64,000 bases of DNA from NCBI GenBank assembly GCA_951406725.2, contig OX597818.1:9610001-9674000 (forward strand). The letters are read 5' to 3'. Below, one piece after another: positions 1 to 64,000 of this stretch. The stretch's first letter is position 1. Each line of letters opens with the position of its first letter. The DNA is from Octopus vulgaris (lineage: Eukaryota). The notes under the pieces were generated by a model that searched no databases, was not told the DNA's origin, and was given only the letters and a program-made list of their open reading frames with translations. Position numbers and translations under genes: made by a program.

Positions 1-185
1 CACTCTCTTTCTATCTCTCTCCGACTCTCTGTCTCTCTCTGTCTCTCTCTTCCTCTCTCTCTCATATACATTCTATCTATCTCTCTTTCTATTTCTCTGT
101 CTTTCTCTTTCTCTTTCTCTCTCTTTCACTCTCTTTCTATCTCTCTCTCCGACTCTCTGTCTCTCTCTGTCTCTCTTACTCTCTG

Positions 186-260
<75 letters not shown>
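1..260. repeat. (CT)n microsatellite, degenerate then pure
   Basis: Seen directly; near-pure (CT)n at about 195-260. Confidence 0.95.
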
Positions 261-263
<3 letters not shown>

Positions 264-1053
264 CCTCTTCTTTATCACGCTATCTATTTCCCCGTCAAAC
301 ACTTTTTTGTGTTTTACCTCGTAAATTATTCTTTTTATCTTTTAATATTAATCATAACTGTAAAATTTTTCCCTTATACACTCTACATTGTTGGTTCTGT
401 TCTTTTTTTAAATGCGTGAGTATAGATGTGAATAGATGTATGTGCATGTTTAGATGTCAATGTGTATGTTTATTATGCGTGTGAGCAAAAACACACAGAT
501 CGTGTAAATTGGGAGTGTTTTCTTTTTATTATAATTTAATGTGTAAAATCTTGTTTGCCTTTACTGTGTATGTGTGAGTATATGAGTATTCTTGTGTTCT
601 CTGCTAGTGTCTGTATGTGCATGTGTGTGAATATTTTATGCAAAATGTTGAAGATTGCAAAATTTGGCTTTGTGTTTTCACACAAAATTAAATCGAAGCA
701 AAGAAATAAAAAAAAAATCACTGAAAACAATGTCGCAATAAAATTCCACAAAATTTGGTTGACATTCTTTTCAGTTTCAGCGTTACGTTACATAAGAAGT
801 GAAAAAAATTTTTCAGCACATCCTATGACCATGTAACTAATTGATCCCTATTTAGTATTTATATTTCGAAAGAGTTTTGTGTGGTTTGCGTTCGTGGGGT
901 GGCGTTTTTGTGGTTCTTCAAAGAGGAAAATTGTTATGGCATTAAAATATTCAATGATTCTTAACTAGGACACAATTTTACATAAAATTATAACCCACAC
1001 ATTTACGACACATCACACATTGTGTGTGTGTGTTTGTGTGTGTGTGCCTATAA

Positions 1054-1103
<50 letters not shown>

Positions 1104-1326
1104 CTATGTCTATAATTATACGTGCACATATATATGTAAATATATATTTATATTTATAATTATATATCTCTCTCTATATATGGATATATATTTATGATTA
1201 TATTTATGTATATACATAGACACATACATATATATGTGTGTGTAAGTGTTTGTATAAAATTGTATATACGCACAAATATTCATATATATGTATGTTTATA
1301 TATACCTATGTGTGCACGTGTATATA

Positions 1327-1372
<46 letters not shown>

Positions 1373-1420
1373 CAGGTAGGTAGGTAGGTAGGTAGGTAGG
1401 TAGGTAGCTATTTATGTGTG

Positions 1421-2302
1421 TACGTAGTCTGATCAACAAGTATCCGAACTGTTGCCATAGACAGGAAGGTAAAGCACGCAGTGTGAAACTGCCTGGCACA
1501 AATTGAACTCTGCCGTGCATGGGTTCTAAGTTTTAATTTTCTAGCTCACTTCTGCTGTTTATAGAAGTACTTGGAAGGAAGGTGGGTAGCGTATGATCGT
1601 CGCATTGGCCATGACAGAAAAAGTTGAACAGAAAATATGCATCAAATTTTGTTAAAAGCTTGGCGATACCTGATCAAAGGCCTATGCAAAATGTTCAAGA
1701 CATTTTCCTCATTCTCGACACAATCAAGGAGATCTTGTGCAACTGAAGCCCGAGAGTCTTTATGGTTAGCTGAAAGCAGTTTTGGCACAAACATGGTACA
1801 CACACGTCTCATACTCAAATCTTCAGTGATAATGGACTAAACCGAACCGTAACTCATCTTCTAATAACTCACAGATGGCGATTCAACGATATCCTCTTAC
1901 AGCTGCACGCACATCTGCGATGTTTTTCTTCGTTCTGCTGCTTGTGGGTCTCCCAGAACGTTCGTCAATATCGACATATTTTCGGCCATCTTGGAAACGT
2001 CAGAAACACTCGTACACTTGTGTATGACCCATACATTCTTCTCTATACACTTTCTGCGACTTTGCGTAGGCCTCTGAAGAGGTATCGCCATGAAACTTTC
2101 TCTAAATGGCCAATGCGACGATCGCACACTACACACGTTTCTTCCAAGCACTGCTGTAAACAGCAGAAGTGAGCTAGAACGTTAGAACTTAGGGCGCATG
2201 CTCAACAGTATTCAATGTCAATCTTTGCTAAGCGGCTTACGCTGCGTGCTTCAGCTTTGTTACTATGGCAACAGTCCGGATACATATCGATCAGACCTCG
2301 TA
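1421..2302. mobile_element. Non-autonomous mariner derivative with long inverted arms (two 5' ends)
   Basis: ~40-bp TIRs (tacgtagtctgatcaacaagtatccgaactgttgccatag vs reverse complement of ctatggcaacagtccggatacatatcgatcagacctcgta) with TA at both ends. Plus strand from 1611 gives MTEKVEQKICIKFC*KLG. Minus strand ~2075-1705 gives EAYAKSQKVYREECMGHTQVYECF*RFQDGR..DERSGRP..RRVCTMFVPKLL, the mariner N-terminal HTH region. Confidence 0.9.
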
Positions 2303-2332
2303 TGTATGTATGTATGTATGTATGTATGTATG

Positions 2333-2363
<31 letters not shown>

Positions 2364-2797
2364 GTATGTGTGTATGTATGTATGTGTTATATATGTCTAT
2401 ATGCACATATAAAATGAATACGTACATATTTCTTTTGATATATCTCCGAACAGCTATTACAATAACCATTATACTAATAAGAGCCACATGCAGTGGTCCT
2501 GTATCATTTTTTTTATTATTATAAGTAGATTGCTCATCCATTTAACCCATTCAATGATCGATTGTTTGATTAGTCGGTTAATCGTTCTGTCAATGAATCA
2601 ATTCACTATGTTTGTCCAAATGCATTCCCCACTCTTTGCCATCTCATGCGTGATATGCTCTCTCTGCACGATGTCTGCACTATCTTTATCCTACTTAAAT
2701 CAAAAAGTTATCATGCACACACATACACACATACACACAAATGAACATGTATACACACGTACACACAGTCACATACACACACACACACATTTTATGT

Positions 2798-2975
2798 GAA
2801 GGCGCATGGCTTAGTGGGTGTTACACTCCTGATTGCGAGATCGTAGGTTCCATTCCCAGACCCGGCGTTGCATAGTGTTCTTGAGTAAAGCACTTCATTT
2901 CAAGTTCCTCTGCAATCATTTCGTCATCTGACATGTGGGATATGGTGCACCTGTGCAAGTAATCTTGATTTGATG
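2798..2975 (+). mobile_element. tRNA-derived SINE head with CORE-like segment
   Basis: A-box-like TGGCTTAGTGG and B-box-like GGTTCCATTCC, followed by gtgttcttgagtaaagcacttcatttc. Similar to the head of the minus-strand SINE at 56281-56587. Confidence 0.7.
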
Positions 2976-5278
2976 GAGGGAGTGAACTCAAACATTTAAT
3001 AACTATAAACAGATCATCTGTCTGGTTGTTAGGCAAGAAGGATGTAGTGAACACAAACATTTGATCACTATAAACAGATCATCTGTCTGGTTGTTAGGCA
3101 AGAAGGAGGGAGTGAACACAAACATCTGATCACTATAAACAGATCACCTGTCTGGTTGTTAGGCAAGAAGGAGGGAGTGAACACAAACATCTGATCACTA
3201 TAAACAGATCACCTGTCTGGTTGTTAGGCAAGAAGGAGGGAGTGAACACAAACGTTTGATCACTATAAACAGATCATCTGTCTGGTTGTTAGGCAAGAAG
3301 GAGGGAGTGAACACAAACATTTGATCACTATAAACAGATCATCTGTCTGGTTGTTAGGCAAGAAGGAGGGAGTGAACACAAACATCTGATCACTATAAAC
3401 AGATCATATGTCTGGTTGTTAGGCAAGAAGGAGGGAGTGAACACAAACAGATGATCACTATAAACAGATCACCTGTCTGGTTGTTAGGCAAGAAGGATGG
3501 AGTGAACACAAACGTTTGATCACTATAAACAGATCATCTGTCTGGTTGTTAGGCAAGAAGGAGGGAGTGAACACAAACATCTGATCACTATAAACAGATC
3601 ATCATCTGTCTGGTTGTTAGGCAAGAAGGAGGGAGTGAACACAAACATCTGATCACTATAAACAGATCATCTGTCTGGTTGTTAGGCAAGAAGGAGGGAG
3701 TGAACACAAACATTTGATCACTATAAACAGATCATCTGTCTGGTTGTTAGGCAAGAAGGAGGGAGTGAACAAAAACATTTGATCACTATAAACAGATCAC
3801 CTGTCTGGTTGTTAGGCAAGAAGGAGGGAGTGAACACAAGCATCTGATCACTATAAACAGATCACCTGTCTGGTTGTTAAGCAAGAAGGAGCGAGTGAAC
3901 ACAAACATTTGATCACTATAAACAGATCATCTGTCTGGTTGTTAGGCAAGAAGGAGGGAGTGAACACAAACATCTGATCACTATAAACAGATCACCTGTC
4001 TGGTTGTTAGGCAAGAAGGAGGGAGTGAACACAAACATCTGATCACTATAAACAGATCATCTGTCTGGTTGTTAGGCAAGAAGGAGGGAGTGAACACAAA
4101 CATTTGATCACTATAAACAGATCATCTGTCTGGTTGTTAGGCAAGAAGGAGGGAGTGAACACAAACATCTGATCACTATAAACAGATCATCTGTCTGGTT
4201 GTTAGGCAAGAAGGAGCGAGTGAACACAAACATCTGATCACTATAAACAGATCATCTGTCTGGTTGTTAGGCAAGAAGGAGGGAGTGAACACAAACATCT
4301 GATCACTATAAACAGATCATCTGTCTCGTTGTTAGGCAAGAAGGAGGCAGTGAACACAAACATCTGATCACTATAAACAGATCATCTGTCTGGTAGTTAG
4401 GCAAGAAGGAGGGAGTGAACACAAACATCTGATCACTATAAACAGATCATCTGTCTGGTTGTTAGGCAAGAAGGAGGGAGTGAACACAAACATCTGATCA
4501 CTATAAACAGATCATCTGTCTGGTTGTTAGGCAAGAAGGAGGGAGTGAACACAAACATTTGATCACTATAAACAGATCATCTGTCTGGTTGTTAGGCAAG
4601 AAGGAGGGAGTGAACACAAACATCTGATCACTATAAACAGATCATCTGTCTGGTTGTTAGGCAAGAAGGAGGAGTGAACACAAACATCTGATCACTATAA
4701 ACAGATCATCTGTCTGGTTGTTAGGCAAGAAGGAGGGAGTGAACACAAACATCTGATCACTATAAACAGATCATCTGTCTGGTTGTTAGGCAAGAAGGAG
4801 GGAGTGAACACAAACATCTGATCACTATAAACAGATCATCTGTCTGGTTGTTAGGCAAGAAGGAGGGAGTGAACACAAACATCTGATCACTATAAACAGA
4901 TAATCTGTCTGGTTGTTAGGCAAGAAGGAGGGAGTGAACACAAACATCTGATCACTATAAACAGATCATCTGTCTGGTTGTTAGGCAAGAAGGAGGGAGT
5001 GAACACAAACTTCTGATCACTATAAACAGATCATCTGTCTGGTTGTTAGGCAAGAAGGAGGGAGTGAACACAAACATTTGATCACTATAAACAGATCATC
5101 TGTCTGGTTGTTAGGCAAGAAGGAGGGAGTGAACCTCAAACATCTGATCAATATAAACAGATCATCTGTCTGTTTGTTAGGCAAGAAGGAGGGAGTGAAC
5201 ACAAACATCTGATCACTATAAACAGATCATCTGTCTGGTTGTTAGGCAAGAAGGAGGGAGTGAACACAAACATCTGAT
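2975..5278. repeat. 65-bp tandem minisatellite, about 35 copies, truncated by gap
   Basis: Unit gggagtgaacacaaacatctgatcactataaacagatcatctgtctggttgttaggcaagaagga, head-to-tail with few substitutions and no spacers. Confidence 0.97.
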
Positions 5279-5378
5279 NNNNNNNNNNNNNNNNNNNNNN
5301 NNNNNNNNNNNNNNNNNNNNNNNNNNNNNNNNNNNNNNNNNNNNNNNNNNNNNNNNNNNNNNNNNNNNNNNNNNNNNN
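5279..5378. other. Assembly gap (100 N)
   Basis: Run of exactly 100 N. Confidence 1.
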
Positions 5379-6067
5379 TGCCTACCTTGTAGAAGATGGT
5401 GATGGTGTTTGCGTATGGTGGTGGGGGCGAAGGTGAGTGTGAAAGTCAACATTTGATGAATTGCTACGCTGAATGCATTTCTGTATTTTTCTGTCAATTT
5501 ACTGCAGGTTGCCATTCAAGACAGCGTTATGTTTAGGTCTGCTTTATATGCACAAGATTTTTATTTTTTTTATTTTACTCTCTAACTCGACAAAAGTTTC
5601 TGTTTCTAACTAGAGCCCACACAGCTGATGTGTATTTACCCTGTGGCCACATATATGTTTATAGAAGTGTAATTTGGCGGATTCTGAACACCAACTGAGA
5701 TAACTCAGTAGGATATATCTAACTTCGCCGTCTTAGCAATACAGTTGGTGTGTTGCTTCGAGCGTTATTTGCAATGGAGAGTGATACTTACATATTTTGT
5801 TTCCTAAATGTGTTCCAAATGTATTTCTTATGCAAATCGTATATATTAACTTGTGATTCATTTATTTTATTTCTTACTGCCATAACTTTACATTTCATAA
5901 GGTTACACTATCTTAACCAATATTTCTTCCAGGCTTTTATAGAATCATAATTTTGTAGTCGTGAAAATCTTTAACGACTTAGGATTCTAACGATGTTGAA
6001 AATATAAGTAAAGATATGACAGTCAAAAGTTAATGCGTTTCAAAAATCTGATTGCGTAGAACCGTTT

Positions 6068-6123
<56 letters not shown>

Positions 6124-6216
6124 AATTCTCTCTCTCCCTCTTTGTCTCTTTCTTTTTCTCTCTCTTTCTTCTCTTTCACTCTCCTATATTTATATATGTA
6201 TATGTGTATGTATAAG

Positions 6217-6251
<35 letters not shown>

Positions 6252-6354
6252 ATGCATGTACATACATACATACGTATATTTTTATACGTATACATAATTA
6301 CTGATATGCAAATATACATACATGTACATAAAAATATGTGTGTAGAATGTTACA

Positions 6355-6408
<54 letters not shown>

Positions 6409-6583
6409 ACATTTACAAACACAATCTTCGAGCGAAAAATTTAAATATTAACATGAAATCTTTTGCGTATGCATAATCTAAGCTAATACAAAGAATTTAC
6501 TAATCTTTTCTCATATGATTGTGTATGTGTGCGTGTGTTTGGGTGTGTGTGTGTCTGTGTGTTTGTGTATACACTTACGTACC

Positions 6584-6644
<61 letters not shown>

Positions 6645-7376
6645 ATATATATACATATATATGTATATATATCAGAATTTACTTATTCTTTAAGTTTTTA
6701 ATTCCAAATGTTGACACATTCGAAGATGATTTCAAAAGATTAGAGGATTAAGGAAAGTAAAGATAATGTAAAAATAAGAAATAAGGGATATAGTTTGGTA
6801 GAATAACTTTTAAACAAGTGTTAAATACAAAATGGAAGTTAGGAAGGGAATTCAAAAATCATTTTTTCGGCTTAACGGAAAGAAAGACCTTTCTTGAAAG
6901 GTCCCCGCTAGACTGGTGGTTAGTAATGAAGCAAAGAATTATGACTTAAGGGTTAATACAGTGCAAAGCGAAGCATTAAAGGTTCAAATTTTCTTCAGTC
7001 TGTAGGCAGTGTTAAAATGCTTGCAACAGAGTTGCGTCCTAAGAGAAAACACAACGTTAAATGTGTTTTTCTGTGAAATTGGGTGGTGTATTATTTCTAT
7101 CATCATAATAATTTGTGTGCGTGATTCTTTAAATCTTCCCTCATTATTTACTAAACATTCAAACGAAATATTTACAACAACGTCACCGATGACGCAACGA
7201 CGATGATAACGATGATGATGATGATGATGATGATGGCTCCCTATTTTAGACAGTGATTTTGAGAATCAGATTTAGTCCATACTTTCGAACCCTGTACATA
7301 ATAAAATCGATTCCGAAAGGACAAATGGCAAATGGACTGCAGCGGTCAACTTTCTTTTCATTAGTATTATTGTCAT

Positions 7377-7600
7377 AAGGTGGCAAGCTGGCAGAAACGT
7401 TAGCATGCTGGACGAAATGCTTAGAGATATTTTGCCTGTCGTAACGTTGTTTGTTTTATGTGTCAATCGAATGCCGAGGTCGACTTTGCTTTCATCCTCT
7501 CGGGATCGATAAATTAAGCACCAGGGGGATACTCAATGTAATCGATTATCCCCCTCCCCCAAATTTCAGGCCCTGTTCCGATAGTAGAAAGCAGTATTAT
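7377..7600 (+). mobile_element. SINE family B (head ggcggcgagctggcagaaacgttagc; central gcctttcatcctttcggggtcgataaa), followed by a partial second copy to ~7770
   Basis: Homologous by eye to copies at 24870-25085 (-), 36405-36577 (-), 51699-51925 (+) and 58484-58689 (-). Confidence 0.75.
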
Positions 7601-8142
7601 TGTTATGAAACAGCGACATTTTGTCCGTCTTGGAGTTCAAATTCCACCTTGATCGATTTTGCCTATCCCACTTCGAAGTCCTACTAATCAAACACCTGGT
7701 TCGACGTAATCGACTAGTCCCCTCCAGCCAAATTTCAGGCCTTGTGCCTATAGTAAGTTTGATCGTTGTTATAATTATGGCCAATGAGTGGAGGGATATC
7801 ACGGTAAAGGAAGACCTGTCCTTGGGTATAAAGGTAAGGTGAAGCAATCACTAAAATCTTTACATCTGAACTTGACGTCTTTGGAAAGTTAATGCCTAGA
7901 TCGATCTACATGGCATAAAATATGTCATGATGCATCAAAACAATTTAATACGAGGTAAAAGAGCAAGAAAAGAGTTATATACTGCAATCAACGGACACAT
8001 TTGCCCAATCCCAGGCAAAATCAAAATCACCGATATCCCCATTGCGCCTACATAGCAAAATCCATCCCGGGACTCAAATTACATTCACGCATGAATCGCA
8101 AATAGATACTGATTCTTTTATTCTTTTGTTTTCAAAAACTGT

Positions 8143-8175
<33 letters not shown>

Positions 8176-8215
8176 AACTCTCTCGAAGTCGACAGGAGCG
8201 ACCAACAAAAGAATA

Positions 8216-8240
8216 GCAACAATAACAACAACAACAACAA

Positions 8241-8286
<46 letters not shown>

Positions 8287-8305
8287 AATAATAATAATAA
8301 TAATA
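8216..8305. repeat. (AAC)n(AAT)n microsatellite
   Basis: Seen directly. Confidence 0.95.
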
Positions 8306-8579
8306 GTGTAGTGGATGTTAAGACAAACACAAGTATAAATCAATTATTCATATATGCGTTTCACCATTGCAGTTATTTGGAACTCAATATTAGATGTTTC
8401 CAGGTGCATGTGAATGCCTAATCGCAATGGTACTTCAGGTAAACCTTTTATTGCATTTTGTTACAGAGATCGAATTATAGAACAGACTTGCATTGCTAAG
8501 TATGTCATGCTAATATACTTACCAGCAACCTTTACTTCAAACATGTTTCTCTCCATGGAAACAAGTAGAAGCAGACATT

Positions 8580-9040
8580 GACGTAATCATACATTTTGTT
8601 GTTTCTCAGTTCTATCAGGATCTACTCCATTTTTCGAACCACTTCGGCAAACAATCCTGAGAGAATATTCGAACCAGAGTGACGCCGAATATTTCAGAAT
8701 TTTCTCCTACAAACATAAAAGCTCAAATCACAACAACCGAATATCACAGCTGTTGATAAAATTCGTTATAAATATCTCCTTATTCACCTATTAGGTGCAT
8801 TCAACACAGGAACAGAAGGTAAAGAAGTACAAATGTTGACAATTGATAACGAGTATGAAATCTTTCGGATATGGTAATTGAAAAAGATAACTATCGTACT
8901 CGAAGGAGAATTAGGGATAGTTAAGAACTTGCAAACTGGATGAAGAAGATACAAGTAAATTGTGAAATAAAGCCACTGCAACAAAGAGTTTGCTTATTGG
9001 GAACGGTTAAAATATTACGAAGGCTACTCGATGTCTAGAT
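8580..9040 (+). mobile_element. Decayed 3' end of an R4/Dong-type LINE (restriction-like endonuclease region)
   Basis: Broken translation PERIFEPE..QNFLLQT..QPNITAVDK..K KY..EIFRIW..IVLEGELGIVK..VCLLGTVKILRRLLDV*, resembling the RPD..K..KY..GALG..LLGTA.ILR C-terminus of R4/Dong elements. Confidence 0.65.
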
Positions 9041-10559
9041 TGACTTAAATGAAGGAAAGAGGCAAGAAGACTGTTTCATATATACGGCTGAACTCTGAGA
9101 AAAGTATCAAGGACGAATAGCTGCACTTAAAGTACAAGACAGATAAGCGGAAGTAGAAGGATTCTTGATTTTAACACTAGAATGAATTTTTCCCCATCAA
9201 AAGATTTTTATTGAATTGATTACATTCATTTCAGACTATGTCGATGTGTTGGTGAAACCAGTAACTACTTTGTCTGAGCTGTTCTGTTCGTTGTAAGAAA
9301 GTGTAGGTCTCTATGCATGACAGTGCTGGGGCTATTCTACACACAGAGAGAGAGAGGGGTGGGAATGAACAATAATCAACCGAATAGTTTTGTCAAGTTA
9401 AGCCACGTATAGTAGCACCTTTTAATCGAATTATTAGTCCTAACAGACGATATTATCCTAAATAAAATGGCACAACTTATTGAAAGAATCTCTATAATCA
9501 CCTATCAAATCTACAGGTATGATAGAGTTGAAGTCTTTCGTGTATATGACTTTATGTTACCATTTTGAATTAATTATAGAAAAGTGGTAGTAAAAACGTA
9601 CGTCTATTTTAGATCCATGGAAACAAGTAGAAGCAGACAATGCGTTACTAAGGCACCAAGACATAAATGTATGCAGTATGACGATTTCAGTACTGTTTAA
9701 TAGAACACACATATTACGTGAAGTACTTTCATTCAGTGGATAGTAGCAAAACAAAAGTATAACTGTGCATACCGAACATCCATGAACACCAATTAAACAA
9801 AACCATAGAATTTCGAAAATGAATTCTAATTGATACTTGTGTAACTATTGCATTGATATATTACTGAAATGTTATTGCTTTTTGCATAATAATAGAAATA
9901 TATTACATCTGTTCGCATTAATCGCCGATTAGCCAATGCATTTAACCAGCAAAGCACAAATCATATCATCACAAGGAAGTTTCATTCCCCACCATACAGA
10001 AATAACAATCTATGTAAATGAATTATTAAACTCTAGAATCTTAGAAAAGTACTTAGTGTCTGTGTCGGTAAATCGTAATAAAATCCGAGTGAGATTTTAG
10101 GTGTCAATAAAATATTAAAGAGGAATGCACACTCCGCTTTTGTTGGATCACAGGCGTGAAAAATAGAGTCCAGAAAATTCTGCATCATCTTCAAGAAATA
10201 ATTCAATAAACGAGATAAGCCATGACAATATACATAGACTTCACTCACCCCAGTCCAGAAATATAGCAGGAAAGCTACAATTTACATAAATGAACACACC
10301 ATAACTATTTATCTATACTATATGTATAACTATTTGCTACATAACTATTAGCTACATTCTACCAATTAAAAAAAACAACTTCTGTAACTTATACATATGA
10401 TGCCTGCAAAACAAATAGCCAAAAATGTTTAATACACTTTCTAATTCACTAATTCAGGTATATCCATTGTGAAAATCCAAAACATACTAGATATAAAAAC
10501 AGTTCAATCAAAAATAATTGCTTAATGAAAATACCAACAACGAAATCAGAAGAAAATTA

Positions 10560-12420
10560 AACAAGTGGAATAAACATATTAAAGTTAAAATCATCGTTAA
10601 TCGCAACGATAGAACTAACACATGCAAATCAACTACAATAGACATTAGAACAATAATGCAGAGTAGAAATTATATAACGATTAAAATCACAAGAATTACT
10701 TCATGTAGATCAACGAAAAATAAAAGACGAAACTTAAGATATAGCAACATTACAAAAAAAGCCCCCAAACTTGTGATCCTATACTTAATGAAATCAGAAG
10801 CACACATCAATATCACAAAGATGCAGCAAATATTGCGTTCAGCAATCACCGAATTTATGAGTGCTTGAGGGTATTTCTTCAGGTTTAGCTATATGTGAAT
10901 ATCGACACCCAAGCAAACAATGTCAAAAACGAATAGAAACCTAAAGTCATTATATCTCAATCCTTAATAAAAACTAACAACAGAAAAACATGAATAGATA
11001 GAGATAGATAAATTCTACAGAAATTATCACACAACGAAAAAACAAGCTCTCAAAATCAAAGGGCTTCTAAAATCATAGGTCCTTGTAAATTTGCAAGTAA
11101 TTGGTCGTTATGAAAATCGACAATGATACTTTGAACAAAATAGTTCTATTCCAAAGCAAAATGAGAAAAAAAAAACCTAGTTTATCAAGAACTACGTAAA
11201 AAACAAACTAAAAACAATTGCAGTGCCAATCGGAAGAGTATTACAATGATTGAGGGGAAAGTATGGGCAGCAAAGACAACAAAATATAAAACAGTGGCAA
11301 AAATATTTAATGACCTGCCTTACAGAATGAGCCATAAACAACATAGGAATAAAGCACTGATGGAAAATGCATCTTAAAACCGAAGGCTAAAAATGTAGTA
11401 AACTATAATGCTACAGAAATATCACGTGCTTTCCGATAGCTTTATCTGCAATATTACAAATGATAAATGATTACCTGAAAAACGAAAAACCTCTTTTCAA
11501 GAAGAATATAAAAGATATTACAGAGTTTCATATGGTTGTTAAGATCAATTACTGATCAATAAAGCCATAACTGGCGATCGTATGAGGAAAAAATTATCTG
11601 ACCAGGGTGTGGATTGATTACCAAAATGATTTTGACAGTGATTCCCCATCGTGAATACTGGAAATATTAACCATGAATAAAGTAGCACAAATAATATGCA
11701 AATACATCAAACGTGTCATTAATAAATGGCAAACAATTCTGAAGAAACATACTAAAGATGGAATACTAAAAATGAATACCTCTCATTTACAAAGAGAATG
11801 TTCCAAAGGGAGTCCGATTCTCCGCTCTCATTGTGATTCACGTTAAGACCTTTAGCCATCGCTTTAAAACATGCTGAACTTGAATAGAAATTTTATAGTT
11901 GGATATCAAGTTTTACGCTGCTGCTGATAAATAACTGGAAACACGTTTATATGCAGTGCACAGACGAACTAGAGGAATTGATGAACTGCTCGCTTTAGAA
12001 AAATGAGTCAGTCAACGTTGAGGAGAGGTAAATGATGGAAAAGTAGTAATGTCTTGATAAATGATAAAATTAGAGCAGACAGACTTACATATACTTATTA
12101 ATCAGTGGGCTTTACAAAATGCAACACACAAGACTGAAATGAAAGGTTAGAATGGACAATGACTGGTGCATTCGATTGACACATAAAACAAACAACTGAA
12201 TAGATATCAAAACTGTAGATGTTATTATATTAAATTATTTTTATAATAATAGCGACTCAAGATTACACTGATAAACAACCATAGTTGTGTCTACACTAAC
12301 CGAAAGTACTTTTGACATAGAAATACATTTCCAAAAATACGAGGAAGTAGAAACTTTTTGCGACAAGAATTTTCAATATAACAACAATAGGATTCGAAAA
12401 TTACTGAGTTTCAAATCAAA
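10560..12420 (+). mobile_element. Decayed R4/Dong-type LINE, reverse transcriptase region (limits approximate)
   Basis: About 11530-11860 reads YGC*DQLLINKAI..WIDYQNDFDSDSPS*ILEIL..KWQTIL, then a frameshifted FQG..SPL..L.PL motif. Compare GCKDQLLIDK / WIDYKKAFDSVPH / FQGDSLSPL. Strongly A-rich sense strand. Confidence 0.75.
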
Positions 12421-12684
12421 GGCAACAAAGTAAGAACATGACTCATTTCTTTCTAACAATGTCTATCATGGACAACATTTTCTAATGTATCTTTCCACTG
12501 ACGTGTGATTTGAGTGGAATATAGCGGCTGCTATTTGTCGCAATTCGAGCGACTGCATCGTATTTCTCGTCGGCTGTTCTGATTACAATGGCTTTTAGTT
12601 GAAACTTTGAAATTTAGAAATTTGCATGTTGGTAAATGTGTTGGAATGGCGCTCTAAGAGAGCTGAGTATTTAGACATATATGA

Positions 12685-12719
<35 letters not shown>

Positions 12720-13367
12720 TGTGTGTGTGTGCGTGTGTGCGTGTGTGTGTTAGTGTGCGCGTGTGTGCGTGTGTGTGTGTGTGTGTGTGTTTGTGAAATA
12801 TAGGAGGTGAGGATGACCTGTAGGATAGTAATCGTAGATTTATATGTCAGTAACAGGTAGGATATGTAGCCTTCAGAACTGATTTTACTGGAGAGATTAT
12901 AGTGACTGTCTCCTACAAGACTCTAAAACACGTCGACGTATATTCCAGTGATCAGATAATTATAGAAACATTGGTGGCTGCTCCTGGAATCGGATGGACT
13001 GGATGATGATTTGATGCTAGATATATGATCGTGTATGTGTATATGTGTGCGTGTGTTTCTGCTCGAATGTGTATTAGTGCGTGTGTGAATAGTGGATAGT
13101 GGCATGTAGATATGTAGAAAAAGGGGTAGCCAGAGAAATAAGAATAAGAGGTAAGGGTTATAAGAGTGGATAAGAAACAAGAATAGTGATTAGTAGACAG
13201 TTAGTGATAAAGAAAGCAGATTTAGACGGGGAGAGAGCGAAACACACAGAATTTTTTTAGCACTCATTCATATGCATATTTCGGCCGCAATGCATATTCA
13301 TAAGCAGGTTTTCCAAGCATATTTACGTAAGTGTGTGTTGCGCACATACATATATCTTAACACATGC

Positions 13368-13424
<57 letters not shown>

Positions 13425-13848
13425 GTATATGAGTGTTTGTGTAATATGTATGTGCAGCAAAATTATGCAAAGAAGCTAACAGATACACATACACACAGAG
13501 ACACTCAGCGAGTTACACAGATAAGTACGCTCACACATTTATGCACACTAAGTTTCAGAAGTACCACACAAGTACACATGTAAATGCGTTGACATCAGGG
13601 AAACTAAGAGATTGAACACCTCCTTCCTCAAACAGATTCTTCAACAGATGGCATTCCTTTCCTGCATACCTGATGCACTGGAGTGTAACAAACGAAATCA
13701 TTCAAGCGGAAAGCGCCGGCCAAAATGCATGCAAATGCATAAACAGGTTTTAATATTCTATAAGCTGTTGGATGCTGTGAAAAAATTATTCTCTTTTGCT
13801 CTATTTATATCTTTTTTCACGCTTTCGTTTTCTCCTTTACTCTCTCCC

Positions 13849-13895
<47 letters not shown>

Positions 13896-14481
13896 ATATA
13901 TATATATATAGCTCTTCACCTCTTTATCGCAATATGCCTTTCACTCTCAGATTCTCTCTGATCTCTTATCACTTTTCTTTCTACTTTAACTATTTCCTTC
14001 TCTCTAAACACTTATATATCTCATTCTATGACAGTGAAACTGACTTTTTCACTCTCATTCATTTTTTCGCGGCGTTTCACTTAGTCTTTCTCTGTTTCTC
14101 TCCCCTTACACCTCTTTTTCTCTTGCTAAGTCCCACTGTATCTTCTCTTGCTAAATCTCACTATACAATACATCGCAACGCGACATTTCGTTCTTTCTCA
14201 TTCTCTCTATCTTTCTCTCAATATGTTCCCCTCCATGCATATCCACATATATGTCTCTTACAGCGCCCACTTCCTATTATTCTTTGGTTTATCATTGATT
14301 TGTTCAGAATATTCCTCTTGCATTTCTACATTTCTCCATATGCATATCTTCATACATGCTTCCAAACACACACACACACACACACATGCACTTGTATGTG
14401 AGTGTGTGTGTATGATTATAGGCATGTATATATATATATATACATACAAACACGCAAACACACACATACATACATACATAC

Positions 14482-14512
<31 letters not shown>

Positions 14513-14577
14513 CATATATGAACGCGTATAGTTATGTGAATAAGTTTAGAAATTCTTATGTCCTACACATTCCATAC

Positions 14578-14622
<45 letters not shown>

Positions 14623-14981
14623 TGTGAAATACATTTATTTAAATCACATTTCCTCTCTTTGCTTCCCAATCAATAATTATCTGCACACAGTGTGTATATA
14701 TACGTGTGTATTTGTGTGCTGTGTACAAATACGTGCATGAACGTACTCGTGAGTTTGTGTGTTAATATATGTGTGTAATTATATAAGCATACGACTGGCA
14801 AGAATTTGTGCCAATAAGTATGCGTCTCTCGCCTTGAATAATTTTTCATTTGTAATTAGGTTCTTGGTTAGAGTTGGTGGGCGTGCTCACATCTTATGCA
14901 TGTGTACTTGCTCATATGTATTAATATATCTGTGTATATCAACGTAAGCTTGTGTGCTGAAGTGTATGGGCCCCTCGCTGG

Positions 14982-15019
<38 letters not shown>

Positions 15020-15031
15020 TTATTTATATAT

Positions 15032-15066
<35 letters not shown>

Positions 15067-15655
15067 ATCTTTGCAAGTATTTCTGATTGTGTTTTTATAT
15101 AGATTTATGTATATACATATGTATGTGTAAATGGATGTTTTGTAAATACCTGATCGGCATGTATGTGTATATATATATACATAACGGTGCATACATATAC
15201 TGTATACATAACGGTGCATACATATACATATACACAGAATGGTGTACGCATTTGAAGATGCATGTGTGAATATTTGTGTGTATGTGTGTGTACATGTGTG
15301 TGCGTGTGTATGTGTGTGTCCGTGTCCGTCTGTGTAACTGCATGCTATAGTCTGTACACGTGAGCTAACATATTGGTGTAGAATAGGAATGTTACCATTT
15401 CCAGTCGACTGAAAGAATTCCCTGCTGATTTTCAATTCCGCGTTCCAAATATTTGCTGGATGCATAAAGTTGACTGCTGGATGACATTTTCCAGAAAATC
15501 TTTACCTCACGTCGAAGTTACGCTGAACATTGATGTACAAGAGTGGTGTATATAAAGCAGGTGAAAGGGCCTGAATAAGACGTATATTTCTGTATGTATT
15601 GTCTGCATGTCTCAAAATGTGTTTACATTTTTACATCTCTTTCTTTAGCTGTACG

Positions 15656-15708
<53 letters not shown>

Positions 15709-15865
15709 TTCTCTTTCTCTCTCTTTTTCACTATTGAGTGTATACTCACTGATAAGACCACCATCTCAGACGCATACACTCGCACAACTACGGCGTATGT
15801 ATTTATGCATATATGTATGTGTGTATATAAGATTTGAGTAGAAAATGCATATGTATATATACATA

Positions 15866-15901
<36 letters not shown>

Positions 15902-15939
15902 TGTATGTATATACAGAGGGAGAAGGAGAGAGAGTGTGT

Positions 15940-15940
<1 letters not shown>

Positions 15941-16013
<73 letters not shown>
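15941..16013. repeat. (AGAT)n tetranucleotide microsatellite
   Basis: Seen directly; a second long tract lies at 30682-30783. Confidence 0.95.
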
Positions 16014-16014
<1 letters not shown>

Positions 16015-16034
16015 ATTTCTTTATTGGCCGCACA

Positions 16035-16077
<43 letters not shown>

Positions 16078-19000
16078 TATTCAGAGAGAAAGAGTGAGGG
16101 ACAGTGATGTTATATATATATTTGTCTGCTTGTATGTATGAAATAAATGATAGAGAAGAGGAAAGAATGAATGAGAGTGGGAGAGAGAATTAAAAGTGAA
16201 AGGTTTTCCATGCATCCAATAGGCTTAGAATTGAAGTTGCATAAATAGAATTGTCCCAAATAATATTTCCATAGGGTTACTGGTCTCCTGCTCTATTGAT
16301 CAAATGTGATACACAGCACAGAATTTATTGCATAATGTAATTATTAAGCTATGCAACAACAGGAAATGCACAAAGCTCTCTGAATGCGCAACTCTGCCTA
16401 TCTCTGTGCTTGTATGGCTTGGAGAATGGGATGTATTGGAGAATTTTTCAATAAAATTAAAGTATTTTTAGAAATTAGCGAATTGTTCATTGTTGGTGGT
16501 GAAAATAGAACAGATCCCAAGTTTACAAGAAAATATTTTCAGATCCAATTTGGAAGAAAGCGAAACTAAATGAATTGTTCAATATTTTATGGCAGTTGAG
16601 AGTTTTTTTCCCGCAATTTTATCTTACTTTTTTCTTTCTTGGTATCAGCTGAGGTGAGATCAGCTATTCATTCATTTTTTTTCTAACATGCTTATTGCTT
16701 GGTAAATTATCTTGCATTGCCTAAAAATGCCACGGAGAAATAGGTATGTGGCTTATTTCTAATCCTTGAAACTTCCAAAAGTAATATTAATAAAGATCAA
16801 ACACATCATATTGAATATCGCATTAATATCTCAGAATTGTAGTAGAAGTGCTAACGAAAACCCGCTTCGTAGTCCTTAGATCTATGTGAACTAGCAGCTA
16901 AATCTCCTGCAAATAAAAGCCGACTACTGTCTTATATCTTAAAAAAACATCAGCACATTGGATAATGTAGCCCTAGATACACTATATCGGGAAACAAATT
17001 ATATTGGTGTTCATGAGTGGAATACCTTTGATGTGACTGACCACTAATTTCTCATTTGTTTAACAGCATATGTGCTAGAAATAACATTTCAGTCTTCGCC
17101 TTCTCTGACATGGAACTAAGCAACCTCATCAACATCATTATCATCATCAAGAACATGGTTATAATAATCAGCAGCAACCCTATATGTGAGTCAATAACCA
17201 TCGAATTTACTATTTGTAGGTAGATAAGTTGCTTAAATTAAGCTCCTGCTGGAACTGAGACACATCAGCTATGAGCTTGTTATACAGTTGCTTTCGGCCC
17301 CAATTTTTGCTACATAGTACTCGCAAGTTGGTCATGTGCGCAAATTCCATTCCAGTCCAAGCAATGGCTTTGTTCACGTGATAATCTGGTGGCATGACTA
17401 GAACATTCTGTGAATAGAGCCTACAAATACAGCTCACTTGATTATGAAAGATTCAGAGTGATCCGTCACTCGGTAGAGTTCACTCTCACCACATAGCTGT
17501 TTTTTTACGGTTACATATTCAACCTGGCGCGATAGATGAAGAAACACTCCTGTAACACGGAAACAAGAATATATATTAATGCGTAAAACCTAGCTTGAAC
17601 GTTGAATTTCTGACGAAGATTTCCTGCACGTAATTTCACTTGAATTGTTCTCTTCATGTATTTCATGAACGCTTTCTGTATTAGTGTTACAATAAATATG
17701 TTCATATGCATAAAGCAAGCCTACTTCCTGACTAAGCTACAAGAGCAGGATGTTTCTTAAGTACTAATCTTCAGGCCACAAATTCCCAATCTCTTAGTTT
17801 TGACGTTCTACCTTTACATTACAATGTACAATACAGTATCCCTCATAAAACTCTTTAGGATATTACATGAGGTTACTTTTGTCTCCTTTTTGCCAATCGA
17901 TAAGACACATACAGAACGAGGATAAATGTAACTTGATTATTTCTTCTTTGTGATTTTAGTGACATATTAATAAATACGAGCTTCTGTGATTTACACGGTA
18001 GTAAAGTATTTTCTACTGTAAGGCATTTTGTAGTTAAATATATTGTTCACTTATAAATTAAATGTACAGGTTCCTTGTTATGACCAGTGAACGATCGAAC
18101 GATGAATTCTCTATGCAACTGCTCAACCTACTAAAAGTAGTCTATAAAACCCTCACGGCCAACACTTCCCATGCTTTTGTTTTTTTTTTAATGAAAGTTG
18201 AATTGGATAATATAGTCCTATAAAACATCCTGGGGTATAGCTTCTCTGCATTGTAGTACATATGCTACCAAAGCATGAATATATTCTTATAGCTTATAAA
18301 TAACGAAATATTATTATAGATACAATTTCTGGTGTGTTTAAAATCGGGAATAATCATACAATTTGTATTATTTAAATATGGGTTTATTTTTCAATATATT
18401 TACACGGCGATTGTCGTACTAATGGCTAGAAATGTCGAATGATAGACTTCCTTTGAGAAAACCTATTTCTGGAAACATTCTAAGTCGATTTCTCTGCTTG
18501 GTCGTCCGAACACTGAAATGAGCTAACTCTTTACATTTATTATTATTACTGCAATTAAATATAATGGGGTTGTTTTTGTTGTCTAAAACATTGGGAAAAC
18601 TACAAACCTTCTTCTTTCTACAAAAAGAAATTGGGGGTCAACCTCCAGTTGCAGAAGATTACAACAATTCAGCTTCAAATTCTATTTGAACAATTTCCAT
18701 AACCATTATGATTTTAATAATAGTGGTAAAAGTGATGAAAGATGCAACATCATATTTTTCTTATTTCATTATAGGAAACCTTGTACATAGTGAAATTCCT
18801 GTCTGTATTCATCTGTTTCACGAAAGAATCAAGACGTATTCAGAACATGTTTAACAAACCGTAAATTATTTAAGACTATTAATTCGTGTTTTTACCAAAA
18901 CATTAACCTGCGGTCGATCGTTCTATTGTTGTAGTTAATTCAAAAATTTTACTTTTCATATATATTTTTTTTCCTTTACAAACGAATCGAGTAAACTGAA

Positions 19001-19839
19001 CACTGACTTCCTTGTTGTTTTTCAATCTGAACAAACTTACCATGGAATCAACCATGGCTCATTGGCAGTTTTCTTGTTGACGTTGGTGATTTTGTTGTTA
19101 TTTATACAAAACTTCTTAGCAAATAGAAAAAACAAAGAGAAATTGATTTTTAAGATTGTTGCTTTTATTATTATTATGGATTTACATAATCGATCAAAAT
19201 ACCGTTTTTAGTACTATCGCTTTACGATCGGAGTTCAAATCTGATTTACCCTCTCTTCTTCTTTATGTGATCGACACAATAATGTTTTAGTCAATTACTA
19301 ATTCATTAAACCACTATATTTCTAGCCAACAATATTTTGCATTTTATCTAGGCTTGAAACGGATATATACCTTCATATTTCTAGTGTCGATATCATCGTT
19401 TATTTTTCATAACTTAAATATGTGGTTTTGCATCTCATAGTTATTAAATGTAATTAATCTAAGTATTATTACCTACAGATTAACCATTAGACCGGGTAAA
19501 TTTGATTGTAAACGCTATTCTGACACCTTTATTTAATCGGAAGCATCAGCTGTTGATTAGTTTTCATGTCATATTAAACTGAAGTTTTTCACGAGTATAC
19601 AATTTCTTTGGGCAAGAGGAAAACCTGGTTTCCTTTTGCTAAGGAGAGGACAAAATCTCCCACTGAAATACACACCAATCACCACATGGTTAATCCCATC
19701 AGCTTTCGTTGGTATTTATCTTCAGCTAAGTGAACTGTAACAATGAAAACGAAAAGAATGAGCCACCTTACCCAAGACTTTGACCCACAGCATACTTCCA
19801 TCCCTTTTGTGCATTAGATATTTTGACAATAACATATTC

Positions 19840-20270
19840 TTCGAAATGAGATTTAATATGTAGGTTGATAGTCCAGGATAGACTACTTCTTTCATCAAAG
19901 TTACTGCCATTTTTAAGCCTTCCGGGAATACAACCATATGAGACTCTTCTGCTGGTACGTATGCATCTTCTGATGACTTGTTGTATGCATGCATCTCCTG
20001 ATGACCTGCTGTAATACAGTTGTGCAAATGTTCTAGTTGTATACCACAGGTTATCAGTCAGAGTGAGTTATGAAAAGCTCCTTTTCAATACTCTTGATGT
20101 TATCAGTCTCACGTATGCGAACTTGATCCATGACAGTCATTTTGTCGTTCGTAGATGTTTGCAAAAGAAATATGATGCGACATTCAAAGGGTGATTGGAT
20201 TGATATTAAGCCTGTATCGTTTTGTTTTAAGCAAAGGTGGTCTACATGATTTTTCATGTGGAAATTTCTA
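19840..20270 (-). mobile_element. Possible decayed Ty3/Gypsy pol fragment (RNase H-integrase linker)
   Basis: QLEHLHNCITAGHQEMHAY...MVVFPEGLK...MKEVVYPGLSTYILNLISK loosely resembles L..I..GW...Y...VIP..L...VYWPGM..DI..C. Weak match judged by eye. Confidence 0.3.
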
Positions 20271-21094
20271 ACATGGAAAAGTAATTTTTTCGAGCTTTAA
20301 CATCAAAAGCCAGAAACTCATCTGGCGGCCAAATGAGCAACCCAAATGATGGCATTAAAACTAGTACAGAAAATAAATCAATCCTAAGTCCCAATTTTCT
20401 TTATCCTGGTTTTATGTTCCCTGGTTACACGTTATTTGTTACAGATTCCATAAATGTATGAATGTGATGTATATGCATGTATGCGTGTATGTATTATGTA
20501 TGTATGTATGTGTGTATGATGTTTCTTTGAGTTCACTAACAAAGCGACAATACTTTTTGAGTTAAGAGAGTTCCCGGTGGCATATATGTGTGTATGTATC
20601 CATTCACGCGTGGATGTATGTATACGCTTTTGTGGGAAAATATTCCTAAGAAATTGAAAAACTGAACATTACCAAATACGTTAAAAACAATTAGTGTCTT
20701 TGTTGGGTTTTAAAATATACCGGGAAAATTTTTGAATAGCCAGATAAGTATGTCATGTGAAAAAAGAAACATATTAATCACCGTATCATAGTTAATAGTT
20801 TGGCAATCTTTTAGACGTCTCCAGAAAAGTTTTGGATTACTCTGACCTAAATAAACAAAAAAAGATAAAGCCATCAGCTGTACTTTCTGAAGTCATTATG
20901 AAAATATCACAGAGTGAATTCAAGATTTACACTAGACAGAGAAGAAGTATCTCAGCTATCGTTCAGTCTGGCTGTCAAATTCTCCAGCATTCAACACTAC
21001 TTTGGGGTAATTGTAGTCCTAGTTCCCTTATACCCGGGAAGAAGAAATTATAGTCCCATGAAATTTAGCGCTAATAATCAGTTATTAAACAGAG

Positions 21095-21300
21095 AGAGCC
21101 TCTCAGCTGTCACTTGCATTGCTAATGATAGGAGCCAAAATTTCCCTCGACTCATAAATTTCTTTTAAAAAATTAAGGACGACACAATAGAATCCGAGAA
21201 ACACCATATCTGACAAAAATGATTGGATTTTCATGGCTGGAAAGCATTTGATCACAGGTCATCTTCAACCATGGCTGACTTAGTGCTAAATACCAATGAC
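21095..21300 (+). mobile_element. Old dispersed repeat family D (..ctgctagaaatagcagc..catggctggaatgcctttgatcataggtc..gctaaacaacaac)
   Basis: Diverged matches at about 16870-17040, 18110-18230, 39240-39440, 41000-41150, 43490-43600 and 44075-44230 (+), and 12430-12575 and 61690-61880 (-). Confidence 0.55.
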
Positions 21301-21742
21301 AAGAGGATTGTACAAATGTTACCTTAAATGAAAGTTAATTTTCTCGGTTATAATTCATAAGTATTCTTACTAATATTTTCAATCATCATTGTTATTTTTA
21401 GCTTTGAAATTTACTTTATATTTCATATCCACACGATTTTCCTGATACCTTGTATTTCGAGCTATCGATTTATATCTCATTCAAAGTTTTCTATTTTCTT
21501 TAGCAAATTCTCAAAACTCACATCACCTCTCTTCTTCCTTACACCATCAAAAATAATTCCATTTATTACTTTTTCCTATGTTCTATCTCTTTTCTTTAAC
21601 CTGATTCAAAATCTTCTCCCACCTTCTTTCTGGCATTCAATTCTATCCTTTTTGTTCACACACTTACATTCTTCCCCCACGTATATGTGTGCGTACATTT
21701 ATGTTTGTATTTATGTATATGAATATATATATGTGTGTGTAT

Positions 21743-21804
<62 letters not shown>

Positions 21805-22598
21805 ATACACACACACATATATATATGCGTACATTTATATACAGATAGATGTATAAGTATATACATATACCTACATACATGCATGCATACAGAAGTGAAT
21901 GTAATTTCACTCCGAAGAGTGTTTATGCCAAGGCTTCGAAGATTGATTGGTATTTTATGCGGTGTAATTTCATACAATGTTGTGTTTAAAAAAAGAGCAA
22001 AGTGTCGTTTTAATTCATGGATTAACACTCTAGCTGTGATAGATAGGTTTCGCAATATAGATAATAAGTCTAACACTGCTAAATATCTCCAGTTTTACAT
22101 AAATAATCACTATACTGCTATTACTCGAAGTCTATTAGAGAAAATCATATTAGAACTATAGCCAAAAAAAGATTTTGAAATTGGAGTTAGATTGCAAACT
22201 AGAAAAACAGGTATTCGGCCGGTCACTAGGGATAAGAAACTAATCTAGATCGTCTTGTGAAATGAGAATGGAAGCGAGTGTCTCGGCTACAATTATTGAT
22301 CTAATTGTGTTATATATATACTCTATAAATTAAGCGAAAAATTTTCCATTGATTCAGACAGATTTATATGGAGACGATGGATTACTTATACACAATAATT
22401 GTATACCATGTACTAGTCATAGGATTAGAAAGAAACGCATCACTTTTTCAATAGATTAGGCTTAGCTATCACCACAGAAGTTAGCAGCTATACGATGCTG
22501 CTCTGAATTTGAATAATGGTCTCTATTTCCTACATATATATATAGCACACGGAGTCATTAACCTAATTGATAAATTATCTAAAAAAAAGTCATATTTA

Positions 22599-22812
22599 TC
22601 TTTTATTTGTTTCACTCATTAAACTTCGGCCATGCTGGAGTGCCGTTTTGAAGAGTTTTTAGCTACATGAATCATTGCCAGTACTTATTTTTGTTAAGCC
22701 TTCTATTTATTCTATGTTTCTCCTTGCCGAACCGTTATGTTACAGGGACGTAAACACGCCAAGACCTGTTGTCATGCGGTGGTGGGGGACAAATACAGGC
22801 ACAAAGACACAC
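22599..22812 (-). mobile_element. SINE family A, 3' half
   Basis: Matches the tail of the full copies at 41317-41806 and 52268-52750 (cggccatgctggag..gccgaaccg..gggacgtaaacac). Confidence 0.8.
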
Positions 22813-22846
22813 GCAGATAGATAGATAAATATATAGATATAGATAT

Positions 22847-22937
<91 letters not shown>

Positions 22938-23437
22938 TACTTACATATACATGTAATTACATATGCATATATGGGTACAGGACGTCATAAAACGTAAACA
23001 ACATGAAATACGAAATATGAAAACATGGAATACGAACTCTTTGGTGAACAACGCAAGAAACAAATGGAAAACAACGCAAGTAACACGAAGAACGACCTTT
23101 CATCAGTGTCGGCTGTTTATCTACTCCACATTTCGAGCAGTTACGACAAGATGTGACTTCTAGAAAACAGCTGCTCCCGCAAAGCAAGACAAAATTTGAG
23201 ATTTGCGAAGGGTCAAAGTTGGTAACAAAAAACAGGACAGTGAAAACAAACAATAAGCCCTGCTAAGCTATAACGAGGTGGGGTGGCGAACGCTAGAGGA
23301 ACACGCTTTGACAGGAGAAAAGATAGGACAGGAGACAGACAAGAATGCGTGTGATCTGTGTGGCAGGTCAAAAGGAAAAATGAAGCTCAAGTTAGGAAAA
23401 GATACATTTTTTAAGTGACCGGATATATATATATATA

Positions 23438-23600
23438 GTGAGAATTTACAAAAAAAAAACAAAATGGGCGTGTGCAAACAACAAACAGATGTATTAGTTT
23501 AACGCTCGAGAAGTGAGAAAGTCTATTACATTTCGAGCCTACGCTCTTCGACAGAAAGGAACACAGAAATAAACAGGGAGAGAAAATAGACAAGATATAT
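23438..23600 (-). mobile_element. Short TA-terminated element with a degenerate hammerhead-like motif (Penelope-like terminal repeat)
   Basis: Minus strand CTGTCGA-A-GAGC-gtag-GCTC-GAAA-TGTA at 23527-23554. Homologous to 28715-28920 and 31953-32175. Confidence 0.6.
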
Positions 23601-23649
23601 TGAATATGAGAGTATACAGATTTATTTACCGTGTATTTGAACTCATCCG

Positions 23650-23828
23650 TAAACAGAACACCAGTCCATCGATAGGTTACTCTTCATCCATTGCACCTGA
23701 GGGGACAAGGACACATGGAATGAAGTGTCATGCTTAATGATACAATACCTCACCTGTTTCGAGAAGAAAACCTGAAACCTTTGGGATTATATGCTCAACA
23801 CTCTAACCCCTAGAACATGTATTTTCAC
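23650..23828 (-). mobile_element. Decayed tRNA/CORE-type SINE (family C-like)
   Basis: gaatgaagtgtcatgcttaatgatacaa..cactctaacccctagaacatg resembles 56460-56587. Another decayed copy lies at ~25248-25430 (+). Confidence 0.5.
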
Positions 23829-23930
23829 TTGACCAATATATACCATTTTTTAAAACTCGCATGTACGTATATCGATAAGTAGAAAGCCTACGGAGACACA
23901 TACGTACACACACACACACACACACATATA

Positions 23931-23970
<40 letters not shown>

Positions 23971-24869
23971 ACCTAATCTATGTACATATATACGGATTGG
24001 GTGTGTGTTTCAAAATAAAGAATTATGTATTCTTTCACTTCCTGAAAGCTGTAGGATTAATAAAAATATGTGCCGAAAGATAAGTTAGTATAATTTTCAG
24101 AATTCAGGAGTCAATACCCACACCCCGTTCAGTAAAATACTTCATAAGCTTAACAAGCTTTTTAGTTCTAACGATAAATACCGCAATAATTCCATACACT
24201 AAAACACTATGCAAATCTATTTAAAAGAATATTGCATAAAAATAACCTTCTTGTGACTCCGATAAATTAAATCAACTTCCTGTTGATAACGGTAATTGTA
24301 TTAAAACCTTGTAAATGTTTTCTAACTGGAAAGGCTTAGCTAAAGAAAAACTCTAGAAACTTTTAATAAAACAACATCTTATAAAGTAGACCTCTGTTTA
24401 GCCACTAATGAATCGAAAATCAGATTGCTTAAAATAATCATTATCTTAGGGAACCTCGACAAATTCTAAGTGCTTAAACTGTGCTTTTAGAAGCTTAACT
24501 ACACAACCTCCCTTATAGGAACTGAAATGGAGTAATTTAGTTAAGGTAAAAAGTTATACTGGAAACAAAAAGCTGAGGCAATTGACATTTGGGTTGGGGA
24601 CAAAACTCGATAGCCTGCCAAAACAATAATTCAGAGATTATTACGTATAGTGTGCATAGGATACATAGAAGTTGCTTAAATTATAAAGTATATTTGTACC
24701 CAGATGATCAATATCATTATGGGTACCATTCTAATTATATATTTTAAATTAAAGCACATCTAACCATAAATATTTTGTATTATAACTTGATTATATCTAT
24801 ACTAAATAATTAATTTTGTAATTTTACTAATACATATTAACGCCTGGTTCTTTAATAGATGTAATAATC

Positions 24870-25085
24870 ATTTCGAATATAGGAACAATACCTGAAATAT
24901 GGGGGTAAGGAGCTAGTCGATTACATCAACCTTACTGCTCAAATGTTCCTTATGTTATCGACCCCGAAAGGATAAAAGGCAAACCTCATATCGGCAGAAT
25001 TGGAACTTAGAAGGCATAGCTGGAAAAAATACCGGTAAGCAATTTATCCGATGGGCTAATGATTTCGCCACCTTCCAACTCGGCG
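24870..25085 (-). mobile_element. SINE family B
   Basis: ttatcgaccccgaaaggataaaaggcaaacc..ggcagaattggaacttagaa..gctaatgatttcgcca. Confidence 0.75.
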
Positions 25086-25745
25086 CTTATTTTAGTAAAT
25101 ATAATATACTTCAAATATAAGTGACAGATTAATGTATGTGTTTGTGTGTGCAACCTTACTGCATATGTGTATAAACAGTGTGCAAAATTTCTTTGTATTT
25201 GTATAAACATGTATCACTATAAAAACAAATATATGTTTGTGATGTGATGAAGCGTGTCCTACTGTTTACAATGTTGAGCGCATGATCGCAAGTTGGTAGG
25301 TTGGAATCTTGGAAGGTTATGTCGTTGACAATAGCACGTTATTGCACAAGTTTCAGTGTACGTAGCTGAAATTAAGTTCTAGCATCAGATGCCAGTAAAC
25401 CGTGTGATAGACTGGTGTTCCGTTCAGGGGTACACACAGAAAGGCTCCGGCAGTAACTTGACCCCGGGTGTGACACTGGTGTCAAGAGCAAGGGCAGGAT
25501 CCAGGATGGGTAGAGAAGGGGAGGAGAGATAGTTACGGACCGGTAGGTCGCGTAAGTTTCTGGTGCTTTTGGAGGAGGGAAGAGGGATTGTAGGAAGCAG
25601 GGATAGTGGTGGGATCGGATTAGAGAAGTCGGAAGGCCTGTAGGATTTTCCGACGAAAGGTTAGGGTAAAGAGATGGAAAAGGAGGAGAGAGTGGATGTG
25701 GTTGAGAGACGGATATGAGTGAGAAGAGATGGTAGAGGTGCAATC

Positions 25746-25825
25746 AATCTAGCGAGCAAGGGTAAGGACGATCAGTCTTGCGAGCAGGGGTTAGGACGAT
25801 CAATCTGATGAGCAGGGGTAAGGGT
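25746..25825. repeat. 28-bp tandem repeat, 3 copies
   Basis: caatctagcgagcaagggtaaggacgat / cagtcttgcgagcaggggttaggacgat / caatctgatgagcaggggtaaggg. Confidence 0.8.
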
Positions 25826-26763
25826 AGAAGGGTGTCCTCTACGAGTTAACAGACGGACCAAGTATTGCGACTATATTGGGTGAATGTTTGTGTGCTAGGT
25901 ATTGCTACATAGATGGATGGATGTGTCTAGAATATGTATATATGAAAGCACTTTAAACTGCGAGTTACTATGTGTATGAATGTATTTTTAAACGTATAGT
26001 CAAATACATATATTTTTTGCCGTATGGCGTATAGAAGACTAGATATTGATACGTTTTTACTTATTAAACTAATTCATTTTCCCTGTCAACTTTTAAAATG
26101 ACTCTGTGGGTCTTTTTCAAGAACAGCATCGTATGAAATTCCACCGCATATATTACCTACCGATCAATCTTCGAAATCTCGACATGAATAGTCGATGGAA
26201 AGAAACTAGCTTTAATTATTTATACAAGAAAACGTGTAAATCTTTCAATGTTTTTATACTAATATGCATTAGTGAGAAATAAATAGAAACTTAACAGAAC
26301 TATAAGTCTGTAACTCTCAATATTTTAAAGTTCAGGGTGCATTGGAGATCAAATTTAAAATATTTGGCTCACTTGAGATAAAATTTTTTAAATTTACTGA
26401 CGTACGTCGCAAGGTGGTGGGTTTACTTTTTGAAAAACAAAAGCTAATTTTAAATTTAAGCCCTTAGAAAAATATGGAAAACTTTGGTTAGATTATTTTA
26501 TTAATTGTTAATTATATTTCCCAGAATAATGAATAGCAGCTTTTTCAAACACTCTAAGAATATTCATTTCACAAGGGCTTAAATTGTATTTTTAGAAATT
26601 CATGTCACGTGATGCAGCATGAATTTTTTTCAAATATAATTGAAAGAAAATATTGCGGCACAACATTGAGCCACTATACACTGAGCACTTCTGCAGTGCG
26701 GCCAGTTCTGAATCTACAAAAGCAACACTTCCGGATATTAATTTCGGTGTGTGTGTGTGTGTG

Positions 26764-26800
<37 letters not shown>

Positions 26801-26851
26801 GTATATATGTGTTTGTGTGTGCATTCACGTATATATATATATATATATATA

Positions 26852-27497
26852 TTACAAAATTAGAAAATGGAGAAACATACTTAAATCAATAAAACATCAA
26901 CTATCAGATGATACCCAATCAATACTTTATTACACCATTACATATCAGTAAAGGCATTATACAAAATATACAGTAAATGTAAATAGACAAGGAAATATAA
27001 GTATAAAATATAAAATATAATATGTAATTAAATCATATCTGACAGCTGTTTCGGCAGCAAGGGCAGTCATACCTCATTTAACCTATAAGCCATAAAGGCA
27101 GGTATAAATGAGGCATTAACAAGGATGCCCCACGGCCTCTTCAGAGAATTTAATTTGTTATAATTGTGAAAAAATTATTTTTCCATATACATATAAATAT
27201 AAAAATATAAAAATGTAAAATATAAAAACTTATGCATAAACTTCATAATGCTACACATATATAATATAATACTCATTGGTACAATAATGCAAGGTAAACA
27301 AAACAAAATAAAACAAAATATATATCAGTGTATATATTAATATTAATAAGTACAGTTATTATACATATTTGGCTACAATAGATGAACTGATTGTTTGGCA
27401 ATTTTTAACATCTATGTATTAGCCTTGTTGGGTACCTATCTAGCAGTATATTGGATATATGTTATCCCATGGTGGGTTGAATTTTCAACCCCTATCT

Positions 27498-27502
<5 letters not shown>
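26852..27502 (-). mobile_element. ~650-bp non-coding element bounded by (TA)n on both sides and carrying a hammerhead
   Basis: (TA)n at 26829-26851 and 27503-27543, an internal hammerhead, and a hairpin gggttgaa-tt-ttcaaccc at 27474-27491. Confidence 0.55.
27030..27156 (-). ncRNA. Type I hammerhead ribozyme (minimal stem III, long stem II)
   Basis: Minus strand aaattaaattct-CTGAAGA-ggc[long hairpin]gcc-GAAA-cagctg-TC-agatatgattt. All conserved core nucleotides are present, with a G10.1-C11.1 pair, a GUC cleavage triplet and pairing stem I arms. Confidence 0.85.
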
Positions 27503-27546
<44 letters not shown>

Positions 27547-27616
27547 GCTATCAATCTACCTCTCTATCTATAACTCTCTCTCTCTCTTTCACTTTCATAT
27601 ATATCATTCGCACACA

Positions 27617-27655
<39 letters not shown>

Positions 27656-27849
27656 CGTCAACAGTTTAAAATTACCCAAAAGTTCAGGTATTTCATGGCT
27701 TAAATTGCAGGAAAAATTTCACAACAAAAATCCACTAAGTAGTTAGAAAGATGATTAAGAGACCTTCACCAAGAGTAAAAAAGATTCACATACCTACATC
27801 ACATGCCACATAAACTGTGCAATCCGGCAGGATTAGGTACTGAATAATT

Positions 27850-28325
27850 GTAAATCAGGCATTGGGACTTTCATTATTATTCTCATGACCACTTATGACA
27901 GTTCCAATGCAAATGAAGAAGACCAGGTAATTCTTACTATCATGTCATTCTGCTAAAAGACTAATGGACTGAGGAACATGATTGTTTCCAACTCAACATG
28001 AGTTTTCAAAAATCGTTATTAAGAAAGATTAATCCTAGATGCACTCATTGTGTTTCATTGCTGGCTGCAACCTTTTCACATCAAGTCCTTCATCACAGTC
28101 TCCAGACTCACGCTCGACCACTGTCAGGAAATACAGCAAATTTGTATATAACAGTGGTCGAGAATATGACAGTGTCCCAAAATGTTAATCGCCTCTCCAC
28201 CATCTCACTGGCCCAATCTTTTCTCCGCTTGATGTTGGCTGCTCGAAGAAGTGGCTTCCTTCTTGTTTCTCTGCCATAATAACCAAGTTTGTGGAGATAC
28301 CTGACAGTAAAGGTTCGGTTTGCGT
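27850..28325 (-). mobile_element. Tc1-family transposase fragment (decayed)
   Basis: TVRYLHKLGYYGRETRRKPLLRAANIKRRKDWASE..FWDTVIFS..KFAVFPDSGRA*VWRL matches the Tc1 RKPLL/WA/W..VIFSDESKF/GR.VWR pattern. Confidence 0.85.
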
Positions 28326-28404
28326 AATGCCTTTTACTACAGCCTCTGGGCGGCCAAAGATTTGTGACTAGATCTGGTGGGCGGAGGCCGAGGGAAGCCT
28401 CTCG

Positions 28405-28488
<84 letters not shown>

Positions 28489-28708
28489 TGTGTCTTCCTG
28501 TCTCTGTTTGTTTCCCCACCATCGCTTGACACCCGGTTTTGGGGTGTTTACGTCCCCGTAAATTGTCGGCTTGGCAGGAGTGATCGATAGAAGAAATACC
28601 AAGCTTTAAAAAAAAAGTGCTTAAATAAGCTCATTCGACTAAAATTCTTCAATGCGATGCCCCCAGCATGAGCACAGTCTAATGACTGGAGCAAAAAAAT
28701 AAAAGATA
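28326..28708 (+). mobile_element. SINE family A, 5'-truncated and diverged, with internal (TA)n(TG)n
   Basis: Same layout as 52268-52750. Confidence 0.8.
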
Positions 28709-28714
28709 AATATT

Positions 28715-28920
28715 TAAATATATATAAACAAATTAAATAAACATACATTAAAAATAACAATAACAAACAACAAGAGGACGTACACATGGAATTTATTAGT
28801 TTGAAACTCAGTAAAAAAGGAGAGTTTTGACATTTCGTGCATAGCTCTTCGACGCAAAAGAATAAGGGAAAAGTCGAAAGAAGGATAAAATTCACGAGCA
28901 GTATGTATGTAGTTATACTG
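28715..28920 (-). mobile_element. Short TA-terminated element with a degenerate hammerhead-like motif
   Basis: Minus strand tttt-GCGTCGA-A-GAGC-tat-GCAC-GAAA-TGTC-aaaa at 28825-28859. Homologous to 31953-32175. Confidence 0.6.
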
Positions 28921-28925
28921 CTGAA

Positions 28926-28994
<69 letters not shown>

Positions 28995-29289
28995 AAATGG
29001 AACAAGAATGCAAACCATCCGGGCAACTAGGTGATACAAAAAGGGACAACAAAACATCCAGATAGACGATACAAAAAAAAACACAAGGACGGGTCATTCG
29101 AAACTTTTTATCCTCAGTCAAGAACCAGATCATCCGTGCAATTTCGGCTGATTAATCTTGAGATTGGTCCAATCTGGCCAGCCCCAAGGAAAAACTAAGC
29201 TAAGTGCATTAGACTCCTTAGAAAAAAAGCATCGAATGTATACGAAAACAAGGACAGAAAAACAGACGATGTTACACGAATATAAATAC

Positions 29290-29343
<54 letters not shown>

Positions 29344-29598
29344 ATGAGTTTCTTTGCCCTAGGAGTGGGGAAGACACTCGGCAAGAAATGGAAGCAAATT
29401 TGAAAGAAGAAAAAAAAAAATAATAATAATGATAATAATAATAACAGGTGTCTTTCGACTGGGGACGAATTGAATTCAGCTGGCGTGTGTGGAAATGAAG
29501 CCTTACGACAGAGATACAAAGCTTTCACGATCACAGGGAAGAATATTGATGTAACAGTGACTACAGTCAAATGCAAAAAGCGGGCTATACACTTATAC

Positions 29599-29660
<62 letters not shown>

Positions 29661-29953
29661 TTTTATGCACACACATCGTGTCTTAATGCTCCAACACGTA
29701 GCAAAGCACCCGATCAGCTAAGAGAGTACAGATAATCTCATAATATAAAAACATGAGTCTTGTAAATACAGTTATCCAGGGTTTCCTGGTTGAAATAATT
29801 TATTCCGTCATTTATCGAGCTGAAAATATCTTTTGTTAATTGTCTTTTGAGCAGATAAAGTTTCAACAAGCGACGTTGGTAAAGAAGAGTGTAAACGAAA
29901 TACGGGTGGAGATGACCAACGCTAAAACTACTCGATGTCAAGCATACGGAAAA

Positions 29954-30208
29954 GTAAACACACCACCATCGGTTGTCAAGCGATGTTGAGGGGACAAACA
30001 CAGACACACAAACATATACACACACATACATACATATATATACATATATACGACTAGCTGCTTTCAGTTTCCGTCTACCAAATCCACTCACAAGGCTTTA
30101 GTTGGCCCGAGACTATAGTAGAAGACACTTGCCCAAGGTGCCACCCTGTGGGACTGAACCCGGAACCACGTGGTTGGTAAGCAACCTACTTATCACACAG
30201 CCAGTCCC
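29954..30208 (-). mobile_element. SINE family A, 3'-truncated
   Basis: tRNA-like head (gggactgaacccggaaccac..cacacagcc on the plus strand), then gacacttgcccaaggtgcc and an internal CA/TA tract. Confidence 0.88.
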
Positions 30209-30681
30209 TCTAGTTTTTTTAAAGAATACAGTTTTTCAAGAGAACTCCCTGAACATTTTTTGGACCCGTTAATAAAAGGTCTGAATTTGGAAAGGATTTT
30301 CGCTTTGATGTCGAAACTGGTGCCTTCGTTTCCAGATTAAAGTCGAAATGAATGTTGAATGTCTCACCTAAAATTCGATATCTACATTTAAATTTCCTTT
30401 ATACTGCTCCGATATAACATATGATATTTGTACGACCATTGTCGTAGTTTCCTGAAATATGTGCTTCATAAACAACGGAAGATATATCGCACTCCTCTCT
30501 TAAAGTACATTTAGATTTATCTCTATATGTACATCCGAGGCAGGTTTAAGTCGTCCGTTGATTATTGATATCCTAGAGTTAAAGGTAGAAATTAATTGCT
30601 TTATACAGGAATCCATAGCGTGGACACACACACACAGATAGCCAGAGAGATAGATAAATAGAGAGAGAAGATAGATAGAAA

Positions 30682-30784
<103 letters not shown>

Positions 30785-31806
30785 TAGGGGACAAGAAAAG
30801 ATAACTTGTAATGTGTGTCAACGATTTTATTGTATTTGTGAGTTCTAAGGAAGGTGATATTTGAAAACTGCAAGAATCTTCCACCAATATTTGTTCTAAC
30901 ATTAAGCAAGAAAGTGGTGGGCAATGATAAAACTTTCCGAGACCTATACCTACGATTAAATGATAGAGGAGGTAGGGGGTGTAGTAGATTTTATCAGTAA
31001 ATCTGCTATCCTGCGGGCCTTATTATAATATGTGGCAGCCTTTCCAAATACTTCTTTAGAAGAGAAAGGCATTGATCGTACGGCTAATATTTGAAATTAA
31101 GTTTTGAAATACAATAAATGGCTGAAAGGAGTGTTTATTAATATATTTAAGGTTCTCATTAGTCTTGTGGATGGTCTTACATGAATTACTTTTTGAGATC
31201 TATGAAAACAGCTACAATGACAGCTTGAGTTTGGCTGGTATCGATAGAGTTGAAGGTAGAAATTGATTGCTTTCTAAAGGAATCCATAGCGTGGACACAT
31301 ACACATATACAGATAGACGGATAGGTAGATATATACGATAGATCAGATAGATATACATATATGTATGTATATGTATACACACACACACTCCCTTTCGCTA
31401 TCTACCTTTCTTTCTCTACAGTAAACATAATCGAAAACACAGACACAGATTTTTCACCTCACAGCTGTCAGTTTTCTGACATCTACCCATCCACAAACAC
31501 AATCACGCATTCAGACACACACATACGCACATTAAGACAGTTATATACAGTCACATACACAGGCACTCATTCACAAAAGAAATCATTTAAACCTACCGTT
31601 CTTTTGACCTGCACTCTCTCACATTACTATTCTTATGCCTCCCTCCTCCTACTTCGTTTGAACTCTTGAACCTTTAGAAACTTCTAGATTCTTCTACATT
31701 CAGCCACTCTGACGTCACTCATTATAAAGAGACACTCATTAACACCATGGGCTCCTTGAGAGCGATCAGCTAAAAGTTCTTTGTGCATTTTGATGTCGAC
31801 ATAAGT

Positions 31807-31903
31807 TCCTTGATTTTCCTGATGAGAAATCTGCATAATGTACTCCTTATTCCTTCGGAATTAGGAATATGCAGCCTTCGAAACATATGTCGAGAATAAA
31901 GGA
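31807..31903 (+). ncRNA. Type I hammerhead ribozyme (minimal stem III, long stem II)
   Basis: tccttgattttc-CTGATGA-gaaatctgcata...tatgcagccttc-GAAA-catatg-TC-gagaataaagga. Intact core, 11 of 12 stem I positions pair, GUC triplet ending at 31891. Confidence 0.88.
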
Positions 31904-31952
31904 TATTTGTTAACTAGTCGTTCAACTCTTTCATATACTTATATATATATAT

Positions 31953-32175
31953 ATCCTTTTCCTTCCGGTCTTTCAAAATGTGACCTCGTGTGTACCGTTG
32001 GCGATTTTTTTCCCTCTGTCTTCCCTTCTCTGGATCTTTCCTTCTCCTATGTTTCCGACGAAGAGCTCCGCTCGAAACGTTAAGCCCTCCTTCTTTCATG
32101 AGCGTCCAGTAATACTATATTTGTTCCACGTCCTCGCGTTGTTGTGTTTCTTTGTGCTTTCTTGTTTGGATTAAC
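31953..32175 (+). mobile_element. Short element between (TA)n tracts with a hammerhead-like motif
   Basis: ttt-CCGACGA-A-GAGC-tcc-GCTC-GAAA-CG-TT-aag at 32052-32084; T-rich 3' part ending in (TA)n. Confidence 0.65.
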
Positions 32176-32232
32176 TATATATATATATATATATATTTCC
32201 GAATTTGTGTATATGTGTATAGAATAATATAT

Positions 32233-32472
32233 GAGCTGAATAAAGTTACAACATGGTCTGGTTTTCACGTTTTTTTATTATTGTATTTAGAAAAAATAAT
32301 TACAATATCGATGTGTGTTAAACACTAACAAAATATTTCGTAATGTTCATAAACTTCAATTAGCGCTTTCATATGTTCGTAGTAATCATCAAATTTCAAA
32401 ATGTATTGATTGACAGTTGAGTTCTTGAAGAAAAGAAACGTGAAAACCAGACCATGCTGTAACTTTAATCAA

Positions 32473-32475
<3 letters not shown>
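32233..32475. mobile_element. MITE with ~40-bp TIRs inserted in TA-rich sequence (Tc1/mariner-like)
   Basis: agctgaataaagttacaacatggtctggttttcacgttt (32234-32272) is the near-perfect inverse (3 mismatches) of aaacgtgaaaaccagaccatgctgtaactttaatcaact (32436-32474). Confidence 0.85.
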
Positions 32476-32549
<74 letters not shown>

Positions 32550-32607
32550 ATATATACATACATATATATATTCTTATATATATATATATATATATACATA
32601 CATACAC

Positions 32608-32640
<33 letters not shown>

Positions 32641-32699
32641 CATACATACATACATACATACATACATACAAATATATATACGCACATATATATGCGCGC

Positions 32700-32828
32700 G
32701 CGACAAGTATCTTTCAGTTTCCGTGTGCCAAACTTACTCACAGATCTTTGATCTGTCCCAGGCTGTAGTAAAAGACTCTTGCCCAAGGTGCCACGCAGTA
32801 AGAGTGAACCCGGAACATACAGCAAGGG
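32700..32828 (-). mobile_element. SINE family A, 5' fragment
   Basis: ctttcagtttccgt..cttgcccaaggtgccacgcagt..gaacccggaac. Confidence 0.8.
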
Positions 32829-33317
32829 AGCTAGGCATTTCGATATCTCTAAATATAAATAAATATTCAGAGAGAGAGAGAGAGAGAGAGAACCTCAGAG
32901 ATTTACATACATGGATATGCATGTGCGTGCGTACGTATATGTGCGTATGTGTGTATATATGTATATTTATATGTGGGGTGTATGTACAAAGGTATTAGTG
33001 TTCTCTACTGTACTCCACTTTGCGTTGTTTCCCTTACATTCCTCTCCCCTCGCTCCGCAGTCTTTTCGCTTTCGTACGTTTTAATCCCACACCCCCCGCT
33101 TTCCCATTCAGCTTTCCGTCGTTCCCTCTCTGATTCCCTATTCTCCTTCTTAAAGCATTTCTTCAACAATGCCAATACACTCTGTCATATTTGTCAATTT
33201 GCAGTTTCAAACATTGTTCTCCACACACATTCACAAGCACATGGATTTATATATAAACGTATGTATGTATCCATATATATATGCTTTTCTCTCCCCCTTT
33301 CATTCTGTGTGTGTATG

Positions 33318-33397
<80 letters not shown>

Positions 33398-33718
33398 CAA
33401 ATATATGTATATATATATATGTAGGTATATAAATATATATATATATATATATATTTATATACATACATATATATATATACATATATATACATATATATAT
33501 ATACATATACATATACATATATGTACATATTTATACACACACACACACATATATATATAAACTTACATACACACATACATATATTTAAGTTGAGAGACAT
33601 ACGAAAGCAAACAAATTTATGTATATAAATGTATGTCTGTGTCTCCATATACATATATACACGCGGGTGAGTGTACGTATGTTCTAGTTGTTTGTGTGTA
33701 AATATATGTGTGTGAGTG

Positions 33719-33773
<55 letters not shown>

Positions 33774-34802
33774 ATACATACACACACACATATACACCCA
33801 CAAATGCATATAAGCAATCAGAACACACACACACAGACGCTCGCACATTTATATGTATATGGGGATCCAGACACATTGAAAGAGAGACAAGCAAACACAC
33901 GGACGGACACCACATATAGACACCACCACACACCATACACATGCATACACCTCATACCTTTGCTCTTTTCAACATTCAAACAACAATAAAAATAAGAGAA
34001 ATAACTGCAACTGCACTAACACAAGCAACAACCCCAACAACAACAGCTACTACTACACCTACTACTACTACTACAGTAAATACAATGCAGCAGCATTCAT
34101 CACTTTTACACAATAGCCCCCTGTCAAGCAATGGGCTTTTGGAGAAATTAGGATCTAATGACTGGGGCTGGGAGTTTTAAGGTAGATGTGTGTGTGTGTG
34201 TGTGCGCGCGCGCGCGTGCGTATGTGTGTTTATGTGTGTGTATGTAAAGATAGAATAAATGCCTTGAATCTAGAGAAACTGTAAGTAAATCTATTCTTGC
34301 TCTCGTTGTCGTTGTCGTTGTTGTTGGTTGTGGTTGTGGTGGTGGTGGTGGTGGTGTTCAATATCTTTGTCATCATTATTATCATAGTCATCGTTGTCAT
34401 CATCAACATCATTATCGTTTTCTTCACTTTCCCTCCTCCTCCTCCTTCTTATCTTCCTCCTCCTTCAATTTCTTCCTGTTCTTCATTTTCTTCTTTTGCA
34501 TCTCCTCCTCCGCCATTTTTTCTGCCTCTCGTTATTTTACCTTCTCTTTTTCTTTTCTTATTTTCTTCCTTTTAGCAGCATCAGCAGCAGCATCAACAAC
34601 CACAATAATGATGATGATGAAGATGATGGTGATGATGGCTTTCTTTCCTTTTCTTCAGATTTTTATTGTTATTACACATATAACTCCTGTTGTTGTCAGT
34701 AAGGATTTGAGAGGCATGTCTCCATAACTCTTAATGACTCAACAAGACAAACTGCCTTAAAGAAACATGGTATAACAGCTGTGTATGTAGCGGCGACGGC
34801 TA

Positions 34803-34836
<34 letters not shown>

Positions 34837-35114
34837 GGTGGTGGTGGTGGTGGTGGTGGTAGTGGTGGTGGTGGCGGCGGCGGTGGAGGTGGTTTGAAGT
34901 ACGGGGCTCGGGGAGGAAAATGAGACTGATCTAAAGATGCCTTTGTAACCATGAAATCTTATCGGAATAAATAGCCTTGTTAGTAAGTGTCTCGTATTAT
35001 CTGTGTCTATGTGTGGGTATATATATGGTGCGTGTGTGTATGTATGTATGTGTGTGTATATATATATACATATATATATGGTGTGTGTGTGTATGTATGT
35101 ATTTATGTATGTAT

Positions 35115-35205
<91 letters not shown>

Positions 35206-36161
35206 GGTGTGGGTGTGCGTGTATGTGTGCGTGGCGTGTGTGTGTGTGTATGTGAGTGAATTTGAGTGTGTCAGTTCATATATGAATGGTAGTTTGCCCT
35301 CTAGTCGAAGAAATGGCCTTTGCTGGCCTCTGATTTTCTATGGAATGGGCGTACAAGCATATGAAGAGTTAGTTTAGTTTAGTATGGTAATTATTGTTGT
35401 CATAATCGTGTCATTGTTTCTTGTATCTCAAGAAGCATTACTTATCCAGCAAGGAAGAAAAATCAGTCCAGCCTAGCCGCCATCGGTAACTTCTTGTTAA
35501 AATGATTACCCTCTATCTTTCGTATACTTTTCTGCATATGTATATAGTTTATAATTTATCGTCTGTACTGAGGCAAATGCGATACAGGAACGGTCGTATA
35601 TGTAACAGCAAAACTTTGTCACTCTATTAGGCATGTTGAAGGTTTGCGAATTGCTAATATTCTACAAGTCTTATTAATTCCAGATTCGGTTATGCTTTTA
35701 GTAAATATTCTGAGGCTTTGAAATATTTGTAATGTTATATTTATTAGTAACTAAAATACAAGTTGTGAGAATATATGAGTAGACTTCTAGAAGTCCTTGT
35801 AACTTCAGATTTACTTACACTTTATGTATACATCATAGGAATTAACGTATTTGTGGGGTTTTATTAAATATTGCTTTCTAATTTTGGCACAAGACCAACA
35901 ATTTTGGGCAGGTTGGTATGTAATACATCGACCTCACGGCATAAATTTCACGGCACAAATTTAAGTATACATAGAAGAATCACTGAACAAAAACATAAAC
36001 AATATTGTGAATGAAAAAGCATGGGAAATTAGGAATCTTGAAATAAATAAGATATCAGACAGGTCGTCAAGCAGTTAAACAACATTTAGATTAGTGCTAG
36101 TAAAATAGTTTGGGGGAATACTAAATTCCTAATTAGAAATAATTGTGTAAGTTACATATCA

Positions 36162-36202
<41 letters not shown>

Positions 36203-36408
36203 TAATAATAATAATAAGAAGAAGAAGAAGAAGGAGGAGGAGGAGGAGAAGGAGGAGGAGGAGAAGAAGAAGAAGAACAAGAAGAACAAGAAGAACAAGA
36301 ACAAGAACAAGAACAAGAACAAGAACAAGAAGAACAAGAACAAAAAACAACAACAACAAGGAGAAGAAGGACAACAACAGCAACAACAACAGTAATGATA
36401 ATAATGAT
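36162..36408. repeat. Compound microsatellite (AAT)(GAA)(GGA)(GAACAA)(CAA)
   Basis: Seen directly. Confidence 0.95.
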
Positions 36409-36577
36409 TTCTAAATTTGGCACAAGACCCGCAGTTTCGGGGGAGTAGATTAGGTGATTAAATCCACCCCAGTGTTCAACCCGTACTTACTTTATCGCCC
36501 CCAAATTCGACCTCGTTGGAATTTGAGCTCAAAACATAAGAATGACAAAATGCCGGCGTTTTGCCAGTTCGCCGCCT
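36405..36577 (-). mobile_element. SINE family B, internally deleted
   Basis: ggcacaagacc..tttatcgcccc..cgacctcgttggaatttgagctcaaaac..ttttgccagttcgccgcc. Confidence 0.7.
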
Positions 36578-36639
36578 GAACAAGAACAACAGCAACAACA
36601 ACAATAACCACAATAATAATAGCAACAATAATAAATGGG

Positions 36640-36945
36640 ACTTTTATACACTGGAAGCTGTACCAGCACTATGGATTGACGACAGTAAAAAGAGTGTATA
36701 GGCATCCTCAGAAAATGACAAAGCAACCATACTATGGGATGTGCCAATATACACAGTTAGAGAGATCAAAGTTAATAGATCGGATATAGTTGTCAAAAAT
36801 CATCAAGGGAAAATGCCTTTTATTTGACGTATTAATTCCAACAGATGACAATCAAACGGAAAAACTTAAAATACAAATATCTGGAAATAGCCCGAATGTG
36901 GAGCCTAAAAAAAGAAACAATCCTTATTATAATAGGTTCCCTATA
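36640..36945 (+). mobile_element. R4/Dong-type LINE restriction-like endonuclease fragment
   Basis: ENDKATILWDVPIYTVREIKVNRSDIVVKNHQG/KCLLFDVLIPTDDN..EKL/KYKYLEIARMWSLKKETILIIIGSL, a decayed RPD..D..K..KY motif of REL endonucleases. Confidence 0.85.
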
Positions 36946-38409
36946 TGTGTAATATTTTGTATAATATTTTGTACTTGAGAATTAAAAGGTCACTTGCTGA
37001 AATGACATCAGGTCACTAATACTTGGATGAGGTGGCAGACAGGATTTCTGATATTAATCCTGTTGCCCACCCGCCAACTGTGCAGATCTTAGATTTGTGG
37101 TTTGTCTAACCAAGTGACTAAAATTGTGAACGTCTATTACTATCATTCTCTCTTGTTTTACATACCCTCGAGATACATTTATTTCCGATACAGATATACC
37201 ACTCCTATTCCAAATCCAGACGGACAAAAACATTTATTTTGTAGCCATCAACAATACTAGTGTGCGCCCGTCGAAAATCCTGACCTGAACCCTTATTTTT
37301 ATCTAGTGACTCCGAGTCATTTCTGCAAGTGAGCTTCTTTTCAAGACGAACCTGCGTTATATGCACTTGCAATATTGACAATTTCTCTTGCACATCTAAC
37401 ATAACGACCACCACTAACTAGCAGATATCTTTTTGTTGTATCACAGCCACCACCCTTTGTATAGTCTGTTGCCTTATACTGTCCGCCTTAGTTAGTCAGT
37501 CACGAGGACCAGTTTGTCACTCTTTATTGGTGTTATTGAATGCATCAGGGCTGCCACCTTGTCGGAAATTTCACCTCAAGCAACGTAGGATTTGGTGCTC
37601 CGGGGATATTTCAGAAACCACTGAATGTGAGATGGTGTGTCGCTATCCCGGTCTGGACTTCAGTCCTATACACACTATCGGGCATTGCTCAATCGGACTT
37701 ATTTAACTATGTCTTGGCGTTGTTGAGATTCTAGAATGACAAAATGATTAGAACTTGCATTTGGTATACCTCAATAACACCTTTAGTGTTTTCATAGCCG
37801 TTATATTAGCACTTGACTGCTAGTCTTGCCCGGACTTGTGCCTCGGACGGGAACTTTCTAGATACAATCCCATAGTCATTTATGACCAAAGATGGGTGGG
37901 TTTATGGAGGCTTTAACCGATGGTATCATTCATAATTATGGTGGTGTTGGTATTAACTCTTGTACACCTGCGGTCCTTTTCTTATGGTTCCTGACTTTTC
38001 TCAATGCTGTTCCTTTTTGTTATTGATATCACTGTTGTTGTTGTTGCAGATATCGTTACTGCTGTTACTATATGTAGCATTCATTGCAGAGGGTTCGAAA
38101 TGGAAGATAATGGAATTTTTTTAATAAGCACAGTTCCAGCAGCCATCTATAACCTTCATTTGTAAAATCATTATTTCTTTCAATATGGCAGTCTCTTTTT
38201 ATTTTATCTTTTTGCAGCAACGAAATGATCCCTCAAGCGCTAAAAATACCAGGAAACCGGCTACCTCTGCCAACAGCACTTTGATGCAATAACTAAATGG
38301 AGTAACAACATTACCAATTGCAGTTTATTATTTTTAAACGGACAAATTAAAGAATAAGTTAAGAGCAAATATTACATAATGTCATTTGGACGGAAGATGA
38401 GAAAGAGAT

Positions 38410-38463
<54 letters not shown>

Positions 38464-38471
38464 GATGATGA
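38410..38471. repeat. (GAT)n microsatellite
   Basis: Seen directly. Confidence 0.95.
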
Positions 38472-39851
38472 TAGTAATAGTAATAAAATTTAACCAGGTC
38501 TGCTAACAAAAATTTGATAAAGTAGTTGTCCTGTAAGAAAATAACGTATGCAATATAATTGCAAATAATGAATATGTTATATTTTTCTATGTTTCTTGTT
38601 CAACTAAAATTCTTAGTTACCAGGAATGTTCGGCTGTGAGGATCTCTGAATGTGATTTCACATATATAACAGCGCAAACTGAAAAATAATGCAGCTGTAA
38701 CTAGCTGAGGAAACTTCATAGTGTTCCCAATCAGTGCTTGCATATCTGAGGTAGTACTGTTGTTAAACACAGACGAGCCCACTAGCAAATACTCACACAC
38801 TGATTACTTGCCCAATGATCTAGAATTACTTCTTTCTGTTTCTTCAGCCACTTCTAAAACGCCAAATATTCATCTGAAATACAAACACTCATGCAACGCT
38901 CATCCTAGCGTGGTTAAAAAACCGAAGTCGCTTGTATGATAACTTGTTTTCATTACACATACTATGCCAACCCAGAATTGATTAAAACCAACGGTCGTAA
39001 TTACAGATATGTCCCCCATGATATTCTCGTTATTACTGTTGATTTTAGTCACGGTGAGAAATAAATGAGTATACTTAGAAATGAAAGCGTTCTATCAACT
39101 CCATGTAGTTCAGACATATGTAACTGAGACTCATTTATCTCTTTCTTTTTTTTTTTTTTGCCAAATTAACGTAACATTTCATTTCAACGAGATTTAACTG
39201 TTTGTGCGAGATCTGTGTGAGATCTGTGTTTGTCCCTCTGTGTGAGAGCTGAATATGTCTAGCAGATTCTAGCAGATCATGTCGACGTTCCCTCGTTGAC
39301 TGTGGGAATAATGCTTTAAATAATGTACATCTTAATACATTATACCTGGAAAAGGAGTGAGGATGGCCAATACTGTAACGCCTTCAATAATAACAGTCTT
39401 ATCATGGCCGACCTGATATACAACAACAAAAACAACAACGGTAAACACAACTACAACAAGAACATAAAACGACGAAGCTAAGTTATGAAGTATCAGTAGT
39501 CATACATTGTTAGTTTGTCCTAACCCATTAACTGTTCAAGCTCTGTTAATTCTGTTGTGATAATATGCAGGTCAGCTGTATCTCATCTGTAAATTTGAGA
39601 TTGAAAATGTCCTTTTCTTTCCCCATCCACACCTACCTCTTTGCCTCTGTATTGCTTCTCGCTAACTAGAGAAACCCTAACAACCTAAGGTAATGGCATT
39701 TAGGAAGAGGAACTAAGTCAACATGCAACCGAAGCAGAGTGTTCCATTTGTGCAATAAGAGAACAAATTGAATGATATATGTTAATTTAGGCATTACTTT
39801 CTACAGAAAGATTTTGTTTTCCTGAAGGAAGGGAATGGAATGGCTGCAAAA

Positions 39852-39951
39852 TTCTTCTTCTTCTTCTTCTTCTTCTTCTTCTTCTTCTTCTTCTTCTTCT
39901 TCTTCTTCTTCTTCTTCTTCTTCTTCTTCTTCTTCTTCTTCTTCTTCTTCT
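39852..39951. repeat. Pure (TTC)n, about 33 units
   Basis: Seen directly. Confidence 0.97.
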
Positions 39952-40398
39952 ACATCCTCCTTCTTCTGACCCTTTCCCTGTTTCTTTCTACTCATTCATT
40001 TTCTTTCCCTAAAAAAAAAGTTTTGTTTCCACTTTGAAGTTCCTTTCTATTGTGTTGCAACTATTAAGTCTCTTTTGCCGGAAGTTCCATTATAGCCATT
40101 CTCTGAGCCATGCCACGCCTTGTCGTCTTTCTAAACTGAACTACTTTCCTTTTACCCACCAATTACTTCCATTTCTACACAGTAGAAACTTCCCTTATAC
40201 TTTTACGATTTTGTTCTGGTTTTTCTGTGTATTTTTGTTTTCTTTTGTTTTTGATTATATTTTAAGAGATTTATTATTCCCTGCTCATTTTCTTTTACTC
40301 ATACTTTTCCTATTGATTTCAAACTTTCATTGCATTCCTCTTCAAAAATTTACTCCCCTCAACCTCCCACAATTTTCTTTGACTCTCACTTCCTCTCG

Positions 40399-40500
40399 TT
40401 CTTCTTCTTCTTCTTCTTCTTCTTCTTCTTCTTCTTCTTCTTCTTCTTCTTCTTCTTCTTCTTCTTCTTCTTCTTCTTCTTCTTCTTCTTCTTCTTCTTC
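40399..40500. repeat. Pure (TTC)n, about 34 units
   Basis: Seen directly. Confidence 0.97.
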
Positions 40501-41316
40501 ATATTGTTTTGCTTCTTCCTCATTTACTTCAACTTCTTCCTTTAATTCCCCATCATCTCCTTTGTCATTTCCTTCCTTCTTTCCCTAAATCTATTCCCTC
40601 AGAACGCGAATGTCACCACCAGCAGCTGCAGCAGCACTACAACCACCAAACCATGACCACTTCTAGCACAGACACACCATCAAGACCACCATCACCACCA
40701 CCACCCTCAACACGTCCTCCTATTCCTCGTCCTGTTTCTGCTCCTGCTTCTTCTTCTTCTTACCTTCCTACTCGTCCCTCTCCCTTCCCCCATCTCCATC
40801 GCCTTCTTCTTCCTCTACCCTATTTTAATTAATTTTAATTTATGTTCCGGGTTGTCTCCCCTGCCTTCCTTCAATAGAATTTATCATTAACCTAATTAAT
40901 TTTTATCCTAATTTTAATTAATGATTTTAAAGTAATTTTAATTAATGAAAATACTTTGATGTGTATATAAAGCGAACAACCACCACTGTCAACCTAGTCC
41001 CCTTCTGCATACGAGAAAGTTTCCTTGTAGTTACTAGACCTGCTAAAACTGCAGCCTAATGCCTCTCATGATATACTTTGGATAATATTATAGTTCCTAC
41101 TCTGAATCTTGAAGAAAGACGGCATGGTCACCTGTGAAACGCATTTAAATTATCACATGGATTAAAGAACATCAGCCACTTCAATGTTACCAAAGCCATA
41201 TATATTTGTGTGTGTGTGTGTGTGCATGTGTGTGAGTGTGTATGTGTGTTTGTGTGTGTGTGTGTGCGTGTGTACCCACTTTTTTCCGTCAAGCACTTAT
41301 ATGCTCCAATATTAGA

Positions 41317-41531
41317 CTCTCTTTTACTCTTTTACTCTTTTGTTTCAGTCATTTGACTGCGGCCTTGCTGGAGCACCGCCTTTAGTCGAACAAATCGACC
41401 CCAGGACTTATTCTTTGTAAGCCTAGTACTTATTCTATCGGTCTCTTTTGCCGAACCGCTACGTTACGGGGACGTAAACACACCAGCATCGGTTGTCAAG
41501 CGATGTTAAGGGGACAAGCACAGACAGACAA

Positions 41532-41572
<41 letters not shown>

Positions 41573-41590
41573 CACACACGCACACACACG

Positions 41591-41644
<54 letters not shown>

Positions 41645-41806
41645 CGACGAGCTTCTTTCAGTTTCCGTCAACCAAATCCACACACAAGGTTTTGGTCGGC
41701 CCGAGGCTATAGTAGAAGACACTTGCTCCAGGTGCCATGCAGTGGGACTGAACCCGGAACTATGTGGTTGGTAAGCAAGGTACTTACCACACAGCCATTC
41801 CTGCGC
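41317..41806 (-). mobile_element. SINE family A, full length (tRNA head, CORE-like segment, internal microsatellite, (GTAAAAGA)n tail)
   Basis: Minus strand reads gcgcaggaatggctgtgtggtaag..ccgggttcagtccc..caagtgtcttctactatagcc..(TA)n(TG)n..gactgaaacaaaagagtaaaagagtaaaagag. Confidence 0.9.
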
Positions 41807-42740
41807 TATACATATTTTTTAAGCCAGTCCTCGGTGAACGCTTATAAGCTTTAAGCGTATAACTATTCATACCCCGAGAAGTTCCCCTCAAAATATAGCT
41901 ATGATGCTCCTCCGACTATTCCTGCTCATCGTCAGAAAGGCACATATAGTCAGCCACTAGAAAACATGCTCAACTGGTTAATGTCAAGCAACTCGCAAGC
42001 AAATCTGTGGTATAATATTTGTTATGACGACGTTTCTGCTTCAGCAAATTGGCGCTGAATCAATCTGAAATGTAACGAAATATAGGGCAATTTGAGAACA
42101 TTAATGTTCATGTCACAAAAGCAAATTTAAAGGGAATAGTAGTCATTTCCTTTGATTTCTAGATAGATGGAATGAGGAAATAACACTTACTAACCAAAGA
42201 CAAAAAGAAAGGTTAAAAAATTTTGTTGCACAATATGTAGTTACTAGACCTGCTAAAACTGCAGCCTCATACCTCCATAATATACTTTGGGTAATATTAT
42301 AGTTACTACTCTGATTCTGTAAGAACCGCATTTAAATTAACACATGGATTAAAGAACATAGCCACCTCAATGCCCCCAAAGCCATATATATTTGTGTGTA
42401 TTTGTATGGTGAATCTTGCTCAATATCGTTAGCAACACGCTGAGAAACAATACTTATTTCAAGGAAGAAGAGAAAATATTATTGGAAGTAAACCCTTGAC
42501 TGGATGTTAAGACTAAATTTGCAATTAAATACATTCATTAGTAATAAAAGCACATCACCACACGGCACACATTTTTATCTCATTTTATCAAAATTATTAA
42601 CTGATTTTCGTAATGTAAACCATGATACTTCGGATTCTATTTTTTCATGTCTATTTCTTGAACGGGCTTAAATAATGTTTAAAACAGTTTTGAAGTTGAC
42701 ATATCAAAATATTCCCTACACACACACACACACACAGACA

Positions 42741-42795
<55 letters not shown>

Positions 42796-44369
42796 GGTAA
42801 AACAATACGAGAAAGCATTTTGTGACCAGGGTGTATAACAACATCCGACAGTCTGGTCGATACACTGTTATAGTGATATATATATATATATACAATATAT
42901 ATCAAGATTCAGTTGCATAAGGCACCTAAATGTAAGACACCAGGTTGCGTCAGAATAAAATGTATGCACATCAGTTATAGGCGAATACCAACATTGGTAC
43001 AGAAGTACTGGCAGAAGGATATTCTGGTTATATATTCAATTAATTGAAGCCAGCTGTTCATATATGATTAGGATGGTTTGAACCTAGTTTCGCCTTATTT
43101 GCAGTAAAATTACTGTAAGTAATATAGCATTATTTAGAGTGACTAACATTCTGATACTATACATTTGAGAGAGTTAATGTGCAGGATATAGTCATGAAGT
43201 AAATTTTGAATTATATTTTCTAGAAAGAATATTACTCTTAACACTGAGTGCAACCGAAATGAGGCGAAATCATAACGCTTCGGCCAAACAATGTTTGTTT
43301 ACAATAAATGACTTAGCGAATGAACGATAGGATAAAGCTACAGAGACGACAAGAAAGAAGTATACGTCTTTCTGAATCATGAATAAAAGGTACGAAACTA
43401 ACCATCGCCGTGGCAGCTGAAATTAATAGAATTAACCAAAAATCTTCCTCACTCGTACCCCACTCACTGAGAAAGTAATACGCTGAATAATGTTGTACTG
43501 GGTCCCTGCATATTGAAGAATGACGTGATGGTTGAGGCTTGAATGCCTTTTATAATAGGTCTGCTCTATCAGTGTTGATTTGGGGCCAAAACAAAGTCTA
43601 TGATCAGGCATCAACTATTCGCCAGAGGACGTACCCATTCATCTAGTGGAATAAGTTTACTGCATATCAGAAATTGGCTTTATTCTAAAGAAGCAAAGAG
43701 TTATCAAACAAAAGAGCGTTCCTTCTGTAAAGAAACACATTTAAATACCAAGACTGGTTTAGAGCTACATTAGAAACATAAGATGCAGGAAGTCGATTAT
43801 GGTTGTTTGTTGTATCAGCCTAATTCAGCTCATCGAAAAGAACAACGACAGGCGGGTAGTTGGTCCAACTACTAGGATCGAGATACACAGGCAATTCAAC
43901 AGTAAATAGACTTCCTTCATTATACTTGTTTATCTGTGTAGTCACTACATGATACTTCAAACTTGTTAATGTATTATGAACATGATGTGTCTTTTTAGGA
44001 GTAAGCAAATAGGAAATAACAATTGCTACCCAAGGACAAACATCGTGTTACGTAGTGTAATAATATTCTTTCTACCAGTAGCCATTCTGATCTATGCACT
44101 CAATTCCCCTGCTTTAAATTCTACTGTGTCTGAAAAATAAAAAGACGAGATAATCACAAATGAACTGGAGTTGAGTTTATACGTCTTCCTGGTCACGTAT
44201 TGCATAAGGCTAAACAACAACGACAACAGCGACAACTATTTCTTCTACTCACTTCTCCCTCTCAGATTTTGAACACTCATAATTAATTGTGGAGACAGTG
44301 ATTGCAAGAGTCTATGATTTTAAAATAACTTGTTTAGGAAAATCTATTTTTCTAATCATCATTCACCAT

Positions 44370-44394
44370 CAACGGCATAATCTTCATCACTATC

Positions 44395-44477
<83 letters not shown>

Positions 44478-44595
44478 CATCATCTTTATCATCATCATCA
44501 TCATCATCATCATCATCTTTATCATCATCATCATCATCATCATCATCTTTATCATCATCATCATATCATTATCATCATCATTATCGTCATCGTCG

Positions 44596-44661
<66 letters not shown>

Positions 44662-44674
44662 CCATCATCACCAT

Positions 44675-44708
<34 letters not shown>
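44370..44708. repeat. Long (CAT)n microsatellite, followed by CAC-rich low-complexity sequence to ~45270
   Basis: Seen directly; it accounts for the poly-H/I/M/D ORFs. Confidence 0.95.
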
Positions 44709-44709
<1 letters not shown>

Positions 44710-45324
44710 ATATTATTGTCATCATTATCGTCAGCAACACCAACTTCAGTACAGTTGTTATTAGCAGTATTTCCCCCCACCTCCCATTTCCACAGAAACT
44801 TGCCACTCATCCCATCATCAACATTGTCTCACCACCAACACCAACACCAACACAATTACCGCCATTATTTCCAGCATCAACACCGCCATCAGTGTCACCA
44901 GTAACATATCTACCACCACTTCCTCCCCCAGCCCACCCCAAACTATCATCTGCAGCATCCCAGCATCATCACCACTCCCAGTATAACTATTATCACGGCC
45001 ACATCCAGAAATAATAATTCTACCACCATTTAAACTAATAACATTACCACTAGCAATAACTCCTACCGTTTATACCCTCATTGTAACCATTATTAGCAGC
45101 ACAACCACCGCCATCGTCACTAACACCTTCCCCATTATTACTAACACTACCACCGCCATTACAAACACGAACCGTACCACAACTCGCATTAGCACGTCAA
45201 CCATCATTATTTCCACCATATCCACCGTTACCGCCACCATTACAGCAGTCACGGCTCCATCATAATCATATACCAGTAGACGGGGATGGAGACGGGGATG
45301 GAGACAGATAAGGGTAGAGAGCTA

Positions 45325-46157
45325 GAGAGGAAAAGGTGATGTATTTCATTTAAAATATACAAATATTCCATAGAGAAAGAACAACAAATTAATTGGCTTG
45401 AACTCTTTTAAAGGAGACACACTCATCACCCTAATGATGTGCCCCCACCTTCATCCCCCGTCATTTTCAAGGAGACATTATCATCACCCTAATGATGACT
45501 GCCATCCCCACCGTTTTATTACACGAAAAGCTATACTCATCACCGTAAAAATGACCCCGTTATTTTAGTATATATGTACATGGTTAAAATTCCATCAGCG
45601 TCACCAAGTCATCAACCTCCTTTTCCTCCCTTTAAATATTAGCTTCTTCGAAACACCGTCCCCGCCACCACTACTAATACAAGCTATCCCACAAGCGCAT
45701 GCCGGTCCAATCTGACAAGCTCCCTTCACCGCCTTCGCGATCGTCCTCACAATATAAACCCAAGTAATAATGTGTATTAAAATTAATGGGTCTCAACTAG
45801 AATCTGGGAATTTGGTATGCCGGTTGTTTTAAATGCTTTTCGTTTTAAGCAGGTTTCTTAATCTAATATGCATTCTAGTGGACGTGTGTGCATTACACAC
45901 ACACAAATACACGCGCGCACACACACACATACACACACACACACACACATACACACACACATACATATAAGCTCCTACGTTTATGCATATGCTTACATAT
46001 GTAGGCTTATACATGAATATAAGATGAATATTTAGATGAATATTTAGGTGCTATGACTCGATACATATACAAGTATATATGTGTATGTGGTTGTGTGTGA
46101 TCGTGTGTGTGTGCGCTCGTGTGTATGTGTGTGTGTGTACATAGATACATACATACA

Positions 46158-46191
<34 letters not shown>

Positions 46192-46250
46192 CATACATAC
46201 ATACATACATACATATGTGTATGTGTGTGTGTGTTTATGTATGATTTTTC
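45325..46250 (+). repeat. 926-bp direct duplication, copy 1
   Basis: Nearly identical to 46860-47785 (offset 1535). The ORFs at 45829 and 47364 translate identically. Confidence 0.95.
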
Positions 46251-46661
46251 ATCATCATCATCAATATTATTGTCATCATTATCGTCAGCAACACCAACTT
46301 CAGTACAGTTGTTATTAGCAGTATTTCCCCCCACCTCCCATTTCCACAGAAACTTGCCACTCATCCCATGCTTGAACATTGTCGTTGCACACACCCAAGT
46401 GTGTGCATCTATTCCAGCTTAAAGAATCTCCGGTGGATAATCTTTGGAATGTCTTACGAATTCGTCTCAATTTCTTTTACACTTTCTTCAAAGAACCTAG
46501 CATCATCACCACTCCCAGTATAACTATTATCACGGCCACATCCAGAAATAATAATTCTACCACCATTTAAACTAATAACATTACCACTAGCAATAACTCC
46601 TACCGTTTATACCCTCATAGTGCAAGAGCTCAAAATTCCGCATTAATCCATATATATATAT

Positions 46662-46858
46662 CTCTTTTACTCTTTACTCTTTTACTTGTTTCAGTCATTT
46701 GACTGCGGCCATGCTGGAGCACCGCCTTTAGTCGAGCAAATCGATCCCAGGACTTATTCTCTGTAAGCCCAGTTCTTATTCTATCGGTCTCTTTTGCCGA
46801 ACCGCTAAGTGACAAGGACGTAAACACACCAGTATCGGTTGTCAAGCAGATGCTAGAG
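46662..46858 (-). mobile_element. SINE family A 3' half, near-identical to 48156-48350
   Basis: Shares private variants (cgatcccagg, aagtgacaagg) and upstream flank with the 48156 copy. Confidence 0.85.
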
Positions 46859-46859
46859 G

Positions 46860-47692
46860 GAGAGGAAAAGGTGATGTATTTCATTTAAAATATACAAATA
46901 TTCCATAGAGAAAGAACAACAAATTAATTGGCTTGAACTCTTTTAAAGGAGACACACTCATCACCCTAATGATGTGCCCCCACCTTCATCCCCCGTCATT
47001 TTCAAGGAGACATTATCATCACCCTAATGATGACTGCCATCCCCACCGTTTTATTACACGAAAAGCTATACTCATCACCGTAAAAATGACCCCGTTATTT
47101 TAGTATATATGTACATGGTTAAAATTCCATCAGCGTCACCAAGTCATCAACCTCCTTTTCCTCCCTTTAAATATTAGCTTCTTCGAAACACCGTCCCCGC
47201 CACCACTACTAATACAAGCTATCCCACAAGCGCATGCCGGTCCAATCTGACAAGCTCCCTTCACCGCCTTCGCGATCGTCCTCACAATATAAACCCAAGT
47301 AATAATGTGTATTAAAATTAATGGGTCTCAACTAGAATCTGGGAATTTGGTATGCCGGTTGTTTTAAATGCTTTTCGTTTTAAGCAGGTTTCTTAATCTA
47401 ATATGCATTCTAGTGGACGTGTGTGCATTACACACACACAAATACACGCGCGCACACACACACATACACACACACACACACACATACACACACACATACA
47501 TATAAGCTCCTACGTTTATGCATATGCTTACATATGTAGGCTTATACATGAATATAAGATGAATATTTAGATGAATATTTAGGTGCTATGACTCGATACA
47601 TATACAAGTATATATGTGTATGTGTTTGTGTGTGATCGTGTGTGTGTGCGCTCGTGTGTATGTGTGTGTGTGTACATAGATACATACATACA

Positions 47693-47726
<34 letters not shown>

Positions 47727-47785
47727 CATACATACATACATACATACATATGTGTATGTGTGTGTGTGTTTATGTATGATTTTTC
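46860..47785 (+). repeat. 926-bp direct duplication, copy 2
   Basis: See copy 1. Confidence 0.95.
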
Positions 47786-48155
47786 TTCAAGTTTTATTGA
47801 AGCTCTTAAGAGAGTTCAAGCCTTTAGCTAACAAAGTGACGAGACATTTTGCGTTAAGAGAGTTCCCGGTGTTTATAAATATGTGGTTGGATTGGTGTGT
47901 TGCTTGAGCTGTCGTTGCACACACCCAAGTGTGTGCATCTATTCGCTTAAAGAATCTCCGGTGGATAATCTTTGGAATGTCTTACGAATTCTGTCTCAAT
48001 TTCTTTTACACTTTCTTCAAAGAACCTAGTATTTCTAGGAAATATGATTGTAATTTGTACATAGTCTAATTTACATAGTCAAGTAAACAAATACAAATGA
48101 ATTTATAATCATAGTGCAAGAGCTCAAAATTCCGCATTAATCCATATATATATAT

Positions 48156-48564
48156 CTCTTTTACTCTTTACTCTTTTACTTGTTTCAGTCATTTGACTGC
48201 GGCCATGCTGGAGCACCGCCTTTAGTCGAGCAAATCGATCCCAGGACTTATTCTCTGTAAGCCCAGTTCTTATTCTATCGGTCTCTTTTGCCGAACCGCT
48301 AAGTGACAAGGACGTAAACACACCAGCATCGGTTGTCAAGCAATGCTAGGGGGACAAACACAGACACACAAACACACACATATATACATATATATATACA
48401 TATATACGACAGGCTTCTTCCAGTTTCCGTCTACCAAATCCACTCACAAGGCATTGGTCGGCCCGGGGCTATAGCAGAAGACACTCGCCCAAGACCCCAC
48501 GCAGTGGGACTGAACCCGGAACCATGTGGTTGGTTAGCAAGCTACTTACCACACAGCCACTCCT
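48156..48564 (-). mobile_element. SINE family A, full length
   Basis: Same structure as 41317-41806. Confidence 0.9.
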
Positions 48565-48816
48565 ATCTTTTATATCTATGTCTGTTTCCAATGCATTCTT
48601 AAATGGCTCAACCAAGATCAAATCAAATATTACATGGTAATACTATGAAATCCCAGGAGTGTCAACATGTAACTTTTTTGGATTAAAACAATGCAACATT
48701 GGCACTGTTTCCATATTACGTCTCAAAACTCGAAGAATAAAAGTGAAGCCCTCGATGGAGTAAGTTTTAAATTGTTCCAGTTTTATATTATTTCACTATG
48801 TATATATATACATCTA

Positions 48817-48851
<35 letters not shown>

Positions 48852-49053
48852 CAATAATAAATCTCTAAGCGAGGTATAAACAGTAACTGCTCTGTAATAT
48901 GAGCGGGACCAGCCATCTGAATGTGGCTAGGGACAGGGCGGGGTGGTGGGGGTGTTACTGATGCATTTAGCCCCAGGCGACTATAGACGTCACCAGGAGA
49001 GCCGACACCATCACGGTGTCCTTGCTAGCCTGTAAAGGGAGATCAGCCTCCCC

Positions 49054-49087
<34 letters not shown>

Positions 49088-49145
49088 ATGTATATATATA
49101 TATGTATATATGTATATATATGCATGATATGCATGTGTATATATG

Positions 49146-49178
<33 letters not shown>

Positions 49179-50097
49179 ACCTCATGGGTCAACACGTAAA
49201 TTTATCCTATTCGCATTAACGACAGTGACCCAAATTTCCCACCCCCACCACTTAGCAACAACTATCGAAGACAAGGGGAATCTACGGCAGAATACAACTA
49301 ACACGAATCGACTAGGAACTGCTCAACGGCTGCAGCAACAACCTTTCTACTTCTGAGGATGAGAACGAGAGGGTGACCTGAGGGTGAAGCGGGAAAATGA
49401 AACATGATCCATCGAAAAAAAAAGTGTTTAAAATGTGAGGTACAATACTCCTACAGTACAGAAGGTCTTTCTGTTAAGGAAAAACCCATAAGTTTAAGAA
49501 GGAGGAAGGAGTACCAATATGCTGCATGGTAGAACCTGAATGAAATGAAATTCCTAGTTATTCGCAAATGTAGCAAAGTTCTAAGACAACACAAATCCAT
49601 ACAATGTACGAATCGAGACAAAAATGGCATTATATTTTAATCGACATAAAAGCTACAGATAAACTTCATGAAGTAATATTTCTGAACGATCTGAGACGTG
49701 ACATATCACAAAAAACTATGGAACCCTAACTCTGAACAATTTTATGCTGAAAATCAGAGAGCTAGTGATGTAAATTTCATTTATATATTTGCTTTAATTA
49801 TCTTGCGTAACTTATCTTAAATAACTCACAGGTGTCATAATAATGCTTGCGCTGGTATCATTATTAGTGTTATTGTTTTCACTATCAGTCTTGATCGTAA
49901 AAGTGAAATTCCACTCAGTGTAAGATATATTTTGTAATGCAGTCTCAATAATATTGAGCTGGTAAGTAAATCGTATTTCTCTTATTTAAAAAGAATGAAT
50001 AAACAGGTAAGTGATTTAGGTGGGAGGAGTCGGAATAATTGTAAAATAATTTTTAAATTGGTCTCTATCTACAACTTTCATTTTGATAGGGCCATTG

Positions 50098-51354
50098 TAT
50101 CAGGTCATCCCATTAGTAAAGAAAACAAGTGATCAAATGTTATATTTAATTGAAATTTAATAATCAATGTACTTACCCTGATTTTCTATAAGTTCCCTCC
50201 ATCTAAATAACAAGCGTTTTAATCCCATCAATGTAAAACACTTTTGGTTTCAAAGGGAAGAACTCTGAAATGTCAGTTTCGACCTCCTCCTGGCTTGCGA
50301 AAGTTATGTCCCCCAACTGATTCTGTAAACTGTGAAACAAATAGTAGTTTGAAGGAGCAAGGTCGGGAGAATAAGGTGGATGAGGATTTTTTTCCCAACC
50401 AAGGTCTTCGATCTACTGTGATGTGATCTTTGCAGTGTGGGGTCGCGCATTGTCCTGATGAAACATCACTCCTTTTCGATTCACTAAAGCGGGTCTTTTT
50501 TCAAAGCTTGTTTCAAACGCTCTAATTGCTGACAGAAGACTTGAGCTTTGATTGTTGCATTAAATAGTAACAATTCAAAGTGAATTACTCCTTTGCAATC
50601 CCACCAGATAGAGAGAAGAACCTTTTTCCCATGAAGTTTCCTTCTCGGTTGTGTTTGAGCTTTTTTCCCTTTTACCACGTTTAACATTTCGATAGAAGAT
50701 CCATTTCTCGTCACCAGTCACAAGTCTATCCAAAAAGGGTGAAATGAGTTCACGAGAATGGAGAGAAGAGCAGATGTCAACTCGTGATTTGCGGTTGATT
50801 TCGGACAATTCATGAGACACACATTTTCCAAGTTTAGGAACCTTTTCACGTTGTTGAAGATGACGATGAACAGTTGTGTGACTTGAACTAAGCTTTATTG
50901 CCAATTCTTCAACTGATAATGCAGGATTTTCTTAAAATAATGCCTCAAGGAGCTTATCATCAAACTCAACTGGACGTCCTGTTCGATCTTCATCTTCAAG
51001 GCTGAAATCTCCACTTCTGAATTTTGCAAACCATCTTCTGCAAGTTCTTTCATTCAAACATTCTTTCCCATAAATTGAGTGTATGTTTCGAGTCGCTTCG
51101 GCTGCAGAGTTTCCTTTTTTGTACTCATAAAGCATTATGTGCCTCAAATACTCTTTGGATACTTCCATGTTAGAAAGGGTTTTAATCAAAAAAGTTTTAA
51201 TTCTATTATTCTGTAAAATAATATTTAATTAGTTTAAATGTACACAAATGCATAAAAATAATTTTAAATTCCATTAGACATTCTAAAATACTATTAAATT
51301 TCATTCAATTTTAAAAAAGATAAAATCGGACAGAACTTTTGGGAAGACCTGATA
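50098..51354 (-). mobile_element. Near-full-length mariner transposon (~1.26 kb)
   Basis: Termini tatcaggtcatccca / tgggaagacctgata form inverted repeats with TA ends and enclose a transposase pseudogene. Confidence 0.93.
50157..51168 (-). pseudogene. Mariner (DD34D-type) transposase, frameshifted
   Basis: MEVSKEYLRHIMLYEYKKGNSAAEATRNI..RWFAKFRSGDFSLEDEDRTGRP; CVSHEL (WVPHEL); TGDEKW; HQDNARPH; HPPYSPDLAPSNY; ends ENQGKYIDY*. Split over at least 3 frames. Confidence 0.93.
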
Positions 51355-51391
51355 CAGGAATATATGTATGTTTGGATGCATGAATATATGT

Positions 51392-51690
51392 GCGTGGCAG
51401 TGTAGTAAAAAGCTTGCTTCCCAACCACATGGTTTCCGGTTCAGTTCCACCGCGTGGCACCTTGCGCAAGTGTCTTTTACTATAGCCTTGGACCGACCAA
51501 AGCTTTGTGAGTAGATTTGATAAACGGAAACTGAAAGAACCCCGTCGTCGCTTGACAGCTGGTGTTGGTGTCTTTATGTCCTCGTAACCGGTAGAATAAG
51601 TACTAGGTTTACATGGAATAACTCATGGGATCGATTTCTTCGAATAAGGCCGAGCATGGGCCTTTACTGAAACAAGTAAAAGATTAAAGA
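51392..51690 (+). mobile_element. SINE family A lacking the internal microsatellite
   Basis: Head ccaaccacatggtttccggttcagttcc..caagtgtcttttactatagcc joins the tail directly at cccgtcg/tcgcttgaca. Confidence 0.85.
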
Positions 51691-51698
51691 GTATTTCA

Positions 51699-51925
51699 GT
51701 GTGGCGAGCTGGCACAATCGTTAGCACACTGGGCAAAATTATTAAGGGCATTTCGTCAGTCTTTGCGTTTTGTGTAAAAAAATTCCATCGAAATCAGCTT
51801 TGCTTTTCATCCATGTGGTGGGGGTCAAAAGAAAAAACCAAGTGCCAATTCATCTCTAGTTTCGATGTAATAGACTTACTAGCTCACCCCGAAATTACTG
51901 ACTGTGAAACTATGATAATACTACC
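51699..51925 (+). mobile_element. SINE family B, diverged
   Basis: gtggcgagctggcacaatcgttagcacactgggcaaaat..ctttgcttttcatcc. Confidence 0.7.
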
Positions 51926-52267
51926 AGTATTTCAAAATATGCTTCGATTCGACATATCAAAGAATACAACTTGACTTGACTTTGACCTGCAATCGCATAA
52001 ATATAACTTTTCATCAGTACTTACATATATGCTTTAAATCAAACATTTTCCATTTCACCTCGCTTCTTTTACACCGCAAAATTAATTGTTGTATTCCTTT
52101 TCATCTACTGTTTTTAAATCGACTCCCTCACATTCTCTCCTTATGTAAATTTATCGAAAGCTATTTCCGTTAAATATATTAACAAATATCAAATATATTA
52201 TATTAAACACTTGGTGTTTCTTTATTTCTACCCACCCAGTCAAACAATTCATAAATATCTTTATATA

Positions 52268-52750
<483 letters not shown>

Positions 52751-53139
52751 TTAATACGACAAAGTGCGATAAAAGCACACCTACTTAGCAACCAAAAACA
52801 TGTTCAAAATATATGAGAAACTATATAACATTTCAGTTTGACGAAACCACGAGCAGAAAAACTCCGAAGTCACATTCACAAGTGCGCGGGTTATATCCAT
52901 ATACACTGCATATACACAAATATACATGTGTGTGTGGGTGTGTGTATGTGTATATGTGCGTGTGGGGGGGGGGGGGGGTAGGAGAGTGTATAAACACACC
53001 GAGAAAAACATACGACAAAACACAGGCACACTAATATATTGTTTCTGAATAGAGACCAAACTGCGTCTCCACTGAAATTCTGATATTTACTACTCCGAGG
53101 GAGATTGGTCTTACTAACCTCTTGACTGGTAACAATCTA

Positions 53140-53176
<37 letters not shown>

Positions 53177-53944
53177 TGTATATAGCGTACTGTCACTCAG
53201 AGAAACATTGCACTCTTACGACACTCACATCCACCACACACATACACACACACACACACACACGCACACACATTCACACACATGCACACACATATACACA
53301 TTAAAATCAAGAGCATCTACGAAGATTGAGTCAGATTTTTTAAAAAATAATAGACCCACATTACAGGCACACATAGATGCATGTGTATTTAAACTAATAT
53401 ATGCATATACTGGACCTGTCATATATTTCGCGTCTTTCTCGTATATTCCTTCTCCCTTTCCACTTCTCTTTAAAATATCTCCCCAATACGTGCGCACTCA
53501 GAATTAGAGTCACACTGTCCTCCCTTACATACTCATAGAAGGCAGATAGTGATAAACTGAAGCATGAACAAAAGAGTCGATAATAAAATTGGAATCGAAA
53601 GAGAGTAAAGATGATTAGAGAGGAACAGAGCTTGACAAAAACAGAGAGCAAGATAGACAGACGGGAGGGAATGTGTATGAACGTTTAAGAAAGAGAGTAA
53701 AAGGGCATGGGGTATTTTAAGTAGAAAACTAAATTTAAATGAAGCATGAGTAAGAAGTTAAAAAAATTAAAAAGAAATGGATTAATGGTTTGAAATTTCT
53801 GACAGTTTGCTAAGCTTGTTGTTTTTGTCTTGCCGTGTATATTATTATTTTGTTAATGGTGCTCCTAGTAAGTGTTTGATTTTGCTCTTACCATTAATTA
53901 TTTATTTGTTTGATTATTTCTCTTTATTTGTCAGTGTTATTATT

Positions 53945-54240
<296 letters not shown>

Positions 54241-54839
54241 TCGTTGTTGTTATTTTAATACTCTGTTATTTACCTCATCGAAATTCCAGGGCCATTCTGC
54301 ATGTGATTCTGTTATTGTTAATGTTGTCGTTGATATTGTTGTTGGTGTGGAGGAGGATGTTGGTGTTGCTGTTATTTTGTGTGTCGCATTTATATTCATT
54401 TTTTGTTGTAGTTTTCAAAATATGTGTATATTTGCAGAGAGTGTAATAGGTCTTTTGCTAAATTTATATTTGCCTGTTTTGTAATAATTCTAAATTTTAT
54501 TCGTTGTGTTTTATTACTTCTATATTTTTAATCTCCGTGAATTTTGTTTCATTTTTCTTAATACGATATATATTTTTTTTCATTTATTCCAGGGGCCAAA
54601 ATTTACAAGCTTGGTTGAAGAATTGTCACATAAAACTCTCCACCTCTCCCATTATTTTTACACTCAACGTTTCACTTGTTTTCGATGATTATCAGAAAAG
54701 GAAACTTCGGGTGAAGTCAGACTACTGCAGAAAATAAAATGCATTCCTTAAGAAAGATCAAGATATAAAAAACAAATAAAAAACACTGAAACGCGACCAC
54801 AAGCAGAATAAGACAAGCGCTTGCGCACAAAATTGTGTA

Positions 54840-54925
<86 letters not shown>

Positions 54926-55865
54926 ATGCAAGCATTGACGCACTTACAAATAATCAAACTCGTTGGTTTACATCATTGCAGAATTCCAAGATTTTTCTTT
55001 TTATTTCTTATCTTTTATAGACATTATTTCCATGTCTTTTACTTCAAATTTTCTTCTTCATTTCCTCTAGTTCGCTTTAACTTCTTTCCCCCTTCCTTCT
55101 TTAAAATGTTTTGGCTTAATCATAAAACCATTCATAAGAATCACTTGAAGTACACTGGGAAAACACTGGAAATCGCTAAAAAACACTGGAATTTAAATAT
55201 TATTTTCAATTTCATTTTATATCCATTCTCGTCAAACAAGCTCATGCATGTACATTTACATATACATACATGCATACATATATACATACACACATACATA
55301 CATGCATACATACAAACTTACGTAAATGCATACATAGGTATACATATACATATTTAACTGTATTTTTACAAATACATATATGCATATAAATACACACGCA
55401 CACACATATGCATGCATACATTCTTATAAGTACACATGCACATAAATAGAAACAAATACACATTCACATACAGACACATGTGTATATCTATCTACATATA
55501 TAAATATATACATACTAACCTACGCAAATGGAGAAATATAGAAATTTGCAGATATCGGTATCAGTTTGTGCTTGTTTGTTTGGAGATTTGTGTTGTTCGT
55601 ACATGTATTCATTAAAATCTTACACGTGTTTCATTCATGAAGAGATCAATTGTAGACGGTTATACTATGCAACCAGATTACGTCATCAAATCATCAGAAT
55701 TTGTACAACAAAATGTAAATTTTTCCTTTTTCCGACCATATCAAGGTCCATTGTATTTACTCAGACACTCATTGCTACGTATAGACATAAGTGTGTATAG
55801 ATACAAGGGTATGTATGGAGACAGGGGTCGTCATAGACACATACCTACATCACTTTTAAGTTTTT

Positions 55866-55968
55866 TCTTTTATTTGTTTCAGTCATTTAATTGCGGCTAT
55901 GCTGGAGCACAGCTTTCAAGTGTTTTAATCGAACAAATCGACCCCACGACTTATTTATTAAGCCTGGG
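55866..55968 (-). mobile_element. SINE family A tail fragment
   Basis: ttgtttcagtcatttaattgcggctatgctggagcac..cgaacaaatcgacccc. Confidence 0.75.
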
Positions 55969-56250
55969 GTGCATGTAAGATTTTGGAGGGAACCCAGTCA
56001 AAATAGCAAATTAAGGATCCACAGTGGTATTTCAAGGGTCCATGGAAAATTTTGATTTAAATGCATTTATTGCAATAAACAGGTTTTTATTTCTCTAACG
56101 TTATATATAGTTTGATTTACACAAATAGTGTGTAAAACTAAACAGGAACTTTGAAAGAAGCATCTATAAAACAGTTTTTACGCATCTAGTTCTTTTGTGG
56201 GGTCCATCAAAAAATAGAATAGTAATTAAAAAATTGGTTGAGAACCACTG
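55965..56250. mobile_element. hAT (Charlie-like) non-autonomous fragment, one TIR visible
   Basis: Ends in ggttgagaaccactg (reverse complement CAGTGGTTCTCAACC) followed by cactagac; subterminal gggtcca motifs. The other end appears to be lost. Confidence 0.6.
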
Positions 56251-56280
56251 CACTAGACAAACTATGTGTGTCACGACTAG

Positions 56281-56587
56281 GTAAGGTAAAGATCTTCCTA
56301 GAAAGTTACCCCTCTAGGTACAAATCCGGGCAAGGCTGATTATGGAAGAACAGCAGTCATATGCATACCAGCCTCTCCTCTCCATGCCACCGATGTTATC
56401 CAAGGGAAAGGCAAAGGCCGATACAGCTTGGCATCAGAGACGACACAATTCATTTCTACAGCTGAGGGAACTGGAGTAACTTGAAATAAAGTATCCTGCT
56501 CAAGAACGCAACACATAGCCCGGTCCGAGAATCGAAACCTCTGCTTCATGATTTTGAACCCGATGCTCTTACCACTGAGTCATGCAC
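56281..56587 (-). mobile_element. tRNA/CORE-type SINE family C with target-site duplication
   Basis: Minus strand head gcatgactcagtggtaagagcatcggg..ggtttcgattctc..gttcttgagcaggatact. Flanked by tgtcacgactag (56269-56280) and tgttacgactag (56589-56600). The tail recurs at ~37820-37865 (+). Confidence 0.85.
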
Positions 56588-56950
56588 ATGTTACGACTAG
56601 TCACTAGACAAACCATCTATATGTAATCTATGGTCTGTCACAGGGAATGCAAAAGACAAAAAAACCGTTAATGACTCGCCAATACGTTGTTTATCCAAAA
56701 ATGCTTCAGTTCTTTACAACAACTGGGATTCTAATGATTTAAGCACCTACTTTCTCGGGTCAGCCTAACCGCTAAGAAAAAAATGGTTCTTAAAGATTTT
56801 ATCAAAAATCTTAAAGTTTAGTTGGTTGCTGACGTCATCAATCGCTGACAAAATCCTTGGGACACTGTCAATACTTTTGCTGCAGTCGAGAGACACAAAT
56901 ATATGAATATATAAATAAATACACACACACAAACACACACACACACACAT

Positions 56951-57064
<114 letters not shown>

Positions 57065-58483
57065 GGATAGAAATAATGCAATGCATTTTCAGTTTACAAT
57101 TTTCAATGCAAAAATTTGAAAGGAATATGTCGAACAAAGAGAGAGTTTCAGACATGTGCTATTAAAGGGACGCCTATCAAAATCATGTTGCATCATGAGG
57201 ATTTTCACATAACACATCCCATTACAGAACCTGTTCCTTCAATGTTAGGTTGCACGTAGATTAAAAGTTTGATATTCACTGAACATTTTAAATACGTATT
57301 AAATTAAAAGTTGGGTTGCACACCTCTGAAAACAGGTTTCATGTTAACCAAAGTTTCTCACTTACTAAGGACGGATAAGTGTATTTCGAGAGAACATTAG
57401 TATACAGTCTTCTATAAAGCTTGCTTGAAATATTTATAGAGAAATTTAATTGAACTGAATGCAAGCCAAATCCCAAGGCAAACTTAAGTCTTCTTCTGTA
57501 CTGGTGAGAATTGAGTCAGAAAAATTAGTCATAATCAAAAATCTATTGATTTTAAAACTCGAATGTCTTAAAATAACTTTTTTATAAAAAGTTTATCAGA
57601 TTTTAGTCATTATCAGTAACAATTTGAGGCAAAAGCAAAAGAACATCATATCATGCTTCGAAGCATGAAAATTACTGGCGACCTATTACATGATAGAGAG
57701 TCTGGCATGCTGATTACTGAAATTAGTTACTATATATGTGTTATGAACTTTTTACTGTTTTTATTTCTACATCAGATAGTTAGAGGTGAAATCATAGAGG
57801 TGAAAATAACAGAAACAACTTATGATAAGCGATTTAACAAATGGGCAATGTTATTACATAATGTTATTCTCCAGTAATTGCTACCGTCGGAGGCGGCTAT
57901 TTCCCATCCGAGAATTTCTCCCTGCTGAAGAAAATCCCATGAGGAAGAAATGCCAATGGCGTGGATTTGTTTACGATGGAATTCAACCATCAAGGGTGGG
58001 GTGATGCATACATTATGGTTCGAAGACGTTTCTCTGTACCACGTGTGAAACGAGGGAGGCAGGATTTGAAGTAGGGTTGGCTGTATTCAGTTTGGTTACT
58101 ATTTCACTACCTTCCCGAAATGGGAAATCCTAACAGGGGTACTACACAACTTACAGTATAGCCCTCAGTCATGTCAAGCTATGACCAGTAGTAAGAATCG
58201 ATAAATACATTTTTGAAATACACTCATCTCTATGGATTTATAAAGCTTTAGAACTGATAGCAGTTAATTCATTATAAGATTATAATCGTTGAATAAATTA
58301 AGTTAAGATTTTATTGTTAAATAAATAAAGTTAAATAAATATCATTTAACGCTTTTAATAATGCAGCCCTTTTTCACACCGACACTTCAACTTGTCTCCA
58401 GCTGTAATCTTAGTGTTACTTATTTGCCACTTCTGCTGCAGTCTTACTCCGACATCCGTTGTCCAGTTTTATTGTTACAGTAA

Positions 58484-58689
58484 TAATAATCTTTTCTACA
58501 AGATTTTGGTGGAGAGGTTCAGTCTATTAGATCGACCCCAGTACACGGCTAGTATTTAATTTATCGACCCCAAAAGGATGAAAGGCAAAGTTAACCTCAG
58601 CAGAATTTGAACTCAGAACGTAAGGACAAACGAAATACTGCTAAGCATTTCGACCCGGCGTGCTAACGTTTCTGCCAGTTCGCCGCCTT
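58484..58689 (-). mobile_element. SINE family B, best-preserved copy
   Basis: tttatcgaccccaaaaggatgaaaggcaaag..gaatttgaactcagaac..gctaacgtttctgccagttcgccgcc. Confidence 0.85.
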
Positions 58690-61600
58690 ACAGCAATAAT
58701 AACGAGAAAGAAATCTTAGTAAGCATTTCACTACATCATTATTTGAACACCTACCAAAGCCATATTTGTCTTCCATCTCTCTGTGATCGGTACAATGAAT
58801 TACGAGTTAAATATTGAGGTCGATTTATTGGAGAAACATATCCCACAAACTTCTCACCAGTTGCTTATATTCTTATATTACGAATTATTATACTAGTACG
58901 TTGAATTAGCAAAATTCTAAAAGCATCAGAACATGTCTTGCGTTTCTTCTGGCCCAATTCAAAACCCGCAGAAGTCAACTTCGGATTTTTTCTTTTTTTC
59001 ATCCTTCTGTGTGTGCGATAAAATAAATCACCAGTCAAATACAGGTGTCAGAAATTAATTGACTAAAATCTTCCACCAAATTTATGATCTTGTTATGTTA
59101 GGAATCTTTATTTTACTGCTTTCGCTTCTAGAACACCGGTCTTCCTGGGACACTGTTTTCAAGAATAATCCCAAAGAATTTCATCGTTTTCTGTTTATTG
59201 AATTTCTATATTTACTCTTTGCCGTAAAGAGCAGTAACTCAACGAACTATTTTATACCAGTATATACACACACATACACACACGCACACACGCACACACA
59301 AACAAACAAACACACTCATGCACATACGCCAACGTGCGCGCACAAATTTATACTTTGATTTTCCGCGCTGATTCCGTCTACTATCTCCGATCGCATTGGT
59401 CAACTCATAGCTACAGTTGAAGGTACTTCCCGAAGGTAACGCTCAATGATATCAAACCTGCAGCCGAGTGAAAATGAAGCAAAACTTCTTAATGATACAA
59501 CAATGTCTTATAAGATTTACGTGTTATAATCAAAAACTATAGAATTATAAAGTATATACCAAACTTGTCTGGATTAAAAGAACTTTATGCCACAGGAAAT
59601 TGAAACCAAAGAATTTTGCTTGGTTCTCTATCTTCTGAACCAGACATGCATTCAGAAAAGTTTGACTTATGTGTGTGTTAAGATAGGGCGACGAATAAAA
59701 TCTGTTTCGTAGATTTGTGGAATAAGCCAATTCAATCCATATGCAAGTGGGAGTTTTAAGTTATGAGACAATAGAACATAAAACCACAACTGGAAAACTA
59801 CAGAAACTCGAGTGAAAAAGAAAAAGCATTTAACAAATTTGCTGTTCCTGATTGAACAGGTATAGAATTTCCACAAAGAATTCTATATATTTTCCCGTGA
59901 AACCGATTGCCAATATGTTTGCAGAGGATCAATACCATCATCAACTACCTAACATTTGGGTTCAATCAATTGTGATTACCCAGTTTGCTTATTGATCCAT
60001 ATTGATTGGTTAGCATTTGGCATTAATCTATATTGACAAACTAGTGTTCAACATCGATCAGTAAGTAGTGCTATATTCTTCAATGAGGATTAATAAAATG
60101 GGAAATTATACGTTTGTACTCATACACACTCTCATACACACAGATATATATATAATATATATATATACATGCATATATAAAAATACAAACATATATGTGT
60201 GTATATGCATATAATGTAATAAACATATATATATATGTGTGTGTGCGCGCGCGCATGTATACGTGTATGATATATATGCATGTATATATATATATATATA
60301 TACATATATATACATGGATATATGTATGTTTGTATGTATGTATGTATGTATGTATGTATGTATGTATGTATGTATGTATGTATGTATGTATGCGTGTGTG
60401 TGTGTGTATGTGCACGCGTGCGTATTTCTTCTATAGATTGTAGGAACATTCTACTCCAAGTAATACTGATTGACATTTTATTTATTATTGTTTTTAAATA
60501 TTTTTATTTACTGCTTTATATTCTATATGCTTCTATTGGTTGGATAGACTTCTAAATTGTGTCGATTTTTACAGTATATGTTATACAGTTGGATGCTTTT
60601 ACAAATACAAACAATTCATCTGTAAGGGGAACTTAAATCAGTAGTTTTGTTATTGATCATGATAATGGTGGCAGTGAAATTGATATTAGTGTTGGTGGTG
60701 ATGGATGAGGTGATGTGTTGTATAATTAATTGGATTATACAGACGTTATAGAAGATTTTATCTTTGTTTAGTGTTTCTTAGAAAATTTACTTTTTAACTT
60801 TAGCCATACAGGTCTTGTGAAACTTCTGGGCTAATGAAAAAAAACTCATAAATTTTACTCTGTTCGTCCCGTTTACAGCTGTAATATAAAGCAACCAGCT
60901 ATAGTAGTTATTTATTGATTCGAGCATTTCTTTCATTTAGTTAATAACTGCTATCACCTCAGTGTTTCATGACAGGAGTGTGACACAACACTGATATTGA
61001 AAGTTATTATTAACTAAGATAAGGAAACAAATAGCTAACTTTGTCGGTGCTCTTGCTATTTGGTTAAATAAAAGGCATGATTCTACCAAAAAAGCAGCAA
61101 CAATGGTACATACATGCATACATACACACATACATACACACATACATATACACAGACATGAAGAAAATCTAAGTCAAGGAAATCATTGAAAGAGTATTAG
61201 CTGAGTTCAAATGCCACTGATGATAACTACTTTTTATCTTATTTCCGAACTCAATAAAGCAAATTATCTTATCTTTTCCCTAAATTTGATCGTTTCTGCC
61301 TAGATTAAATATCACTATTAATATTTGTGACTACTCAACAAACAGTCACATGTTCAAATTTTACTACTATCGTTTTTTGCACCCTGAGCAACATATATTT
61401 CACTGGCTCCAGTAAGTCTAGCAAAACAAAAACGAAACAAAGTGATCCCACTTTTATTTCACTCATCAGTAGATAAAGTAACGAGGCTGTCATGTAGAAT
61501 ATGCTGTTGTTCCATGCAGCAGTTTATTGCAGTTTAATGCCGGGTTTAATCAAAAATAGGTCAATAATTAAATTGCATGTCTATTTCTAATTTCTGTTGT

Positions 61601-61989
61601 AATTTTTCAACAAAAGACAACCAGGTTTTATATCGCTGAAGCCTTTACGACTCGAAAATCGTTACTATTTCATTCGTATAAACATGGAACACTTCTTTTA
61701 CCAGTGGTCTGCCATGGAAAAGCAAACCTATGATCAAACTATTCTAGCCATGACCGTTTCGTTATGTTGGTCCTCGTTATCTTTTCTTATATGCCTTGTC
61801 ATTAAATAATGCAATATAGTGTGATTTGAAGGAGAACTGGTTGACATTGCTAACGCGGTGAGTAATCACGAATCAGCTTTCTGATCGGAGGTCGGAGCTC
61901 CGCTATGATGACACTTTTCTCTTATTCTCCGCCGATTGTACAGCGAAGAAAAATGGATATTCAATTTCTTTGTTTTTTGGGTTTTTTTT

Positions 61990-63240
61990 TTAAAGTCCCA
62001 AATAAGGCGAAAAACCTTATGTAAGGGACTATAAAGAAGAAATAAAGGGTAAGAAATAAATTTACTTTAGACTTGAAAGAGGTCAGTCACGATAGAAGAG
62101 ATTGACTAGCGACAAGGGTTGCAGGGTGGAAGCAGGAGAGGGACTAATCAAATTAGAGACTCGCTTCTAAACCCGGTCGAGGAGATCCAAATGACGATGA
62201 TGTATCTGCCCAAATATGACAACAGTATTCCATACTAGGACGAAATGTAGGCTTGTAAAGAAGCAAAATAGCCGCGGGTGTTGGTAGTCCTTTGACCTAT
62301 GCACTGAACCCACCTTACGGGAAGCAGACCTACCAGTGGACTGTATATAGAATCCTCAAGAAAGATCGGGTGAAAAATTAAGACCAATCAATTTCAAAGA
62401 AGACCTTTCCTCAAGTGACATGAATGCCTCACTATGTGACACTTCAGACTAATGGGAGAAAGATAGGGATGAAAGCTACTAGCCACTTCCCGCTCCGTTT
62501 CTTATTGCCTTGCAGATCTATTTCAGGAGTAACTGCAAATTCCAACCTTTTCAAGGTATAGGGATTGCCAAGTAAATAAGAACTGAGTGTAGACTCATCA
62601 GCATAAACATCGATGATCTGAAAAACATTGGTAGGAAGATCGTTAATGTAGAGGAGAAATGAAGTTAGACAAAATATGAGCCTTGAGGAACTCAGGCATT
62701 GATAAAATACTCAGAAGTAACACCTTCCAGAGTACACGAACATACGACTGAAAGGTATGACCAAATAACATCAAAGACCTTTCCACATACTTTATAGGCA
62801 GAGAGCTTAAAAAGTAAACCAGCATGAGAAGCCCCATGAAATGCTTTGGATATATCAAGATCTATTACACGAACCTCTCCTGATTTATCCATAAATCGGT
62901 AGATGCGGTCTGTAATAAGAATCATAAGATCAGCAGTAGAACGAGAGTCACGGAAACCGTACTGAACATCAACAAGGAACCCCAAGCTATTGATAATGAG
63001 CCGTCCAAGACCTTGCTAAGAGCTAATAGGTGGCGAAAAGGGTGATACTTTTTTGGATCAGAAGGTTCGGGATCATTCTTAAAAATTTGGCTAAAGTGAG
63101 ATACGTCCCAGCAAGATGGAAAACAATACTTATTAAGGCAAATATTAAATAGCTTAAAGAGCAAAGAAGAAATCTCAGAAGTACACTGATTCAAGACGGC
63201 CAGAGGAATATTGTTAGGACCAGATGCAATTGTTAGGACC
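61990..63240 (-). mobile_element. Decayed CR1/Jockey-group LINE, RT and 3' region
   Basis: ASGPNNIPLAVLNQC..FPSCW; QYGFRDSRSTADLM..LDISKAF..HAGLLFKLSAY; VPQGS; YADE at ~62593-62604; LYKPTFRPSMEYCCHIW. Multiple frameshifts. Confidence 0.9.
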
Positions 63241-63779
63241 AGTTAGCAACTAACTTGATAAAGTACGATTAATGAGAGATTTTGGTTTATAAGGCTGGGA
63301 TTGAATTCGAACTTTTCCGAAATTAGTTCACCGAGAATTTTTTACTATAACGTTATATAGCTGAGTTGAAACAAAGGCTTATAGCAGAATATGAACACAC
63401 AATGCATATACAACAGAGTATTCTGGCATAGCAAAGCTAGAAAATTTCTTTGTTTATTTCTCGATAATATACAACCAAGGCCGAACACATTTCTCTAATG
63501 TGATGTAATTTCTTTAATTGAATATATAAACATATTCAAGTTTATTAGTGTCGTAAGAAAGGTGAGAAAAAGAGATGGAGAGTAGATTTTGAATAATTTC
63601 AGTACCACATAAATATTTATAGTTCTGCGTGATTGAAACTCTGTAAATATCTAAAAGATATTTGAGCAATATCAAGTATGTTTCATAGAAAATTAAACAT
63701 GGTAACCCCACCGTTCATCCACCCTTTCGCTACAAAATTGACAGCTATACATATGACAAGTCATAAAACCAAAAGTATG

Positions 63780-63823
<44 letters not shown>

Positions 63824-64000
63824 ATATGATTGTATGTATATATGTATGTGCGTGTGTGTATGTATGTATGCATGTATGTATGTGTGTATATGTGTGTGTG
63901 TTTATGTGTGTATGTATATATAACTAGAGCAAGGCACGATTTTAGAAGGTTTAGGCGATAATATACGCATCCATCTGAAACTATTTCAATTTGGCAATTA

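Follow-up and report, generated by a model that had tools for sequence, protein, structure and literature searches.

A type I hammerhead motif with a long stem II and a palindromic stem III in the pseudo-LTR of a Penelope-like element of Octopus vulgaris

Introduction

A segment at 31807-31903 of the window (the whole 64,000-nt stretch of Octopus vulgaris DNA that was analysed) was singled out in a preliminary description as a second intact hammerhead. What element carries this motif, does its RNA pair as a cleaving hammerhead would, and has cleavage left any mark in the genome? Hammerheads in Penelope-like elements (PLEs) are a known class, and palindromic stem III sequences in PLE hammerheads have already been published. 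In the available parts of the literature, these hammerheads are described as dimeric and of low activity (PMC4209133; PMC6765202), dimer pairing of PLE hammerheads is also treated in PMC3088659, and a 2014 paper (PMC4209133) states that in vivo evidence for PLE hammerhead cleavage is absent. For the anole PLE, the available portion of PMC11167929 describes AT-rich DNA nicked on both strands, internal initiation by RT, uncut RNA as the main template and cleavage assisted by protein; mutants of the hammerhead retain insertion in vitro, and none of the reads recorded there ended at the cut.

Results

The motif and its predicted fold

On checking the sequence, we found each of the parts named in the preliminary description in its place (Table 1). 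The core fits the type I pattern CUGANGA ... GAAA ... NUH and is surrounded by three helices, of which helix I is open and helix III is stable only as a predicted intermolecular duplex. The 31807-31903 segment is a real type I hammerhead motif, and its self-cleavage is predicted. The (TA)n tract that had been placed downstream is also present, from about 31940.

Table 1. Coordinates of the hammerhead parts, their host elements and related repeats
Feature	Position	Strand	Remarks
Stem I, 5' strand	31807-31818	+	11/12 pairs with 31892-31903; inner pairs kept across variants
Stem I mismatch	G31812/A31898		sole unpaired position of 12
Catalytic core CUGAUGA	31819-31825	+	sequence; in the alignment only N7 varies (partly fixed by the search pattern)
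Stem II, long, interrupted, 54 nt	31826-31879	+	GAA/UUC, CUGCAUA/UAUGCAG, UCCU/AGGA, AUUCC/GGAAU hairpin
Catalytic core GAAA	31880-31883	+	sequence
Stem III, 8-nt palindrome ACAUAUGU	31883-31890	+	predicted to pair with another hammerhead
GUC triplet	31889-31891	+	predicted cut after 31891, from the hammerhead consensus and genomic arms that begin at the next base
Stem I, 3' strand	31892-31903	+	pairs with 31807-31818
(TA)n tract	31940-31954	.	likely insertion target; 30/30 copies continue into TA-type repeats
Upstream 8-mer complementary to 31886-31893	31796-31803	+	predicted competing helix across the predicted cut
5'-truncated PLE copy	31388-31943	+	part of 3' UTR / pseudo-LTR and short tail; no ORF in the window
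Second long-stem hammerhead, 85-nt stem II, ACAGCUGU	27029-27156	-	in a PLE copy at about 26849-27375, different Hydra-like family
Tandem hammerhead arrays	G000:C1:5011305-5012441, C1:13783445-13784583, C1:33099609-33105375, C1:10836774-10838643, C1:70536803-70537541		

Stem II required a partial revision. The outer helices gaa/uuc and cugcaua/uaugcag stand as described, but the proposed inner helix uauuccu/aggaaua cannot form in full, because it shares nucleotides 31868-31869 with cugcaua/uaugcag; its place is taken by UCCU/AGGA and the AUUCC/GGAAU hairpin, for which the predicted pair probability is about 1.0. The fold z-score was -2.83 for the whole motif and -3.75 for stem II alone. There is no short loop II, and the loop sequence is not conserved between families. 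We also observed a subfamily (L054:7767-7859, L055 and L056) in which 8 nt are deleted from the distal hairpin, leaving a stem II of 47 nt, and since these copies have RT and endonuclease matches, the distal hairpin may be dispensable.

The upstream 8-mer listed in Table 1 was predicted to lower the probability of stem I from 0.88 to 0.01-0.02 in longer sequence contexts. We rejected this helix as a general switch against cutting, since most other subfamilies and families lack it or have only a weak form of it; it is restricted to the window subfamily and close subfamilies, in which the lowering of stem I would favour uncut templates.

Scans of both strands for a core with its helices found in the window only this motif and the one near 27 kb, which have the architecture in common, as had been claimed. 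Block-wise dinucleotide shuffling (n=200) gave no equally strong match in any shuffle, with loose matches at a mean of 0.245 per shuffle. An Rfam scan of the whole 64-kb window returned no matches at the gathering score and missed the hammerhead motif.

The host element

The motif lies in a copy of a PLE that ends 52 nt beyond the predicted cut. Compared by blastn with 29 other genomic copies, it was 89-97% identical to them, with a common 3' end and variable 5' ends; many of the 30 copies of the family examined have an inverted partner. The related genomic copies that had been asked for were found in at least 51 places at 97-100% identity (40 scored of 1,386 candidates, in a 2.8-Gb genome). 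The 3' ends of the 30 copies fall into three classes, 8 near +52 to +57, 7 at +68 to +79 and 15 at about +210 to +224, counted from the predicted cut.

Linkage to a Penelope RT/GIY-YIG ORF, which the preliminary description had suggested looking for, was established in longer copies, which encode RT with a C-terminal GIY-YIG endonuclease, and not in the window copy. Endonuclease matches occurred in 20 of 21 loci chosen by RT match, and a hammerhead scan found the long-stem motif of the family in 16 of these 21. One such locus (L031) has the order (TA)n, inverted pseudo-LTR (pLTR), RT frame, endonuclease frame, pLTR, (TA)n, and its RT-endonuclease is split over two overlapping frames, other copies being broken elsewhere. 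A second (L045) is a pLTR-ORF-pLTR tandem with a hammerhead-to-hammerhead unit of 3,243 bp and an ATG about 255-256 nt after the predicted cut. The element thus has the features of EN+ PLEs, namely pseudo-LTRs from partial tandems (L045), an inverted 5'-truncated arm (L031), an optional tail and a hammerhead in the pLTR. Protein relatives, mostly 32-40% identical, have RT followed by GIY-YIG in the same layout; named matches came from Argonauta and Octopus, one of them 70% identical over a third of the query. A Pfam search of the element and its homologs called neither RT nor GIY-YIG, and the lone RVT_1 match in L031 was rejected because it belongs to an adjoining LINE-type frame and not to the PLE RT.

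In the window itself, tblastn with PLE proteins detected weak remnants only, all away from the hammerhead motif. Matches to Hydra-like proteins at 20019-19840, 21946-22438 and 30838-30954 (E 1e-4 to 7e-3) are possible old PLE remnants. The repeat search and ORF list of the window consist mostly of microsatellites, and frames at 50575-50931 (-), 62692-63242 (-) and 28108-28320 resemble what we take to be remnants of mariner/Tc1 transposase and LINE RT.

Relation to the Hydra clade and to other hammerhead elements

By its motifs, set against the available description in PMC8557442, the element appears closest to the Hydra clade of PLEs (Craig et al. 2021; the clade includes Hydra-1_Obim). It has in common with that clade a C-terminal GIY-YIG, DKT in place of DKG (here SDKT), the absence of CCHH, CxxC and CxH flanking a conserved E and N in the endonuclease translations that we inspected, and insertion at (TA)n, seen in 30/30 copies. 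It differs in that the place aligned with RWK reads RWL, the unit is 3.24 kb, and an Asn-rich, Cys-free stretch in L031 and L032 replaces the CxCX5C linker. The absence of this linker is the reason that we file the element as Hydra-like and not as a member of the clade. Although the Cys motif credited with guiding (TA)n targeting is missing from the Asn-rich linker (L031 about 6200-6630, and L032), 30/30 copies end in TA repeats.

Hydra-clade hammerheads, as given in the available parts of PMC8557442, resemble the one described here in being of type I, near the 3' end and with a near-palindromic stem III of 3-4 bp, but their stem II is at most about 26 nt in 26 rows of File S2, as against 54 nt here. 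Neither of the two stem III motifs of the window occurs in the portion of that supplement available. The PLE-X1 hammerheads of spike mosses and the 'HHR_half_core' Naiads (Files S1 and S2 of the same source) are likewise long, with about 50 nt between the core halves, and the two spike-moss motifs, flagged there as deviating from canonical structure, are a real precedent for a long stem II. These are isolated cases in other clades, whereas in the octopus genome the long form prevails across numerous families.

Minimal PLE hammerheads (Cervera and de la Pena 2014, PMC4209133; Lunse et al. 2017 via PMC6765202), in the text available, share with ours type I topology, location in pLTRs, a palindromic stem III, proposed dimeric cleavage, the G10.1-C11.1 pair and many solitary truncated copies, but the extra nucleotide between 9 and 10.1, the helix II of 7-8 bp and the absent or minimal helix III of that class (PMC4209133) are not found here. 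The Anolis Poseidon PAc element (Frangieh et al. 2024, PMC11167929, as available) also has discrete 3' 'tails' downstream of the hammerhead and AT-rich targets, and it likewise uses mainly uncut RNA as template; its hammerhead overlaps the start codon, whereas here the predicted cut precedes the ATG by about 255 nt, and RNA ends at its cut were not observed, whereas here some genomic arms begin at the predicted cut. Non-LTR retrozymes (available text of PMC7229834) are likewise high-copy type I hammerheads in animals including molluscs, but they are non-coding tandem units of about 300 bp, and our motif is the end of a coding element; short non-coding tandem repeats are not a feature of this family.

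Stem II length in the genome

In the genome, stem II is mostly 41-89 nt long, with 23,873 pattern matches as compared with 2,291 short ones. By spacer, there were 2,291 matches for 10-39 nt (control 243), 15,827 for 40-58 (159) and 8,046 for 59-88 (241), counts that may include double-counting between ranges, were unchecked individually and leave out minimal hammerheads with another stem III. Hydra-profile matches lay upstream of other long-stem motifs in only 2 of 30 unselected 3-kb loci (L136 and L141), so that most genome-wide matches, taken one by one, are only putative PLE ends. Hammerheads were present in 33 of 77 metagenome loci with related RTs, and stem II was 10-25 nt in 40/40 although up to 110 was allowed. 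Among the papers listed by a literature search, none was found to describe the long form in cephalopods, and variants of this kind may be present in the supplements of the 2014 paper. As far as that search reaches, the long stem II as dominant genome-wide form is new. It is likely a tolerated or protein-binding extension that replaces the tertiary loop I-loop II contact of fast natural hammerheads, which is the weakest step of our explanation. To judge by this finding, tens of thousands of hammerheads in some animal genomes may escape Rfam and standard descriptors.

Conservation of pairing and the palindromic stem III

The earlier suggestion of selection on RNA structure is supported by 47 aligned subfamily variants, which pair in 85.3% of cells as compared with 36-46% for slid controls, with double-sided changes in 51 cells against a shuffled mean of 21.8; in stem II these changes fall at alignment columns 25/77, 31/71 and 32/70. 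Two of five covariation measures did not exceed shuffles (261/500 and 454/500), and the shuffles ignore relatedness. Core columns were invariant, an invariance that is partly built in because the pattern used to select the variants itself prescribes the core and most of stem III. The RNAalifold consensus recovered only the basal 10 pairs of stem II, and neither stem I nor the distal hairpin.

A search that left the centre of stem III free (CTGANGAG-N40-58-GAAACNNNNGTH), which is less circular than the alignment, gave 15,827 genome matches as compared with 159 for the reversed pattern. Stem III was self-complementary by eye in 98 of the first 100 matches listed (73 perfect, 25 with G-U, 2 mismatched), and by script the first 30 matches listed were 19 perfect, 10 with G-U and 1 mismatched; a perfect stem III is expected by chance in 1 in 16, although genomic copies are not independent. 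The 73 perfect cases comprised 11 different palindromes, and the palindrome differs between families with unrelated arms while self-complementarity stays. Thus the self-complementarity that had been noted for a tetraloop (AUAU as compared with AGCU) is indeed kept, but a better reading of the four bases is as the middle of an 8-nt palindrome, through which one hammerhead pairs with another. Stem III of the monomer is predicted to cost 0.6 kcal/mol, with a pair probability of 0.0, and the self-duplex to gain -7.0 kcal/mol, most cross-family duplexes being at -3 or weaker. Because of these values, and because the central two bases cannot pair in the monomer, dimer pairing is the best reading; the self-complementarity maintained across 11 palindromes likewise points to it.

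The 27-kb motif and other hammerhead repeats

The motif near 27 kb belongs to another high-copy family. Of 6 extended loci of that family, 2 have a Hydra-type endonuclease about 2.2 kb upstream. The statement that its arms are unrelated was borne out by blastn of the 31388-31943 element against 20 loci of the 27-kb family, which gave matches in 2 only, one an inserted copy of the 31388-31943 family (L072) and the other a single 20-nt match (L079). As a refinement, then, the two window motifs are hammerheads of two different PLE families and no special pair.

Directly after the (TA)n tract lies a separate high-copy repeat, 31965-32196 (+), with 2,296 candidates. It contains a minimal hammerhead-like motif (32055-32081) with a U4-to-C core change, a 12-nt stem II, a 4-nt palindrome and a fold z-score of about 0, identical in 7 of 8 loci examined. 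This repeat is probably another PLE end, its hammerhead possibly inactive. The same genome holds, in other families, tandem arrays of hammerhead units of about 534, 545, 594 and 353 bp (Table 1), which look like non-autonomous retrozyme-type repeats.

Genomic arms that begin at the predicted cut

All 30 copies reach 52-224 nt beyond the predicted cut, and their templates were therefore uncut at that hammerhead. Our search pattern for arms that begin at the predicted cut combined nucleotides +1 to +26 with three preceding bases, none of which matches the element. It gave 9 matches at 7 loci of the genome; the same design placed 21 nt upstream, our one control site, gave 1. Each of the 7 loci is a junction. 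In two, head-to-head arms both start at +1 and are separated by 1-2 extra bases; one joins +1 to +2; and in the other four, +1 abuts a different part of the element. The L244 junction has 2 nt of microhomology, and several +1 arms abut bases that are unrelated or untemplated. The arms are short stubs that end at the usual 3' ends, with one arm near +57 and the other near +215 at L237 and L239.

Unfiltered head-to-head pairs near the cut numbered 16 loci (15 examined), or 13 events after merging apparent duplicates. By script, 3 events had an arm exactly at +1 (P 0.039 against a flat model at 0.06 per event), and by eye 4 (P 0.006), two of these loci being already in the set of 7. Two more events are compatible with +1 through a 4-nt palindrome across the cut, and at L249 and L258 the pairs are fused exactly through the stem III palindrome, which suggests template switching or fold-back there. 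Microhomology therefore accounts for part of the +1 signal, as these two kinds of event indicate. RT stalling at the folded core may be another source of it. In loci retrieved by the whole hammerhead, 0 of 46 partner-arm rows were at +1, in a comparison of low power that excludes pairs with both arms at the cut. We regard the +1 arms at 7 loci, from one family and against one control site, as suggestive of a footprint of in vivo cleavage.

For RNA, we examined contigs from four runs, presumed to be RNA, that cover the pLTR. Several stop 3-4 nt before the cut, but we rejected these ends as evidence of cleavage, because a variant site 30 nt upstream explains them as branching of the assembly graph and because other contigs cross the cut. 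No circular joint was listed for these four runs.

Discussion

We consider it probable that the motif is a type I hammerhead in the pseudo-LTR of a 5'-truncated PLE copy, and that it cleaves RNA after the GUC at 31891 only as a dimer formed through its palindromic stem III. Two hammerheads would be brought together through stem III either within a tandem pLTR-ORF-pLTR transcript or between two transcripts. Cleavage of the pair would be slow or conditional and would set the 5' end of the RNA. Reverse transcription would begin at a nick in (TA)n, from internal points that lie downstream of the hammerhead by about 57, 68-79 or 210-215 nt. Where the downstream hammerhead is uncut, RT would read through and yield the common copies such as that of the window; where it is cut, RT would run off at +1 and leave a stub.

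The same fold could instead be kept for a role without cleavage, as a signal for RNA dimerisation or RT binding that rarely or never cuts in vivo. The uncut templates of 30/30 copies, the competing fold predicted over the cut site, the 0/46 partner arms at +1 and the dispensability of the anole hammerhead for insertion in vitro (PMC11167929, available text) are all as such a role would have it, but it leaves aside the retention of the catalytic core and NUH in many families with unrelated arms, as well as the 7 loci where an arm begins at exactly +1, in several cases next to unrelated or untemplated bases, and we judge it unlikely. Cleavage by a monomer, in which the weak stem III would be compensated by a new tertiary contact from the long stems II and I, draws on the 11-bp stem I, the stable stem II (z -3.75) and the fact that solitary copies are the majority. 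This seems to us improbable, given a predicted monomer stem III pair probability of 0.0, central bases whose complementarity across families only a dimer needs, and a stem II loop sequence that is not conserved between families.

That the motif is a non-autonomous non-LTR retrozyme, a short tandem hammerhead repeat making circRNA, is very improbable. Type I topology, a small stem III and an animal host would suit such a repeat, and tandem repeats of 353-594 bp do occur in other families of this genome, but the 31388-31943 family is dispersed, 5'-truncated and continuous with RT and endonuclease frames in a unit of 3,243 bp, so that the retrozyme reading is largely refuted for it. A chance match in low-complexity DNA, with which the silence of Rfam would agree, is refuted by the 0/200 shuffles and a genome-wide excess of about 100-fold over the reversed pattern, and we give it next to no weight.

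Returning to dimeric cleavage, we offer tentatively, and with more doubt than confidence, a wider reading in which more than 20,000 long-armed dimeric hammerheads would have been missed by Rfam and short-stem descriptors, and stem III palindromes would serve as family-specific pairing codes. Head-to-head stubs with both arms at the cut would then be the fossil trace of a pair of RNAs, cleaved together and copied from the nicks in both DNA strands, and cutting in vivo would decide between a stub and a long copy. If this is true, the stubs are genomic evidence that PLE hammerheads cut in vivo. The natural sets of different stem III palindromes offer a ready test of dimer specificity. The cut-site stubs of the 31388-31943 family, as far as the genome sequence goes, may be taken as a testable lead on PLE hammerhead cleavage, since copies that begin at the predicted cut make such cleavage in vivo, and its purpose, testable from genome sequence alone.
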